Source of the DNA: a virus
Virus genome (UHGV): UHGV-0258155
Length of the DNA stretch: 11,436 nucleotides
Direction: 5' to 3' (one strand)
Part shown: one piece after another, positions 1 to 11,436 of the stretch
Layout: the number at the start of each line of letters is the position of its first letter
How positions within the stretch are numbered: the first letter of the stretch is position 1
Notes under the pieces: generated by a model
The model's input: only the letters and a program-made list of their open reading frames with translations
What the model was told of the DNA's origin: nothing
Databases searched by the model: none
Translations under genes and position numbers: made by a program

Positions 1-2813
1 CGCCAGGCATCCAGCAGTTCGTCGGCAAATACGGCATCTGGTTTGACTGCCTTCACGGCCTGGATCATGTCTGCTTTGGTACCGTACACTTTCAGTGGTG
101 CCGGTTTCTGTGCTTCCTGAGCCACAAGGTCAGGGTTGATGATTGCCAACTGCTCCAGCAGCGCGTCACGGCTGCCGCTGGTTTTAACCGGCGGCGGCAG
201 GGTGGCGTTGTACTCTTTAATGCATGCCTTCATTGCCGTCGCCGTCTGCTTCTGGTCACCATCAATACGCTGGAAGTCAGCTGGCAGCGCCATATAGTTC
301 TGTGCCGTTTCTTCCAGGTTAGCGCCAAGCGGAACCTGCGGCGGCAGGGTGGCGTTGTACTCTTCCAGTAACACCTTGATGTCGTCGGCAGACAGCAGCG
401 CCGGCAGGCTGGCATTGTGCTCATCGATAAAGGCGCGCAGGGTCGCGGCCGTTGTGAATGCGCCTTCAGGGATCACCGGTTCAACGCTGAATTCTGCGTC
501 CAGTAGTTCAGGCTGCAACGCCAGCGCATGCACCAAGTTGCCCATGTCCAGCACCGCTGAGCGCTCTTTGACGATGGTTTTCTCTACGTGGCGCGCATTG
601 AAGTACATCAGCGAAACGCGCGCATCTTTCACCTGGGTTGAGCTGATGCCGTTGGCGGCGTGGTAAACCTCGTTTGGCAGCCCTTCATAGCGGCCTGGCT
701 CGAAATAAGCGGGATAAACAACAGCCGGTTCGTCAGATTGCGCTTCTGGCTCGGTTTGTGCTGCAACTGGTTCGGTTTGGCTTACAGAATCGCTATTTTT
801 GGCGACAGAATCCGTATTCTGGTTTACATCGTCCTTCTGGCTGGTATCTGACTCTTCACCAGACTCCAGACTGCTTTCGCCTGGCTGTACTTCATCACCA
901 GCTTGTTTTTCATCACTGACAGTTTCTTGAACCTGCACATTGCTGGTGGTCTCCGTAGCCTTTTTCGTGCCATGAGTTGCTGAGTTCTGCAGCAAAGCCG
1001 TAACGTCGAATATTCCGTTGCCGACATTTTTAACCAGTTCTTGTTCGACTTTCTGCGGTTGTGCTGCCGCTTCCTCTGCGCGGCGGCGTGCTCCTTCTTC
1101 ACGCACGCGTTGCAGGTTCTCTTCGTGAGTGCAGAAGGATTTGCGCGGAGACTCCTTACCTTCAGGTTGGGGAATTTCCTGTGCTGCGGGTTCAGCCTCA
1201 TGCAACGGCAATAACTCGACCGCGGAATTGAACGCGGCTGTCATGGTCTGGTTAACAAATTCCAGGTGAGCGACAGGAGTTAAATGAATATTTTCCGGTG
1301 CGATACGTACCAGGTTAAAAATAGCCGTGCGGTTAACACCCAGAACGCCTGGCTGATTGCGCAGGATGTTGCTCCATGATTTCCATGGTTCTTCTTTTTT
1401 GGTCACGATTTCTTTAGCGCGACGAAGAATGCTGCCCGGGATCTCGAAGTGGTTGAAGTCCATAGGCAGAAGGGCACACGCAATCTCTAAATCGAGAGTG
1501 TCCAGTGTGTGGTGTGCGTCAGGTCCACGGTCAGTGACGTAACCGCCGTCGGCATTAGTGCCGGAATCAGTACGCTGCACACTACTGATGCGATTACCGG
1601 CGGCCCATTCGCGAACGAGGATACCGCGGTCGATGTGATCTGTAGCGAACCACAATTTCAAAAACTGGATTAAGGTTGCGAGTTCAGGGATTTTTCCATC
1701 GACAGGGAAGACTTTCTTAACGGCATTCACGACTTTATGAATATCGTGCTCAATGGCTTTTTTGAATGCTTCCACATTCTCAGCTGCCAGCAGCAGGTTC
1801 TGGACGTACGCGTCATCGGTGTCCATCTCAAGGCGGACAATCTCATTTTTCTGCCCTGCGTCGATGTGATAGAGATATTCACCATCACCGATGAACTGAG
1901 CCAGTACGCGCTGGCGGAATGGCAGGGTGGCAACAACGATCAGGTTCGGTTGCTGTGTCTGCTGGGATTGCTCTTCGGTATCGACTTCACCATCAACGAC
2001 GCCACCTTCTGCCCGGCCGTTCTCGTCGGTCTGGATACCGTCCTCAACAGTGAGATCTTGACCCGTTGTAACGTCAGCAGCGTTGCTGGTTTCAGTTTTG
2101 AGCAACTGCAACTTACCACTGCGCCAGTCTTCTACCAGTTGATTGCGGTCACCGGCATCGGTGTTCACCCAGTCAGACATGAATGCAGCGATCAATCTTG
2201 GTTCGTGCTCTTCGTCGGGTGTGAAAATGTCCTTAACCGCCCGAATCATTTTCCACTCAGCATTCAGGCTGAGTTTGGCGGTCGCGGGCACATCGTTCCT
2301 TGCCACAAGCAGGCTATGGAGATATGTATTGCCTTCATCCAGTGACATTTCGCTGGCAGCCAACTGCTGCTCTTTAGTGACGTGGGTTTGGTATTTATCG
2401 TTCATCAGATGGACGGCAAAGCGGACCGCTGGAGTACGGTTTTCAACCGGGACAATTTCGGACGCAGTCGCATCTTCAACGATTACGGTCGGAGTAGGTG
2501 TGTAGGGGGCGTCAACGGAACCAGTAGACACACCAGCGGCTTTTGGCAGCCAGGTGCGCCCATCGTCCTGAAGCTCGTAGCGATCACACCAGGTAAAATC
2601 AACTTCACCTTCTTTCGGCAGGCCGTCGACAACTGGGAAATCAGTGCGAATCGGTTTGGCGTAGTCCTTACCCCGACCTGTTTCGATACCTGCATCTTCC
2701 AGCGCAACATCCAGCATCAGATTGGCGCGAGCCTCGGTTTTAGCAGTGAACCAGACCACTGCATCTTGCTTTCCGGATTTCTGAGTGGCTTTAACCACAT
2801 TAAAGAATTCCAT
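1..2813 (-). CDS. recE: RecE-type exodeoxyribonuclease VIII (Rac-prophage-like); start ATG at 2813, 3' end lies beyond window start (>=937 codons in window)
   Basis: Minus-strand frame is open from 2813 to position 1; ATG at 2813-2811 is preceded by GAGGAT (RBS) and an in-frame TGA. Hand translation gives MEFFNVVKATQKSGKQDAVVWF...PVVDGLPKEGEVDFTWCDRYELQDDGRTW...REWAAGNRISSVQRTDSG...YFEPGRYEGLPNEVYHAANGISSTQVKDA. From memory these parallel E. coli RecE segments ([56 protein letters not shown]). The ORF track lists no complete ORF in this frame because it runs off the edge. Confidence 0.85.
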   Translation of the reverse strand, partial: MEFFNVVKATQKSGKQDAVVWFTAKTEARANLMLDVALEDAGIETGRGKDYAKPIRTDFPVVDGLPKEGEVDFTWCDRYELQDDGRTWLPKAAGVSTGSVDAPYTPTPTVIVEDATASEIVPVENRTPAVRFAVHLMNDKYQTHVTKEQQLAASEMSLDEGNTYLHSLLVARNDVPATAKLSLNAEWKMIRAVKDIFTPDEEHEPRLIAAFMSDWVNTDAGDRNQLVEDWRSGKLQLLKTETSNAADVTTGQDLTVEDGIQTDENGRAEGGVVDGEVDTEEQSQQTQQPNLIVVATLPFRQRVLAQFIGDGEYLYHIDAGQKNEIVRLEMDTDDAYVQNLLLAAENVEAFKKAIEHDIHKVVNAVKKVFPVDGKIPELATLIQFLKLWFATDHIDRGILVREWAAGNRISSVQRTDSGTNADGGYVTDRGPDAHHTLDTLDLEIACALLPMDFNHFEIPGSILRRAKEIVTKKEEPWKSWSNILRNQPGVLGVNRTAIFNLVRIAPENIHLTPVAHLEFVNQTMTAAFNSAVELLPLHEAEPAAQEIPQPEGKESPRKSFCTHEENLQRVREEGARRRAEEAAAQPQKVEQELVKNVGNGIFDVTALLQNSATHGTKKATETTSNVQVQETVSDEKQAGDEVQPGESSLESGEESDTSQKDDVNQNTDSVAKNSDSVSQTEPVAAQTEPEAQSDEPAVVYPAYFEPGRYEGLPNEVYHAANGISSTQVKDARVSLMYFNARHVEKTIVKERSAVLDMGNLVHALALQPELLDAEFSVEPVIPEGAFTTAATLRAFIDEHNASLPALLSADDIKVLLEEYNATLPPQVPLGANLEETAQNYMALPADFQRIDGDQKQTATAMKACIKEYNATLPPPVKTSGSRDALLEQLAIINPDLVAQEAQKPAPLKVYGTKADMIQAVKAVKPDAVFADELLDAW
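191..364 (-). repeat. Pair of identical 27-bp direct repeats (191-217 and 338-364), 147 bp apart and in frame inside recE; each encodes EYNATLPP
   Basis: gcggcggcagggtggcgttgtactctt occurs at 191-217 and 338-364. Translation in the recE frame gives KEYNATLPPP and EEYNATLPPQ; a third degenerate copy DEHNASLPA lies upstream in the protein. Confidence 0.8.
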
Positions 2814-2931
2814 GTGAGATCCTCATTTTTGGGTGTTAGAATCCCCGGACCATTGATAGCGCCCATTGGGTTAACTTTGGTTTTAATGTTGTTTCCGGTG
2901 TAACTTTGGTCGGTGAGGCCGGACATGGCGG

Positions 2932-2947
2932 GCCCACTTCGGTGGGC
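2932..2947 (-). other. GC-rich hairpin (GCCCAC-TTCG-GTGGGC) in the intergenic region between the RacC-position ORF stop and the recE start
   Basis: Perfect 6-bp inverted repeat with a 4-nt loop read directly; no U-tract follows on the minus-strand transcript, so this is not a classical intrinsic terminator. Confidence 0.3.
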
Positions 2948-2953
2948 TTTCGC

Positions 2954-3241
2954 TTAACTGACGGCTACGATCGCCTCATTCATAAAATCTTGCTTGTATG
3001 TACGGTAGGTTCCCCAGCCGGCGTAATCGCTATCGCTGATTTTGAGTACCAGCAAGCTGATCTCCTCAATGGCGCAGTGCGGGCAATCAAACTTGCCAAG
3101 CACATAGCCACCGTCGAGAATGACTGTTGTTTCACCGTTTGTAGTTGAGTGAATAACGCCTGATACTTTCTTCTCGCAGTTGAATGCAGCCACTTCTTTA
3201 TTCACTGCTTTCAGGTTCATTTCGATTTTTACGATTTCCAT
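2954..3241 (-). CDS. Hypothetical 95-aa protein immediately upstream of recE (RacC position; identity not verified)
   Basis: ORF-track ORF with ATG at 3241 preceded by GGAG at about 6 nt spacing; co-oriented with the operon. Contains C..C and CPHC motifs. Confidence 0.5.
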   Translation of the reverse strand: MEIVKIEMNLKAVNKEVAAFNCEKKVSGVIHSTTNGETTVILDGGYVLGKFDCPHCAIEEISLLVLKISDSDYAGWGTYRTYKQDFMNEAIVAVS

Positions 3242-3326
3242 AAAATCTCCAGTTGTTAAATTAAGGGTGTAAGAAGCCGCGCCAAATTAATGGCGAATTT
3301 TTCATTTCATATTTCAGGACTGCTAT

Positions 3327-3485
3327 TTAACTTTCGTGCGCCATCTGGTCGTATTCAGCGCATTGCTTAGAGCAATATTCTTTTTCTTTCTGTGCCAGTT
3401 GCGAACCGTTGAGATAGAGCAAGGTGCTCTTTACTTCTGCGCCTTCTTCAACAGGCTTGTGGCAATAACCACATTCTTTTTTCAT
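3327..3485 (-). CDS. Small 52-aa Cys4 (CxxC...CxxxC) zinc-ribbon-like protein, YdaE-like by size, composition and position
   Basis: Hand-translated: MKKECGYCHKPVEEGAEVKSTLLYLNGSQLAQKEKEYCSKQCAEYDQMAHES, TAA stop at 3327-3329. AAGGACAGG RBS-like sequence lies just upstream of the ATG at 3485. Below the 60-aa cutoff of the ORF track. Confidence 0.5.
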   Translation of the reverse strand: MKKECGYCHKPVEEGAEVKSTLLYLNGSQLAQKEKEYCSKQCAEYDQMAHES

Positions 3486-3518
3486 CACCTGTCCTTAAAG
3501 TGTTTTGGCAACTCTCCG

Positions 3519-3725
3519 TTAATGGCTGAGGCCATTCCCCAGACCGTTCAGATAAACTTCAACCAGCAAATCCCTGGTGTAAGTCATCTCAACGCCGCGA
3601 TGCAGATACAAACGACCACGAGCATTAGCTGATGCCGTCCAGGTTGAATCCTTGTGTTTGACGAGCATCCCCGGCTGAACTGCGCCGCGGTTTACTGTCT
3701 GTGTACCGTAGTGCTGGTTTACCAT
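3519..3725 (-). CDS. Hypothetical 68-aa protein (occupies the kil position in Rac-like gene order; identity unverified)
   Basis: ORF-track ORF; ATG at 3725 preceded by AAGAGGAAA RBS; co-oriented with neighbours. Confidence 0.5.
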   Translation of the reverse strand: MVNQHYGTQTVNRGAVQPGMLVKHKDSTWTASANARGRLYLHRGVEMTYTRDLLVEVYLNGLGNGLSH

Positions 3726-3865
3726 GATTTCCTCTTGGCCTTATCGCGGCGAACGGAACGGTTAATACAAGACTTCAACGCATTTATTCAGTGTTTCAAT
3801 GGGCGGTGGATGGCCGCCGGTTGTCATAAATGGGCAGACTCGAAAATCTGCCTATGTATGGCCGA

Positions 3866-3886
3866 TAAAAAACCCGCCGGAGCGGG
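3866..3886 (-). terminator. Intrinsic terminator on the leftward transcript directly after the 80-aa gene stop
   Basis: Minus strand reads TAA-CCCGC-TCCG-GCGGG-TTTTTT: an all-GC 5-bp stem, 4-nt loop and T6 run beginning immediately after the stop codon at 3887-3889. Confidence 0.5.
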
Positions 3887-4129
3887 TTATTCACACTTTG
3901 CATGCCTGACCGGCTTTAATTTCCACTCAGTGGCCTTAAGCTCAATTTCCTTCCTGATTTCCTGATACGTTTTCACGGAGCCATCAGCGTTTTTATTGAA
4001 CGGATTGAGCGTTTGATAAAACTTTTCCCGTCGTTTGCAGGCTTTACCGCATACGTCACACTTCCCTGATTTCTCAGCAAAAGTTGAGATCTCATCGAAC
4101 CGAGTTGTTGTAATTCCACCCCATCCCAT
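3887..4129 (-). CDS. Hypothetical 80-aa Cys-containing protein
   Basis: ORF-track ORF; ATG at 4129 preceded by AGAGGGTAAGG; CDVCGKAC motif; followed by the terminator at 3866-3886. Confidence 0.5.
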   Translation of the reverse strand: MGWGGITTTRFDEISTFAEKSGKCDVCGKACKRREKFYQTLNPFNKNADGSVKTYQEIRKEIELKATEWKLKPVRHAKCE

Positions 4130-4145
4130 CGCCTTACCCTCTGTC

Positions 4146-4162
4146 GTTACCCGCTGATGCGG
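4146..4162 (-). repeat. 17-bp motif GTTACCCGCTGATGCGG (plus-strand reading), copy 1, exactly 16 nt upstream of the ATG at 4129
   Basis: Identical 17-mer also at 4368-4384, likewise 16 nt upstream of the ATG at 4351. Contains a small CCGC-N4-GCGG hairpin. Confidence 0.7.
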
Positions 4163-4351
4163 TTATGTCTCATCGACGCATGGAAGTGATTTCCAGTCGA
4201 TATCGTTTTTTGCCGAATCCCACAGGCCTTTCTTTTTGTACTTTTCTGAGCATGGAATGCAGATGTTGTAAGGCCTGCCAACCATGTTTACAGATATTCT
4301 CTGCATCTCTTCAGATGCCAGAAAGTACCCACAGAATTGACACTTGTGCAT
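4163..4351 (-). CDS. Hypothetical 62-aa zinc-ribbon-like protein (CxxC...CxxC)
   Basis: ORF-track ORF; ATG at 4351 preceded by GGAGAG; MHKCQFCG...ICIPCSEKY. Confidence 0.5.
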   Translation of the reverse strand: MHKCQFCGYFLASEEMQRISVNMVGRPYNICIPCSEKYKKKGLWDSAKNDIDWKSLPCVDET

Positions 4352-4367
4352 ACGTACTCTCCACTTA

Positions 4368-4384
4368 GTTACCCGCTGATGCGG
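4368..4384 (-). repeat. 17-bp motif GTTACCCGCTGATGCGG, copy 2, 16 nt upstream of the ATG at 4351
   Basis: Exact repeat of 4146-4162, read directly. Confidence 0.7.
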
Positions 4385-4408
4385 GAGAAATGCTTTATCT
4401 ATCAGCTT

Positions 4409-4621
4409 CTACAACTCATCACGAATCTGTGAGAGTGTGCTGATCGCCTGGTAATGACCGCGACGCTGCTCTTCTGTTTTGAACGCACGCATATCGTCTT
4501 TTATCGATGCGATTGCCTTATTCAGAACTTCCACTTGCGCTTCTTTAATCGCCTGTTTGCGTGGCTTCTGACGCTTCTTAGGAAGGTCTCTTAAACACGC
4601 CGGAATGTATGTCTGAGTCAT
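4409..4621 (-). CDS. Hypothetical 70-aa basic protein, first gene of the leftward early operon; speculative N-like antiterminator candidate
   Basis: ORF-track ORF; ATG at 4621 preceded by AAGAGGA. The N-proximal stretch LPKKRQKPRKQAIKEAQ is Arg/Lys-rich. It is the first gene downstream of the PL-like promoter after a ~290-nt leader. The functional assignment is positional inference only. Confidence 0.5.
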   Translation of the reverse strand: MTQTYIPACLRDLPKKRQKPRKQAIKEAQVEVLNKAIASIKDDMRAFKTEEQRRGHYQAISTLSQIRDEL

Positions 4622-4845
4622 AAAAAATCCTCTTGTGATTCAGCCCAGCCCACTCAACTTCGAATGGACTGGAATAAATCTGTTTGCGCTTCGCACCTCT
4701 CATCCCGCCAGTGTTGCCCGTTCCCACGCCTTTATCGCTCTCGCGATGGGGTAGCCTCACACCGACCGGATCGCGCCCGGTGCTGCGCCGAATTTGTACG
4801 TTGGGGTCTAAACAGGATTACTGAGTGCTGTTCCGACTTTGCATG

Positions 4846-4878
4846 TTGTTAAAAAGCAGGCGACTTGCTGTCCGCCGC
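4846..4878 (-). promoter_or_regulatory. Leader RNA element: bulged hairpin followed by TGC-TTTTT and a sequence close to the rrn-type boxA (TGCTTTTTAACAA versus remembered consensus TGCTCTTTAACAA)
   Basis: Minus strand reads GGCG(G)AC-AGCAA-GTCGCC TGCTTTTTAACAACA. Could be an attenuator/terminator, a nut-like antitermination site, or both. Not folded computationally. Confidence 0.3.
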
Positions 4879-4922
4879 TGGCTAACTTCGCTCAGCTGTC
4901 GATGTTTCGTTTCGATGGAGTA

Positions 4923-4951
4923 ATTAAACATCATGTGGATTTGTAGGTCAA
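4923..4951 (-). promoter_or_regulatory. PL-like leftward promoter: TTGACC (4951-4946) - 17 bp - TTTAAT (4928-4923)
   Basis: Near-consensus -35 and TAnnnT -10 with 17-bp spacer read on the minus strand; overlapped by TGTGGATTT operator-like repeats. Confidence 0.45.
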
Positions 4952-5010
4952 CACCTTGTGGATTTATTTTGTTGATTTAATCGTTTACTGTTGATTTTTA
5001 TGTTGATTTA
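4934..5010. promoter_or_regulatory. OL-like operator cluster: five TGTKGATTT repeats (4934, 4957, 4970, 4989, 5001)
   Basis: TGTGGATTT x2 and TGTTGATTT(A) x3 read directly. The same motif family recurs between the cI-like and cro-like genes at 7815-7880. Confidence 0.45.
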
Positions 5011-5036
5011 TTTTTTGGTGGCATAAGTGATATGCT
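5003..5036 (+). promoter_or_regulatory. Candidate rightward promoter for the 65-aa gene (extended -10 TGaTATGCT at 5028-5036), overlapping operator repeats
   Basis: TG-n-TATGCT read directly; the -35 is poorly defined (TTGATT at 5003-5008 is 22 bp away); strong RBS AGGAG at 5053-5057. Confidence 0.3.
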
Positions 5037-5063
5037 GAAAAAAACATCAAAAAGGAGTGGGTA

Positions 5064-5261
5064 ATGGACTTGGATGAAGAAAGAGTGAACATGATGGTTC
5101 ACGCCATGGGGCGGGCGGTCATGGAGTTGTCACTGGCAGATTTACCTATGACCCAGCAAAACATCATCGACAAGCTGGAACGGTACCGGAAGGAAACGGG
5201 AAACGTGATAGGTAAGGGTGTGAACAGGGATGCAGCTGAGATAGTGCGGAAAGGACAATAA
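5064..5261 (+). CDS. Hypothetical 65-aa protein, convergent with the NTase cassette
   Basis: ORF-track ORF; ATG at 5064 with AGGAG 6 nt upstream; TAA stop at 5259-5261 abuts the hairpin at 5266-5281. Confidence 0.5.
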   Translation: MDLDEERVNMMVHAMGRAVMELSLADLPMTQQNIIDKLERYRKETGNVIGKGVNRDAAEIVRKGQ

Positions 5262-5281
5262 AAAAGCCCGCACGGGCGGGC
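5260..5281 (-). terminator. Intrinsic terminator (GCCCGC-ACGG-GCGGGC plus T6 on the minus strand); possibly bidirectional but weak for the plus strand
   Basis: Perfect 6-bp GC stem at 5266-5271/5276-5281 with the A6 run at 5260-5265, which is a U6 tract on the minus transcript. On the plus strand the hairpin is followed by AGGTAGTGTT (poor U-tract). Confidence 0.5.
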
Positions 5282-5365
5282 AGGTAGTGTTGCGATAGTT
5301 ATTGTTATCAGCTTCAGGCTGGATAGTTATCGGCAGAATGGAGGATGGCTTTATGGGTGGGCAAT

Positions 5366-5389
5366 AAAAAACCCGGCGCGGTGGCCGGG
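5366..5389 (-). terminator. Intrinsic terminator of the two-gene cassette (CCCGGC-CACCGC-GCCGGG plus T6 on the minus strand)
   Basis: Hairpin begins 7 nt after the TAA stop (5397-5399) of the 310-aa gene; 6-bp GC stem followed by a U6 tract. Confidence 0.6.
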
Positions 5390-5396
5390 TGAGATA

Positions 5397-6329
5397 TTAA
5401 AGAACCGATTTAACAAGATGGTTTTTACGGTACAGACCTATGCGATCATTGTGAATCTCAGTAGTCTCCACTAAAAGAGAAACAATCTGTCCGACCTTGT
5501 GTTTTTTTTGTATTAAATCTAGCATTTCAATCGGATAGGAAGCCTTTAAATGTTCACCACCAACATCAAGCTCCAGCTTCCCATATTTGGATAGAACGAC
5601 CAGTTCGCCTGTAACCGTTTCAGTAATGGGAGGGGATGAAATGGTTGATGTAAGTCTACTCACCAAGTACTTAATTTTATTGGAGTCAATAGTTGCCACC
5701 TTGGTGCCATTACTAAATGGACCGGTCCAACTTGCATCAAATGTTAAGTTGTGTTTATCGCATTCCTCTACGATTCTCTTAAGGCTTACAGTGGAATTGT
5801 ATCCAATTTCAGCGACGTGATTCATGAAGTTGTTGTCGTCATCGCTTAACAACAAATCGAATATGCCTTTTACAGCCTTGCTGGGTACTGTTTCTACTAA
5901 TTCTGCTATTCCTGTAGAGAAGGTGACGCCCAATTTTGTAGACCCAGGGGATAAATCAGCCAGCCTGAGGTTTAAGGAGCTTTTCACGTCGTAGGGAACT
6001 TTTTTTGAGTCCTTGCCTGAGGCAATTTTGTGTGTTGCTCTTTGTATTAGCGCTGCAAGATTTGTTGAAATAGCCCCAAGCAGCTCTAAAGGAATAGAGC
6101 CAAAGTCAACCTCAGAGCCTTTCAGCCGCAGCTCAAAAAAATCGATAAGTGGGTGCCGACTATCTTGCTTTAATTTTTCGGCCTTCAAATCGCTCAGATG
6201 AGAATCCATGGAGCGATAAAGAAGCATGTCAGCAAAGGACCTGGTTTTGTTTTGCTTCATTGCATCGACTTCTTTTTGAATGAAATCAATGCGTTTATCG
6301 CAATTTTTAAACATTGATTTATCATTCAT
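5397..6329 (-). CDS. Hypothetical 310-aa protein, second gene of the cassette; no motif recognised
   Basis: ORF-track ORF; ATG at 6329 overlaps the TGA of the upstream gene (ATGA, 6326-6329), with GAGGA upstream; AT-rich codon usage (K/N/I/S rich); followed by an intrinsic terminator. Confidence 0.7.
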   Translation of the reverse strand: MNDKSMFKNCDKRIDFIQKEVDAMKQNKTRSFADMLLYRSMDSHLSDLKAEKLKQDSRHPLIDFFELRLKGSEVDFGSIPLELLGAISTNLAALIQRATHKIASGKDSKKVPYDVKSSLNLRLADLSPGSTKLGVTFSTGIAELVETVPSKAVKGIFDLLLSDDDNNFMNHVAEIGYNSTVSLKRIVEECDKHNLTFDASWTGPFSNGTKVATIDSNKIKYLVSRLTSTISSPPITETVTGELVVLSKYGKLELDVGGEHLKASYPIEMLDLIQKKHKVGQIVSLLVETTEIHNDRIGLYRKNHLVKSVL

Positions 6330-6805
6330 AAAAAAATCCTCACTAACCCTTTCGGGTTTTCACTGCGATCAAAACCAAACCAACCGCGCCAGTAGCTACG
6401 CCAGTACTCATAATCATAGTTAGGGTCATCTAAATTCTTCATGAGTAGTAGGACATCAATTTTGTAGTTTTGTTTGATGTAGTTTCGGTCAAGCAAATTA
6501 TCGACGCGGCCCCGAAGCATGACAGGTATTGAGTTTATATTGCTATAGTCACATACCAACAAAATATCAATATCATCAGGCTCTGGTTTAGACGTGGTGT
6601 ATGAACCATCAACCCATATTTCTGTAAAACAGCCATATTGAGCAGATAATTCTCGAATAGATTCGAGTAGCTGTATAAAATTACAGTATAGCATGCCTCG
6701 CCTGGATGATGAAGGAAAGCAATCGACACAATACGATTTTAATCCAGCTTCATCCATGTCATGGAACCCTGGCTCAAACAGGGGTGGGTAATTAATTTTA
6801 TCCAT
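6326..6805 (-). CDS. 159-aa protein with a minimal nucleotidyltransferase (Pol-beta superfamily)-like motif, first gene of the cassette
   Basis: ORF-track ORF; ATG at 6805. Sequence IWVDGSYTTSKPEPDDIDILLV fits the hG[GS]-x9-13-DxD pattern, with a further candidate acidic residue in NYKIDVLLL. Motif match by eye only. Confidence 0.65.
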   Translation of the reverse strand: MDKINYPPLFEPGFHDMDEAGLKSYCVDCFPSSSRRGMLYCNFIQLLESIRELSAQYGCFTEIWVDGSYTTSKPEPDDIDILLVCDYSNINSIPVMLRGRVDNLLDRNYIKQNYKIDVLLLMKNLDDPNYDYEYWRSYWRGWFGFDRSENPKGLVRIFL

Positions 6806-6841
6806 AAAAAACCTTGCTATACATTTGTTTTTTTTATTAAA

Positions 6842-6869
6842 AATCTAACCACCGAAATGGTGACGGCAA
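6842..6869 (-). promoter_or_regulatory. Candidate promoter for the cassette: TTGCCG (6869-6864) - 16 bp - TAGATT (6847-6842)
   Basis: Read on the minus strand about 37 nt upstream of the ATG at 6805; the spacer contains a short inverted repeat CACC-N6-GGTG. Read-through from the cI promoter is an alternative. Confidence 0.3.
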
Positions 6870-6953
6870 GATGTTACATGGGGTTACAATCAGCCAATAC
6901 ACCGCATTAAATAATTTTTTCACCAGCTATGCGCCGACCAGAACACCTTGCCC

Positions 6954-7066
6954 ATCACCCAAACGTCTCATCAGGCCACCATAAGCACGATCGCAACAAC
7001 CGAGAGCAAAGTAACCACGCCTACTATCAGATATTCTCTTATCACCCAAACGTCTCTTCAGGCCAC
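6954..7066. repeat. Two 26-bp direct repeats (6954-6979 and 7041-7066, one mismatch) between the cI stop and the cassette
   Basis: atcacccaaacgtctcatcaggccac and atcacccaaacgtctcttcaggccac read directly, 87 bp apart; the second copy ends 5 nt from the cI stop codon. Confidence 0.75.
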
Positions 7067-7071
7067 TAAAA

Positions 7072-7782
7072 TTATCGGCGATATCGCAATACCGAGTACC
7101 AGAACACAAAACCGATTATCTCGACATCTGCCTCATCAGCCTCTTCATCGTCATAATCGCGATTGATGCTTCGTATTAATAGCTTCCCACCAGGCTTTCG
7201 ATAAAGCTGCTTTATGCGCTTTAAATCGCCCTGGTTAATAGCATAGAGTTCGCCGTCAATAATCCGCTTGTTGCCTGTATCGACTGCTACCGTTGCGCCG
7301 TCAGGAATAACGGGCTCCATGCTGTCACCAGAAGCGGGAAAGCAAAGCACTCCAGAACCATCACTATTTGCACCCACCCTTCTGAGCGTTGCCTTGGAGA
7401 ACCTCAGTTTAAAGCCGTTATGATCTTCGCTATGAACACGCCCATCACCACACGCAAACTCGATATCCTTCAGAAACGGTACTTCCACCTCATCGTCAGG
7501 TAGGGGGGTATTTTTGTCCCAAGCGTCGACAGTTCCCCACTCAGACTCTGGCGGGATGTTGCTCTCCAGATCCTTCTTTGGAGAACCCTCTCCATTTAAT
7601 AACCAGTCAAGAGAATAACCGAATTTTTCAGATATTTGTTGCGCCGCCTCACGACTTAACGCGTCTCTTTTTATCCAGTTGTTGACGGTCTGTGGGCTAG
7701 TCGACAAAGCCTCAGCCAAATCCCGCTGCTTCAAGCCTTCCCTTGCCAGTAAAAATTTAATTCTTTCAGAAATGCTGCTCAT
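7072..7782 (-). CDS. CI-type prophage repressor: N-terminal XRE-family HTH plus C-terminal S24 (LexA-like) self-cleaving peptidase domain
   Basis: ORF-track ORF 7072..7836. I place the start at the internal ATG 7782 (MSSISERIKFLLAREGLKQRDLAEAL...), which has GGAGCGGAGGG immediately upstream. GDSMEP (Ser nucleophile) and a downstream LKRIK Lys fit the S24 family. Confidence 0.85.
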   Translation of the reverse strand: MSSISERIKFLLAREGLKQRDLAEALSTSPQTVNNWIKRDALSREAAQQISEKFGYSLDWLLNGEGSPKKDLESNIPPESEWGTVDAWDKNTPLPDDEVEVPFLKDIEFACGDGRVHSEDHNGFKLRFSKATLRRVGANSDGSGVLCFPASGDSMEPVIPDGATVAVDTGNKRIIDGELYAINQGDLKRIKQLYRKPGGKLLIRSINRDYDDEEADEADVEIIGFVFWYSVLRYRR

Positions 7783-7899
7783 AAAACCCTCCGCTCCATG
7801 CATGGTAAACAACATGTGGATTTTTTCCATCACCATAATGTTGATTTAATCCACGCCATGAATTAACATGGTGTTGATTACACATGAGCGGAGCAAAAC
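7783..7899. promoter_or_regulatory. OR-like divergent promoter/operator region between the cI-like and cro-like genes; three TGTKGATT repeats (7815, 7839, 7872); candidate PR TTGATT (7841-7846) - 17 bp - TAACAT (7864-7869)
   Basis: Repeats read directly and shared with the OL-like cluster; the motif GGTGTTGA at 7870-7877 recurs as its reverse complement TCAACACC at 4947-4954. Confidence 0.45.
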
Positions 7900-8121
7900 A
7901 TGATCAACAAAAAATCCAACGCCAGCACCCCGCTTGAGAAAGCCATTAATGCAGTGGGCGGCTCTCAAAAGGTGCTTGCTGAAAAGGTCGGCGTAACGCC
8001 TCAGGCCATCAATATGCTTAAAAAGCGAGGTGGCAGCCTTCCAGTAACAAAAATGCGTAAATACGAAGAAGTAACCGGACTTCCTCGCGAAGTTCTATAT
8101 CCAGGTATCTTTGCCGCCTAA
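7900..8121 (+). CDS. Cro/YdaS-like small HTH regulator (73 aa)
   Basis: ORF-track ORF divergent from the repressor; GGAG 6 nt upstream of the ATG; AINAVGGSQKVLAEKVGVTPQAINMLKKRG is a typical Cro/YdaS-type helix-turn-helix. Confidence 0.7.
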   Translation: MINKKSNASTPLEKAINAVGGSQKVLAEKVGVTPQAINMLKKRGGSLPVTKMRKYEEVTGLPREVLYPGIFAA

Positions 8122-8129
8122 CCGGCGGC
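8113..8129 (+). other. GC hairpin GCCGCC-TAACC-GGCGGC overlapping the cro-like stop codon, followed by TCTAACCA
   Basis: Perfect 6-bp stem read directly; no U-tract. Position corresponds to nutR/tR1 in lambda. Confidence 0.3.
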
Positions 8130-8151
8130 TCTAACCACGAAAGGGAAAGCA

Positions 8152-8694
8152 ATGCATTCACTTGCGTATCAACACAATACCGGAATACACCCGGGAGCGA
8201 TGATAAACCGCGCTCAAGCTAAAGCGACGCCGGACCACGAAAAGATCCGCGATGCGGTCCGTGCCTGGTCATCGGCGCTGGATAATCAGGACGTGGTGTC
8301 AGCGCTGATCATCAACGAATACCGGGAGCAGGGCGGGACCGCCATCAGCTTTCCGGACGACATCAGCCGGGCGCGCCAGAAGCTGTTCCGCTTTCTGGAT
8401 AACCGCTTCGACTCTGAGCAGTACCGCGAGAACGTGCGCCAGCTGACACCGGCAATCATGGCGGTCCTGCCGGTTGAGTATCGCACTCGCCTGATCGGTG
8501 CCGATTGCAAAATGTCTCGCCTGGCTGAGGCCGAGAAAGAACTCGCAGAGGCTAAACAGGCCGTGCTGCTGGACGCTCCAGAGCATCAGAAGCTGAAAGA
8601 GGTAAGCGAGGGTATAGCGTCGCTCTTCCGCCTCATGCCGGAGCAGGTAGGACCGCTGATGACGATGGTTACATCGATGCTGGGGGTTATATGA
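8152..8694 (+). CDS. Hypothetical 180-aa protein in the CII/YdaT position (phage regulatory protein-like; weakly supported)
   Basis: ORF-track ORF; AAGGGAAAG RBS upstream of the ATG at 8152; second gene of the rightward operon after cro-like. Family assignment is positional and from vague recall. Confidence 0.5.
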   Translation: MHSLAYQHNTGIHPGAMINRAQAKATPDHEKIRDAVRAWSSALDNQDVVSALIINEYREQGGTAISFPDDISRARQKLFRFLDNRFDSEQYRENVRQLTPAIMAVLPVEYRTRLIGADCKMSRLAEAEKELAEAKQAVLLDAPEHQKLKEVSEGIASLFRLMPEQVGPLMTMVTSMLGVI

Positions 8695-8714
8695 GAGGCA
8701 CAAGAAAAGAAAAA

Positions 8715-8740
8715 GCCCTTGAAGCGGTAACTTCAAAGGC
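8715..8740 (+). other. Imperfect 10-bp inverted repeat (GCCCTTGAAG-CGGTAA-CTTCAAAGGC) between the CII-position gene and the O-like gene
   Basis: Read directly; one mismatch in the stem; not followed by a U-tract. Could be a rho-dependent or regulated terminator, or a protein-binding site. Confidence 0.3.
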
Positions 8741-8779
8741 CCTTATCACACTGTGTTACGCCAAGTAACGGGAGTAAGT

Positions 8780-9649
8780 ATGTCAAACACCGCAGAAATT
8801 CTCAACTTTCCCGCTGTAGTTTCGGGAATACAGGAGCAACGCGTGGCCGATACAGACGATGGGTACACCCGTCTGGCAAACGAGTTGTATGAGGAGCTTA
8901 TCGGCGCGAACCTGACCAAAAATCAGGCCAAGGTAGCTCATGCTGTTTGCCGCAAAACCTATGGGTTCAACAAAAAGATGGACCGCATAGCAGACTCACA
9001 ACTTTCTGAGCTGACCAGGCTACCTCGCCAGAAGGTTAACGCTGCCAAAAACGAACTCATTGCGATGAATGTTTTGGTGTCCGACGGCATGCTGATCGGG
9101 CCCAACAAAAACCTGAGTGAGTGGGTAATTCCGGGCACTAAGCCTGCGCCAAAATGTCACCATAGTAGTGACTGTCACCATGGTAGTGACAGTGTCCCTA
9201 CGGTGGTGACAAAAAGTGTCACCAAAACAGTGACAACCCTGTCACCAAAATGGGGACACACAAAAGACACTATTACAAAAGACAATAAAGACAATATTAA
9301 TAAACCCCCTAAATCCCCCAAACAGGCTTCGTTCGATCCGGCTGGTGTTGACCTTCCTGAATGGCTGTCAGTTTCAGTCTGGAAGTCATGGGTCGATTAT
9401 CGTCGTGACCTGAAGAAACCGATCAAGTCTCAGCAGACAGTTACCAAGGCCATCAACCTGCTCGAGCGTTGCAAGTGCAGCGGATATCAGCCTGAAGAAA
9501 TTATCAACCAGAGCATTGCTAACGGCTGGCAGGGTTTGTTTGAGCCTAAGGGCGCCAAGCAGCCTTCCCGTACTCCGTCACGCGTATCTGAGAACTTCGC
9601 TGGCAAGGACTATGGCCAGACTGAAATCCCATCATGGGCGAGGGACTGA
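8780..9649 (+). CDS. Lambda O-like replication initiator (289 aa)
   Basis: ORF-track ORF 8753..9649 begins with GTG. I place the start at ATG 8780 (GGGAG RBS), giving MSNTAEILNF...VADTDDGYTRLANELYEELIGANLTKNQAKVAHAVCRKTYGFNKKMDRIADSQLSELTRLP...NKNLSEWVIP. This closely parallels the lambda O N-terminus as I remember it (MTNTAKILNF...VADLDDGYARL...LTKRQFKV...RKTYGWNKPMDRITDSQLSEITKLP...NKNISEWCIP). Confidence 0.85.
   Translation: MSNTAEILNFPAVVSGIQEQRVADTDDGYTRLANELYEELIGANLTKNQAKVAHAVCRKTYGFNKKMDRIADSQLSELTRLPRQKVNAAKNELIAMNVLVSDGMLIGPNKNLSEWVIPGTKPAPKCHHSSDCHHGSDSVPTVVTKSVTKTVTTLSPKWGHTKDTITKDNKDNINKPPKSPKQASFDPAGVDLPEWLSVSVWKSWVDYRRDLKKPIKSQQTVTKAINLLERCKCSGYQPEEIINQSIANGWQGLFEPKGAKQPSRTPSRVSENFAGKDYGQTEIPSWARD
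9155..9305. other. Candidate replication origin inside the O-like gene: cluster of GTCAC/GTGAC dyad iterons (9155-9250) followed by an A-rich stretch (9261-9305)
   Basis: Dyads read directly at about 18-24 bp spacing (GTGACtGTCAC at 9168-9178, GGTGACAaaaagTGTCACC at 9205-9223, GTGACAacccTGTCAC at 9230-9245), then caaaagacactattacaaaagacaataaagacaatattaataaa. The encoded peptide here is a low-complexity linker (HHSSDCHHGSDS...TKSVTKTVTT). Confidence 0.55.
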
Positions 9650-9651
9650 GT

Positions 9652-10506
9652 ATGGAACTGCTCGAAAAAATCGACGCTATCGAAAAAATGCTGGACGTTC
9701 TCGGCAGGCCGCCAGAGCAACTCCCTAACTGCGAGATCGTCTGTGAAACGGTGCTTTGCGAGAAACACGGCGAATACGAACAGCGTAAACGCGTGCTTAC
9801 CAGCAGCCTGATCAAGCTGCCGTCACCGCCGACTCGTTGTCCGGGCTGCCTGCGCGATGAGTTGACCTTCCTGTATGCCGAGAAAAAGCGTTGGGAAGAC
9901 CGCACGCGCCAGCAGAACATCGATCGCCTGCTGCGCCAGCTCGAAATCCCTGAGCGCTTTGTGACGTGCACGCTGGAAAACTACCAGCCGGTGGGCAAAG
10001 AGTCAGAACGCGCGCTGCGTGTTTGCCAGGCGTATGCCGCGAAGTGGCCGGAGCGCCTGAAGCAGGGTGGCGGTCTGGTGATGTGCGGAAAGCCGGGCAC
10101 CGGGAAAAACCATCTTGCCCTGGCGATTGCCCGCTATGTCATCGAGAACCACCAGAGCCCGGTAATTTTCACCACCGCGCTGAAGATTGCCCGTGAGTTC
10201 AAATCAACGTGGTCGAAAACAGCGACGCGCTGCGAGAACGACGTGATTGCGCACTTCACCACCCCGGACCTGTTGATCATCGATGAGGTCGGCGTCCAGT
10301 TCGGCAGTGAAGCCGAGAAGCTGATCATGTTCGAAATCATCAACACCCGGTACGAGCGGATGAAGCCGACCATCCTGATCAGCAACCAGACCAAAGAAGA
10401 ACTGGCGGCGTTCGTGAGTGAGCGCGTTATTGACCGCATGAGCGATGGCGGCGGGTGCACGCTGTCATTCACCTGGGATTCTTACCGTTCCAAGGGGGCA
10501 GCATGA
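9652..10506 (+). CDS. DnaC/IstB-like AAA+ helicase loader (replication protein)
   Basis: ORF-track ORF 9634..10506. I prefer ATG 9652 (GAGGGA upstream; the ATG at 9634 lacks an RBS). Walker A GKPGTGKNHLA and Walker B LLIIDEVG read from the translation. Confidence 0.85.
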   Translation: MELLEKIDAIEKMLDVLGRPPEQLPNCEIVCETVLCEKHGEYEQRKRVLTSSLIKLPSPPTRCPGCLRDELTFLYAEKKRWEDRTRQQNIDRLLRQLEIPERFVTCTLENYQPVGKESERALRVCQAYAAKWPERLKQGGGLVMCGKPGTGKNHLALAIARYVIENHQSPVIFTTALKIAREFKSTWSKTATRCENDVIAHFTTPDLLIIDEVGVQFGSEAEKLIMFEIINTRYERMKPTILISNQTKEELAAFVSERVIDRMSDGGGCTLSFTWDSYRSKGAA

Positions 10507-10844
10507 CCATAACAATCCGTGAGCAGGTGCTGGCGGCCCTGCGCAATAACCCAGGGCTGAATAGTGCTCGTATTGCCAGCATGATCGGCATGACCACCAA
10601 AAAGATATCCGGAACGGTGAGCACGCTGCTGGCAGACGGCTTGATCGAGTTCGAAGGCAAGCACGGACAGCGGCTTTATCGGCTGACCGATTACGGCATG
10701 AAATACGCACCAGAAACAATCCCGGCTATGCCGAAGGGAAATTCGAAGCTGGTGCAGCGTACAGAGGCAAACGTGATCTGCCAGGAGTGCCGCAACAGCG
10801 CGGCGATGAGAAGAATTTTAAGCGTATACGGGGTGAGAGCATGA
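10503..10844 (+). CDS. Hypothetical 113-aa protein, probable winged-helix DNA-binding fold
   Basis: Internal ATG 10503 overlaps the DnaC-like stop (ATGA) with AAGGGGG upstream. IREQVLAALRNNPGLNSARIASMIGMTTKKISGTVSTLLADGLIE resembles a wHTH. The ORF-track start at 10455 overlaps the upstream gene and is less likely. Confidence 0.55.
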   Translation: MTITIREQVLAALRNNPGLNSARIASMIGMTTKKISGTVSTLLADGLIEFEGKHGQRLYRLTDYGMKYAPETIPAMPKGNSKLVQRTEANVICQECRNSAAMRRILSVYGVRA

Positions 10845-11293
10845 AAAATAATACACAGCCAGCACTGAAAGAACGAATCGAAAAGGCACTTGAAGACTTC
10901 ACCAAAGGCCGCGCCAGCATGCATGTTCCTCCGCTTGATACCGATGTTGATGTGGTGCTGGCGGAATGCAGTGACCGATTATCAGAGCTTAAAGCCAGAT
11001 GCGCGGCGCTGGCTGCGGAGAATGCGGGGCTGAATAAATTTATCGTACAGAGTTGCTACGTGTTTGACGGCGAGCAGGGTGAACTATCTGATGCGTATAT
11101 CTGCGCAATAGACGGAAGGATGCCGCAAACCCAAGTCACCGACGCTTTTTGGGATGAAGTGCGGGCGCAGGGTGTGGATTCAGCGATTAACACAGTCATT
11201 GCGATGATGAACCATCAGCATCCTGTCACATCGAAGGCAATCGACATAATGCGCGTCCATGCCTACCAAATTCGCAAAGGAGTGCAGTCATGA
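10841..11293 (+). CDS. Hypothetical 150-aa protein
   Basis: ATG 10841 overlaps the upstream stop (ATGA) and is preceded by GGGGTGAGAG. The ORF-track start at 10787 is an upstream extension without an RBS. Possibly Ead/Ea22-like, but that is weak recall. Confidence 0.55.
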   Translation: MKNNTQPALKERIEKALEDFTKGRASMHVPPLDTDVDVVLAECSDRLSELKARCAALAAENAGLNKFIVQSCYVFDGEQGELSDAYICAIDGRMPQTQVTDAFWDEVRAQGVDSAINTVIAMMNHQHPVTSKAIDIMRVHAYQIRKGVQS

Positions 11294-11436
11294 GAAAATC
11301 ATACATCGTTATTCAGCAGTACTGGTGGTGCAACGAGAAAGGCCATGGAGTTGAATACACGACAGACGGCGTTGACTTCGATAAGCGCGATAAGGCAATC
11401 AAGCATGGTCTGAAAACACAAGGTAGTGATGATTTC
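11290..11436 (+). CDS. Hypothetical protein, 5' partial (49 codons to window end)
   Basis: ATG 11290 overlaps the upstream stop (ATGA) with AAAGGAG upstream; hand translation MRKSYIVIQQYWWCNEKGHGVEYTTDGVDFDKRDKAIKHGLKTQGSDDF has no stop through the window end. Confidence 0.5.
   Translation, partial: MRKSYIVIQQYWWCNEKGHGVEYTTDGVDFDKRDKAIKHGLKTQGSDDF

Follow-up and report, generated by a model that had tools for sequence, protein, structure and literature searches.

Evidence for a SAP-derived array of half-motifs in the channel-rim loop of a RecE-family exonuclease, with unit gain and loss through short direct repeats

The window, by which we mean the whole 11,436-nt stretch of virus genome UHGV-0258155 that was analysed, opens inside a large minus-strand gene that runs off its left end. 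The gene and the parts of its product that lie in the window are listed here.

3..2813, minus strand: recE-family exodeoxyribonuclease gene (ORF walk; ATG at 2813), codons 1-937 of 1129, open at the left end
2508..2804, minus strand: N-terminal Exonuc_VIII domain, aa 4-102 (Pfam PF06630, E 1.3e-32, 113.8 bits against a cut-off of 25)
477..716, minus strand: first segment of the PD-(D/E)XK nuclease domain, aa 700-779 (phmmer alignment to 3H4R)
633-665, minus strand: YHAANGISSTQ motif, within this first segment
528-551, minus strand: LDMGNLVH motif, within the same segment; its His is the counterpart of K-12 His652
477-491, minus strand: FSVEP, aa 775-779, at the end of the segment
3..476, minus strand: inserted domain, predicted to be all-helical, aa 780-937 of 780-942, replacing K-12 residues 670-692 within the 665-698 rim loop

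The first-pass annotation had called this region a recE-like nuclease, and the call is borne out. Besides the PF06630 match, the nuclease domain scores 39.3 bits on PF12684 (cut-off 26), with the match split in two by the insert; the gene is 99.9% identical to E. coli genes that PGAP names 'RecE family exodeoxyribonuclease'; and the best PDB structural match of an AF2 model of the C-terminal domain (pLDDT 94.6, pTM 0.80) is RecE 3H4R (Foldseek, E 3.3e-9). The window ends at aa 937; for the final 192 residues, including the last 5 of the insert, the sequence comes from E. coli genomes with 99.9% identity. The YHA motif, initially placed in the region of about 650-720, was located at 633-665. 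The His and Tyr of the first nuclease segment are invariant in a 55-sequence alignment, as are the catalytic residues H79, D316, D329 and K331 (P0017 numbering; LD.G...H, PD and D-x-K), of which the PD and DxK residues sit past the left end of the window, the window itself encoding LDMGNLVH. Profile searches match the gene to both PHROG 607 and NCBIfam PRK09709; the latter, the equivalog model of K-12 RecE, gives 515 bits where its cut-off is 1269, and by these scores the protein is a member of the RecE family and not the K-12 RecE equivalog. In four full-length copies (YPE10, CUWW10, UPEC85 and 730V1) a gene for a RecT family recombinase lies 11 bp downstream, outside the window. Taken together, the sequence matches identify the product as a RecE-family enzyme of a Rac-like lambdoid prophage, with predicted 5'-3' dsDNA exonuclease activity. 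The lineage with this insert includes the phages mEp237, HK225, Gifsy-1/-2 and SPN3UB and prophages of Enterobacterales, among them Klebsiella, Enterobacter, Citrobacter and Serratia. Three ORFs on the plus strand (136-297, 349-666 and 660-851) overlap the gene; we regard them as side effects of how strongly the minus-strand frame is conserved.

RecE of the K-12 Rac prophage (3H4R) has, like the window protein, an N-terminal Exonuc_VIII domain and a C-terminal PD-(D/E)XK domain of the PD...DxK type with the conserved His, and it has recT adjacent, as do the full-length E. coli copies of the window gene, but the two nuclease domains share only about 23-29% identity. By BLASTP and motifs, FSVEP aligns with K-12 FIVAP (665-669) and GKVLVT (from aa 943) with K-12 GKTVIT (from 693), the K-12 numbering of His652 and residues 665-698 having been confirmed on the MG1655 sequence. 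Since these anchors align on either side, 163 aa stand in for the 23 aa of K-12 (670-692). The repeats described below had been proposed to form an insertion relative to E. coli RecE, and in this alignment the insert is indeed absent from K-12. K-12 RecE is described as a ring-shaped tetramer whose 665-698 loops project from the central channel's rim, are disordered and are presumed to capture dsDNA (review PMC11611040). K-12 has a slightly basic 23-residue stretch in a disordered loop, whereas the window protein has a 163-residue acidic domain predicted to be ordered and helical.

In many other relatives this loop measures 10-18 aa; elsewhere in the family its length is about 50-60, 108, 156 or 208 aa. 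Alignment to RecE homologues had been suggested as a check, and because loop length varies among relatives the repeats are not a universal, length-invariant part of the family. In the same loop of other relatives we found a second type of repeat, with units of the form PTxPQRxKYDxWVKxGKP that are unrelated to those of the window and have no Pfam match; two unrelated repeat types therefore occupy the RecE rim loop across relatives.

The repeats in the window form one direct-repeat family of 32 nt, with copies at 186-217, 333-364 (97%) and 393-424 (75%) and spacings of 147 and 60 nt. Within it, the exact 27-nt stretch AAGAGTACAACGCCACCCTGCCGCCGC on the coding (minus) strand occurs at 191-217 and 338-364, 147 bp apart. 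The chance expectation for such a 27-nt pair in 11.4 kb is ~4e-9, which rules out a chance origin. All copies are in frame with the minus-strand ORF, the exact ones encoding EEYNATLPP (aa 817-825) and KEYNATLPP (aa 866-874) and the degenerate one DEHNASLPA (aa 797-805). Both the repeats and their coding capacity are thus as first described, namely two identical 27-bp repeats 147 bp apart with a degenerate third copy, encoding in-frame xEYNATLPP peptides.

Around these peptides the insert can be divided into half-motifs that resemble either the first or the second helix of a SAP domain, three of the former (A) and two of the latter (B), with a spacer between the second and third A units.

396..455, minus strand: A1, first SAP helix-1-like half-motif, TTAATLRAFIDEHNASLPAL; has the degenerate third repeat (393-424); predicted helix at 11-24 of the insert model
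336..395, minus strand: A2, second helix-1-like half-motif, LSADDIKVLLEEYNATLPPQ; has 27-bp repeat copy 1 (338-364)
246..335, minus strand: spacer, VPLGANLEETAQNYMALPADFQRIDGDQKQ, with one short predicted helix; Y62, L65 and P66 (insert numbering) conserved
189..245, minus strand: A3, third helix-1-like half-motif, TATAMKACIKEYNATLPPP; has 27-bp repeat copy 2 (191-217)
96..188, minus strand: B1, first SAP helix-2-like half-motif with linker, VKTSGSRDALLEQLAIINPDLVAQEAQKPAP; G102 and R104 (insert numbering) conserved
3..95, minus strand: B2, terminal half-motif of the SAP helix-2 type, leading back into the nuclease core, LKVYGTKADMIQAVKAVKPDAVFADELLDAW; conserved residues G133 and K135

The consensus of A1-A3 is x-[IL]-[KR]-x-x-[IL]-x-E-[YH]-N-A-[ST]-L-P and that of B1 and B2 is K-x-S-G-x-[KR]-x-x-L-[IL]. 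The 27-bp repeats are the DNA that codes for the ends of A2 and A3, and the most conserved stretch of the insert, MKACIKEYNATLP, lies in A3. The window carries a private S910Y change in B2, at position 85. Structure prediction, another of the suggested checks, gave a confident all-helical fold (pLDDT 92-95), with AF2 values across the insert of 90-98 in the full-domain model and 92.6 when the insert was modelled alone. The models thus support a folded, ordered domain of about 160 residues made of helices only. A search of BFVD with the insert model returned nothing significant (best E 0.39), and a structure search found no comparable array of half-motifs in the PDB. A protein search with the insert alone, a weak test for arrays outside RecE, returned short fragments only, mostly named exodeoxyribonuclease (VIII), and so gives no clear evidence of the array outside RecE. 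Also returned were two proteins named 'DNA breaking-rejoining protein', several unnamed or hypothetical ones and one unnamed protein with PF27398.

The relationship to SAP comes from relatives that have a shorter loop. The loops of P0244, P0245, P0251 and P0258 score 36.6, 37.6, 32.6 and 26.6 bits, respectively, on Pfam SAP (PF02037), all above the cut-off of 23.9, whereas the window insert itself scores 14.3 bits (E 0.033), with a match on B2 only. These four, together with the 59-aa class (P0146-P0157), are RecE/DUF3799 nucleases with one canonical SAP at the same insertion point as in the window; they share with it the entry P-x-G-A-[FL]-x-T, the exit P-[DE]-A-[VI]-F-[AW]-D-E and homologous first and last helices. 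In hhalign comparisons, whose inputs held short conserved flanks of the nuclease core so that scores are somewhat inflated, the 59-aa loop class aligns with the single-SAP relatives over its full length (98.5% probability, E 2.6e-15), the C-terminal end of the 156-aa class (B2) aligns with the same relatives (98.1%, E 1.3e-13), and its N-terminal end (A1) aligns with their SAP helix 1 (75%, E 2.4e-5). In the single-SAP relatives, 50-60 aa hold a single helix 1 and a single helix 2; the window type differs from them in about 100 extra middle residues, made up of duplicated half-motifs and the spacer. These alignments indicate that the insert derives from a single SAP (helix-extended-helix) motif that is still present in the same loop of distant relatives, and that it has grown by internal duplication of half-motifs to three helix-1 units, two helix-2 units and one spacer helix.

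SAP and HeH modules are found on enzymes of DNA ends and junctions, such as the Ku70 C-terminus, the resolvase Ydc2/Cce1 (1kcf), FAN1 and SLX4. As in those proteins, a small module, here putatively helix-extended-helix, is joined to an enzyme whose substrates are DNA ends or branched DNA, and the window insert retains G-x-[KR], the SAP signature with which helix 2 begins. In those proteins, however, SAP is a single terminal appendage, whereas here a five-half-motif array sits inside the catalytic domain. In the literature searched we found no paper linking a SAP domain to RecE or exonuclease VIII.

The dN/dS of the insert, 0.06-0.15, equals that of the nuclease core, and the insert is under purifying selection. 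Its architecture is colinear and gap-free down to 34% identity; N22, N42, N91, G102 and G133 (insert numbering) are invariant; and ten basic positions are conserved, including one at the equivalent place in each A helix and the G-x-[KR] of each B helix. The 164-aa spacing is kept in 48 of 53 Enterobacterales species-representative loci, found with an insert alignment of 7 closer sequences as the query, and in all 40 IMG/VR loci. This bears on the possibility that the insert is a functionless, tolerated expansion of a surface loop, repeat DNA grown by slippage and neutral for the enzyme. The loop does look like a hot spot, spanning 10 to 210 aa in relatives and accepting a second, unrelated repeat type, and its one-, two- and three-copy alleles (below) all keep the frame. 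Neutrality is nonetheless very unlikely given a dN/dS as low as that of the catalytic core, for which we reject it, and given also the colinear architecture, the invariant residues, the length fixed in 48 of the 53 species loci and in all 40 viral contigs, and the very confident predicted fold.

The first-pass annotation had pointed out that perfect 27-bp repeats are substrates for copy-number change, and natural alleles of this kind exist. The unit involved is the following.

191..337, minus strand: 147-bp (49-codon) unit, which E. coli 730V1 has lost and CUWW10 has in duplicate; the 27-bp repeat leaves its register arbitrary

The 27-mer occurs once in E. coli 730V1 (-147 bp) and three times in E. 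coli CUWW10 (+147 bp); each copy-number allele is represented by a single public assembly. Elsewhere both genes match that of the window at 99.8% identity or more, and both junctions fall exactly in the repeat. All three allele types are in frame, the two-copy form (as in YPE10 and mEp237) being by far the commonest. Recombination or replication slippage between the 27-bp repeats takes out or puts in, without loss of frame, one 49-residue unit consisting of the spacer and one A helix. Older or independent modular variants are seen in P0012, P0013, P0114, P0121, P0151 and L108, the last from Silvania confinis and expanded by both A and B. In addition, A2 and A3 have lineage-specific variants in common (27, 22 or 30 identical bp per lineage, with dS between lineages of about 1), a hint of homogenisation between the two repeat copies.

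Could the repeats, then, be a contingency locus, in which high-frequency switching of repeat number varies RecE function in the population? Exact 27-bp direct repeats 147 bp apart, gain and loss among near-identical alleles and the hint of homogenisation are what such a locus would offer. Length variants are rare, however, accounting for 2 of the 34 E. coli records with at least 99% identity and for none of the 40 IMG/VR loci, with a different modular gain in 1 of the 53 species loci, so this is not a fast-switching locus. As the repeated part covers only 27 of the 147 bp, it is not a true tandem array, and since every change preserves the frame, nothing is switched on or off. On these grounds fast phase variation was rejected, and we consider it extremely improbable.

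The position of the array suggests what it may do. RecE being a ring-shaped tetramer with the 665-698 loops projecting from the rim, a placement that we take from the review description of K-12 RecE (PMC11611040), four arrays would crown the mouth of the channel. Their most probable role there would be to engage the duplex before it reaches the active site, capturing or holding the DNA end through the conserved basic residues of the SAP signature, and a different number of units would alter the reach or geometry of the crown. The rim loops of lambda exonuclease (Arg45) have the same role as the one we infer for the array, although lambda Exo, unlike RecE, is a trimer with subunits oppositely oriented in the ring and with short loops; no sequence relation between those loops and the insert was found.

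The net charge of the insert, -9, calls for caution on DNA engagement. Longer inserts are more acidic, and the minimal loops of relatives are basic. Together with a pI of 4.5 and twelve conserved acidic positions, this charge would suit an array that serves as a protein-docking platform, recruiting to the ring's DNA-entry face the cognate RecT, SSB or some other factor from host or phage, or contacting the large N-terminal part of RecE itself. The partner RecT, at 370 aa, is also longer than that of K-12 (269 aa), so the RecE-RecT pair may have co-evolved. Docking is a possible, if unlikely, explanation, set against the conservation of basic SAP-signature residues in all five half-motifs and the description of the replaced K-12 loop as presumably capturing dsDNA (PMC11611040). 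Overall, we favour, at a probability of roughly 60%, a SAP-derived half-motif array in the RecE rim loop that gains and loses units through its repeats and would engage DNA ends. A bolder version is speculative and, as a whole, doubtful: that the array, tunable in length, crowns the DNA-entry face and sets DNA-end engagement (for example which ends are preferred, how processive the enzyme is, or how an acidic, partly DNA-like surface gates the channel), that the rim loop is a general socket for repeat modules, and that the alleles differ in recombination.

Beyond what was first noticed, the repeated module belongs to a conserved, SAP-derived domain, predicted to be folded, in the rim loop presumed to capture DNA, and its length variants are rare. 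RecET is a workhorse of recombineering, while structural knowledge of RecE is that of the K-12 nuclease domain, in which the presumed DNA-capturing loops are disordered. In this lineage a conserved and, by prediction, ordered domain of recognisable ancestry stands in for those loops, and would give a practical way into the question of how DNA ends are engaged by RecE-type rings. A natural allelic series is ready to be compared, with one, two or three units and with one or two extra half-motif pairs. Should the domain prove dispensable, it would still be a clean case in which the duplication of half-motifs enlarged a domain and the copies were homogenised. The insert may also account for functional differences among RecE homologues in genome engineering.

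The recE-like gene that occupies the left end of the window has the following features.

1-2813, minus strand: recE-family ORF, a single open frame from the ATG at 2813 (MEFFNVVKATQ...), 937 codons, then running off the left end
N-terminal part of the product: Exonuc_VIII domain (Pfam, E 1.3e-32)
Within the product: DUF3799 PD-(D/E)XK domain, its Pfam match split into two pieces

About 20 complete E. coli chromosomes contain the same DNA at 99.9% identity. The product is annotated there as 'RecE family exodeoxyribonuclease', with a length of 1129 aa in strain YPE10, and the genes that follow encode a RecT family recombinase, DUF4060 and a tyrosine integrase. This arrangement corresponds to the left arm of a Rac-like prophage, and the remaining genes of the window form a usual early region (CI-like S24 repressor, YdaT-like protein, O-like replication protein and DnaC-like loader). 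The nuclease-domain DNA is 100% identical in phage mEp237 and 79-89% identical in HK225, Gifsy-1, Gifsy-2, SPN3UB and Klebsiella prophages. The window gene is a member of the RecE family and not an equivalog of K-12 RecE, scoring 515 bits on the NCBIfam model vs a cut-off of 1269.

The first-pass annotation had described an in-frame repeated module in this gene and suspected an insertion relative to E. coli RecE, and both observations hold. A repeat search of the window returned a direct-repeat family of three members (186-217, 333-364 and 393-424), two of which have an exact common stretch of 27 nt (191-217 and 338-364), in frame and spaced by 147 nt, where the chance expectation for such pairs is about 4e-9. 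The encoded peptides are EEYNATLPP, KEYNATLPP and, in the diverged third member, DEHNASLPA. Using K-12 recE translated from MG1655 as the numbering reference, in which LDLGTAFH contains His652 and residues 665-698 were read out, we aligned window FSVEP (775-779) with K-12 FIVAP (665-669) and window GKVLVT (943-) with K-12 GKTVIT (693-); therefore, 163 residues stand in place of the 23 found in K-12 RecE. Since the K-12 loops at 665-698, mostly disordered in 3H4R, are presumed to capture the dsDNA substrate (review PMC11611040), the insertion is located within a loop element thought to meet DNA.

To place the insert within the family, we searched 1.8 billion cluster representatives with P0017, a 446-aa C-terminal-domain homologue (90% identical), and, for 80 of the 2150 matches, determined how far apart the flanking nuclease segments lie.

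Loop length classes among the 80 measured homologues
10-18 aa: basic, DKRTKAGKE-type, K-12-like
About 50-60 aa: single SAP-like module
108 aa: window type, shortened
156 aa: window type
208 aa: window type, expanded

Four loops of about 50 aa exceed the curated Pfam SAP cut-off (36.6, 37.6, 32.6 and 26.6 bits vs 23.9). In profile-profile comparisons the 59-aa class was linked to these SAP loops over its full length (98.5% probability), as was the C-terminal end of the window class, comprising the terminal helix B2 and the exit motif (98.1%), while at the N-terminal end helix A1 was placed on SAP helix 1 (75%). The profiles thus indicate that the insert is SAP-derived, though itself below the Pfam threshold (E 0.033). 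We read it as A1 (SAP helix 1), A2 (a helix-1 copy), a spacer helix, A3 (a third helix-1 copy), B1 (a helix-2 copy with a tail) and B2 (the terminal SAP helix 2). AlphaFold2, run with a 55-sequence alignment, modelled the whole C-terminal domain with a pLDDT of 94.6 and pTM of 0.80, the insert being helical and ordered throughout, and reaching a pLDDT of 92.6 when modelled alone; the best PDB match to the domain is RecE 3H4R. We regard the fold class, site and ancestry of the insert as demonstrated.

The insert is under selection. Pairwise dN/dS is 0.06-0.15, the same as in the nuclease core, with dS of about 1 or more, and 19 inserts of identity down to 34% align free of internal gaps. Invariant among them are the Asn of each xYNAxLP (N22, N42 and N91, counted from the start of the insert) and the Gly of each SG (G102 and G133); a basic residue is conserved at the equivalent place of every A helix (R15, K35, K84) and G-x-[KR] is kept in each B helix (R104, K135), these basic residues being SAP signature positions. 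Spacing is 164 aa in 48 of 53 evaluable Enterobacterales species-representative genomes (165 in four, 215 in one) and in 40/40 evaluable IMG/VR contigs. Low dN/dS, gap-free alignment and near-constant spacing all speak against the insert being junk. At the DNA level, window position 85 (codon 84-86, aa 910) reads TAC (Tyr) vs TCC (Ser) in YPE10, CUWW10 and 730V1, at the [ST]-G site before SAP helix 2 (LKVSGTKAD). Tyr was absent here from the listed distinct inserts of IMG/VR loci, the five non-standard species-representative loci and the aligned homologues, all of which carry Ser or Thr except one relative with Ala. The Tyr reflects either a sequencing error or a change private to the window at a conserved site.

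Copy-number change between the 27-bp repeats, previously raised as a possibility, has occurred in both directions. E. coli CUWW10 carries exactly 147 additional bp and three 27-mers (protein of 1178 aa), and E. coli O19:H7 730V1 lacks 147 bp, retaining one 27-mer (...LLEEYNATLPPPVKTSG...); both stay in frame, and elsewhere in the region compared their identity is at least 99.8%. These recombination products account for 2/34 records in the class of at least 99% identity (E. coli complete genomes). Elsewhere, P0012 is a diverged three-copy form, P0151 a one-copy form of another lineage, and P0013, P0114, P0119-P0121 and Silvania confinis (L108) have an additional A helix (20 aa) plus an additional B unit (31 aa). 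The A2/A3 repeat differs between lineages, each version being common to both copies.

Versions of the A2/A3 repeat
Window lineage: 27 bp, ending CCGCCGC
Loci L003, L007, L008: 22 bp, with CCAGCGC
Loci L009, L011: 30 bp, with ACTCTGCCAGCACAGGTG
Gifsy-1, locus L010, a Klebsiella phage: only 12-15 bp retained

Because A2-A3 identity is higher within a gene (0.88) than between cross-lineage paralogues (0.82), given dS of about 1, these sequences suggest, in a small sample, occasional homogenisation via conversion or gain-loss cycles. E. coli UPEC85 (L003) lacks window 1878-1985 (aa 277-312) in frame, a 108-bp deletion flanked by the 10-bp direct repeat TGATGGTGAA (VVDGE / IGDGE), the second in-frame loss between short direct repeats within this gene.

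A separate loop series of 45-182 aa consists of an unrelated repeat, PTxPQRxKYDxWVKxGKP. In P0175, P0180, P0183, P0185, P0186, P0191, P0206 and P0207 the rim loop has this different tandem module in units of about 22-24 aa (e.g. KPTDKQIADYEAWEAAGKPEPYSG), without a match in Pfam, and varying unit number gives loops of 45, 88, 126, 135 and 182 aa. This loop appears to be a general hot spot of repeat expansion in RecE-like nucleases.

The RecT partner of the window-type RecE (L001, 1300-2412) has 370 aa and K-12 RecT 269. In E. coli NCTC_13148 (L004, 2451-5739) a deletion takes the recE 3' end and recT 5' end, so that the remaining RecE has 941 aa and ends in a foreign tail. RecE of 730V1 (L005, 2501-5263; 920 aa total) combines a different mosaic segment, which makes up its N-terminal third, with an identical C-terminal part. 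A recE-type gene is present in both Gifsy-1 and Gifsy-2. 'Partial' proteins ending at the edges of 0.3-25 kb contigs make up a large part of the database records of this gene, especially in Salmonella; the probable cause is that near-identical recE segments occur in several prophages of one genome and break short-read assemblies. Two overlapping cargo ORFs (5397-6805, minus) separate the early-left genes from the CI-like repressor (7072-7836) and together make a candidate two-gene anti-phage system, PDC-M63, by profile match:

6326-6805, minus strand: 159-aa ORF, Pfam DUF6932, PADLOC PDC-M63A (E 1.8e-41)
5397-6329, minus strand: 310-aa ORF without a Pfam match, PADLOC PDC-M63B (E 7.5e-45)

What the insert does may be inferred from its position: in a RecE-like tetramer, four insert arrays would sit on the channel rim and could engage duplex DNA. 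The insert has a net charge of -9 (pI 4.5). Acidity increases with insert length, whereas the minimal loops are basic; these charges speak against a simple electrostatic clamp and make docking of a protein, be it RecT, SSB or RecE's own N-terminal part, a serious rival. We nevertheless weight DNA engagement roughly twice as heavily as docking, since the insert occupies the loop presumed to capture DNA and every half-motif retains the basic residues of the SAP signature.

Among the papers searched, none connects SAP with RecE or exonuclease VIII, and a 2023 structural review (PMC11611040) makes no mention of such an insert. The sequences themselves have long been deposited and annotated, and this is not a new system; the finding is of moderate interest for those working on phage recombinases and recombineering.

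What the first reader, a model, noticed from the sequence alone, without database searches (positions are those of the whole stretch)
4409..4915. Long leader with hairpin/boxA-like element followed by a small basic protein: possible N-like antitermination module
The leftward transcript has a roughly 290-nt leader before its first gene. It contains a bulged GC hairpin followed by TGC-TTTTT and the sequence TGCTTTTTAACAA (4846-4858, minus-strand reading), which is one base from the rrn/lambdoid boxA consensus as I recall it. The first gene encodes a 70-aa protein with an Arg/Lys-rich N-proximal stretch, reminiscent of arginine-rich motifs in N-type antiterminators. Internal terminators further along the operon (for example 3866-3886) would make antitermination functionally necessary to reach recE.
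Basis: inference. Interest (0 to 1): 0.5.

Follow-up and report, generated by a model that had tools for sequence, protein, structure and literature searches.

The report
BoxA-linked structured antitermination leader RNA
The long leader of this prophage's leftward early operon carries a conserved boxA followed by a 113-nt folded RNA, also found in phi80, the N-less Shiga-toxin phages of the O104:H4 outbreak type and aphid-symbiont APSE phages; the 70-aa protein behind it is an interchangeable cargo gene, not an N-type antiterminator.

Summary
The pL promoter sits at 4951-4923 and the leader is about 295 nt. A bulged hairpin lies at 4876-4859. The boxA-like TGCTTTTTAACAA lies at 4858-4846, one base from rrn boxA. 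The basic 70-aa ORF is 4621-4409. A strong intrinsic terminator lies at 3888-3871, ahead of kil and recE.

The leader is homologous to phage phi80's annotated nutL. The conserved partner of boxA is not the upstream hairpin or the 70-aa protein. It is a 113-nt multi-helix RNA domain downstream (4816-4704), supported by strong covariation: 18 of 33 pairs compensated in an unbiased alignment.

The boxA-plus-domain module heads the early-left operon in more than 150 prophage loci and about 120 phage records. These include N-less Stx2a phages (TL-2011c, P13374), APSE, Providencia and Edwardsiella phages. There is one copy per phage, more than 50 unrelated first genes follow it, and sense terminators lie downstream.

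Homologues of the 70-aa protein sit directly behind genuine N genes in mEpX2 and an Stx phage, so it is not an N analogue. The phi80 "N" family is also uncoupled from the module.

Best reading: a cis-acting, Nus-recruiting antitermination RNA that probably needs no dedicated phage protein. This is inferred, not shown.

The parts
4923..4951 (-). pL promoter: -35 TTGACC (4951-4946), 17-nt spacer, -10 TTTAAT (4928-4923). Inferred transcription start at about 4916.
   Evidence: Read from the sequence. Identical to the pL -35/-10 annotated in phi80 JX871397. The start site is inferred from spacing, not measured.
4877..4896 (-). 5' leader hairpin GCUG(A)GC-GAAGUUA-GCCAGC. It belongs to the first ~45 nt of the leader, which HK639, with its put-type leader, also shares.
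   Evidence: RNAalifold on A2. One relative (L007) replaces it with GCGGC...GCCGC. Shared with HK639. Not conserved in loci with other upstream leaders.
4859..4876 (-). Bulged G+C hairpin GGCG(G)AC-AGCAA-GUCGCC directly upstream of boxA.
   Evidence: It hardly varies within the phi80-type leader (one of six pairs is broken in one sequence), so there is no covariation information. It is replaced by unrelated sequence in TL-2011c-type and other leaders.
4846..4858 (-). boxA: UGCUUUUUAACAA, with core GCUUUUUAACA at 4857-4847. Presumed NusB-S10 loading site.
   Evidence: One mismatch from rrn boxA, 0.04 expected by chance. Annotated 'nutL boxA' in phi80. Always found 43-48 nt upstream of the domain. 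It is the perfect consensus G(C/T)TCTTTAACA in TL-2011c, Salmonella, Providencia, Edwardsiella and APSE members. Consensus taken from PMC5725501.
4704..4816 (-). 113-nt structured RNA domain. Closing helix P1 (4816-4811 with 4709-4704) and P2 (4805-4803 with 4719-4717) enclose three hairpins. Hairpin A (4800-4789) has an A-rich loop and is phi80's 'nutL core'; in this window it carries a U.U mismatch. Hairpin B spans 4788-4754. Hairpin C (4751-4724) has a GAGA (GNRA) tetraloop.
   Evidence: Covariance model R1 scores 160.9 bits over 4703-4859. On A2, 97.7% of cells are paired against 30-48% when partners are slid, with 9 pairs changed on both sides and 0 of 500 shuffles as high. On A5, which includes distant members, 23 of 34 pairs are changed on both sides and 96.5% of cells are paired. 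An independent MAFFT plus RNAalifold run finds the same architecture, with 18 of 33 pairs compensated. Single-sequence folding energy is unremarkable (z = -0.10).
4637..4696 (-). 3' extension of this leader subtype: a small hairpin (4696-4686) and an 18-bp hairpin (4680-4637) just upstream of the ribosome-binding site. Possibly a processing (RNase III-like) or translational-control element.
   Evidence: z = -3.08. Retained in this leader subtype whatever gene follows. Only one-sided changes occur, so there is no compensatory evidence. The proposed function is speculative.
4409..4621 (-). 70-aa basic protein (SD AAGAGGA at 4634-4628; identical to HK225_041; PHROG 5305, function unknown). An interchangeable cargo gene, not part of the antitermination device.
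3863..3888 (-). Intrinsic terminator (tL-like): AACCCGCUCCGGCGGGUU plus a U-run. It lies after the 80-aa ORF and before kil (3725-3519) and recE (from 2813/2717 to 1).
   Evidence: Kil is PHROG 294. recE has Pfam Exonuc_VIII. A sense terminator within 4 kb of the module occurs in 58 of 82 non-redundant loci, against none on the antisense strand.

Best explanation
The leader is the phi80-type 'nutL': a mobile, cis-acting RNA module made of an rrn-type boxA (4858-4846) and, about 30 nt further on, a 113-nt multi-helix domain (4816-4704).

Proposed mechanism:
1. After prophage induction, RNA polymerase starting at pL transcribes boxA.
2. BoxA recruits host NusB-S10, with NusA and NusG.
3. The adjacent folded domain stabilises or completes a termination-resistant elongation complex.
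4. That complex reads through the intrinsic terminator at 3888-3871 and through any Rho sites in this patchwork operon, reaching kil, recE and beyond.

The 70-aa protein is one of many interchangeable first genes and plays no part. No dedicated phage N protein appears to be required, so the domain would substitute for N plus boxB.

Shown here: homology to phi80 nutL; the RNA structure; the boxA-domain linkage; the single copy at the pL position; the diversity of downstream genes; the terminators downstream; and that p70 is not an N.

Inferred: the antitermination activity of the module in this phage; the use of Nus factors; and independence from a phage protein.
For: - Homology. Window 4703-5254 is about 94% identical to phi80, where the region is annotated nutL boxA and nutL core. 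M11919 marks a 278-nt 'nutL regulatory signal' covering about +24 to +301 of the transcript.
- Structure; 18-23 base pairs carry compensatory double changes, more than 96% of cells are paired against about 35-45% in slid controls, and 0 of 500 shuffles reach the observed values. The GNRA loop is kept as GAGA or GUAA.
- BoxA linkage. A scan using only a domain pattern always recovered a boxA upstream, even where the rest of the leader is unrelated. Distant members have the perfect consensus.
- Position. The module always lies downstream of cI, at the head of the early-left operon: TL-2011c, APSE-1, Providencia, Edwardsiella and Klebsiella phages.
- Copy number. One copy per phage, none in the pR operons examined.
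- Need for read-through. Sense intrinsic terminators lie within 4 kb downstream in 58 of 82 loci, none antisense. In TL-2011c a terminator lies between the module and the first gene. In the window the terminator is at 3888-3871.
- No cognate protein. More than 50 unrelated first-gene families follow the module. No small basic protein is universally shared within -3 to +4 kb. No lambda- or P22-type N is found in any module locus.
- Published absence of N. P13374 and phi191-type Stx2a phages are reported to lack N (PMC4122784), yet they carry the module.
- phi80 'N'. Homologues occur in only 11 of 151 module loci. They also occur in unrelated phages without the module.
Against: - No functional data were available for this window or for any N-less relative.
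- The 1985 phi80 work (the GenBank M11919 annotation; the paper was not readable here) names a 98-aa N protein that acts with this nutL region. If that assignment rests on genetics, a protein partner may exist, and the N-less relatives would need unrecognised analogues.
- The window's boxA carries C4-to-T. Position 4 is one of two positions changed together to inactivate the suhB boxA (PMC5725501). Against this, the T4 form is the majority variant: 13 of 15 species-representative genomes.
- rrn-type boxA complexes are known, from my memory of Albrechtsen et al. 1990, to work mainly against Rho-dependent terminators. Read-through of the intrinsic terminator therefore needs an extra activity that is only postulated for the domain.
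- Most sequences are closely related, so the number of independent covariation events is smaller than the cell counts suggest. Alignment A5 was fitted to the model; A6 was not.
Confidence: 0.55

Rival explanations
1. The 70-aa basic protein is an N-type antiterminator that binds a hairpin in the leader through its Arg/Lys-rich stretch and, together with boxA and Nus factors, modifies RNA polymerase.
For: The protein is the first gene after the leader. It is small and basic (pI 9.8), with KKRQKPRKQAIK near the N-terminus. N proteins are notoriously divergent in sequence.
Against: - No match to Pfam N36 or N_peptide. The family is PHROG 5305, function unknown.
- Homologues sit immediately downstream of bona fide N genes in mEpX2 and phi296.
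- The tblastn search also found homologues in phages from hosts as distant as Vibrio. Their genomic context was not examined.
- The protein is present in only 16 of 151 loci carrying the same RNA.
- HK225 and this window share p70 but have different variants of hairpin A. phi80 and HK225 share the hairpin variant but not the protein.
- The basic stretch contains two prolines.
Confidence: 0.03
2. A classical nut site with a protein partner encoded elsewhere. The boxA-domain RNA is the binding platform for a phage antiterminator protein: PHI80_45 'N' in phi80, and unrecognised non-homologous analogues in other phages. That partner would lie outside the stretches compared, or among the diverse early genes.
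For: GenBank M11919 and X13065 and the 2012 phi80 annotation name a 98-aa N next to this nutL. The A-rich-loop hairpin A resembles a boxB. N analogues are hard to detect by sequence.
Against: - phi80 'N' homologues are absent from 140 of 151 module loci.
- They also occur in Kagunavirus phage 26 and Salmonella phage STGO-35-1, next to lysis and terminase genes.
- In Erwinia phage 59 the homologue lies downstream of a different gene that the depositors flagged as N-like. None of these three phages has the module.
- No small protein is shared across module loci within -3 to +4 kb.
- The loop of hairpin A varies freely between near-identical modules (UAAA, AAAA, CAAA, CAAAA, AGAAA, AAUG). That is unlike a boxB matched to an arginine-rich peptide.
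- There is no second nut site in the pR operon.
Confidence: 0.2
3. The structured leader is not a processive antiterminator. It would be a 5' stability or processing element, or a local anti-Rho insulator that only protects the long untranslated leader. The downstream terminators would then simply partition the operon.
For: BoxA elements also act in non-antitermination roles. At suhB, for example, boxA mediates repression and Rho-related regulation (PMC5725501). A long hairpin lies just 3' of the domain. No functional data exist. There is only one copy per phage.
Against: - The phi80 homologue was annotated as a functional nutL signal upstream of tL1.
- Sense terminators are systematically present between the module and conserved essential early-left genes. 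In TL-2011c one lies before the first gene.
- The module is conserved as a unit while everything around it is exchanged. That fits a device acting on the polymerase rather than on one particular mRNA.
Confidence: 0.2

Closest known systems
Phage phi80 nutL region (GenBank M11919 'nutL regulatory signal'; 'nutL boxA' and 'nutL core' in JX871397)
   Same: Direct homologue. About 94% identity over 4703-5254, with the same pL, boxA and domain. Model R1 scores 185.5 bits on phi80 and 160.9 bits on the window.
   Different: phi80 is followed by a 98-aa gene called N; this window is followed by the unrelated 70-aa gene. The phi80 annotation marks only a 9-nt boxA and a 12-nt 'core' hairpin, not the 113-nt multi-helix domain. 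In this window the 'core' hairpin is altered (CGUA/UUCG with a U.U mismatch).
Lambda-type N/nut antitermination (N protein, boxA, boxB, with nutL and nutR)
   Same: Same position, at the start of the pL transcript upstream of tL terminators. A boxA is present. A small hairpin with an A-rich loop is present.
   Different: There is no N-family protein. The hairpin lies about 45 nt from boxA, not about 8 nt (the lambda spacing is from my own knowledge). Its loop is not conserved. A large additional structured domain is present. There is no site in the pR operon.
put RNAs of HK022 and HK639 (cis-acting antiterminator RNAs that bind RNA polymerase)
   Same: A structured RNA at the start of the pL transcript in lambdoid phages that lack N. 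It acts, or is proposed to act, in cis without a phage protein. HK639 shares the first ~45 nt of the leader and the divergent 65-aa ORF with this window.
   Different: put is about 70 nt with two stem-loops, and HK022 has both putL and putR (PMC9378689); put also has no boxA (my own knowledge). Here there is a boxA plus a 113-nt domain of five helices, in one copy. Model R1 finds nothing in the HK639 or HK022 regions examined (best 12.3 bits, E about 0.5).
rrn operon leader antitermination (boxB hairpin, boxA, boxC; NusA/B/E/G, SuhB, S4)
   Same: The boxA is nearly identical to rrn boxA (12 of 13 bases) and in relatives matches the consensus exactly. In this window a hairpin precedes boxA, as in rrn leaders. 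No phage protein is needed in that system.
   Different: No boxC-like G/U-rich element is evident. A specific folded domain follows boxA. The rrn complex is mainly effective against Rho-dependent terminators (my own knowledge), whereas here intrinsic terminators lie downstream.

Membership tests
Lambda-type N/nut system | An N-family protein (arginine-rich motif; Pfam N36 PF11438 or N_peptide PF25694) encoded as the first gene of the pL operon | tested here: not met
   p70 has no N-family hit at E <= 1. As positive controls, lambda N and the mEpX2 and phi296 N proteins score 56-92 bits. tblastn with three N proteins finds nothing in the window or in any module locus.
Lambda-type N/nut system | A boxA element in the leader RNA | tested here: met
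   TGCTTTTTAACAA at 4858-4846. It is conserved, or is the perfect consensus, in all relatives.
Lambda-type N/nut system | A boxB hairpin a few nucleotides downstream of boxA, with a conserved loop matched to the N peptide | tested here: not met
   The only candidate, hairpin A (4800-4789), lies about 45 nt downstream of boxA and has a U.U mismatch here. Its loop varies freely among near-identical modules.
Lambda-type N/nut system | A second nut site in the rightward (pR) operon | tested here: not met
   No second boxA at two mismatches or fewer. No second model hit in the window, in phi80 from pR to Q, in the 7.7-kb HK225 immunity-region locus (L002), or in TL-2011c from pR to the terminase.
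put antiterminator RNA (HK022/HK639) | Sequence and structure similar to known put RNAs: two stem-loops, about 70 nt | tested here: not met
   The architecture differs: P1 and P2 plus three hairpins, 113 nt. R1 finds no significant hit in the HK639 or HK022 loci. The put description comes from PMC9378689. No put model was built, so the reverse search was not done.
put antiterminator RNA (HK022/HK639) | Acts alone on RNA polymerase, without Nus factors or a phage protein | not testable with these tools
   The invariably linked boxA argues for Nus involvement, which would distinguish this module from put. Independence from a phage protein is inferred.
rrn-type boxA (Nus-factor) antitermination | A boxA matching the consensus GYTCTTTAANA | tested here: inconclusive
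   The window has GCTTTTTAACA, with position 4 C to T. Thirteen of 15 species-representative genomes share this variant and 2 of 15 have the perfect consensus. The TL-2011c, Providencia, Edwardsiella and APSE members also have the perfect consensus. Binding was not tested.
rrn-type boxA (Nus-factor) antitermination | Dependence on NusB, NusE, SuhB and related factors | not testable with these tools
   This needs genetics or biochemistry.
phi80-type nutL RNA module (defined here by model R1) | A boxA followed after about 30 nt by P1/P2 enclosing three hairpins, at the head of the early-left operon | tested here: met
   160.9 bits, full-length match at 4703-4859. The module lies downstream of cI (7836-7072) and pL.
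PHROG 5305 (the 70-aa protein) | Full-length profile match | tested here: met
   E = 2.2e-35, residues 1-70 against profile positions 1-71. The family has no assigned function.

The most novel reading that the evidence does not exclude
The boxA-plus-113-nt-domain module is a third kind of phage processive-antitermination signal, alongside N/nut and put. In this reading a self-sufficient nascent RNA uses boxA to load host Nus factors, and its folded domain does the job of N plus boxB. That would make RNA polymerase resistant to intrinsic and Rho-dependent terminators with no phage-encoded protein. It would explain how the N-less lambdoid phages express their early-left operons. These include the Stx2a phages of the O104:H4 and O103:H25 outbreak type, the APSE phages, and probably phi80 itself. 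The protein called 'N' in phi80 would then be misnamed.
Probability: 0.35. Interest if true: 0.8.

Novelty: new variant of a known kind. Interest (0 to 1): 0.6.

Why it matters
Several groups of lambdoid phages are reported to lack N. They include the Stx2a phage of the 2011 O104:H4 outbreak (PMC4122784). How these phages get past early terminators is an acknowledged gap.

This work identifies a conserved, covariation-supported RNA domain, fused to a boxA, at exactly the place where such a device should be. It is not in Rfam 15. It gives precise coordinates and testable helices.

If the module works without a phage protein, it would broaden the repertoire of RNA-based control of elongation. 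It would also link phage antitermination mechanistically to the host rrn system. It may correct a 40-year-old gene name, phi80 'N'.

For annotation, it warns against calling the first small basic pL gene 'N'.

Tried and rejected
- **Rfam.** I searched at gathering thresholds over the whole window, and at E <= 10 over 4350-5100. Nothing was found in the leader.
- **A hidden small ORF in the leader** (MRGAKRKQ..., overlapping 4700-4578). Rejected: relatives carry a stop codon or a frameshift (L007, L032).
- **A diverged put RNA.** Rejected: the architecture differs and the model finds nothing in the HK639 or HK022 regions.
- **A second, nutR-like copy.** None was found in the window, in phi80 from pR to Q, in the HK225 immunity-region locus, or in TL-2011c from pR to the terminase.
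- **A conserved partner protein.** I clustered all ORFs within -3 to +4 kb in 52 non-redundant loci. Only the CI-like repressor (50 of 52), Kil (38 of 52) and other cargo genes recur. No universal small basic protein appears.
- **The hairpin-plus-U-run at 4876-4851 as a conserved attenuator.** Rejected: it is not conserved where the upstream leader differs, and the consensus boxA interrupts the U-run.
- **An alternative ACAG/CUGU pairing in place of P1.** Rejected: P1 covaries in APSE and Edwardsiella, and the alternative does not.
- **Single-sequence thermodynamics of the domain.** Uninformative (z = -0.10).
- **Literature.** The phi80 genome paper (PMC3510586) and the HK639 put paper (PMC3187212) are not held. 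The 1985 Gene paper is not in the library. Full-text searches found no description of this RNA.
- **Not run.** I judged synteny decisive, so I did not run the large protein-database searches or a structure prediction for p70.

Full report
**Context.** The window is the immunity and early region of a phi80/HK225-like lambdoid prophage.
- The regulators are a CI-like repressor (7836-7072, minus strand), a Cro-like protein (7900-8121, plus) and a CII-like protein (8152-8694, plus).
- The leftward operon runs on the minus strand in this order: pL, leader, 70-aa ORF (4621-4409), 62-aa zinc-ribbon-like ORF (4351-4163), 80-aa ORF (4129-3887), intrinsic terminator (3888-3871), kil (3725-3519, PHROG 294), three to four small ORFs, and recE.
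- recE stays open from 2813 or 2717 to the window's left end and carries Pfam Exonuc_VIII.
- Region 4300-5049 is 94.8% identical to phage HK225, and 4703-5254 is about 94% identical to phi80.

**Observation.**
- The pL hexamers are those annotated in phi80.
- The leader is about 295 nt.
- The bulged hairpin lies at 4876-4859.
- TGCTTTTTAACAA lies at 4858-4846. It is one base from rrn boxA, with 0.04 such matches expected per window.
- The 70-aa protein has a Lys/Arg-rich stretch at residues 11-26.
- The terminator lies at 3888-3871.

**What the leader is.** phi80's genome record annotates the same TGCTTTTTA as 'nutL boxA' and a small hairpin 45 nt downstream as 'nutL core'. The 1985 record M11919 marks a 278-nt 'nutL regulatory signal' that covers about +24 to +301 of the transcript.

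**The conserved domain.**
- Scanning IMG/VR with the boxA context returned 113 loci with the same leader.
- Aligning them showed that conservation extends far beyond boxA, through about 4703, with paired substitutions.
- RNAalifold and explicit pair counting define a closing helix P1 (CCUGUU/GGCGGG), a second helix P2 (CCC/GGG) and three enclosed hairpins.
- In the phi80-like set, 97.7% of cells are paired against 30-48% when partners are slid. Nine pairs changed on both sides, and 0 of 500 shuffles reached the observed values.
- A blastn search with the module alone then found it in about 120 phage records. These include HK225, phi80, Klebsiella KO-TP1, about 65 Stx2a-converting phages (TL-2011c, P13374, phi191, PA2, VT2phi_272, Ss-VASD), the Hamiltonella APSE phages, Providencia PSTCR7lys and Edwardsiella Edno5.
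- Covariance model R1 scores the more distant members at 107-180 bits.
- With those members included, 23 of 34 pairs show changes on both sides. That alignment was fitted to the model.
- An independent MAFFT plus RNAalifold run recovers the same architecture, with 18 of 33 pairs compensated.
- The tetraloop of hairpin C stays GNRA (GAGA, or GUAA in APSE).
- Species-representative genomes place the module in Enterobacter, Kosakonia, Huaxiibacter, Salmonella and Escherichia.

**BoxA is part of the module.**
- A scan with a pattern taken only from the domain always recovered a boxA 43-48 nt upstream of P1, even where the rest of the leader is unrelated.
- The TL-2011c-type, Salmonella, Providencia, Edwardsiella and APSE members carry the perfect consensus G(C/T)TCTTTAACA. 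The consensus GYTCTTTAANA is from PMC5725501.
- The window's C4-to-T form is the majority variant in the phi80 lineage: 13 of 15 representative genomes.

**Genomic logic.**
- In every annotated case the module lies downstream of cI, at the head of the early-left (recombination) operon.
- There is one copy per phage. None was found in the pR operons of the window, phi80 or TL-2011c, and no second copy in the HK225 immunity-region locus.
- Stringent sense-strand intrinsic terminators occur within 4 kb downstream in 58 of 82 non-redundant loci, at 0.80 per locus. None occur on the antisense strand.
- In TL-2011c a terminator lies between the module and the first gene.
- This layout is what one expects of a device that licenses read-through.

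**The 70-aa protein is not N.**
- It matches no Pfam N family and falls in PHROG 5305, function unknown.
- Its 48%-identical homologues in mEpX2 and Stx phage phi296 lie immediately after genuine N genes (Pfam N_peptide, PHROG 271) in operons with annotated boxA sites.
- Among 151 loci that carry the RNA module, 16 have p70, 11 have phi80's 'N' and 124 have neither.
- The first gene after the module falls into more than 50 unrelated families. These include antirepressor-like, HNH and strongly acidic proteins.
- No small protein is shared across loci, and no lambda- or P22-type N is present.

**phi80's 'N' is also uncoupled from the module.** Homologues occur in Kagunavirus phage 26 and Salmonella phage STGO-35-1, beside lysis and terminase genes. 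In Erwinia phage 59 the homologue lies downstream of a different gene that the depositors flagged as N-like. None of these three has the module.

**Mechanism.** The best-supported reading is a cis-acting antitermination RNA.
- BoxA would load NusB-S10.
- The folded domain would supply what N plus boxB supplies in lambda, or what put supplies in HK022.
- Only the anatomy, the conservation and the homology to a region annotated as a functional nutL are shown. Activity, Nus dependence and independence from a phage protein are inferred.
- The main caveat is the 1985 assignment of a phi80 N protein, which I could not read.
- A second caveat is that rrn-type boxA complexes are, to my knowledge, weak against intrinsic terminators. 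The domain must therefore contribute an activity that remains to be demonstrated.

**Comparison with known systems.**
- The module is homologous to phi80 nutL.
- It fails three of four defining features of an N/nut system: there is no N protein, no adjacent conserved boxB, and no nutR.
- It does not resemble put RNAs in architecture and is not detected in the HK639 or HK022 regions.
- It shares boxA and the hairpin-then-boxA order with rrn leaders, but adds a specific domain.
- It is absent from Rfam 15, and I found no description in the searchable literature.
- P13374 and phi191-type Stx2a phages are explicitly reported to lack N, with an 'alternative mechanism' suspected (PMC4122784).

**Verdict.** The antitermination leader and boxA hold up; the N-like protein does not. 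What is really there is a member of a widespread and apparently undescribed boxA-linked structured RNA family at the start of early-left operons in N-less lambdoid phages.

**Limits.**
- Many sequences are near-identical.
- E-values from the quickly calibrated model are rough.
- There is no experimental evidence.

Noticed in passing
window 2855-2952 (+): Rfam isrB (RF01386, a Salmonella island-encoded Hfq-binding sRNA) matches at 38.2 bits against a gathering score of 35. The match is antisense to the leftward operon, just upstream of the recE start. A promoter-like site lies at 2814-2842 (+) and the RNA ends in a terminal hairpin.
   Followed up: no
window 5395-5405 (-), with terminators at 5390-5371 and 5281-5266 (-): A second, perfect boxA consensus (GTTCTTTAATA) sits at the stop codon of the 310-aa ORF of the cI operon, immediately before two tandem intrinsic terminators. 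Only 0.16 matches to the relaxed pattern are expected per window, so it may still be chance.
   Followed up: no
window 5064-5261 (+): A 65-aa ORF (PHROG 3975, function unknown) is transcribed divergently from pL, across the operator region. Homologues occupy the same place in HK225, in HK639 (which has a put-type leader) and in 22 of 52 non-redundant module loci. It is not annotated in phi80 although the DNA is conserved.
   Followed up: partly
window 4637-4680 (-): An 18-bp hairpin (z = -3.1) lies between the structured domain and the ribosome-binding site. It is retained in this leader subtype whatever gene follows. It could be an RNase III-type processing site like the one in the lambda N leader (the lambda comparison is from my own knowledge). 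Only one-sided substitutions are seen.
   Followed up: partly
window 4935-5010 (-): Five direct copies of AAATC(A/C)ACA lie in and upstream of pL. They overlap the three 19-bp CI operators annotated in phi80.
   Followed up: no
L003 (HK639) 2702-2760; L032, L033, L062, L104 and L125 downstream of the module: The 3' ~60 nt of HK639's annotated 'putL-like antiterminator RNA' (GATTTACCAGCAGCTCTTTGCGAGGGGCTGACGGTAAACAAACAGAGGGGTGTGTATG) also occurs directly after the boxA-domain module in several loci. It is probably the 5' UTR of a shared cargo gene rather than part of put.
   Followed up: no
L001 3004-3300 (phi80 PHI80_45 'N'); L199, L200, L201: The protein annotated as phi80 N has no Pfam N-family match and falls in PHROG 25091 (function unknown). 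It has 63-77% identical homologues in phages that lack the leader module, located beside lysis and terminase genes. The 'N' label may be positional only.
   Followed up: partly
L193 (TL-2011c) 4356-4796: In the Stx2a phage TL-2011c, which has the same module as the O104:H4 phage P13374, the layout is: pL-like promoter (4356-4384), boxA (about 4464), domain (to 4614), then a sense intrinsic terminator (4781-4796) before the first gene (Rha, 4968). A BsuBI restriction-modification system lies between cI and pL.
   Followed up: partly

Follow-up and report, generated by a model that had tools for sequence, protein, structure and literature searches.

Coliphage phi80 carries the described immunity system that is closest to the locus analysed here. 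We used two records of it: X13065, which is the original sequence deposit of the phi80 early region, and JX871397/NC_021190. The O-L/pL region and the CI repressor of phi80 were reportedly described by Ogawa and co-workers (J Mol Biol 1988). In a full-text literature search on the phi80 operators, outside which the 1988 and 2012 phi80 papers fell, no site-by-site binding report was found.

The two other systems used for comparison are those of phages lambda and 434. As in lambda, the left and right operator clusters of the present locus are about 2.9 kb apart and flank cI and an accessory cassette, which occupies the position of rexAB. Also as in lambda, OL1 and OL2 lie over the pL -10 and -35, the centres of adjacent sites are separated by 23-24 bp, and the repressor consists of HTH and S24 domains. 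Unlike the 17-bp lambda sites, those found here are 19 bp long, unrelated in sequence and strongly asymmetric. In place of a dyad, the third left site has two direct half-sites, accompanied by a further orphan copy; beside O-L lies a divergent small gene, which lambda does not have. The 434 operators are 14-bp dyads of the form ACAA-N6-TTGT, whereas here a core of AACA-N3-TGTK is joined to a longer outer part, GATT. The N-terminal domain of the 434 repressor, however, is detectably similar to the DNA-binding domain of CI (residues 3-64, E=1.5e-4); no other solved structures are.

Identity with phage phi80

The window (the whole stretch of 11,436 nucleotides that was analysed) contains at 4917-5008 what is, with a probability of roughly 0.93, the O-L region and pL promoter of a prophage carrying coliphage phi80 immunity. 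The features are listed in Table 1. Among phage records, the best megablast match of 4400-8200 is phage phi80. The segments 4860-5080 (221-bp alignment) and 7780-7930 are 100% identical to JX871397, and the O-L (92 bp) and O-R (81 bp) features of X13065 are both present as exact strings. An earlier note on this DNA had described an OL-like region at 4923-5010, with a leftward early promoter overlapped by repressor operators; this is almost exactly the deposited O-L and agrees with the annotation of phi80. The same annotation bears out its further description of the motif recurring at OR, and of a lambda-like OL/OR split with the cassette and the small gene in between. The immunity had also been treated as that of a new prophage, which does not stand: judged by its sequence, the O-L/pL switch is that of imm-phi80, already known since 1988 and rediscovered in that note.

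The DNA of O-L, O-R and cro is identical to phi80 base for base (100%), and the identity is 98.6% for the N-terminal and 82.7% for the C-terminal codons of cI, 86.5% for the pL leader and 85.6% for cII. This segment-by-segment identity marks the prophage as a mosaic that carries imm-phi80. Further shared traits are the positions of the operators and promoters and a 65-aa ORF next to O-L. The differences are the mosaic flanks, the N gene, the nutL boxB and the C-terminal domain of cI, whose DNA has diverged though the protein is conserved; moreover, gene 40A of phi80 is replaced here by a PDC-M63-like cassette from an mEpX1-like phage.

The CI protein matches phi80 CI at 233 of 236 residues (99%), its N-terminal half (residues 1-117) being identical, and has Pfam matches to Peptidase_S24, Phage_CI_repr and HTH_3. 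In the C-terminal domain (7072-7430) the low DNA identity is accompanied by changes at only three of the 236 residues, so that almost every change is synonymous. Across related loci, the identity of the CI C-terminal domain is 79-100%, independent of that of the N-terminal domain; in these sequences, this independence indicates recombination within cI.

Of 5426 complete E. coli genomes, 64 contain the identical 164-bp O-L sequence, among them those of DH5alpha and DH10B, both carriers of a phi80 derivative. For annotation, the prophage can be placed as probably homoimmune with phi80 and its operator and promoter coordinates are fixed; on the biology of O-L itself, this adds nothing new.

Table 1. 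Features of the O-L/O-R locus, in the coordinates of the window
Feature	Position	Strand	Source and remarks
First leftward gene, 70-aa protein	4409-4621		phrog_5305
nutL boxA TGCTTTTTA	4850..4858	-	In pL leader; annotated in JX871397, identical here
O-L region	4917..5008	.	X13065 misc_feature 1139-1230, exact string; spans all five half-site copies
pL -10 TTTAAT	4923..4928	-	JX871397 minus_10_signal pL, placed by exact sequence
OL1 pseudo-dyad, 19 bp, ATTAAACA-TCA-TGTGGATT	4923..4941	+	JX871397 protein_bind, CI operator
pL -35 TTGACC	4946..4951	-	JX871397 minus_35_signal pL; 17-nt spacer to -10
OL2 pseudo-dyad, 19 bp, GGTCAACA-CCT-TGTGGATT	4946..4964	+	JX871397 protein_bind, CI operator
Motif copy 3, TGTTGATTT	4970..4978	+	Orphan half-site, no AACA partner; in no operator annotated in phi80
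'OL3' of the phi80 record, TGTTGATT-TTTA-TGTTGATT	4989..5008	+	JX871397 protein_bind, CI operator, 20 bp
Extended -10 TGATATGCT	5028..5036	+	Inferred rightward promoter of small gene; annotated in no record retrieved
65-aa gene (phrog_3975)	5064..5261	+	PHROG E=3.6e-35; divergent from pL; unannotated in phi80 records
Intrinsic terminator-like hairpin and T-run	5266..5281	-	Would end leftward cI-cassette transcript
Two-gene cassette, 310 aa and 159 aa (DUF6932)	5397..6805	-	Between O-L and cI; replaces phi80 gene 40A
cI repressor, 236 aa	7072..7782	-	HTH N-terminal domain and S24 peptidase domain
O-R region	7799..7879	.	X13065 O-R feature and JX871397 features, exact sequence
O-R operators, three, 19 bp	7804-7822, 7828-7846, 7861-7879		JX871397 CI operators; overlap pRM and pR
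pRM	-10 at 7802-7807, -35 at 7825-7830	-	JX871397
pR	-35 TTGATT 7841-7846, -10 TAACAT 7864-7869		JX871397
cro-like gene (phi80 gene 30)	7900..8121	+	100% DNA identity to phi80; HTH_3

The pL promoter and the left operators

The proposed sigma70 promoter TTGACC-N17-TTTAAT reads on the minus strand as claimed (4951-4946 and 4928-4923), with 10 of 12 consensus positions and a spacer within the 17±1 nt range, and is the annotated pL of JX871397. The single mismatch of its -10 is a T at position 2, usually a conserved A. A strict sigma-70 scan of 4600-5400 returned no matches, as neither pL nor the promoter of the small gene satisfies its rules: pL is missed because of this T, and the small-gene promoter because it has no -35.

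OL1 covers the pL -10 and the spacer, and OL2 the -35; their right halves are motif copies 1 and 2, and their centres are 23 bp apart. Dyad sites that overlap the -10 and -35 of an early promoter, as in the tripartite operators of lambdoid phages, are thus found in OL1 and OL2. The 9-mer TGTKGATTT had been taken as an operator in its own right. It does belong to the operator sequence, but as the better-conserved half of a 19-bp pseudo-dyad, nnTnAACA-N3-TGTKGATT, in which the other half keeps only T..AACA. With at most one mismatch, the dyad pattern AACANNNTGTKGATT has just five matches, where 0.16 would be expected: OL1, OL2 and the three O-R sites.

Copies 3-5 are orphan half-sites in the same orientation, with no AACA partner. 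The 'OL3' of the phi80 record corresponds to copies 4 and 5, which form a direct repeat with a 12-bp offset and do not match the dyad; a third left dyad is therefore absent from O-L, whereas O-R has three. All five copies described earlier are present, but the phi80 record annotates three operators in O-L and copy 3 falls in none of them. If each were the right half of a canonical 19-bp site, the site of copy 2 would share 6-7 bp with that of copy 3, and likewise that of copy 4 with that of copy 5, so that ordinary dimers could not, we infer, fill all five at once.

Copies and enrichment of the motif

The five copies of TGTKGATTT which overlap or flank the leftward promoter are all exact and on the plus strand (starts 4934, 4957, 4970, 4989 and 5001; span 4934-5009), with start-to-start spacings of 23, 13, 19 and 12 bp. 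Concerning the right-hand side, three copies had been reported between the repressor and the cro-like gene; two of these are exact (7815 and 7839), but the third, TGTTGATTA at 7872, has one mismatch. The start of cI is at 7782 and not at 7836, as given in the list of longest ORFs, and therefore all three right-hand copies are intergenic. The sole paper found that contains both 9-mers together with phi80 gives the O-R sequence as a predicted target of RacR.

The whole window contains seven exact copies, compared with 0.32 expected, and none of 200 dinucleotide-preserving shuffles of the window reaches seven. The local background (4919-5063, 30% GC) was shuffled in the same manner: none of 5000 sequences contains three or more copies, nor does any 9-mer with one free position occur in at least five non-overlapping copies in them, the maximum being three. 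The enrichment over AT-rich DNA, on which the earlier note had made its reading depend, thus holds against both backgrounds, and chance repetition is excluded by both sets of shuffles.

Sites for host factors or replication proteins (DnaA boxes, IHF sites, iterons) would be another source of repeats, and this explanation, like chance, has almost no probability left. TGTGGATTT matches the complement of the DnaA box, TGTGGATAA, at seven of nine bases, but the TGTTGATTT copies match just six of nine, and the DnaA consensus TTWTNCACA is therefore reached at 6-7 of 9 positions only. The reverse complement of the motif contains AATCAA, the start of the IHF consensus (WATCAANNNNTTR); WATCAA is thus present, but the TTR element is missing at the required spacing in copies 3-5. 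The replication iterons of the phage are annotated elsewhere, inside gene 15. These explanations were rejected based on the poor site matches, the location of the iterons and the co-variation of the motif with the type of repressor, which is described below.

Conservation and co-variation with the repressor

We scanned viral contigs with a left anchor (the pL leader) and a right anchor (TGnTATGCT), both of which lie outside the operators. The scan yielded 96 loci; 56 of their O-L sequences are distinct, and these fall into about 17 operator types. The phi80-type O-L is found in 24 loci (the window included) as 14 distinct sequences, with no indels across 4919-5009. In these 14 sequences, 54 of 61 motif columns are invariant, compared with 9 of 30 columns in the spacers (Fisher p=3e-8); when only copies 3-5 are counted, the proportions are 23/27 and 4/17 (p=8e-5). 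OL1 is invariant. In OL2 the central 3 bp vary freely while both halves are fixed, as expected for an uncontacted centre, and the sole change in the pL -35 among the variants is TTGACT. Copies 3, 4 and 5 are conserved in 13, 12 and 13 of the 14 sequences, respectively. Among the sequences compared, these counts show all five half-sites, including the three with no dyad partner, to be under selection; copies 3-5 are conserved and therefore functional.

The type of O-L also follows the type of repressor. In the loci whose right flank is 3.5 kb or longer, to which this count was limited, a CI N-terminal domain at least 80% identical to that of the present CI is linked to all 15 loci with the phi80-type O-L and to none of the 49 with other O-L types. 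In the other immunity groups, the words which are repeated in O-L recur 1.1-2.8 kb rightward at the start of a leftward gene, that is, in an O-R of their own. The comparison across relatives that had been proposed earlier thus finds the motif columns conserved and co-varying with the repressor, and the motif as determinant of immunity specificity is well backed by both results.

The conservation bears on a further explanation of copies 3-5, in which they are kept not as protein-binding sites but as TTGATT hexamers that act as -35 elements for rightward transcription. The annotated -35 of pR is a TTGATT inside the middle O-R operator, and the TTGATT at 4972-4977 lies 18 nt before TTTTAT (4996-5001). 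However, none of the copies is followed at 16-18 nt by an acceptable -10, the whole 9-mer is conserved, including the TGT outside the hexamer, and the same 9-mer forms the operator half at five dyad sites. We consider this explanation very improbable.

The layout of O-L differs among the groups. In the GGTTA-type (L007, L055) and the GTTGT-type (L058, L108), two dyads 24 bp apart lie over pL, as in phi80, and are followed by three to four half-sites in the same orientation, with 9-19 bp spacing, which run towards the small gene. Other immunity groups have three clean dyads in O-L.

The transcript inferred for pL is almost invariant in its first ~45 nt (CCATCGAAACGAAACATCGACAGCTGAGCGAAGTTAGCCAGCGG; 4876-4918, minus strand) across loci with unrelated operators. 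This near-invariant start is also found in HK639, which uses a putL-like antiterminator RNA. A search of the whole window against Rfam gave no match in or near O-L or the conserved pL leader.

The divergent small gene

The 65-aa ORF lies immediately to the right of O-L and has a strong Shine-Dalgarno sequence. It is found in the same place in phi80, HK225, HK639, ENT1, SW-37 and 10 enterobacterial genomes, and in E. coli NCTC 13148 PGAP calls it as a hypothetical protein. Immunity is of a different type at the genome locus that matches the protein best (Enterobacter sichuanensis, L007). Of 14 loci retrieved solely through protein similarity, whose operator types differ with immunity, 12 keep the sequence TGnTA(T/C)G(C/A)T upstream of the gene, together with the A/T block just before it. 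A 9-nt inverted repeat (5012-5020 / 5045-5053), which pairs a T-run with an A-run on the two sides of the -10, was judged trivial.

In phi80-like phages with roughly 17 types of operator, the gene and its putative promoter are neighbours of O-L, and both are left unannotated in the phi80 records. Selection on all five half-sites and this conserved divergent promoter and gene are the comparative additions of our analysis; both can be tested in DH5alpha and DH10B, which carry the identical sequence.

With a transcription start assumed near 5043, copy 4 is located at about -54 to -46 and copy 5 at about -42 to -34. Copies 3-5 (4970-5009) could then be mainly a CI/Cro-responsive control region for the rightward extended -10 promoter of the 65-aa gene, and not simply a degenerate OL3 or third pL operator; from copies 4 and 5, bound CI or Cro would either repress this promoter or activate it, as lambda CI does at pRM. 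This is a tentative idea which we regard as rather doubtful, and it is compatible with the explanation given for OL1 and OL2. The selection on copies 3-5 is consistent with it, as is the conservation, across many immunity types, of the extended -10 and the gene beside O-L. The conserved A/T block that immediately precedes the -10 is overlapped by copy 5 in phi80-type loci, and the half-sites of the GGTTA- and GTTGT-type groups run towards the small gene in the same layout. However, the overlap of operator and promoter is not universal, since in several other immunity groups about 32-37 bp lie between the end of the last operator and the extended -10 downstream of it; moreover, the strict promoter scan finds no -35/-10 pair, and the start near 5043 is itself a deduced position. 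If the idea were correct, these immunity regions would have a third promoter under repressor control as well as a conserved small effector, both missing from the classic phi80 map. The reading of copies 3-5 as weak auxiliary CI/Cro sites is preferred as the most likely one.

Concerning the 65-aa protein itself, no Pfam, NCBIfam, PADLOC or PDB sequence match and no sequence-profile match was found, and each of its 510 homologues bears the name hypothetical. A structure of three helices is predicted for it (pLDDT 79, moderate confidence). The best match of the predicted fold is E. coli YmgB/AriR (PDB 2oxl), with TM 0.75/0.78, rmsd 1.5 A and 28% identity over 54 columns, at a Foldseek E-value of 0.086, which is non-significant and has no sequence-profile or Pfam match beside it. 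This resemblance to AriR/YmgB is taken as a lead only.

Proposed mechanism

By analogy with lambda and 434, CI dimers with a 434-like HTH N-terminal domain and a self-cleaving S24 C-terminal domain would occupy OL1 and OL2 in the lysogen. This would cover the -10, spacer and -35 of pL and switch off the leftward early operon, and the 23-bp distance between the two centres would permit pairwise cooperativity. The same CI, bound to the three O-R dyads 2.9 kb rightward, would repress pR and control pRM. Copies 3-5 would serve as low-affinity auxiliary sites for CI or Cro, filled cooperatively, which extend the array upstream of pL and reach the -35 region of the conserved divergent promoter. The CI of phi80 reportedly undergoes RecA-stimulated self-cleavage; such cleavage, or the replacement of CI by Cro, may relieve or reshape the repression.

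The cassette and the mosaic flanks

Located where lambda has rexAB, the two-gene cassette matches PDC-M63, a candidate defence system in PADLOC (B, E=7.5e-45; A, E=1.8e-41). Its identity to phage mEpX1, in which it likewise follows cI, is 99.6%. A mosaic joint is located at 6955-6979, where the homology to mEpX1 ends at 6979 and that to phi80 begins at 6955. The joint consists of the last 25 nt of the cI gene of mEpX1 itself, and therefore a short remnant of the 3' end of another cI lies downstream of the stop codon of the phi80-type cI. The cI of VT1-Sakai also matches 6922-6979.

On the left flank, the nutL boxA is the same as in phi80, but the boxB region (4780-4810) differs, the CACGTAAACGTG of phi80 being replaced. 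The first leftward gene encodes a protein of the family found in HK225 rather than the N of phi80. The differences in boxB and in the first gene suggest that the specificity of antitermination would not be that of phi80. Further into the leftward early region, 2855-2952 (plus strand) has a marginal Rfam match to the Hfq-binding sRNA isrB, with 38.2 bits compared with a gathering score of 35.

Follow-up and report, generated by a model that had tools for sequence, protein, structure and literature searches.

A two-gene nucleotidyltransferase cassette in the repressor–OL slot of a φ80-type Escherichia coli prophage

Related systems

The cI–N interval is a defence hotspot that holds rexAB and bstA (PMC8585504). 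The cassette described here occupies this slot in a φ80-type E. coli prophage (imm80, lambdoid) and consists of two overlapping minus-strand genes, A then B, between the imm80 cI gene and φ80-identical OL operators. The layout is that of lambda RexAB and Salmonella BTP1 BstA: AT-rich, exchangeable cargo is co-oriented with the repressor gene, with no terminator between the two and a terminator before OL/PL. However, A and B have no sequence or fold kinship with RexAB or BstA, and so far as one can judge the mechanisms have nothing in common either; RexB is a polytopic membrane protein, whereas B has no transmembrane segments. A PADLOC scan matched only PDC-M63, PDC-M32A and DrmC, and not RexAB.

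The locus is a member of PDC-M63, a phage-defence candidate of PADLOC that was predicted by bioinformatics: both HMMs are matched by adjacent, co-oriented genes in the same order. Payne et al. (10.1101/2024.01.29.577857) derived PDC-M63 by guilt-by-embedding, from genes lodged inside loci for BREX, DISARM or type I restriction–modification (RM), and they call the PDC systems untested; in the accessible part of their report, the catalogue entry gives no link to the prophage cI slot, no domains for B and no cassette boundaries. DefensePredictor left PDC systems out. In the sole published test of PDC-M63 that we found, deletion of PDC-M63AB in E. coli NILS69 gave no defence phenotype with 10 virulent dsDNA phages (10.1101/2024.12.20.629700). 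Our literature search returned no functional study of DUF6932, PF22014, the RefSeq proteins, mEpX1 or PhiR30, and no data on toxicity, complex formation or modification for PDC-M63; two recent papers on prophage Abi that it did return are unrelated.

Several conflict systems are built around nucleotidyltransferases (NTases). As in HepT/MntA (type VII toxin–antitoxin, TA), whose NTase covalently (oligo)AMPylates a HEPN RNase, a small NTase is followed by a larger partner in the same gene order. Here, however, the partner is not a HEPN protein, its fold being alpha/beta plus OB rather than all-helical, and A falls into a different Pfam family, DUF6932, in which an additional motif, RSYWRGWFGF, is invariant. 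AbiE and MenAT are also two-gene conflict modules around a Pol-beta-superfamily NTase, but there the NTase (DUF1814) is the downstream toxin of ∼290 residues with a wHTH antitoxin as partner, whereas here it has 159 residues and is encoded upstream. The combination that defines CBASS, mCpol and Hailong systems (a cyclase of CD-NTase size or an mCpol, together with a known sensor, killing or transmembrane effector) is absent.

The locus itself is not new: Pfam, PHROGs, PADLOC and a sequenced phage already contain it. A sequence-only reading of this DNA had proposed an undescribed module that matched no family it could name, and that much must be withdrawn: A belongs to DUF6932, the two proteins match PDC-M63A/B and PHROGs 9194/6603, and the DNA is present in phage mEpX1. 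What is new here is the domain class of A, the architecture of B, the pairing counts, the link to the repressor slot and the boundaries of the cassette.

Layout and control region

The window is the entire 11,436-nt stretch of virus genome UHGV-0258155. The repressor gene (7072..7782, minus strand) is of the imm80 cI type and encodes an HTH and an S24 peptidase (Pfam Peptidase_S24, 4.8e-19; Phage_CI_repr, 2.5e-10). The mechanically called reading frame reaches 7836; the start annotated in φ80 maps to 7782 with 0 mismatches, and this identity makes 7782 probably the true start. Strain KL53 has cI annotated as a 711-bp gene. The OR operators (7804-7822, 7828-7846 and 7861-7879) and the -10 element of PRM (7802-7807) are annotated φ80 features recovered here with 0 mismatches. 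PRM is presumed to be the promoter of cI–A–B in the lysogen, co-transcription being suggested by the layout. On the other side, the three OL operators (4923-4941, 4946-4964 and 4989-5008) also match φ80 with 0 mismatches and, together with the PL promoter, form the downstream limit of the slot (4923..5008). The left end of the window carries recE (Exonuc_VIII, 7e-33).

Gene A (6326..6805, minus) encodes 159 residues and gene B (5397..6329, minus) encodes 310. The two share the 4 nt ATGA at 6326-6329, which contain the TGA stop of A and the ATG of B. Upstream of A is a non-coding leader (6806..6958, minus) that travels with the cassette, being identical in mEpX1; it contains an A/T-rich tract, the ribosome-binding site AAGG and a weak hairpin (6848-6867). 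This hairpin, the only one between cI and A, is much like shuffled sequence (-7.2 kcal/mol, z -0.6). A promoter of the cassette's own was rejected, as the minus strand of the cI–A spacer has no sigma-70-like site with at least 9 of 12 consensus matches. After B comes an intrinsic terminator (5361..5390, minus; stem 5371-5390, then a T-run) with a fold of -15 kcal/mol (z -2.9) that was equalled by 1 of 200 shuffles, and a second, tandem terminator (5258..5281, minus, with the scored element at 5266-5281; -12.7 kcal/mol, z -2.0) insulates PL.

The sequence-only reading had described coupled minus-strand genes, a strong terminator after B with no convincing one between cI and A, a cI-type repressor upstream, OL-like operators, recE in the flank and hence the rexAB position (cI, cargo, terminator, OL/PL), and all of these points were borne out. 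The low GC content that it had estimated from 60-bp samples (when recounted, 31.7 and 36.7%, with 50.0% for the sample in recE) is also real: A and B together have 40.2% GC, against 50.3% in the left flank and 52.0% in the right, and 0 of 140 flank windows of the same length fall below 45.8%.

Boundaries and exchange of the cassette

Two relics of a lambda-type cI 3′ end lie between the repressor gene and A. The first, TGGCCTGAAGAGACGTTTGG (7046..7065, minus), is directly past the imm80 cI stop and is found in φ80 too. The second (6959..6978, minus) is the upstream boundary, or crossover point, of the mobile cassette: here the sequence switches from φ80-like to mEpX1-like. Of 16 viral copies that are nearly identical, 13 have this relic 172-174 bp upstream of A, and the identity of such copies to the window typically stops there. 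The second-relic segment, ∼58 bp long, is ∼94% matched by the cI 3′ ends of lambda, 434 and others. Downstream, identity with mEpX1 and the other copies stops 30-39 bp past the stop codon of B, and the hairpin terminator of the cassette is also present 3′ of φ80 gene 40A. Between these limits the mEpX1 cassette is 99.6% identical, and the same DNA was found in 17 complete E. coli genomes. These limits define a mobile unit of 1.6 kb, from the cI-3′ relic to the terminator; recombination at the conserved relic and the conserved terminator has moved it between many types of repressor.

The alternative occupant of the slot, φ80 gene 40A (DUF7946), has the same imm80 cI, cI-3′ relics, terminator hairpin and OL around it, but it is a single gene and is unrelated to A or B. 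With unrelated cargo between identical flanks, the slot is a site of cargo exchange. The proposal that the cargo was horizontally acquired or exchanged is upheld.

Gene A

A matches Pfam DUF6932 with 87 bits (cutoff 27) and the PADLOC PDC-M63A HMM (PDLC04744) over residues 1-158 of 159 (E 1.8e-41). The NTase-like motif that had been noticed from the sequence, G67-S68 … D78-x-D80, is invariant over 47 homologues; a third acidic residue, D117, is conserved in at least 90% of these sequences, and an aromatic and basic motif near the C terminus, RSYWRGWFGFxRxE, is invariant. All 47 members match DUF6932, and ∼30 of them also weakly match NTP_transf_2, Polbeta or Pol-beta palm. The closest structures are minimal NTases, aminoglycoside adenylyltransferases (ANTs) and MNT antitoxins. 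A has an NTase fold and is a minimal MNT/ANT-like nucleotidyltransferase with intact active-site residues. The enzymes in these nearest groups all transfer AMP to a hydroxyl group. A sequence search of the PDB with the A profile had no significant outcome; its best matches, at E 0.011 to a de novo design and at E 0.17 to Pol beta, were rejected as chance. There was no AbiEii match in Pfam.

Gene B

B matches the PDC-M63B HMM (PDLC04749) with E 7.5e-45, and five more M63B models match as well. Its parts are a helical hairpin (residues 10-56), an alpha/beta domain without recognised relatives (62-214) and a C-terminal OB fold (∼229-309); this last part corrects the earlier view that the second protein is free of motifs. 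Residues 62-146 also match PDC-M32A (E 3.4e-5), whose partner family differs from M63A. Over 89 sequences, down to ∼20% identity, the sole invariant residue is Ser130, which falls in the lowest-confidence stretch of the B model. This serine is part of the turn of a beta-hairpin, where its role might be a structural one alone.

The expectation of a partner without HEPN or transmembrane features was confirmed. The HEPN motif Rx4-6H is not conserved in the B family, no alignment column having it in more than 9 of the 89 sequences, only 1 of 89 members matches a HEPN Pfam family, and the maximum hydropathy of 1.38 gives no transmembrane segment. Neither a recognisable toxic domain nor, by Pfam, an HTH was found in B; across the 89 divergent sequences no Pfam family matched more than 3 members, and NCBIfam gave no matches. 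Candidates that were considered and rejected are PSV_trans_reg_dom (E 0.19), DrmC from PADLOC (E 0.004, no stretch passing) and the best matches of the B profile in the PDB, where nothing was significant and both hits were put down to chance: an LPXTG protein at E 0.006, of which no stretch passed, and a protein with a SAVED domain at E 0.82. By all tests run here, B is non-enzymatic, with an OB fold as its last domain. This domain carries no net basic charge, so that binding of nucleic acid by B is not assured.

Pairing and genomic neighbourhoods

A and B are adjacent in this order in 55 of 55 IMG/VR loci, with the same 4-nt overlap scored in 54, and the order is kept in 8 distant contexts outside E. 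coli, where the identity of A is 34-43%. In one plasmid (L011) the two genes have decayed together. These patterns indicate that A and B form an obligate, translationally coupled pair.

A co-oriented cI-type gene is directly upstream in 50 of the 55 viral loci; clustered at 70% identity, the cI-type genes upstream of A fall into 20 repressor types. The pair is found on prophages, one plasmid and islands. Its neighbours elsewhere include type I RM genes (L005, L014), a NACHT NTPase (L016), a DUF4011 helicase (L013) and YoeB/Phd (L005), and one distant copy on a mobile element (L006/L007) is placed amid anti-restriction-like genes (methylase, Lar, RadC).

Possible function

Our best reading, to which we give an even chance, is that the cassette is a 1.6-kb two-gene moron, expressed in the lysogen, with a role in phage–host conflict for which we infer nucleotidyl transfer by A as the chemical step. 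Since the spacer has neither a terminator nor a promoter-like site, transcripts started at PRM/PRE of the repressor gene would run on into A–B, and the tandem terminators would stop them before PL. A complex of A and B may then exclude superinfecting phages or make their infections abortive. The earlier proposal of a candidate defence module is in part retained: RM, NACHT and TA neighbours and the cI slot of many phages make it plausible, while the sole published test was negative. Among the observations against our best reading are that the NILS69 deletion lacked a defence phenotype with the 10 virulent phages, that B lacks a HEPN motif, a transmembrane segment and a recognisable toxic domain, and that the OB domain is not net-basic.

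An active pair would be a third mechanistically distinct cargo in the classical cI–N ‘rex’ slot, and one that is experimentally easy to approach with E. coli K-12, mEpX1 and φ80 immunity; B would represent a new class of partner (OB fold plus serine loop) for NTase-based conflict systems. An inactive pair would serve as a useful warning about candidates chosen by guilt by association. The clear boundaries of the cassette and the 20 repressor types show how lysogen-expressed cargo shuffles among lambdoid phages.

Two more specific forms of this reading can be put forward. Tentatively, the pair could be a mechanistically new abortive-infection or exclusion system run by lambdoid prophages from the repressor operon, in which the minimal DUF6932 NTase covalently nucleotidylylates the serine loop of B or tags a nucleic acid that B presents. 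It would thus be a switch akin to type VII TA but with a non-HEPN effector, and would stand in for RexAB; its range of phages would have to be narrow, perhaps limited to temperate or lambdoid ones, to account for the negative test. A switch like that of type VII TA systems is our own specific, though somewhat doubtful, proposal: A would nucleotidylylate a hydroxyl of B, most plausibly in the Ser130 loop, and this modification would gate binding by the OB-fold and coiled-coil parts of B until an infection cue shifts the balance. In strain KL53, A is truncated by an IS4-family element, B is intact and the strain is viable, which, if the insertion has no polar effect, argues against B being a toxin with a strict requirement for A.

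The roles could also be reversed, which we consider unlikely: A would be the effector, adding nucleotides to RNA or DNA (tRNA being the target of the MenT/AbiEii toxins) or to some protein of the host or the phage and so arresting translation or replication, and B would be a sensor or adaptor that recognises a phage cue (ssDNA, RNA or protein) or presents a nucleic-acid 3′ end. The only catalytic signature in the pair is the invariant one of A, whose RSYWRGWFGFxRxE motif could bind nucleic acid or a base, while B has sensor-like parts and no catalytic constellation; the viability of KL53 is what would be expected if B does no harm by itself. However, A, at 159 residues, lacks the C-terminal domain of the MenT/AbiEii toxins and any AbiEii match, the structures closest to it are those of MNT antitoxins and ANT enzymes and not of NTases that modify tRNA or RNA, and the OB domain of B is not net-basic.

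That the pair is a plain addiction module, stabilising prophages and islands with no direct anti-phage role, is quite improbable. The overlapping small-then-large gene layout is typical of TA modules, the pair occurs on prophages, a plasmid and islands, the L005 copy adjoins another TA pair and the defence test in the native host was negative; but NILS69 tolerates the double deletion and KL53 the IS insertion that knocks out A, the strict position downstream of 20 types of repressor and the embedding in RM, BREX or DISARM loci fit defence cargo better, and nothing requires a prophage to carry a TA pair in the PRM operon specifically.

For lambda RexA/RexB, tuning of the lysis–lysogeny switch has been proposed. 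That A–B likewise serves the phage itself, by such tuning or by anti-defence rather than by excluding others, would suit its place directly after cI in ∼50 viral loci and the L006/L007 copy among anti-restriction-like genes, but it is very improbable, as the pair is also found in non-phage chromosomal settings, where its neighbours are RM, NACHT and helicase genes and there is no repressor close by, and the identical imm80 control regions of φ80 work with 40A, so that A–B is dispensable for the switch.

Locus layout

The window comes from a mosaic lambdoid E. coli prophage, of which it is the immunity region; NZ_OZ510750.1 is 100% identical to it across the cassette. Two minus-strand genes, A (159 aa, 6326-6805) and B (310 aa, 5397-6329), share an ATGA in which the stop of A overlaps the start of B. 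Upstream lies a minus-strand cI-type repressor gene with HTH and Peptidase_S24 domains (7072-7836 by mechanical ORF call; identity with phi80 places the start at 7782 rather than 7836). Downstream are a strong minus-strand intrinsic terminator (stem 5371-5390; -15 kcal/mol, z -2.9), a second minus-strand terminator (5266-5281), and three OL operators with PL (4923-5008). These operators and PL, like the OR operators and PRM -10 element (7802-7879), match phi80 with 0 mismatches. RecE (Exonuc_VIII) occupies 3-2813 on the minus strand, running off the left end, and YdaS-/YdaT-family genes sit on the plus strand in the Cro and cII positions (7900-8121, 8152-8694). The cassette has 40.2% GC, with flanks at 50.3% and 52.0%, and falls below every same-length flank window (n=140; minimum 45.8%). 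A sequence-only reading had described the overlapping ORFs, the terminator, the OL-like operators, recE and the low GC; all are present as it described them, and its hand counts of GC were close.

That reading also saw no convincing terminator between the repressor gene and A, and we agree: the spacer contains no credible terminator (its sole hairpin has z -0.6), and a site scan found no promoter-like site there. Since the spacer lacks both, and tandem terminators shield PL, cI, A and B would probably be transcribed as one from PRM/PRE. Cargo in the cI-N interval presumably uses the repressor's promoter (PMC8585504).

Two smaller features can be seen nearby. The N region differs from phi80 although the immunity region is phi80-identical. 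Between OL and the second terminator, and convergent with the cassette, is a 65-aa plus-strand ORF (5064-5261; phrog_3975, E 3.6e-35) that has a strong Shine-Dalgarno sequence; its DNA is the same in phi80, where it is unannotated (JX871397), and it is annotated as hypothetical in E. coli KL53.

Exchange of the cassette

The A-B pair is a real, well-delimited and mobile cargo module of two genes. It lies in a known hotspot, the cI-N interval, whose mosaic diversity includes rexAB and bstA (PMC8585504). The cassette flanks in the window are those of phi80, and in phi80 itself and phi80 lysogens such as DH5alpha the slot is filled by 40A (DUF7946); the slot thus varies while the phi80-type immunity (imm80) flanks are kept. 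Of 5,426 complete E. coli genomes, only 3 have A-B within imm80 flanks, and in 14 more this cassette sits next to other repressors. Positions 5353-6979 are 99.6% identical to phage mEpX1, where the order cI-A-B ... N places the cassette in the same position behind a different repressor. The pair also stands directly behind the repressor in vB_EhrS_59 and PhiR30_1, two phages whose B is about 55% identical, and in L012, a metagenomic phage whose A is 40% identical. In 50 of 55 viral loci a co-oriented cI-like gene precedes the pair by 56-409 bp; these repressors form 20 clusters at 70% identity and 28 at 90%, and the near-identical E. coli cassette, taken by itself, has partners in 9 of the clusters.

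Upstream, copies typically cease to match one another about 175 bp before A, at a relic of the 3' end of a lambda-type cI, TGGCCTGAnGAGACGTTTGG, coding ...WPEETFG* (6959-6978). A second copy of the relic follows the imm80 cI stop (7046-7065), and phi80 has both. The relics resemble scars left by previous exchanges of modules, and they serve as recombination boundaries. At the other end, identity stops 30-39 bp beyond the B stop, at the terminator. Because identity ends at these two features, the cassette is a discrete unit swapped through recombination at conserved boundary sequences. The terminator is better conserved than the genes it terminates: its hairpin CCGGCCACCGCGCCGGG (5371-5387) also follows phi80 40A (L002) and several divergent B copies, and it was seen after unrelated or only 55%-identical cargo in loci L002, L009, L047-L051, L056, L068 and L073.

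Pairing and known systems

A B-family gene directly follows A in all eight independent distant contexts (A 34-43% identical; partner profile E-values 1e-98 to 1e-113). A precedes B in 55/55 IMG/VR viral loci (B 46-100% identical), with the 4-nt overlap scored in 54, the remaining locus being an ORF-calling artefact. Judged by gene neighbourhood, A and B are an obligate coupled pair. In Enterobacter asburiae plasmid p16773_4 (L011, 3026-4430) both genes of a 98%-identical cassette are fragmented; the neighbours there are phage-like (GamL, Kil-like, YdaT), and the plasmid may be a phage-plasmid.

PADLOC lists the pair as candidate PDC-M63, so the term 'undescribed' in the sequence-only reading does not apply to the cassette, and its function is a candidate one. 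PDC comprises 145 untested single- and multi-gene candidates, derived from genes that lie within BREX, DISARM and type I RM loci; PDC-M63 is cassette CAS_00189 (FAM_00167>>FAM_00523) in the supplement (bioRxiv 10.1101/2024.01.29.577857). In agreement with this derivation, A-B neighbours include type I RM (loci L005, L014), a NACHT NTPase (L016), a DUF4011 helicase (L013) and a YoeB/Phd pair (L005). The module is mobile cargo tied to the repressor-downstream slot and also present in defence islands. It belongs to no validated system: membership tests exclude it from AbiE/MenAT, RexAB, CBASS and HEPN-MNT (type VII TA), the last of which has a similar layout.

The suggestion of a defence module stands as a catalogued candidate with copies beside defence loci; against it, deleting prophage-borne PDC-M63AB in E. 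coli NILS69 left infectivity of 10 virulent phages unchanged, a panel whose limited diversity the authors point out (10.1101/2024.12.20.629700). Our literature search found no other experiment on PDC-M63, and no paper mentioning DUF6932, PF22014 or the RefSeq accessions. The locus is not itself a discovery. As a candidate it is tractable and comes with a concrete, testable biochemical hypothesis, and the one negative result is discouraging.

One distant A-B pair (L006/L007, 6001-7390), carried by a mobile element, is surrounded by small ORFs and by DNA methylase, Lar-like and RadC genes; such a neighbourhood is anti-restriction-like, not a defence island.

The two proteins

Protein A (phrog_9194) matches Pfam DUF6932 at 87 bits (cutoff 27) and PADLOC model PDC-M63A at E 1.8e-41. 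In an alignment of 47 homologues (lowest identity 35%), the nucleotidyltransferase-like motif noticed in the sequence-only reading, G67-S68 and D78-x-D80, is invariant, the third acidic residue, D117, is kept in at least 90%, and the C-terminal motif R136-S-Y-W-R-G-(W)-F-(G-F)-x-R-x-E is invariant or almost so; by sequence, the minimal-nucleotidyltransferase active site is intact. All 47 match DUF6932, and about 30 also weakly match Polbeta, NTP_transf_2 and DNA_pol_B_palm. Given these matches, the invariant signature and a very confident AF2 model (pLDDT 96), A is a distant, predicted active member of the MNT/ANT-like minimal nucleotidyltransferases.

Protein B (phrog_6603) matches six PDC-M63B models (best E 7.5e-45) and no family in Pfam or NCBIfam; a Pfam scan of 89 divergent relatives gave no consistent similarity. 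Searching 1.84 billion representatives with a profile gave 271 clusters; the best 150 hits are nearly all 300-325 aa and include no fusions. The AF2 model (pLDDT 83) has three parts: a helical hairpin (residues 10-56), an alpha/beta domain (62-214) and a beta-barrel (229-309). Across 89 sequences, with identity down to about 20%, Ser130 is the sole invariant residue, in the motif G-S-T-[KR]-L, and E/D63, R68, G77, P80, R122, W201 and W212 are near-invariant. B lacks transmembrane segments and a conserved HEPN Rx4-6H motif; it is an OB-fold partner without a recognisable catalytic site. Its OB domain carries no net basic charge, which weakens the case for nucleic-acid binding.

Residues 62-146 of B, GST loop included, match the N-terminus of PADLOC candidate PDC-M32A (E 3.4e-5), and may be a module that candidate systems share. 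At 141-145 and 212, where other family members have a conserved PDLFG motif and Trp, the enterobacterial clade to which the window belongs carries IAELV and Ala.

Possible mechanism

The module would work in phage-host conflict, with A and B probably joined in a complex. We tentatively favour a type VII-TA-like switch in which A would nucleotidylylate a hydroxyl of B, most plausibly in the Ser130 loop. In its favour, the nearest structural relatives of A move AMP onto hydroxyls, the gene order is that of MntA-HepT, and the single invariant residue of B is a serine, in a loop that is conserved yet low-confidence, and so possibly flexible (Ser130 falls in the least confident stretch of the model, residues 121-150, pLDDT 56-67).

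The main rival, itself possible though doubtful, makes A the effector, on RNA, DNA or protein, and B a sensor or adaptor. It gains from the lack of a toxic motif in B and from E. coli KL53 (L018, 2977-4517), where an IS4-family ISVsa5 inside A leaves a 111-aa remnant and B intact, a natural knock-out of A in a viable strain. A plain addiction module is unlikely, since double deletion is tolerated. Least probable is a phage-internal regulatory or anti-defence role, because the pair is also found outside phages and imm80 functions with other cargo.

Follow-up and report, generated by a model that had tools for sequence, protein, structure and literature searches.

A DUF6932 protein with a predicted Pol-beta-type nucleotidyltransferase fold and its OB-fold partner form a mobile two-gene cassette behind prophage repressors

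The closest described counterpart of the gene pair analysed here is PDC-M63, so far a bioinformatic candidate system. PDC systems have been defined by their embedding in BREX, DISARM and restriction-modification (RM) loci (bioRxiv 10.1101/2024.01.29.577857). The only published phenotype test of PDC-M63 that we found is negative: deletion of the prophage-borne PDC-M63AB from E. coli NILS69 left the infectivity of 10 virulent dsDNA phages unchanged (PMC12409345). The paper on BREX diversity mentions MNT-HEPN fusions and OB folds without this pair, and our search of the literature on DUF6932 and the protein accessions turned up nothing on the fold, the partner or the function of the family. Several better-described systems combine a nucleotidyltransferase (NTase) with a partner. 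MntA of the type VII toxin-antitoxin (TA) system HepT/MntA has a GSX10DXD motif and <150 aa, is encoded upstream of HepT and poly-AMPylates it (PMC7641770). MenT/AbiEii (DUF1814) are likewise NTase-fold proteins of two-gene TA or abortive-infection modules, and toxins of this type act at nucleic-acid 3' ends, namely tRNA acceptor stems (PMC7450476, PMC10435456). Hailong (HalB/HalA) is a defence operon of an NTase and a partner binding its oligo-dA product (PMC13434031). CBASS CD-NTases carry a C-terminal helical domain on the NTase core and are found beside an effector with a nucleotide sensor. In phage lambda, rexAB is a two-gene cargo in the slot directly downstream of cI.

The window, i.e., the whole stretch of DNA that was analysed, comprises 11,436 nucleotides of the virus genome UHGV-0258155. 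A 159-aa reading frame, for which the earlier note gave no strand, is present on the minus strand (gene A). It overlaps a second gene (gene B) and follows a repressor gene:

6326..6805, minus strand: gene A, 159-aa DUF6932 protein with a predicted Pol-beta-type NTase fold, PADLOC PDC-M63A
5397..6329, minus strand: gene B, 310 aa, PADLOC PDC-M63B, with N-terminal helices, a middle region and a predicted C-terminal OB fold
6326..6329, minus strand: ATGA overlap of the gene A stop codon and the gene B start codon in the junction sequence (translational coupling)
7072..7836, minus strand: cI-type repressor (HTH and Peptidase_S24, by Pfam), directly upstream of gene A on the same strand

Gene A starts with ATG, preceded by AAGG 8 nt 5' of it. 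It matches the Pfam family DUF6932 (PF22014) nearly over the full model (positions 7-141 of 142) with 87.3 bits and E 1.7e-24, above the gathering threshold of 27 bits, and RefSeq labels the family protein "DUF6932 family protein". The family extends over 1,406 clusters at 50% identity (E<=1e-10) across bacterial phyla. The Pfam check proposed in the earlier note had a mixed outcome. Gene A itself matched neither NTP_transf_2 (PF01909) nor Polbeta (PF18765) at E<=1, but among 37 homologues 22 matched NTP_transf_2 and 24 Polbeta, with best E-values of 8.8e-6 and 5.3e-4, respectively. DUF6932 members also touch DNA_pol_B_palm. Judged by these profiles, DUF6932 is related to NTP_transf_2/Polbeta, yet kept apart by Pfam as a family of its own. 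Searches of gene A gave no match in NCBIfam and no DUF1814, AbiE or MenT match in Pfam or PADLOC; PADLOC found no CBASS match at the locus. The sequence elements of gene A are as follows:

6554..6619, minus strand: codons of residues 63-84, strand-GS-x9-DxD catalytic core, IWVDGSYTTSKPEPDDIDILLV, invariant in 37 homologues
6605-6607, 6602-6604, 6572-6574 and 6566-6568, minus strand: catalytic codons of G67, S68, D78 and D80, respectively, checked against the sequence
6455..6457, minus strand: codon of D117, candidate third catalytic carboxylate on strand 116-123, >=90% conserved
6359..6400, minus strand: family-specific invariant block, residues 136-149, RSYWRGWFGFDRSE, from the 37-homologue alignment

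The Pol-beta-type signature claimed for this protein reads G67-S68-x9-D78-x-D80, and all four residues are invariant in the 37-homologue alignment. The third acidic residue, sought by the earlier note in NYKIDVLLL (residues 113-121), is borne out by D117, conserved in at least 90%. In the predicted model, G67 and S68 come right after strand 60-66, D78 and D80 stand at the start of strand 79-86, and D117 lies on the third strand, 116-123. The model has an alpha-beta-alpha-beta-alpha-beta core like solved NTases, and the closest structures include the MNT-type 2rff, 8xeh_E, 1no5, 1ylq, 5yep and 1wot. The lack of an NTase-fold match, or of conservation of the catalytic residues, would have spoken against the assignment; both were checked, and we found the fold match as well as the conservation. 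A sequence match of gene A to a flavodoxin in the PDB (E 0.46) was dismissed as noise, and the sub-significant profile matches to Pol beta and CD-NTases (E ~0.3) were not taken as evidence by themselves. Judging from motif and model, gene A is a Pol-beta-superfamily nucleotidyltransferase at the fold level, with the catalytic residues kept and a predicted activity.

Helix 34-57 of the model appears to be the NTase core helix expected ahead of the GS strand, so only ~33 N-terminal residues would be extra. The ~70-residue Cys-containing extension described earlier as unusual was overstated, since the canonical first helix makes up most of it. Conservation of C26 and C29 ends with the enterobacterial clade, and the invariant and nearly invariant columns include no cysteine out of the five. 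The strongest signature of the DUF6932 family is C-terminal, RSYWRGWFGF-x-R-x-E (residues 136-149), in which R136, S137, Y138, W139, R140, G141, F143, F145 and E149 are invariant in the homologue alignment. In the predicted model, this block spans helix 132-143 and the loop after it. The earlier note included neither this block, nor the overlapping gene B, nor the PDC-M63A/B operon in a rexAB-like slot behind cI.

The model of gene B is moderately confident (pLDDT 76.5) and ends in a predicted OB fold at about residues 235-309, for which the fold matches are OB folds; Foldseek of gene B against the PDB returned nothing at E<=0.001. Only G129, S130, G176 and W201 are invariant. S130, the sole invariant polar residue, lies at the tip of a low-confidence hairpin, and the family alignment has no invariant Arg, His or Tyr. 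Pfam searches of 34 members gave no HEPN match and only scattered single matches, and no nuclease, NADase or phospholipase signature was found. There is no transmembrane segment (maximum hydropathy 1.38). Among PADLOC models, PDC-M32A (E 3.4e-5) and DrmC matched weakly. A profile match to 2jpu/2q00 in the PDB (E 0.15), which we suspect to be a HEPN-like protein, was dropped as noise because gene B lacks conserved Arg/His residues and is predicted to fold differently. Gene B is probably a non-catalytic protein, predicted from its model to bind nucleic acid. OB folds are also able to bind proteins or oligosaccharides.

The two genes belong together. They match the PADLOC models PDC-M63A (E 1.8e-41) and PDC-M63B (E 7.5e-45), and gene B comes next after gene A in 81/84 genome loci, from Proteobacteria, Bacteroidota, Clostridia, Acidobacteriota, Nitrospirota, Verrucomicrobiota and CPR. 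The overlap or near-abutment of the two genes recurs at distant loci. Gene A precedes gene B in all 60 informative phage loci, where B never occurs without A. Pairwise identities of A and B are correlated (rho 0.76), and A is more conserved than B in 94.6% of locus pairs (37.1% vs 25.8%); the faster evolution of gene B is sensor-like. The linkage of A and B is obligate, and the pair is a self-contained two-gene cassette. Gene A remains intact at loci where gene B is fragmented or absent, for which reason we down-weighted a classical pair of A as toxin and B as antitoxin. Frameshift errors in MAGs could account for some of the loci with a split or missing gene B. TPR proteins that occur as alternative partners have only the first ~55 residues of gene B in common with it. 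Rarely, the A domain is fused to metalloprotease domains of the ImmA/IrrE anti-repressor type, and in Streptococcus phage MissE1 the lysogeny module contains a solo A next to ImmA/IrrE.

The pair occupies a strongly constrained position. A repressor of the S24 type lies on the same strand within 600 bp upstream of gene A in 55 of the 57 enterobacterial phage loci, whatever the immunity type, and cassettes >=98% identical are found behind repressors as little as 17% identical. Phage mEpX1 has the order cI-A-B-nutL-N; the rexAB-like cI-pL slot is seen in mEpX1, phi80 and HK225, and other cargo fills it in the latter two. The titles and abstracts of the mEpX1 papers contain no functional data on gp41/gp42. 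In the window, the cassette is a mobile block with sharp mosaic boundaries, AT-rich with a GC content of 38-44% vs 48-60% in the flanks:

5353..6979: mobile block of the cassette, with 99.6% identity to phage mEpX1, between HK225/phi80-like flanks
6806..6979, minus strand: upstream spacer carried along with the cassette
6955-6979: scrap of 25 nt from an mEpX1-type cI 3' end, inside the spacer
6848-6867: weak hairpin in the spacer, between cI and gene A
5371..5390, minus strand: intrinsic terminator with a 7-bp stem, 6 GC pairs and a T-run, 7 nt past the gene B stop codon
5266..5281, minus strand: second intrinsic terminator with 6 GC pairs and a T-run

As the cassette lies directly behind the repressor gene, it is probably transcribed together with cI from the repressor promoter in the lysogen. 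We infer this co-transcription, since a minus-strand scan for promoters of the cassette gave no sigma-70 consensus and cI is separated from A by a weak hairpin. An Rfam scan of 4800-7200 returned nothing.

As for an association with defence, the neighbours of the pair at some loci are a type I RM system with YoeB/Phd, a DUF87/DUF4007 locus or hsdR, and others are PD-T7-4, HEC-01 and HEPN genes. Across phyla, the immediate neighbours are heterogeneous and include many housekeeping genes; the heterogeneity of the 144 flanking ORFs scanned is too great to claim defence-island enrichment.

The window pair does not differ from PDC-M63/DUF6932, sharing its family and its two-gene architecture. Gene A has GS-x9-DxD where MntA has GSX10DXD, lacks the PF01909 match that defines the family of MntA and has additional conserved N-terminal (GFH) and C-terminal (RSYWRGWFGF) elements. 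The partner of MntA is a HEPN toxin with RX4HXY, whereas gene B is a predicted OB-fold protein without RX4HXY (motif definitions from PMC7641770). The MNT-type class proposed in the earlier note is reflected in the nearest structures, but gene A is not a canonical MNT of a HEPN/MNT pair: gene B has neither a HEPN match nor a conserved Arg/His motif. We used MenT/AbiEii as a working analogy for the chemistry of gene A, which has no sequence or profile match to DUF1814. The DUF1814 domain has about 290 aa, against 159 aa in gene A. The two genes also stand in the opposite order: MenT/AbiEii have their MenA/AbiEi partner upstream, whereas here the NTase gene A is upstream. The type of partner also differs, and gene A is seemingly tolerated without B. 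The Hailong partner HalA forms an ion channel in the membrane, unlike gene B, a soluble OB-fold protein, and no similarity between gene A and HalB was detected. Compared with CBASS, gene A has only 159 aa and gene B no known effector or sensor domain. Lambda rexA-rexB, which we take to share the slot and orientation of A-B, to end before pL/nutL and presumably to be expressed in the lysogen, differs from the pair in its membrane component, as A and B are both soluble, and in the lack of homology; searches of A and B with Pfam, PHROGs and PADLOC gave no Rex match.

The present analysis assigns to DUF6932 a catalytic fold in which the active-site residues are intact, a modularly built OB-fold protein as obligate partner and a strongly constrained place behind prophage repressors, and turns an anonymous pair of a hypothetical protein and a DUF into a testable two-component system. 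We tentatively prefer, at somewhat less than an even chance, a reading in which A-B is a lysogen-expressed module excluding superinfecting phages, with A as the enzyme and B as a sensor or guide acting through nucleic-acid binding. Temperate enterobacterial phages carry the cassette as cargo, and the exclusion would be abortive-infection or TA-like. Gene A would be the sole enzyme, active only jointly with gene B, its non-catalytic regulator or sensor. The N-terminal helical module of gene B (~55 aa, common to the TPR-type partners) probably docks on A, and its variable body ending in the OB fold probably binds phage ssDNA/RNA or tRNA. This binding may switch on or direct gene A, which could then nucleotidylylate a macromolecule; the most plausible target would be the 3' end of a nucleic acid, as with MenT/AbiEii. 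In this scheme we infer the defence role, the A-B docking, the direction of regulation, the donor and the acceptor. The negative NILS69 deletion and the heterogeneous, often housekeeping neighbours speak against it. An exclusion system of this kind would represent a new NTase-based mechanism in the classic rexAB slot of lambdoid phages and a simple two-protein case in which to study the coupling of a minimal NTase to a nucleic-acid sensor; if its role is not defence, A-B would still be widespread, lysogen-linked enzymatic cargo.

Other readings assign different tasks to the same two proteins. Gene A could be an MNT-like antitoxin that nucleotidylylates B and keeps it inactive, B being an effector that sequesters ssDNA, RNA or tRNA if unmodified. 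B might be left unmodified, e.g., upon NTP depletion or loss of modification in infection. The NTase-first order, the small size and GS-x9-DxD of gene A resemble MntA, and S130 of gene B is a conceivable acceptor site. The presence of A without B, but never of B without A (60/60 phage loci), is what one would expect of a B that is safe only with A. However, gene B has no HEPN match, conserved Arg/His/Tyr motif or enzymatic signature, so toxicity would have to stem from binding alone; the Pol-beta-fold protein AMPylators cited in PMC7641770 target Tyr, not Ser; the TPR-type alternative partners are not obvious toxins; and the faster evolution of B fits a sensor better than an effector. We consider this arrangement unlikely, but worth keeping in mind. 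It appears quite unlikely that A synthesises a messenger or oligonucleotide, as in CBASS or Hailong, for which the OB fold of B is the receptor, with infection altering the ligand level. Oligonucleotides are natural ligands of an OB fold, and Hailong is a small two-gene NTase system whose constitutive oligo-dA gates the partner (review PMC13434031), but gene B lacks a recognisable effector: it has neither a transmembrane segment nor the signature of a nuclease, NADase or phospholipase. Improbable, in our view, is also that A is a template-independent polymerase or tailing enzyme whose single-stranded product or substrate is held by the OB fold of B as a "guard", its disturbance by a phage leading to exclusion. 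Here, the A-B complex would keep up or monitor this nucleic acid in the lysogen, nuclease, SSB or recombination proteins of the incoming phage would disturb it, and sensor bodies (OB-fold, TPR, ImmA/IrrE) might be swappable on a common N-terminal docking helix. In its logic, the pair would then be akin to the DNA-gated Hailong, but soluble and built on an NTase family unrelated to it.

The near-invariant place beside the repressor could instead point to prophage regulation rather than defence, A-B tuning the lysis-lysogeny switch or a repressor/antirepressor circuit. The rare fusions of A with ImmA/IrrE, the solo A beside ImmA/IrrE in MissE1 and the NILS69 deletion without a defence phenotype are consistent with it. 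Identical cassettes behind unrelated repressors argue against a function tied to one repressor, related phages carry unrelated genes in this slot, a known hotspot for cargo, and A-B is also found at many chromosomal sites outside prophages, next to RM, TA or housekeeping genes; we give this reading a slim chance. NCBIfam includes models of resistance genes. None of them matched gene A, and the antibiotic role raised in the earlier note, i.e., a small-molecule nucleotidyltransferase of the ANT/Lnu type, seems scarcely credible: its structural matches to gene A are confined to the shared NTase core (about 84-100 residues), gene A is without the second, substrate-binding domain of those enzymes, and it has an obligate non-resistance partner in a phage immunity region.

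Gene A and its partner, gene B, lie behind a phage repressor gene in the following arrangement:

7072-7836, minus strand: cI-type S24 repressor gene of the lambdoid early region
6954-6984 and 7041-7071, spacer between cI and A: 31-nt direct repeat, 90% identical, copies 87 nt apart
6326-6805, minus strand: gene A, 159 codons, ATG start with AAGG 8 nt upstream
5397-6329, minus strand: gene B, 310 amino acids, start overlapping the stop of A by ATGA
5390-5371 and 5281-5266, minus strand: two strong intrinsic terminators after B

The A protein is a member of DUF6932 (Pfam PF22014, 87.3 bits against a cutoff of 27). An earlier note had assigned it to the Pol-beta-type nucleotidyltransferases (NTases) from two peptides, which correspond to residues 63-84 and 113-121 and contain the catalytic motif G67-S68-x9-D78-x-D80 and a third acidic residue, D117. 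The claimed GS-x9-DxD signature and third carboxylate are borne out by an alignment: all 37 homologues in it, which reach down to about 34% identity, keep G67, S68, D78, and D80, and at least 90% keep D117. Judged by this conservation, the motif match is no chance pattern. The Pfam profiles named in the same note gave a divided answer: NTP_transf_2 is touched by 22 of the 37 family members (best E 8.8e-6) and Polbeta by 24, as is DNA_pol_B_palm by 23, whereas the window protein itself matches neither NTP_transf_2 nor Polbeta and reaches DNA_pol_B_palm only weakly (E 0.044). At E<=1e-10, an exhaustive profile search for the family returned 1,406 clusters (50% identity), nearly all of them stand-alone proteins of 145-170 residues. 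The strongest signature of the family in the 37-homologue alignment is an invariant C-terminal block, R136-S-Y-W-R-G-W-F-G-F-x-R-x-E149, which the first reading had not recorded.

The AlphaFold2 model of A, built from the same alignment, has a mean pLDDT of 95.8 and a pTM of 0.89. Helix 34-57 is followed by strand 60-66, the GS turn, strand 79-86 opened by the DxD motif, further helices, and strand 116-123 bearing D117, a topology that we take to be the minimal Pol-beta NTase core. What had been described as an unusual Cys-containing extension of about 70 residues is largely the canonical first helix; the extra N-terminal residues number only about 33 and form a strand, which carries the conserved G13-F-H15, and a short helix. 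Other residues take the place of its C26 and C29 outside the enterobacterial clade; of the five cysteines in A, none occupies an invariant or nearly invariant column. Searches of the PDB with A by sequence alone found no significant match, and structural matches to solved proteins have modest scores and cover about 79-103 of the 159 residues, which places DUF6932 remote from every solved family. It is very likely that A adopts the NTase fold and that its active site is intact, and activity is predicted.

PADLOC models identify A as PDC-M63A (E 1.8e-41) and B as PDC-M63B (E 7.5e-45); the PHROGs entries for both carry no known function, and no NCBIfam model matches either. Scanning one genome per species, we found 131 relatives of A in Proteobacteria, Bacteroidota, Clostridia, Acidobacteriota, Nitrospirota, Verrucomicrobiota, CPR, and other groups. 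According to an iterated B profile, B is located immediately 3' of A in 81 of 84 genome loci, the exceptions being two contig ends and one A preceding a type I hsdR. Full-length A immediately precedes B in all 60 informative phage and prophage loci. The pairwise identities of the two proteins co-vary (Spearman 0.76), with A more conserved than B in 94.6% of locus pairs (mean identities 37.1% vs 25.8%). A and B almost certainly constitute an obligate two-gene unit.

Several loci depart from this arrangement. At genome locus L083 (8001-11026), A overlaps the start of the type I restriction gene hsdR (ResIII and EcoEI_R_C), and B is absent throughout the 16-kb locus. In the loci L018, L027, L049, and L078 (also L057, L063, and L047), B is shortened or split into two ORFs next to a full-length A, which could mean that B has truly decayed or that these metagenome-assembled genomes contain frameshift errors. 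In the lysogeny module of Streptococcus phage MissE1 (L086), a solo DUF6932 homologue of 32% identity (3929-4405) lies between genes for a RelE-like toxin and ImmA/IrrE; the ORF that follows it encodes 55 aa and is not a B homologue.

No sequence relative of B was found in Pfam or the PDB. G129, S130, G176, and W201 are the only residues invariant across phyla, and the alignment contains no conserved constellation of acidic, basic, or histidine residues, which makes an enzymatic role for B unlikely. The B model (pLDDT 76.5) has helices at its N terminus (10-56), alpha/beta structure in the middle, and a C-terminal unit of residues 235-309 with the order beta1-3/helix/beta4-5, the predicted OB fold. 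A and B are both soluble (A: pI 4.7, maximum 19-residue hydropathy 1.25; B: pI 8.3, 1.38). In a few divergent loci, A is followed by a TPR protein that resembles B only in the first ~55 residues, suggesting that alternative bodies of the partner have an N-terminal module in common. We infer a modular design combining this helical module, which probably docks onto A, with a swappable sensing body. In rare proteins, an ImmA/IrrE metalloprotease domain is fused to the A domain.

The TPR-type gene was located at L020 (8445-9455) and L074 (7970-9007), as well as in L060 and L047, where the B profile matches only over its first ~55 positions. The fusion proteins P0297 (389 aa) and P0312 (355 aa) consist of an N-terminal ImmA/IrrE domain (Peptidase_M78) and a C-terminal DUF6932 domain, in which the RSYWRGWFGF block is degenerate (YFMSKFG and RYWIEKFG). 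Residues 62-146 of B are weakly similar to the PADLOC candidate PDC-M32A (376 aa, E 3.4e-5), and a domain might be common to the PDC-M63 and PDC-M32 candidate systems.

The window is a lambdoid early region encoding a RecE-like exonuclease, Kil, the S24 repressor, cro-like and cII/YdaT-like proteins, replication protein O, and a DnaC-like loader. Its sequence is mosaic: on either side of the cassette it is about 95% identical to HK225 and about 92% to phi80, and block 5353-6979 is 99.6% identical to phage mEpX1, where the gene order is cI, A, B, nutL boxA, N. The cI-to-N slot corresponds to that of rexAB in lambda. The cassette is AT-rich (38-44% GC vs 48-60%). Identity to mEpX1 ends on the left just beyond the first terminator and on the right within a 25-nt scrap of the 3' end of mEpX1 cI, the block beginning inside the first copy of the 31-nt repeat. 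Read on the minus strand, both copies encode the end of a repressor ORF (WP[D/E]ETFG-stop), and they look like recombination scars of successive swaps at the junction of cI and cargo. The slot between cI and pL is a cargo hotspot with unrelated genes in close relatives. In phi80 (L087, 1747-2613) it holds gene 40A, with an acetate-kinase-superfamily domain, and in HK225 (L088, 5495-6441) HK97 gp48/gp49-like genes.

Of 57 phage loci, 55 have an S24 repressor gene on the same strand no more than 600 bp upstream of A, and cassettes at least 98% identical occur behind repressors whose identity falls as low as 17%, the largest A cluster being linked to eight repressor clusters. The cassette is therefore mobile cargo selectively kept behind a repressor, a position that suggests expression in the lysogen. 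A promoter scan of the spacer upstream of A found no consensus promoter, and only a weak hairpin separates cI from the cassette. The identical pair is present in 18 of 5,426 complete E. coli genomes, in one example within a prophage whose repressor and replication genes differ. Outside phages, one A-B locus adjoins a type I RM system and a YoeB/Phd pair, a second a DUF87/DUF4007 locus, a third a large helicase gene, and others housekeeping genes; the neighbourhoods examined share no conserved third gene.

A role of A-B in defence or exclusion is reasonably probable. PDC systems are candidates, nominated because they are embedded in BREX, DISARM, or RM loci (bioRxiv 10.1101/2024.01.29.577857), and in the only experiment reported on the pair, deletion of a prophage-borne PDC-M63AB in E. 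coli NILS69 left ten virulent dsDNA phages unaffected (PMC12409345). As a whole, the module may tentatively be explained as a lysogen-expressed exclusion system. A would be its sole enzyme and B would bind nucleic acid through the OB fold, whereupon B would switch on or guide nucleotidyl transfer by A onto a macromolecule. This specific mechanism, whose chemistry is modelled on MenT/AbiEii, enzymes extending tRNA acceptor stems (PMC7450476, PMC10435456), is proposed with low confidence.

Alternatively, A might nucleotidylylate B, as MntA (motif GSX10DXD) poly-AMPylates HepT (PMC7641770). MNT proteins are among the nearest structural neighbours of A, the gene order agrees, the invariant S130 of B sits at the tip of a flexible hairpin, and B never occurs without A in the 60 informative phage and prophage loci; yet B has neither HEPN nor any toxin signature and evolves faster than A. 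By analogy to Hailong (PMC13434031) or CBASS, A could instead synthesize a signal or oligonucleotide received by B, but B is no membrane protein and carries no effector domain. A part in prophage regulation is suggested by the position next to repressor genes and by the links to ImmA/IrrE; against it stand the pairs outside prophages and the promiscuity of the cassette as to repressor type. The antibiotic NTase considered in the earlier note is very unlikely, given the obligate partner and the lack of a resistance-family match or a second domain.

The existence of the A-B feature is not new, since family and pair are already catalogued (Pfam DUF6932, PADLOC PDC-M63, PHROGs 9194/6603). In the searchable literature, we found no study that assigns DUF6932 a Pol-beta NTase active site in intact form, no description of B as an OB-fold, non-catalytic, modular partner, and no report of the near-invariant placement of A-B behind prophage repressors. 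A-B is a two-gene module that joins a minimal NTase to a new type of partner, and a clean, testable candidate system, tempered by one negative phenotype report.

Among the neighbouring genes, the cro-like 7900-8121 and cII-like 8152-8694 (both plus strand) match Pfam YdaS_toxin and YdaT_toxin. Their position and homology to phi80 gene 30 and cII mark them as immunity-region regulators, and the word toxin in the two family names probably misleads here. In the leftward early operon, the small minus-strand ORFs 3327-3488, 3887-4129, and 4163-4351 contain paired, zinc-ribbon-like CxxC motifs; they adjoin the Kil homologue (3519-3725), and HK225 lists them as hypothetical only. A 65-aa ORF (5064-5261, plus strand) without a Pfam match lies between these leftward genes and the terminators of the cassette, where the GC skew is strongly positive (+0.37), and a plus-strand hypothetical gene is annotated in the equivalent region of HK225.

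Follow-up and report, generated by a model that had tools for sequence, protein, structure and literature searches.

What kind of protein is encoded beside a nucleotidyltransferase (NTase)-like gene in a lambdoid prophage, and what might the two do together? The question arises from UHGV virus genome UHGV-0258155, analysed here over a window of 11,436 nucleotides (the whole stretch of DNA under study). The initial annotation, made from the sequence and its reading frames, had described one gene product of 310 aa as an orphan effector candidate lacking recognisable motifs, and had proposed that it functions with its 159-aa NTase-like neighbour as a sensor or effector. The present analysis indicates that the locus is almost certainly a member of the PADLOC candidate system PDC-M63, which consists of an A and a B protein, and that the 310-aa protein (B) may best be explained as the subunit that provides recognition and regulation in a conflict module based on an NTase. 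We give this whole statement a probability of about 0.5.

The 310-aa gene is real: its family comprises 265 representatives of one architecture, and its AlphaFold2 (AF2) models have pLDDT values of 79.8 for the full-length protein and 93.3 (pTM 0.89) for the central domain modelled alone from a diverse alignment of 40 sequences. The 265 representatives (clustered at 50% identity) came from a profile search that covered 1.84 billion representative sequences exhaustively, with a cutoff of E <= 1e-3; nearly all of them measure 300-330 aa and match end to end. A word-indexed search yielded 72 closer relatives in the Enterobacterales. When only the central domain was used as the profile query, the search returned the same family of about 310 aa and no alternative architectures.

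The protein has a pI of 8.3 and a GRAVY value of -0.24. Its highest 19-residue Kyte-Doolittle mean is only 1.38, and it therefore contains no membrane span, as had been noted from the sequence. It had also been called rich in Lys, Asn, Ser and Ile; this is correct for Lys and Ser (10% each), which are abundant together with Leu (12.3%), whereas Asn (4.5%) and Ile (6.5%) are not marked. Scans of the protein against Pfam and NCBIfam gave zero matches, and when 90 diverse members of the family were scanned leniently against Pfam, no consistent family emerged. Pfam scans and hydropathy likewise showed no SAVED/CARF, TIR, nuclease, phospholipase or transmembrane segment, and sequence searches of the PDB with profiles of the 310-aa family and of the NTase returned only noise (a SAVED chain at E 1.2). 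The string RSMDSH, which extends from R39 to H44, is the single Rx4H match in the protein and had rightly been considered insufficient by itself. Since R39 is retained in only 12 and H44 in 57 of the 90 diverse homologs in the family alignment, we regard the string as a chance Rx4H rather than a HEPN motif, and the HEPN reading was dropped. HEPN families of Pfam were matched by at most one of the 90 members, and the fold predicted by AF2 contains no four-helix HEPN bundle. The earlier view that the protein carries no Walker, nuclease or HEPN signature thus agrees with the Pfam scan, the lenient scan of 90 members and the conservation of the motif.

A remote homology search against defence datasets, which the initial annotation had proposed, proved informative. 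In PADLOC-DB, the 310-aa protein matches PDC-M63B with a best E-value of 7.5e-45 (residues 23-304 against positions 20-300 of a 309-position profile), and six of the six PDC-M63B profiles in the database recognise it. It also belongs to PHROG 6603 (E 3.4e-147) and its partner to PHROG 9194, neither of which carries a functional annotation. The partner matches PDC-M63A, such that both proteins fit their respective HMMs over nearly their full length; the genes are adjacent, on the same strand and overlapping, in an architecture identical to that of PDC-M63, which is itself a computational candidate system. An additional, weak match of the 310-aa protein was observed to positions 5-90 of the PDC-M32A profile (E 3.4e-5). 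The designation "orphan" does not hold, in view of the PDC-M63B and PHROG 6603 matches, the occurrence of the gene in phage mEpX1 and in 18 E. coli genomes, and a previous deletion assay. As an entity, the system is already catalogued and its novelty is low; any novelty would lie in how the family works and how its central domain folds.

The deletion assay is the sole published test of PDC-M63AB. When the pair was removed from an E. coli NILS69 prophage, the infectivity of 10 virulent dsDNA phages did not change (bioRxiv 10.1101/2024.12.20.629700). The panel was small and comprised virulent phages only, with no temperate ones, so that the result weakens the defence reading without refuting it. 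Our literature searches on DUF6932, on a defence system combining an NTase with an OB fold, and on the function of mEpX1 found nothing relevant.

The partner gene encodes a DUF6932 protein in which G67-S68, D78-x-D80 and D117 are invariant among five sequences, down to 37% identity. Relatives of this protein match weakly to Polbeta (PF18765, MNT-type) and NTP_transf_2, which are its nearest Pfam families. Because the Pol-beta catalytic pattern is kept, the 159-aa protein is, judging from sequence, very probably an active minimal nucleotidyltransferase. The ATG of the 310-aa reading frame (positions 6329-6327) overlaps the TGA of the 159-aa frame by 4 bp (ATGA), and a GAGGA motif lies 7 nt upstream. 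The same 4-bp overlap between the DUF6932 gene and the B gene occurs in 17 of the 17 loci of the first batch for which upstream sequence was available, in agreement with the translational coupling that had been deduced from this locus alone. When the search was started from distant DUF6932 genes, the downstream gene was a member of the 310-aa family in five settings (Desulfoferrobacter, Pseudoalteromonas, Tenacibaculum, Nitrospirae and a metagenome), with E-values from 1e-87 to 1e-116. A Desulfuromusa locus, which stands outside these five profile-scored settings, shows a DUF6932 gene followed by a gene for a 325-aa protein. Throughout these further loci (the five scored and the others reached from the DUF6932 side), the two genes, as called, overlap or leave a gap of no more than 16 bp. 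The overlap or adjacency of the pair is thus preserved from the Enterobacterales to the Bacteroidota, Desulfobacterota and Nitrospirota, and supports the view of the 310-aa protein as an obligate, translationally coupled partner of the NTase-like gene.

One exception is instructive. On an acidobacterial contig (L022), the DUF6932 gene is followed by a gene for a 336-aa protein, of which only the first 50 or so residues match the family (profile positions 3-53, E 2.4e-10), the remainder being composed of TPR repeats. This single locus suggests that the N-terminal hairpin of the 310-aa protein belongs with the transferase and is the part that couples to it, and that the rest is an exchangeable body.

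The structural prediction and Foldseek comparison that had been recommended for this protein gave a model of three parts: an N-terminal helical hairpin, a mixed alpha/beta middle and a C-terminal OB unit (Table 1). In the hairpin, position 40 (Ser in the query) is polar in 96% and position 48 (Leu) aliphatic in 98% of the 90 homologs. The central domain has no match to any solved structure when compared with PDB folds by Foldseek. A comparison with predicted viral structures (BFVD) gave three significant matches of this domain, each to the N-terminal half of a phage protein of 270-381 aa. Two of these are A0A8S5QA00, annotated as DUF6575-containing (E 5.5e-9, TMq 0.73), and Q6NE06 of Leptospira phage LE1 (E 4.2e-6, TMq 0.71); the weak PDC-M32A match agrees with these superpositions. 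Both of these phage proteins, which are 370-381 aa long, differ from the 310-aa protein in their C-terminal portion and lack an OB fold. A list of domains from experimentally validated defence genes of E. coli includes DUF6575 (PMC9519451). The region in common may correspond to DUF6575, a connection that is a lead rather than a test.

The C-terminal unit forms a closed barrel of five strands with a helix between b3 and b4, and it superposes on known OB domains, including those of SSB, RuvA domain I, RPA and PriB, the anticodon-binding domain of AsnRS and the MCM N-domains, with 8-20% identity, i.e., at the level of fold. The protein does not match the SSB Pfam family, and, in contrast to the SSB, RPA, PriB and RuvA domains, it carries its single OB fold at the end of a larger polypeptide. 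The original proposal would have been contradicted by a confident relationship to a phage protein with a characterised structural or housekeeping role; none was found, and the likeness to SSB and RuvA remains one of fold. Several OB positions are kept family-wide, namely basic residues at 251, 278 and 301, aromatic residues at 265 and 304, and a conserved L-S-x-x-G-K/R loop. In OB folds, strands b2-b3 together with the L12 and L45 loops usually form the ligand face. According to the strand assignments of the model, the conserved basic and aromatic residues would lie in or near b2-b5 and the loops. The C-terminus is thus predicted to be a fold of the nucleic-acid-binding type, and binding of nucleic acid would be expected from the model.

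Examination of the conserved residues in 90 sequences, which share 19-46% identity with the query, shows that Ser130 is the only invariant one. It is located in a loop between strands 122-124 and 132-137, with the consensus R-L-A-x4-G-S-T-R/K-L. The near-invariant positions (G129, W201, G77, G176 and P80) are mostly Gly, Pro or Trp, and the other conserved polar positions are E63, R68, R122, D142 and S147. The set presents no recognisable catalytic constellation, and could nevertheless be the catalytic centre of an unrecognised enzyme.

Table 1. Features of the PDC-M63 locus and its surroundings, with positions in the 11,436-nt window
Feature	Position	Strand	Basis and remarks
Intrinsic terminator closing the cassette	5361..5390	-	Stem 5390..5371 of 7 pairs (6 GC), then TTTTTATT; T-run
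Mobile cassette (terminator, both genes and remnant of the 3' end of a lambda-type cI)	5353..6979	.	99.6% identity to mEpX1; flanks differ
Gene for the 310-aa protein (PDC-M63B / PHROG 6603)	5397..6329	-	Open reading frame with ATG start; PADLOC, PHROGs, 265 representatives
Residues 233-310, C-terminal OB fold (b1-b2-b3-helix-b4-b5)	5400..5633	-	AF2
Residues 58-232, central alpha/beta domain	5634..6158	-	AF2; carries the E63/R68/R122/G129-S130-T131 cluster
Gly129-Ser130 codons (ggg tct), beta-hairpin loop	5940..5945	-	S130 in 90/90 and G129 in 89/90 sequences, alignment A2
Residues 1-57, N-terminal helical hairpin (helices 10-25 and 32-56)	6159..6329	-	AF2 secondary structure; only part kept in the acidobacterial variant (L022)
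Coupling junction	6326..6341	-	GAGGA Shine-Dalgarno at 6341-6337; ATGA overlap at 6329-6326 (sequence reading)
Partner gene, 159-aa minimal Pol-beta-type nucleotidyltransferase (DUF6932 / PDC-M63A)	6326..6805	-	Pfam DUF6932, E 1.7e-24; PDC-M63A, E 1.8e-41
phi80-type cI repressor gene	7072..7836	-	Peptidase_S24 and Phage_CI_repr; flank matches phi80 cI; directly upstream, co-oriented

The window corresponds to the early part of a lambdoid prophage of mosaic make-up, which combines a RecE/Kil left arm like that of HK225 with a phi80-type cI, cro, a YdaT-like gene, and O- and DnaC-like replication genes. The two genes and their terminator form a cassette of about 1.6 kb, the only block in common with phage mEpX1, whose annotation gives the order N - cassette - cI. 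At its junction, the cassette retains sequence from the 3' end of lambda cI and the adjoining spacer. The terminator is strong, begins 6 nt past the stop codon of the 310-aa gene and lies within the common block. The true start of the cI gene is likely M19, at position 7782. From the gene arrangement, cI is the probable source of cassette transcription in lysogens; the gap between cI and the NTase gene is 266 bp here and includes a weak terminator-like hairpin (6867..6848).

At the position of the cassette between cI and N, lambda has rexA-rexB and phi80 has 40A/40B. Lambdoid prophages classically keep superinfection-exclusion genes, rexAB among them, in this slot. A pair with 46% identity occupies the same slot in Providencia prophages. 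A locus search with one alignment of the family (A1) gave seven Enterobacterales loci as species representatives, and in five of these the co-oriented upstream gene codes for an HTH or S24 repressor. Loci with a repressor gene upstream and co-oriented include those of mEpX1, Providencia, Biostraticola, Silvania, Citrobacter, Proteus and one unclassified Enterobacteriaceae genome. Only 18 of the 5426 complete E. coli genomes carry the identical two genes, which there too stand between a repressor and the N side, and lambdoid phages can therefore do without the cassette.

In distant bacteria, the pair resides among genes for GmrSD, Mrr, NERD, MmeI, type I HsdR and SIR2, and HigBA- and HicAB-like genes are also located beside it. 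Such surroundings mark the pair as mobile cargo for conflict or defence rather than as phage structural or housekeeping genes, and it probably has a conflict or exclusion function of some kind.

The explanation that we prefer, in which B serves as the recognition or regulatory subunit, would operate as follows. The module is accessory cargo of a phi80/HK225-like lambdoid prophage, inserted between cI and N/pL, and is probably transcribed with cI in lysogens. B would form a complex with the nucleotidyltransferase, holding or directing it through the hairpin, which would travel with the enzyme, while the central domain and the OB fold would bind nucleic acid or another cue of infection. Upon superinfection, the transferase might be released or targeted, and would then nucleotidylate a cellular or phage substrate. 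Candidate substrates are the 3' end of RNA or DNA, in the manner of MenT/AbiEii, or B itself at Ser130, in the manner of MntA-HepT, each of which we consider doubtful. The transfer would arrest growth or replication, with the putative outcome that the incoming phage is excluded.

We favour this model because of the family match, the pairing in 17 of 17 loci, the setting between cI and N, the defence-type neighbours elsewhere, the terminator, the confidently modelled central domain with its BFVD matches, the conserved OB residues, the lack of an enzyme signature in B, the exchange of the body in the acidobacterial variant and the invariant GS...DxD...D of the transferase. Of the two roles that had been offered for the protein, sensor or effector, that of a sensor or regulator is somewhat favoured over that of a catalytic effector: the latter is unproven, no catalytic set is recognised, the C-terminus is a binding fold, and in the L022 relative all of the protein past the hairpin gives way to TPR repeats, which typically serve for recognition. 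Several points weigh against the model. The NILS69 deletion gave a null result. The promoter and operon evidence consists of the gene arrangement, with the 266-bp gap and its hairpin intervening. OB folds also bind proteins and sugars, and the fold match here is at 8-20% identity; the TPR variant is a single locus, and the invariant Ser beside the conserved E63, R68, R122 and D142 could be a catalytic centre.

The invariant Ser is also central to a toxin-antitoxin (TA) or addiction reading of type VII-like character, in which A would nucleotidylylate B at Ser130 and so keep it inactive, and the unmodified B would be a toxin that clamps onto nucleic acid via its OB fold; the role of the pair might then be to stabilise the prophage or island rather than to defend. 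In type VII systems (MntA-HepT), the NTase gene comes first and overlaps tightly with that of its partner, and the order and overlap observed here resemble this arrangement. The NTase is of the MNT/Polbeta type, the single invariant Ser is predicted to lie in an exposed hairpin loop, the HigBA- and HicAB-like neighbours mark sites that collect TA systems, and the negative defence assay would fit. Yet B is not a HEPN protein, its Rx4H not being kept, and it has no toxin-like catalytic motif; moreover, the TPR-for-OB replacement is easier to understand if the C-terminus is a sensor, and the defence-island neighbourhoods also speak against addiction. On balance, we consider this reading unlikely. 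A signalling scheme of the CBASS or Hailong type, in which A would produce a nucleotide or oligonucleotide second messenger and B would be a receptor-effector that binds it through the OB or central domain and then kills catalytically or by binding DNA, appears less probable still; it corresponds to the effector role of the initial annotation. The active-site residues of the transferase are invariant, OB folds can bind oligonucleotides, the Gly-Ser-Thr-Arg/Lys loop could bind phosphate, and CBASS and Hailong share the two-gene logic of an NTase with a partner. The 159-aa NTase, however, has neither the C-terminal helical domain of CD-NTases nor a SMODS/CD-NTase match in Pfam or PADLOC, B shows none of the usual effector or sensor domains listed above (the SAVED chain at E 1.2 being noise), and the 4-bp coupling, stoichiometric synthesis and shared hairpin suggest that A and B form a stable complex instead of communicating by a diffusible signal.

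Least probable of all, and in our estimate very improbable, is a function outside conflict, either as a modulator of the lysis-lysogeny switch or as an SSB/RuvA-like factor in replication or recombination. RexA has recently been proposed to be such a switch modulator. The location of the pair directly after cI, and the likeness of the OB fold to RuvA domain I and SSBs, would be consistent with roles of this kind, but bacteria of distant phyla carry the pair as well, in defence islands rather than prophages. Furthermore, its slot is a site of variable cargo (40A/40B in phi80, rexAB in lambda), the cassette is rare among E. coli genomes, and the proteins bear no sequence relation to RexA, RexB or the SSB Pfam family.

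If the recognition-subunit model is extended to the entire family, PDC-M63 would be a new class of NTase-based immunity, built from a minimal Pol-beta enzyme, a hairpin adaptor and interchangeable sensor bodies, and used as a replacement for RexAB; we advance this as a tentative proposal. Were it true, the sensor body would mostly be an alpha/beta fold without a solved counterpart joined to an OB fold, and elsewhere a TPR array, and prophages would deploy the system from the cI operon. The invariant Ser130 loop would then be either a site of self-nucleotidylylation or a new element for binding a ligand or phosphate. The nature of the cargo in the cI-to-N slot is of interest in that it tells how lysogens are protected. 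For the protein itself, the label "hypothetical protein" can be exchanged for a testable model: an OB fold, a domain confidently predicted to be of new fold with a single invariant Ser, and a hairpin adaptor co-varying with the minimal NTase. Since mEpX1 is a cultivable phage of E. coli K-12 with a near-identical cassette, the genetics and biochemistry should be straightforward.

Comparison with known systems places the module among two-gene arrangements of several kinds. With lambda RexA/RexB it shares slot and orientation, i.e., two genes after cI and before N/pL, ending in a terminator. Homology was considered and dropped (BLASTP E-values of 1.3 and 12); there is no hydrophobic span, and thus no membrane protein of the RexB type. 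Hailong (HalA/HalB) couples an NTase to a transmembrane channel effector, whereas the models of B are globular and soluble. CBASS differs both in its CD-NTase and in the recognised sensor or killing domain that B lacks. The MenAT and AbiE systems likewise consist of two genes, with a nucleotidyltransferase as the active component, and they provide a plausible model for A. The MenT/AbiEii toxins, about 290 aa in length, belong to the DUF1814 type, and their genes follow that of a small antitoxin; MenT modifies the 3' ends of tRNA. In the present case, by contrast, the enzyme is a 159-aa DUF6932 protein encoded upstream, and five DUF6932 members gave no DUF1814/AbiEii match at E <= 10. A further resemblance is to HepT-MntA, where a Pol-beta NTase of about 150 aa, encoded first, is tightly coupled to a larger partner, and to which Polbeta and NTP_transf_2, the nearest Pfam families, also point. 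The 159-aa protein displays the G[GS]...DxD pattern and third Asp of that NTase. The partner differs: it is not a HEPN protein, Rx4-6H is not kept, and a hairpin, a new alpha/beta domain and an OB fold stand in its place, with no RNase signature. With this non-HEPN partner, the module would, by analogy, be most like the MNT-based two-gene modules in its manner of working.

Similarity between the window and mEpX1, an E. coli phage with a near-identical cassette, is confined to a 1.6-kb block (5353-6979, 99.6%) that does not extend into the flanks. The right flank, with cI, and the 5200-5390 side are matched by phi80, while the left arm, encoding RecE and Kil, is matched by HK225 and mEp237. The arrangement is a textbook mosaic junction surrounding a cargo cassette, and the same slot between cI and N is occupied in phi80 by genes 40A/40B.

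The spacer between cI and the NTase gene carries a 31-nt direct repeat, the two copies of which are 90% identical and spaced 87 nt (see table below). Both copies are remnants of a lambda-type cI gene, namely of its 3' end (CAGTGGCCTGAAGAGACGTTTGG), and the cI-rexA spacer sequence of lambda continues from the distal copy (window 6924-6979 corresponds to lambda 37196-37251, 94.6%). The copies look like scars of successive swaps of immunity modules or cargo at a conserved recombination site.

Features of the window outside the two cassette genes
Feature	Position	Strand	Remarks
isrB (Rfam match)	2855-2952	+	38.2 bits (gathering score 35), E 4.9e-4
65-aa ORF, PHROG 3975 (unknown function)	5064-5261	+	convergent, beyond both terminators
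Tandem intrinsic terminators (two)	5390..5371 and 5281..5266	-	~90 nt apart
Direct repeat, 31 nt (two copies)	6954-6984 and 7041-7071		cI-to-NTase spacer
cI ORF	7072-7836	-	254 aa as listed from first ATG
Early regulators at cro and cII positions	7900-8694	+

Two terminators lie 3' of the two cassette genes, the second of which has no obvious gene upstream. Further left, a long RecE-type exonuclease gene evidently occupies positions 1-3241 on the minus strand and extends past the left end of the window; because it is open at that end, it is missing from the ORF list. The many ORFs of 50-200 aa listed on both strands of this region are shadows of the RecE-type gene. The isrB match also falls inside the RecE-homologous region; it is borderline and could be of chance origin. 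isrB is an Hfq-binding sRNA, originally described from Salmonella islands.

A partial relative of the 310-aa protein PDC-M63B is encoded in an acidobacterial contig (L022, positions 4001-5464; Pyrinomonadaceae MAG, GCA_035317005.1), where a DUF6932 gene is followed by that of a 336-aa protein, the locus being surrounded by pyrimidine-biosynthesis genes. The 336-aa protein resembles PDC-M63B family members (E 2.4e-10) only in its N-terminal helical hairpin of about 50 residues; TPR repeats make up the remainder. This one locus suggests a modular design, in which a hairpin adaptor is joined to a variable sensor.

In phi80 the annotated cI has 236 aa. The equivalent start in the window cI is M19 (MSSISERIK..., position 7782), and codons 1-18 of the listed ORF are probably not translated. 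Encoded at the cro and cII positions are early regulators of the Rac-prophage type, a 73-aa YdaS/HTH_3-type protein and a 180-aa YdaT-family protein, rather than lambda Cro and CII.

Follow-up and report, generated by a model that had tools for sequence, protein, structure and literature searches.

In the window analyzed here (the whole stretch of 11,436 nucleotides from the virus genome UHGV-0258155), the gene of a phi80-type CI repressor is followed, in the direction of transcription, by an intergenic region at 6806-7071 and then by a two-gene cargo cassette (Table 1). The repressor is recognized by the Pfam families Peptidase_S24 (4e-19) and Phage_CI_repr (2e-10), its gene shows 87.6% nucleotide identity to phi80 cI over the aligned 3' part (window 7072-7398), and an identical repressor gene has been annotated by RefSeq in KL53, which, like E. 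coli G3/10, is a strain with this prophage. To the right of the repressor lie cro-like, YdaT/cII-like and replication genes, and the relevant genes are all encoded on the minus strand; on the basis of this gene context, the locus corresponds to the cI-downstream accessory position of a lambdoid prophage, the site of rexAB in lambda. The cargo carries the Pfam domain DUF6932 (1.7e-24) and belongs to PHROG 9194 and PHROG 6603. By profile match, its two genes satisfy the adjacent A and B models of PADLOC for PDC-M63, a candidate defense system (PDC-M63A, 1.8e-41; PDC-M63B, 7.5e-45).

Within the intergenic region, two 26-mers agree at 25 of 26 bases, with one base different, and their starts are 87 bp apart. 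When the window was searched for the 26-mer pattern with at most 3 mismatches, exactly these 2 sites were found, against an expectation of 0.00 (200 shuffles, none of which gave a match), and a repeat search indicated that the pair can be extended to 31 nt at 90% identity. Copy 2 ends 5 nt from the TAA stop of the repressor, which occupies 7074-7072 of the minus strand. An earlier sequence-only reading of this DNA had reported the near-identity of the two 26-mers, their spacing and the closeness of the second copy to the cI stop, and all three were confirmed in the sequence.

Table 1. Features of the repressor-cargo interval, listed in the direction of transcription (window coordinates)
Feature	Coordinates	Strand	Description
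phi80-type CI repressor	7072..7782	-	HTH and S24 peptidase, 236 aa, ends ...GFVFWYSVLRYRR-TAA
Copy 2 of the 26-mer	7041..7066	-	ATCACCCAAACGTCTCTTCAGGCCAC; cI-end relic, TGG CCT GAA GAG ACG TTT GGG TGA = WPEETFG-stop
Candidate small protein gene	6971..7045	-	24 codons, GTG start, MIREYLIVGVVTLLSVVAIVLMVA; predicted single hydrophobic helix
Spacer	6980..7040	-	61 bp, body of the small ORF; 97-100% identical across contigs
Copy 1 of the 26-mer	6954..6979	-	ATCACCCAAACGTCTCATCAGGCCAC; second cI-end relic, WPDETFG-stop; also mosaic joint
Lambda post-cI homolog	6924..6953	-	Matches the 31 bp after lambda cI, GGCAAGGTGTTCTGGTCGGCGCATAGCTG; travels with the cargo module in the window
PDC-M63 leader	6806..6923	-	Promoter-like string, weak terminator-like hairpin and T-run (6867-6848), AAGG, ATG at 6805
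Cargo	5397..6805	-	DUF6932 protein (6326-6805) and 310-aa partner (5397-6329); candidate anti-phage system PDC-M63 A and B

The origin of the two 26-mers becomes apparent when they are read on the minus (transcribed) strand. Both give TGG CCT GA(A/T) GAG ACG TTT GGG TGA, or WP(E/D)ETFG-stop, which represents the last eight codons and the stop of a lambda-type cI, running in the direction of the resident repressor gene. Lambda 37196-37251 aligns with window 6924-6979 at 94.6% identity, and because this alignment places the lambda cI stop at 37227, copy 1 can be equated with that terminal stretch of the gene. Copy 1 is also matched by the cI ends of 434, SfI, HK544, VT1-Sakai and mEpX1, and copy 2 is matched at 97-100% by the cI ends of H-19B, HK542, HK244, BP-4795 and ev099. 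In five of the collected loci (L009, L012, L014, L041 and L048), the 26-mer is the genuine end of an intact lambda-type cI, and in L001 the stop of an annotated LexA-family repressor falls at the position equivalent to window 6955. In the window itself, neither copy lies inside an intact repressor frame; an in-frame TAG comes after the TAA of the phi80-type cI, and four stops precede copy 1 in the relic frame. Because the resident repressor is of the phi80 type with its own stop, and because stops precede both copies in frame, the copies are untranslated relics. Taken together, these comparisons show the two 26-mers to be leftover 3' ends of lambda-family cI genes, which do not belong to the translated cI in the window. 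Neither this origin nor the conserved small ORF in the spacer had been noticed in the sequence-only reading. Three repressor classes have the relic in frame with the heterologous repressor before it, and the class ending MPQTYRKHG-stop has it out of frame; the in-frame cases were treated as coincidence. As the source of the 87-bp unit, duplication in tandem of the final ~87 bp of a lambda-type cI was considered and was not supported, the sole similarity between the unit and a cI 3' end being a 10-mer, GGTTGTTGCG, with p ~0.01-0.02 before multiple-test correction.

Copy 1 is, in addition, the place at which two homology tracts meet. The homology tract of the cargo module, as seen in mEpX1 and HCP8S3-type prophages, spans 6806-6979, and the phi80 tract spans 6955-7071, with overlap only at copy 1. 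In a five-way alignment, phi80 is identical to the window through copy 1 and unrelated past it, whereas for mEpX1, HCP8S3 and lambda identity or similarity to the window begins with copy 1, the sequence before it being unrelated. Since the phi80-like and cargo-module homology tracts overlap there, the alignments show copy 1 to be a mosaic joint, which, as judged from sequence comparison, connects a phi80-like immunity segment with the PDC-M63 cargo module. The distribution of the two tracts is in line with this. The whole of 6806-7071 is common to only 5 of 5426 complete E. coli genomes; 12 of the 30 best-listed E. coli records share 6806-6979, in these cases behind lambda-type or mEpX1-type repressors, with one more record in which the match stops at 6957, and phi80-carrying strains share 6955-7071. 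In phi80, where the two 26-mers and the spacer are 98% identical to those of the window, the next gene is a different one, 40A. The suggestion made from the sequence alone that the repeats are a scar of the insertion that delivered the cassette is therefore partly right: copy 1 is the exact overlap of the cargo and phi80 tracts, but the pair was not created by delivery of PDC-M63, because both copies pre-exist in phi80 with 40A as the cargo.

Phage phi80 and ~95 other contigs contain nearly the same unit, made up of a 26-mer, the 61-bp spacer and a second 26-mer. Copies were gathered by pattern scans of IMG/VR, GTDB genomes and metagenomes, which yielded 97 copies of the unit and 53 distinct complete contexts, the latter classified by the 45 nt before the upstream 26-mer and the 60 nt after the downstream 26-mer. 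These contexts fall into 12 upstream (repressor-end) classes and 27 downstream classes, found in 40 combinations. True lambda-type cI, phi80-type cI and repressors ending MPQTYRKHG-stop and WYSVLL-stop are among the upstream classes, and the downstream classes include PDC-M63, 40A and many other genes, as well as merely a strong terminator-like hairpin in four loci. The same repeats are thus present irrespective of cargo, across all 27 classes, an observation that the sequence-only reading had itself named as speaking against its proposals. The unit is also far more uniform than its neighborhood: contigs in which the last 150 nt of the adjacent cI genes show 76-80% identity share the spacer at 97-100%. 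Few complete E. coli genomes carry the unit (64 of 5426); of 40 entries sampled from the resulting ranking, at least 35 were phi80-carrying or laboratory strains.

Several loci display what exchange within the 26-mer would be expected to leave behind. L072 combines the repressor of the window with the cargo of the window around a single 26-mer, the 87-bp unit being precisely absent. The PDC-M63 module has been joined at two points within the 26-mer, with GAT in the window, L015 and L016 and with GAA in L010 and L011. In five further loci (L028, L038, L059, L068 and L029), the lambda post-cI segment is found upstream of the 26-mer and small ORF, so that its order relative to the small-ORF unit is swapped. 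We infer from the precise loss in L072, the two join points of PDC-M63 and the swapped order that exchange within the 26-mer has probably been recurrent. The 26-mer may act as a homology patch, at which single crossovers between collinear lambdoid genomes would reassort repressor alleles, the 87-bp unit and the cargos; such crossovers could be made by RecA or by phage Red/Rad52-type recombinases. Reassortment of this kind would be an instance of the classical linker idea and agrees with relaxed homologous recombination by enzymes of the Red/Rad52 type; homeologous recombination by Red/Rad52-like recombinases has been proposed for lambdoid mosaicism (PMC2327257, PMC3945230). An exact Chi site as the cause of a recombination hotspot was rejected, as the region holds no exact site and just a 7/8 match, GCTGGTGA.

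The spacer between the repeats is open in one reading frame, and this frame is built in part from the repeats themselves. Its GTG start (7045-7043) lies within copy 2 and overlaps the TGA of the relic (GTGA), so that the small ORF runs one frame over from the relic frame; its TGA stop is at 6973-6971, and copy 1 supplies, in its first nine bases, the final GTG GCC TGA. Copy 2 also supplies the likely ribosome-binding stretch, GAAGAGA, which is weakly Shine-Dalgarno-like. Across contexts, GAGA or GAGG is found 7 nt upstream of the GTG, and the frame stays open in all 97 copies and in both paralogs. In 53 of 53 contexts, no variation is seen in GTTTGGGTGA, the 3' portion of the upstream 26-mer, where the putative ribosome-binding stretch and start lie. 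The 5' portion of this 26-mer is variable, and so is the tail of the downstream copy, in which the constancy of the first nine bases was imposed by the search patterns. The predicted peptide has a GRAVY of 2.26 and a best 19-residue window of 3.01, and its predicted helix is of membrane-spanning length. A strong intrinsic-terminator-like hairpin lies directly 3' of the small ORF in L009, L013, L018 and L058, which indicates that cI and the small ORF form a closed unit in these loci. The other frames and the opposite strand over the spacer are closed in a paralog, poorly conserved or reliant on replaced flanks. Three other candidates, a 60-aa ORF with a TTG start (6927-7109, minus strand) and two plus-strand ORFs over the repeats, were rejected because they begin or end in flanking sequence that relatives have replaced and because the variable sites within them are non-synonymous or create stops. 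For a -1 frameshift from cI into the small ORF, no canonical slippery heptamer was found, and the relic upstream is untranslated in most contexts.

The pattern of variation in this frame is that of a coding sequence, as far as the few changes allow. Among the 97 copies there are 8 nucleotide versions, with 5 variable sites; all five are at codon position 3, three of them synonymous and two I/M, for which the chance is ~(1/3)^5 = 0.004, an argument that rests on few events because the diversity of the small ORF is very low. Scans of GTDB and metagenomes for diverged copies returned more copies and zero new sequence diversity, and much of the near-identity probably reflects recent spread instead of selection. 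More distant comparisons come from two paralogs, each known from a single locus. In L013, a diverged tandem paralog, MMRDYLIVGTVTVLTATVIFLIVA, has its own ATG with GAGGG upstream; outside the start codon it has 23 differences, distributed 7:4:12 over codon positions 1:2:3, with five synonymous codon differences, including AGA/CGA and CTT/TTG, and a dN/dS of ~0.44 at this one locus. In a permutation analysis that placed the same number of changes at random, 0.5% of trials gave a frame of equal hydrophobicity and equally few replacements (p = 0.005). In L025, a third paralog, MRKYLAIIIAAALAALIVWQWVLDVG, is followed by a degenerate 26-mer. Both paralogs retain an open hydrophobic frame starting MR(E/D/K)YL.

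On this evidence, the spacer probably holds a small gene for a 24-residue membrane peptide, and we consider it somewhat likelier than not that the ORF is translated. If so, it would be made in lysogens from the cI transcript (pRM), with translation coupled to that of cI where the upstream 26-mer is a real cI end; elsewhere ribosomes would be recruited by the GAGA or GAGG that precedes the GTG by 7 nt. Our best guess is that the product would be a single-pass inner-membrane protein of the lysogenic-conversion or exclusion type, comparable to the small membrane ORFs, of the YoaK family and others, that related phages have at this position.

Alternatively, the repeats and spacer could be neutral debris of repressor replacements, containing an ORF that is never translated and that owes its conservation to recent spread. 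The near invariance of the spacer, with 8 versions in 97 copies, fits such recency; the peptide is absent, in any start variant, from a collection of 15 billion proteins and has no significant match in NCBIfam or PHROGs, and the ORF is without annotation in the phi80 records, the RefSeq E. coli genomes or any other record examined. The window allele, furthermore, has only a GTG start and a weak Shine-Dalgarno-like stretch. However, debris would not be expected to vary exclusively at third codon positions, or to have two diverged paralogs that keep an open hydrophobic frame with the same MR(E/D/K)YL beginning and with synonymous exchanges such as AGA/CGA and CTT/TTG. Nor does it account for the invariance of just that part of the upstream 26-mer in which the putative ribosome-binding stretch and start are located, while relic positions outside it vary, or for the terminators immediately 3' of the ORF in several phages. 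We therefore regard neutral debris as an unlikely, albeit serious, explanation. If the ORF is translated, its product might instead be a type I toxin paired with an antisense RNA, which would make the unit an addiction module beside cI. The short and highly hydrophobic peptide, which begins MIR or MMR, is presumably similar in style to Ibs- or ShoB-like toxins. Against this, a consensus scan of 6900-7100, a method that can miss promoters, found no promoter-like site on either strand, the ORF, which lies directly behind cI, lacks its own long 5' UTR, and there was neither a match to an Rfam antisense family nor homology to known toxin families; a toxin module thus has only a slim chance of being correct.

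The sequence-only reading had also considered that the repeats might be paired protein-binding sites controlling the cassette, or that they might form RNA structure, and neither proposal is supported. A pair bound by the repressor or an accessory factor would fit the layout, in which two near-identical sites spaced 87 bp separate a regulator gene from a cassette, yet the 26-mer is without dyad symmetry, and it accompanies 12 different repressor ends, which imply different binding specificities, and 27 cargo classes, among them no cargo at all but a terminator. Moreover, the sequence is already explained by its identity to cI coding sequence, and L072, with the same repressor and the same cargo, has a single copy. 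The probability that the repeats are such a control site is, in our judgment, close to nil. A transcribed intergenic region with a weak terminator-like hairpin and T-run downstream of the repeats could host a structured or processed RNA toward the 3' side of the cI transcript, for instance a terminator, an attenuator, an RNase site or a small RNA, but folding is no better than in shuffled sequences (z = -0.35 for 6806-7074 and +0.67 for 6950-7074), the whole-window scan gave no Rfam match in 6806-7071 at E <= 10, direct repeats are unable to pair with each other, and the single terminator-like site found compares with a shuffle mean of 1.3. An RNA element is accordingly very improbable. A hammerhead reading of the string CUGAUGAG in copy 1 was likewise rejected.

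With regard to the expression of the cargo, a promoter had been proposed directly in front of the cassette. The string, TTGCCG-N16-TAGATT, is indeed present at 6869-6842 on the minus strand, and the -10 hexamer ends 36 nt before the ATG of the cassette (6805). It matches the consensus at 4/6 positions in each hexamer, or 8/12 in total, which is below the scan threshold of 9/12, so that it was not called; promoter-like sites in 6600-8000 are no commoner than in shuffles, and the terminator-like hairpin overlaps the spacer of the proposed promoter. The leader is identical in all near-identical PDC-M63 copies, whatever the upstream repressor, and it is unalignable in the 87% and 62% DUF6932 homologs, save for the AAGG just upstream of the ATG. 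As the leader is identical in the near copies and unrelated in the diverged homologs, the comparison cannot support a promoter, and what is left of the proposal is a string that exists where it was said to be, with a match at chance level. In lambda, rexAB is read in the lysogen from the cI transcript, which starts at the promoter pRM. For the PDC-M63 cassette, read-through of the cI transcript, and not the proposed promoter, would be the most likely mode of expression.

Overall, we favor with reasonable confidence a reading in which the 26-mers are cI-tail relics that serve as a recombination joint, the spacer would be a small gene, and the cargo would be expressed by read-through of the cI transcript. 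A more far-reaching version can be put forward only tentatively, and we would rate it below even: the 87-bp unit might be a self-contained, recombination-mobile small-ORF cassette, whose cI-tail repeats let it hop among, or drop out of, all lambdoid phages with a cI tail of the lambda type, and which would encode a new 24-residue membrane protein co-expressed with the repressor and having a physiological role in exclusion, defense or toxicity.

These observations make the locus a clean, base-resolved example of the way in which short border sequences may drive lambdoid mosaicism. One 26-mer derived from the tail of cI connects accessory or defense cargos of more than two dozen kinds with a dozen types of repressor, and the products expected of such exchange, namely swapped flanks, swapped order and precise loss, are all present at the locus. 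In practical terms, the 26-mer can be used as an anchor (TGGCCTGAWGAGNNGTTTGG) for finding prophage cargo in the cI-downstream defense hotspot, and the negative outcome of the regulatory analyses removes both the proposed site pair and the proposed promoter from consideration. Phage phi80 and the E. coli cloning strains in commonest use, such as the phi80lacZdeltaM15 strains DH5alpha and DH10B, all carry the candidate peptide gene without an annotation; if the proposed gene is real, DH5alpha, DH10B and phi80 lysogens would co-express an overlooked 24-residue membrane protein together with the repressor.

The closest known relative of this arrangement is the phi80 immunity region (X13065, JX871397), in which both 26-mers and the spacer likewise lie downstream of cI; unlike in the window, the unit is followed there by gene 40A and not by PDC-M63. 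Neither of the two phi80 records annotates the repeats or the small ORF, and in the literature on DUF6932, PDC-M63, the phi80 immunity region and boundary sequences, we found neither the joint nor the peptide described. The cI-rexA-rexB arrangement of lambda is similar in that the cargo sits directly downstream of cI and upstream of pL/N, in the same orientation, and the 31 bp after the lambda cI stop are kept in the window at 6924-6953; it differs in that the window has PDC-M63 in place of Rex, a phi80-type repressor and the extra 87-bp unit. Another parallel is offered by small single-pass membrane proteins of enterobacteria and their prophages, such as the YoaK family (NF033821). Size (24-32 aa) and the single hydrophobic helix are alike, and ORFs of the YoaK family occupy the same cI-downstream position in L024, L029 and L037, although in sequence the window peptide resembles neither YoaK nor any NCBIfam or PHROG family.

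At a more general level, the modular theory of Susskind and Botstein is said to have described short conserved linker or boundary sequences at the junctions of lambdoid modules. The 26-mer resembles these linkers in being a short sequence shared between non-homologous modules, at which homology tracts meet and around which many combinations of flanks are found. Unlike them, it is a defined 26-mer from the C-terminus of cI that persists untranslated, as a relic, after heterologous repressors, and two copies of it bracket an 87-bp unit able to move or drop out. Sequences shared at borders, relics of gene ends at mosaic joints, and accessory or defense genes downstream of cI are all of known kinds. 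What is specific to this locus is the cI-tail 26-mer behind heterologous repressors, its two copies around a mobile 87-bp unit, and the candidate small membrane protein encoded between them. The joint itself is a mosaic boundary of an ordinary kind, and the modestly new part is the candidate small gene.

A natural variant of the arrangement in the window is provided by L072 (IMGVR_UViG_3300013942_000108), which carries the same phi80-type repressor and the same PDC-M63 cargo, the candidate anti-phage system downstream of cI, but has only a single copy of the 26-mer direct repeat upstream of the DUF6932 gene. The 87-bp unit, consisting of one 26-mer and the 61-bp spacer, is precisely absent, which is the outcome expected of recombination between direct repeats. 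In five other loci (L028, L038, L059, L068 and L029), the arrangement is opposite to that of the window: the segment homologous to the sequence following cI in lambda (GGCAAGGTGTT...TAGCTGGTAG) is located upstream of both the 26-mer and the small ORF. Because the order is swapped in these loci, the lambda post-cI segment and the small-ORF segment act as separate units, with the 26-mers between them.

Further small single-pass membrane ORFs share the cI-downstream position (L013, L024, L029 and L037), and in L024, L029 and L037 the small-ORF unit precedes them by about 80-180 nt. A 32-aa YoaK-family protein (NF033821, E = 9e-18) was found at this position, as was a 39-aa ORF, MDDLIYPILLTLLIVGLVGVFMRLDKFFFKRRSDRDVPE, which is present in the protein collection without a name. 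Small membrane proteins thus appear to be recurrent cargo of the cI-downstream hotspot.

With regard to the cargo itself, the DUF6932 (PDC-M63A) gene at the same prophage locus of E. coli KL53 is split by an IS4-like ISVsa5 element, and the candidate defence system of this strain is probably inactivated.

Several other features were located (see table). The isrB match (E = 5e-4) scored 38.2 bits, above the gathering score of 35. It lies on the opposite strand from the early-left genes and terminates in a strong terminator-like hairpin. The Chi-like octamer sits in the leader of the cargo module, just downstream of the 26-mer at 6954-6979 (copy 1), and the sole exact Chi site of the window is at 942-949 (+). 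The 18-nt repeats are unrelated to the 26-mers and are probably phi80-type OR operators.

Coordinates of additional features in the window and in KL53
Feature	Position	Strand	Remark
isrB match (RF01386)	2855-2952	+	Hfq-binding small RNA; Rfam scan
Chi-like octamer GCTGGTGA	6924-6931	-	7/8 match to Chi
18-nt direct repeat ATCACCATAATGTTGATT / ATTAACATGGTGTTGATT	7829-7846 and 7862-7879		cI-cro intergenic region
Interrupted DUF6932 gene, KL53	L003 5183-6723		equivalent to window 6326-6805

The spacer is carried by 64 complete E. coli genomes, and when 40 rows of this set were sampled, at least 35 proved to be phi80lacZdeltaM15 laboratory strains. The candidate small gene is therefore present in common cloning hosts, such as DH5alpha, beside an intact phi80 cI.

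What the first reader, a model, noticed from the sequence alone, without database searches (positions are those of the whole stretch)
9155..9305. Origin-like iteron cluster and A-rich tract embedded in the O-like gene
At least four GTGAC/GTCAC dyad elements at about 18-24 bp spacing are followed by a 45-bp A-rich tract, inside the low-complexity linker-coding part of the O-like gene. This is the lambda arrangement (ori-lambda iterons within O), so the prophage probably retains a functional, initiator-specific origin with a distinct iteron sequence.
Basis: partly seen in the sequence, partly recalled or inferred. Interest (0 to 1): 0.45.

Follow-up and report, generated by a model that had tools for sequence, protein, structure and literature searches.

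The report
Lambda-type replication origin inside O-like gene
The repeats are real and form an ordinary lambda-style phage replication origin, with five initiator-binding sites and an easily melted A-rich stretch inside the initiator's own gene; it has a different binding-site sequence from lambda but the same layout.

Summary
Window 9155-9258 holds five 19-bp dyad repeats with consensus TGTCACC-N6-GTGACA. They are followed by a 47-nt tract (9258-9304) that is 60% A.

Everything lies in the predicted disordered linker of a Pfam Phage_rep_O initiator gene (8780-9649). A DnaC/IstB-like loader gene follows at 9652-10506.

The last four repeats have the start-to-start spacing of lambda's four annotated iterons (20, 24, 23 bp). 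The first 25 nt of the A-rich tract are identical to lambda and phage 21.

Across 16 related loci from a dozen or more enterobacterial genera and three phage records, the repeat arms are nearly invariant while centres and spacers drift. There is no codon-position signal, and the same motif is read in all three frames. The constraint therefore acts on DNA, not on protein.

The arm sequence changes in step with the start of the initiator's predicted recognition helix (LPRQKVN here, LPVKRCN in lambda).

The same repeat type occurs, unannotated, in sequenced phages Sf101, mEp043, SEN22 and Proteus vB_BPM-V3. This is a new member of a well-known kind. Binding and replication were not tested.

The parts
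8780..9649 (+). O-like replication initiator gene (289 aa). It has an N-terminal winged-helix domain, a disordered linker and a helical C-terminal domain.
   Evidence: ORF and translation. Pfam PF04492 Phage_rep_O at aa 21-115, E = 3e-38. AF2 model: aa 29-112 confident with H-H-H-H-beta-beta, aa 121-182 pLDDT below 50, aa 183-262 helical. 2470 database relatives with E <= 1e-5.
9023..9064 (+). Codons 82-95, covering the predicted recognition helix (model helix aa 83-95) of the winged-helix domain. It starts LPRQKVN. This motif tracks the repeat type.
   Evidence: Model helix 83-95. N-domain alignment grouped by repeat type.
9155..9173 (.). Iteron 0 (extra, upstream): TGTCACCATAGTAGTGAC(T). It abuts iteron 1 at 18-bp spacing. 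It is present only in the window's sub-lineage (L018, L019, L025, ES2).
9173..9191 (.). Iteron 1: TGTCACCATGGTAGTGACA. Its dyad centre lies 75.5 nt upstream of the A-tract anchor, as for lambda iteron 1.
9193..9211 (.). Iteron 2: TGTCCCTACGGTGGTGACA. The left arm is degenerate. By the start-to-start spacing, its dyad centre lies 55.5 nt from the anchor.
9217..9235 (.). Iteron 3: TGTCACCAAAACAGTGACA. Dyad centre 31.5 nt from the anchor.
9240..9258 (.). Iteron 4: TGTCACCAAAATGGGGACA. The right arm is GGGACA in all 15 loci of this type where it was located. By the start-to-start spacing, its dyad centre lies 8.5 nt from the anchor, and it abuts the A-rich tract.
9258..9304 (+). A-rich, low-stability tract, the inferred DNA-unwinding element. 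Its first 25 nt, ACACAAAAGACACTATTACAAAAGA, are identical to lambda and phage 21.
   Evidence: Composition and nearest-neighbour stability. Identity to phage 21 and lambda. Near-invariant across 16 loci.
9305..9319 (+). C-run element CCCCCTAAATCCCCC on the right flank of the A-rich tract. A related CCCCC...CCCCC(..GGGGG) element is present in many relatives. Its role is unknown.
   Evidence: Read directly. Relatives.
9652..10506 (+). DnaC/IstB-like AAA+ gene (284 aa), the inferred helicase loader that partners the initiator's C-terminal domain.
   Evidence: Pfam IstB_IS21 E = 8e-16 and Bac_DnaA E = 2e-9. The same C-domain type is followed by a DnaC-like gene in W619, AW1.7, EH09, GZ7, ES2, mEpX1 and N7.

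Best explanation
Window 9155-9304 is the replication origin of a lambdoid prophage, homologous to ori-lambda and embedded in the linker-coding part of its own initiator gene.

The inferred mechanism has six steps:
1. Rightward transcription from the cro side expresses the O-like initiator.
2. Dimers of its N-terminal winged-helix domain bind the five 19-bp dyad repeats TGTCACC-N6-GTGACA. The arms are read by the start of helix 83-95 (LPRQKVN).
3. The array of bound dimers wraps and bends the DNA into an O-some-like complex.
4. That strain melts the adjacent A-rich tract at 9258-9304.
5. The initiator's C-terminal domain recruits the DnaC-like loader encoded next door, which brings in host DnaB.
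6. The fifth, upstream repeat at 18-bp spacing is an accessory site, like the extra iterons of Stx phages.

What is shown: the repeats, their geometry, their homology to ori-lambda, selection at the DNA level, and covariation with the initiator's predicted recognition helix. What is inferred from lambda biology: binding, bending, melting, loader recruitment and activity in this particular prophage.
For: - **Non-random repeats.** Five clustered dyads; 0 of 200 shuffles reach the observed match count.
- **Lambda geometry.** The start-to-start spacing of 20/24/23 equals that of lambda's annotated iterons. Dyad centres fall at the same distances from the ACACAAAAGA anchor (75.5, 55.5, 31.5 and 8.5 nt; not every centre was detected in every locus) in the window, phage 21, GZ7, AW1.7, phiEt88 and L038/L039.
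- **Shared A-rich tract.** 25 nt are identical to lambda and phage 21. The tract is the least stable 40-mer of the O-like gene, z = 3.1.
- **Constraint on DNA, not protein.** Across 16 loci with this repeat type, arm columns average 0.21 bits of entropy (36 of 55 invariant), against 0.67 for centres and 0.70 for spacers (Mann-Whitney p = 2e-5).
- **No codon signal.** Entropy by codon position is flat in the array (0.37/0.38/0.40) but 0.39/0.23/1.23 in the N-domain of the same genes. The five repeats are read in three different frames.
- **Specificity covariation.**
  - LPRQKVN with GTCACC, in 18 of 18 loci.
  - ISRSKAN with GTTACC.
  - LSRQNVN with GTCTC.
  - LPVKRCN with TCCCTC (lambda type).
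  - a TKCS/HKCS motif with TTACC (P22 type).
  - IHHTHVC with TTAGCC.
  - LSDTHVS with TTCCCG (phi80, where gp15 sites are annotated).
- **Mosaic junction.** GZ7, AW1.7 and EH09 share the A-rich tract and C-domain with the window but have a different N-domain and different repeats. Similarity starts at window 9258, exactly after the last repeat.
- **Fold.** The N-domain models as a winged helix and the repeats lie in the disordered linker. All top Foldseek hits are winged-helix regulators, but only at E >= 0.05.
- **Published background.** Lambdoid origins consist of iterons plus an AT-rich tract in the middle of O (PMC7466680). P22 gene 18 and phage L gene 18 carry their own repeats (PMC8022706).
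Against: - No experiment shows binding or replication for this repeat type, and no paper describing it was found.
- Iteron 2 has a degenerate left arm (TGTCCCT) and iteron 4 a degenerate right arm (GGGACA).
- The inverted repeat that lambda and phi80 carry to the right of the AT-rich tract is absent here. The window has CCCCCTAAATCCCCC instead.
- The structural matches to winged-helix proteins are not statistically significant (E >= 0.05).
- The sequences compared are phylogenetically related, so the column statistics are not fully independent.
Confidence: 0.82

Rival explanations
1. The repeats are a by-product of a repetitive, low-complexity protein linker (a tandem peptide duplication) and have no DNA-level function.
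For: The region encodes a low-complexity, predicted disordered segment, CHHSSDCHHGSDSVPTVVTKSVTKTVT. The first two repeats are in the same frame and give a CHHxSD peptide repeat.
Against: - The same DNA motif is read in three different frames.
- It is dyad-symmetric.
- Conservation follows the arm/centre/spacer pattern rather than codon position: 0.37/0.38/0.40 in the array against 0.39/0.23/1.23 in the N-domain.
- The repeat type co-varies with the DNA-binding helix of the N-domain.
Confidence: 0.03
2. It is a genuine ori-lambda-type origin by descent, but it is inactive in this prophage. This could be because the prophage is defective, because the degenerate arms no longer support O-some assembly, or because the initiator or loader is non-functional.
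For: Only 11.4 kb of the element is visible, so intactness of the whole prophage cannot be judged. Iterons 2 and 4 each have one degenerate arm. Disrupted copies do exist: in L020 a Klebsiella plasmid homologue carries about 1.3 kb inserted between the N-domain and the repeats.
Against: - The O-like and DnaC-like ORFs are full length compared with their homologues.
- The degenerate arms are lineage-wide features, not private decay.
- The closest relatives (L018 99% and L019 97% in the N-domain; W619 98% over the 1-kb query) differ in the array only at centre and spacer positions.
- The W619 relative sits in an apparently complete lambdoid prophage running from integrase to terminase.
- The cI-like repressor keeps its S24 autocleavage domain.
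Confidence: 0.12
3. The dyads are binding sites for a different protein, such as a repressor-type regulator or a host factor, or they act as RNA hairpins or terminators. On this reading they are not initiator-binding sites.
For: The simple terminator scan flags two minus-strand hairpin-plus-T-run matches at 9247-9228 and 9235-9217. Dyad symmetry as such is typical of many operators.
Against: - Those terminator matches are just the dyad arms plus the A-tract centres read on the other strand.
- The arm sequence co-varies with the initiator's own helix motif, and the N-domain and repeats travel together across mosaic junctions.
- The positions are superimposable on lambda's experimentally defined O-binding iterons.
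- There is no DnaA box nearby.
Confidence: 0.03

Closest known systems
ori-lambda (phages lambda, 21 and 434): four O-binding iterons plus an AT-rich tract inside gene O
   Same: - It occupies the same place, in the linker between the N- and C-terminal domains of a PF04492 initiator.
- It has 19-bp dyad repeats.
- The spacing of the four proximal repeats is identical (20/24/23), as is their distance to the A-rich tract.
- 25 nt of the A-rich tract are identical.
- An oop-like antisense unit lies upstream.
   Different: - The arm sequence is TGTCACC/GTGACA instead of TCCCTC/GAGGGA.
- The recognition helix starts LPRQKVN instead of LPVKRCN.
- There are five repeats instead of four.
- The C-terminal domain is different, and the partner is a DnaC/IstB-like ATPase instead of lambda P.
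- The inverted repeat that follows lambda's AT-rich tract is absent.
Phage P22 origin in gene 18 (annotated rep_origin in BK000583) and the GZ7/AW1.7-type prophage origins
   Same: They share the same architecture and anchor distances. GZ7, AW1.7 and EH09 share the window's A-rich tract, C-terminal domain and DnaC-like partner at 78-94% DNA identity from window 9258 onward.
   Different: Their repeats are TTTACC-N5/6-GGTAAA, with a different N-domain carrying a TKCS/HKCS helix start. P22 itself pairs with a DnaB-like helicase, gp12.
Phage phi80 origin in gene 15 (gp15 binding sites annotated in JX871397)
   Same: It has repeats followed by an A-rich tract inside the O-like gene. Window 8700-8812, which covers the oop/M3 RNA region and the start of the gene, is 95.6% identical to phi80.
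   Different: The phi80 repeats are TTCCCG-AAAA-CGGGAA at about 21-bp spacing. Both the N-domain and the C-domain differ, and the partner is P-like gp14.
Stx-phage origins (933W, P27) with six iterons
   Same: They carry extra iterons upstream of the four core ones. PMC7466680 reports that the extra ones are bound weakly yet are needed for replication. The window's iteron 0, and the six repeats of ES2, are analogous.
   Different: Stx phages keep lambda-type arms and the P partner. Here the extra repeat abuts iteron 1 at 18 bp.
O genes of phages Sf101, mEp043, SEN22, PhiR12 and Proteus vB_BPM-V3
   Same: They have the same TGTCACC/GTGACA repeat type, the same LPRQKVN helix start and the same 20/24/23 geometry.
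   Different: Their N-domains are only 66-84% identical to the window's. They have four repeats, not five. Their C-terminal domains and partners differ (a DnaB-like helicase in V3, another protein in Sf101). The repeats are not annotated in the Sf101 and Proteus vB_BPM-V3 records, which were the two inspected.

Membership tests
ori-lambda-type lambdoid origin (iterons plus AT-rich tract within the initiator gene) | Located inside a PF04492 (Phage_rep_O) initiator gene, between its N-terminal DNA-binding domain and its C-terminal domain | tested here: met
   Pfam hit at aa 21-115. The repeats and A-tract map to aa 126-175, inside the pLDDT<50 linker at aa 121-182.
ori-lambda-type lambdoid origin (iterons plus AT-rich tract within the initiator gene) | An array of about four ~19-bp imperfectly dyad-symmetric repeats at about 20-24 bp spacing | tested here: met
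   Five repeats with spacing 18/20/24/23. 0 of 200 shuffles reach the match count. The last four are superimposable on lambda's annotated iterons.
ori-lambda-type lambdoid origin (iterons plus AT-rich tract within the initiator gene) | An A/T-rich, easily melted tract directly adjoining the last iteron | tested here: met
   9258-9304 is 60% A, with GC down to 0.33. It is the least stable 40-mer in the gene, z = 3.1. 25 nt are identical to lambda and phage 21.
ori-lambda-type lambdoid origin (iterons plus AT-rich tract within the initiator gene) | Repeat sequence specific to, and co-inherited with, the initiator's N-terminal domain | tested here: met
   Eight repeat types match eight recognition-helix motifs across about 40 loci. 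The mosaic junction lies at 9258.
ori-lambda-type lambdoid origin (iterons plus AT-rich tract within the initiator gene) | Selection acting on the DNA sequence of the repeats independently of coding | tested here: met
   Arm, centre and spacer entropies are 0.21, 0.67 and 0.70 bits, p = 2e-5. The codon-position profile is flat in the array, unlike 0.39/0.23/1.23 in the N-domain. Three reading frames are used.
ori-lambda-type lambdoid origin (iterons plus AT-rich tract within the initiator gene) | A helicase-loader or helicase gene immediately downstream of the initiator gene | tested here: met
   DnaC/IstB-like gene at 9652-10506.
ori-lambda-type lambdoid origin (iterons plus AT-rich tract within the initiator gene) | An inverted repeat to the right of the AT-rich tract, as in lambda and phi80 | tested here: not met
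   The window has CCCCCTAAATCCCCC without a complementary G-run. Several relatives have CCCCC..GGGGG. Whether this feature truly defines the family is uncertain; its weighting rests on my own recollection of lambda literature.
ori-lambda-type lambdoid origin (iterons plus AT-rich tract within the initiator gene) | The initiator binds the repeats, and the fragment supports initiator-dependent replication | not testable with these tools
   This needs EMSA or footprinting and a replication assay.
Plasmid-type iteron origins (RepA/pi/TrfA class) | Directly repeated, non-palindromic 17-22 bp iterons together with DnaA boxes, outside the rep gene | tested here: not met
   The repeats are dyad-symmetric and lie inside the initiator gene. 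The only DnaA-box match in the window is at 3887, at chance level.

The most novel reading that the evidence does not exclude
The O family carries a simple, readable recognition code. A few residues at the start of the recognition helix (LPRQKVN, ISRSKAN, LSRQNVN, LPVKRCN and others) set the iteron arm (GTCACC, GTTACC, GTCTC, TCCCTC and others) on an otherwise fixed 20/24/23 scaffold.

If so, the replicon specificity groups of lambdoid prophages could be predicted from sequence alone. The TGTCACC group, with its lineage-specific abutting fifth iteron at 18 bp, would be an uncharacterised specificity class with an altered O-some geometry.
Probability: 0.35. Interest if true: 0.4.

Novelty: new member of a known kind. 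Interest (0 to 1): 0.2.

Why it matters
It locates the origin and the initiator-origin specificity class of a common enterobacterial prophage replication module. About 2,500 relatives were found, and one 97%-identical cluster has 969 member sequences.

The comparative series is a clean natural experiment for how winged-helix initiators change DNA specificity: the scaffold stays the same while arm sequences and helix motifs are swapped. It could also be used to predict replicon interference between co-resident prophages.

It does not change the understanding of lambdoid replication.

Tried and rejected
- **Rac prophage oriJ.** I checked whether this is the K-12 Rac ydaU/ydaV module. K-12 YdaU is annotated as a DUF1376 protein, so the Rac module gave no annotation-level match and was not pursued; no sequence comparison was made.
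- **Solved structures.** A sequence search of the PDB with the N-domain gave only a chance hit, E = 0.85. Foldseek against the PDB gave only winged-helix regulators at E >= 0.05, which is suggestive but not significant.
- **Rfam.** Nothing was found in or near the origin.
- **DnaA boxes.** There are none near the origin.
- **A sixth iteron at 6848-6864.** I considered this site next to the most AT-rich stretch of the window. It has 2 mismatches, such matches are expected by chance (mean 2.5 per shuffled window), and it sits in a promoter or terminator-like intergenic hairpin. Rejected as chance.
- **Terminator-like hits at 9217-9247 on the minus strand.** These are the dyads themselves.
- **Literature.** Searches for this repeat sequence, and for origin descriptions in the Sf101, mEp043 and SEN22 papers, found nothing.
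- **Detection artefact.** The 3-mismatch 'sites' at offset 54 are the everted junction between iterons 2 and 3, not extra iterons.

Full report
**What is in the sequence**

The window is the early region of a lambdoid prophage. Its genes, in order:

| Coordinates | Strand | Gene | Evidence |
|---|---|---|---|
| 7072-7836 | - | cI-like repressor with an S24 peptidase domain | |
| 7900-8121 | + | cro-like HTH gene | |
| 8152-8694 | + | YdaT/cII-position gene | |
| 8780-9649 | + | 289-aa O-like initiator, Pfam Phage_rep_O at aa 21-115, E = 3e-38 | |
| 9652-10506 | + | DnaC/IstB-like AAA+ gene | |
| 10503-10844 | + | Ren-like gene | |

Inside the O-like gene, the repeat finder reports five copies of a dyad element at 9155, 9173, 9193, 9217 and 9240, with spacing 18, 20, 24 and 23 bp. 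The consensus is TGTCACC-N6-GTGACA.

With up to two mismatches, the pattern matches 13 times in the window, counting both strands. Ten of these matches are the five sites. Dinucleotide shuffles average 2.5 matches, and none of 200 shuffles reaches 13.

Directly after the last repeat comes a tract (9258-9304) with 29 A among the 48 bases 9258-9305. It is the third least stable non-overlapping 40-mer of the whole 11.4-kb window and the least stable within the O-like gene, with z = 3.1. There are five repeats rather than 'at least four'.

**Homology to ori-lambda**

Lambda's own record annotates four iterons, with starts 20, 24 and 23 bp apart. These are the spacings of the window's last four repeats.

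I measured dyad centres from the conserved string ACACAAAAGA that begins the A-rich tract. The centres found lie at four fixed distances:
- The full set is 75.5, 55.5, 31.5 and 8.5 nt, although not every centre was detected in every locus.
- They recur in the window, phage 21 (lambda-type repeats), the GZ7/AW1.7 prophage type, phiEt88 and two further genome loci.
- The mEpX1 type agrees to within 1 nt.

The first 25 nt of the tract (ACACAAAAGACACTATTACAAAAGA) are identical in the window, phage 21 and lambda.

P22's record annotates the equivalent segment of gene 18 as rep_origin. The phi80 record annotates gp15 binding sites at the equivalent place in gene 15. PMC7466680 and PMC8022706 state the general rule that lambdoid origins consist of iterons plus an AT-rich tract in the middle of the O-type gene, and that each specificity type has its own repeats.

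**The constraint is on DNA, not on the encoded peptide**

I aligned 16 loci that carry this repeat type, without gaps, on the anchor. They were the window, E. coli ES2, phages Sf101 and Proteus vB_BPM-V3, and 12 genome loci: an Enterobacter MAG, an Enterobacter sp. isolate, Huaxiibacter, two Pantoea species, Erwinia, Trabulsiella, Tatumella, Photorhabdus, Rosenbergiella, Serratia and Arsenophonus.

- Arm columns average 0.21 bits of entropy, and 36 of 55 are invariant.
- Repeat centres average 0.67 bits and inter-repeat spacers 0.70 bits (Mann-Whitney p = 2.4e-5).
- Entropy by codon position is flat in the array (0.37/0.38/0.40). The N-domain of the same genes shows the usual coding signature (0.39/0.23/1.23).
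- The five repeats are read in three different frames, giving CHH.., CHH.., SVP.., SVT.. and LSP...
- An AlphaFold2 model built on 31 homologues gives a confident winged-helix N-domain (aa 29-112), a helical C-domain (aa 183-262) and a pLDDT<50 linker at aa 121-182. That linker corresponds to window 9140-9325 and so covers the repeats and the A-tract.

Together these results reject the rival that the repeats merely reflect a repetitive peptide.

**Specificity**

The repeat type changes in step with the N-domain.
- All relatives at 66% N-domain identity or more that were examined carry TGTCACC/GTGACA repeats.
- Relatives at 59-63% identity carry lambda-type ATCCCTC..GAGGGA.
- More distant relatives carry TTAGCC..GGCTAA, TTTACC..GGTAAA (P22 type), TGTCTC..GAGACA, TGTTACC..GGTAACA or TTCCCG..CGGGAA (phi80).
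- A Deltaproteobacteria MAG carries GTCTCTC..GAGAGAC.
- All of these sit on the same scaffold and are followed by the same A-rich motif.

In the protein alignment the discriminating residues sit at the start of the predicted recognition helix. LPRQKVN is present in all 18 loci with this repeat type, and each other type has its own motif.

The mosaic structure agrees. GZ7, AW1.7 and EH09 share the window's A-rich tract, C-domain and DnaC-like partner, but they have a different N-domain and different repeats. DNA similarity begins at window 9258, exactly after the last repeat.

**Mechanism (inferred from lambda)**

Initiator dimers bind the dyads and assemble an O-some-like complex. That complex melts the adjoining A-rich tract, and the C-domain recruits the DnaC-like loader together with host DnaB.

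The extra upstream repeat is present only in the window's sub-lineage (L018, L019, L025), and ES2 has two extra. It resembles the accessory iterons of Stx phages, which are bound weakly but are needed for replication (PMC7466680).

None of these steps can be tested here. Whether the origin still fires in this prophage rests on four observations:
- Both ORFs are intact.
- The degenerate arms are lineage-wide features, not private decay.
- Differences from the closest relatives fall in centres and spacers only.
- A 98%-identical copy sits in a complete-looking prophage in E. coli W619.

**Novelty**

No paper describing this repeat sequence was found, and no phage in the collection has an N-domain more than 84% identical. 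However, the same repeat type is present, unannotated in the two records inspected, in published phage genomes (Sf101, mEp043, SEN22, PhiR12, Proteus vB_BPM-V3). The protein family is abundant.

This is a new member of a very well-known kind. It is a sound annotation with modest scientific surprise.

Noticed in passing
window 8705-8805, minus strand: An oop-like antisense RNA unit. A promoter-like site lies at 8805->8777 (TTGAGA-17-CATACT with an upstream TG), and a strong intrinsic terminator lies at 8744->8711 followed by a T-run. Window 8700-8812 is 95.6% identical to the phi80 region annotated as M3 RNA, 'homolog of lambda oop RNA'.
   Followed up: partly
window 5397-6329 and 6326-6805, minus strand: Two overlapping low-GC genes lie downstream of the cI-like repressor, in the rexAB position. 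They match the PADLOC candidate defence system PDC-M63 (B: E = 7e-45; A: E = 2e-41) and PHROGs of unknown function. This is probably a prophage-borne two-gene defence cassette.
   Followed up: partly
window 2855-2952, plus strand: An Rfam isrB (Hfq-binding sRNA) match at 38.2 bits, with a gathering score of 35. It lies just upstream of the start of a RecE-like ORF that runs off the window start on the minus strand (2822->1, 940 codons open).
   Followed up: no
window 6954-6979 and 7041-7066: A 26-nt direct repeat, ATCACCCAAACGTCTC(A/T)TCAGGCCAC, with one mismatch and 87 bp apart. It lies at and just beyond the 3' end of the cI-like gene. It may be a relic of a recombination between repressor alleles.
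   Followed up: no
window 6848-6864: A weak iteron-like dyad, GTCACCATTTCGGTGGT, with 2 mismatches. It sits next to the least stable stretch of the window (6805-6847). The match is at chance level, and it is probably an intergenic hairpin rather than an initiator site.
   Followed up: partly
L020 (Klebsiella sp. WOUb02 plasmid) 1857-3233: The homologous O-type gene is interrupted here. The N-domain coding part ends near 1857, and the TGTCACC repeats reappear at 3153-3233. This implies an insertion of about 1.3 kb between the DNA-binding domain and its origin.
   Followed up: no
window 9600-9649 (O-like C-terminal tail); L017 KO-TP1: The extreme C-terminal tail of the initiator seems to track the partner type. 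The tail ...DYGQTEIPSWARD occurs where a DnaC-like gene follows. The tail ...HWNSPDAWRDFL resembles lambda/phi80 ...NTDW.YG.. and occurs where a P-like gene follows, as in KO-TP1. Several database homologues carry this second tail on an otherwise similar C-domain.
   Followed up: partly
window 9652-9990: The DnaC/IstB-like protein has an N-terminal extension of about 110 aa with cysteine pairs (CEIVCETVLCEKHG ... CPGC). This suggests a zinc-binding module ahead of the AAA+ domain.
   Followed up: no
window 9193-9211 and 9240-9258: Two arms deviate from the consensus in a lambda-like direction. The left arm of iteron 2 is TGTCCCT, which contains lambda's TCCCT. The right arm of iteron 4 is GGGGACA, as in lambda iteron 4. 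Both deviations are lineage-wide. They may be a trace of how specificity types arise by partial replacement on a fixed scaffold.
   Followed up: no
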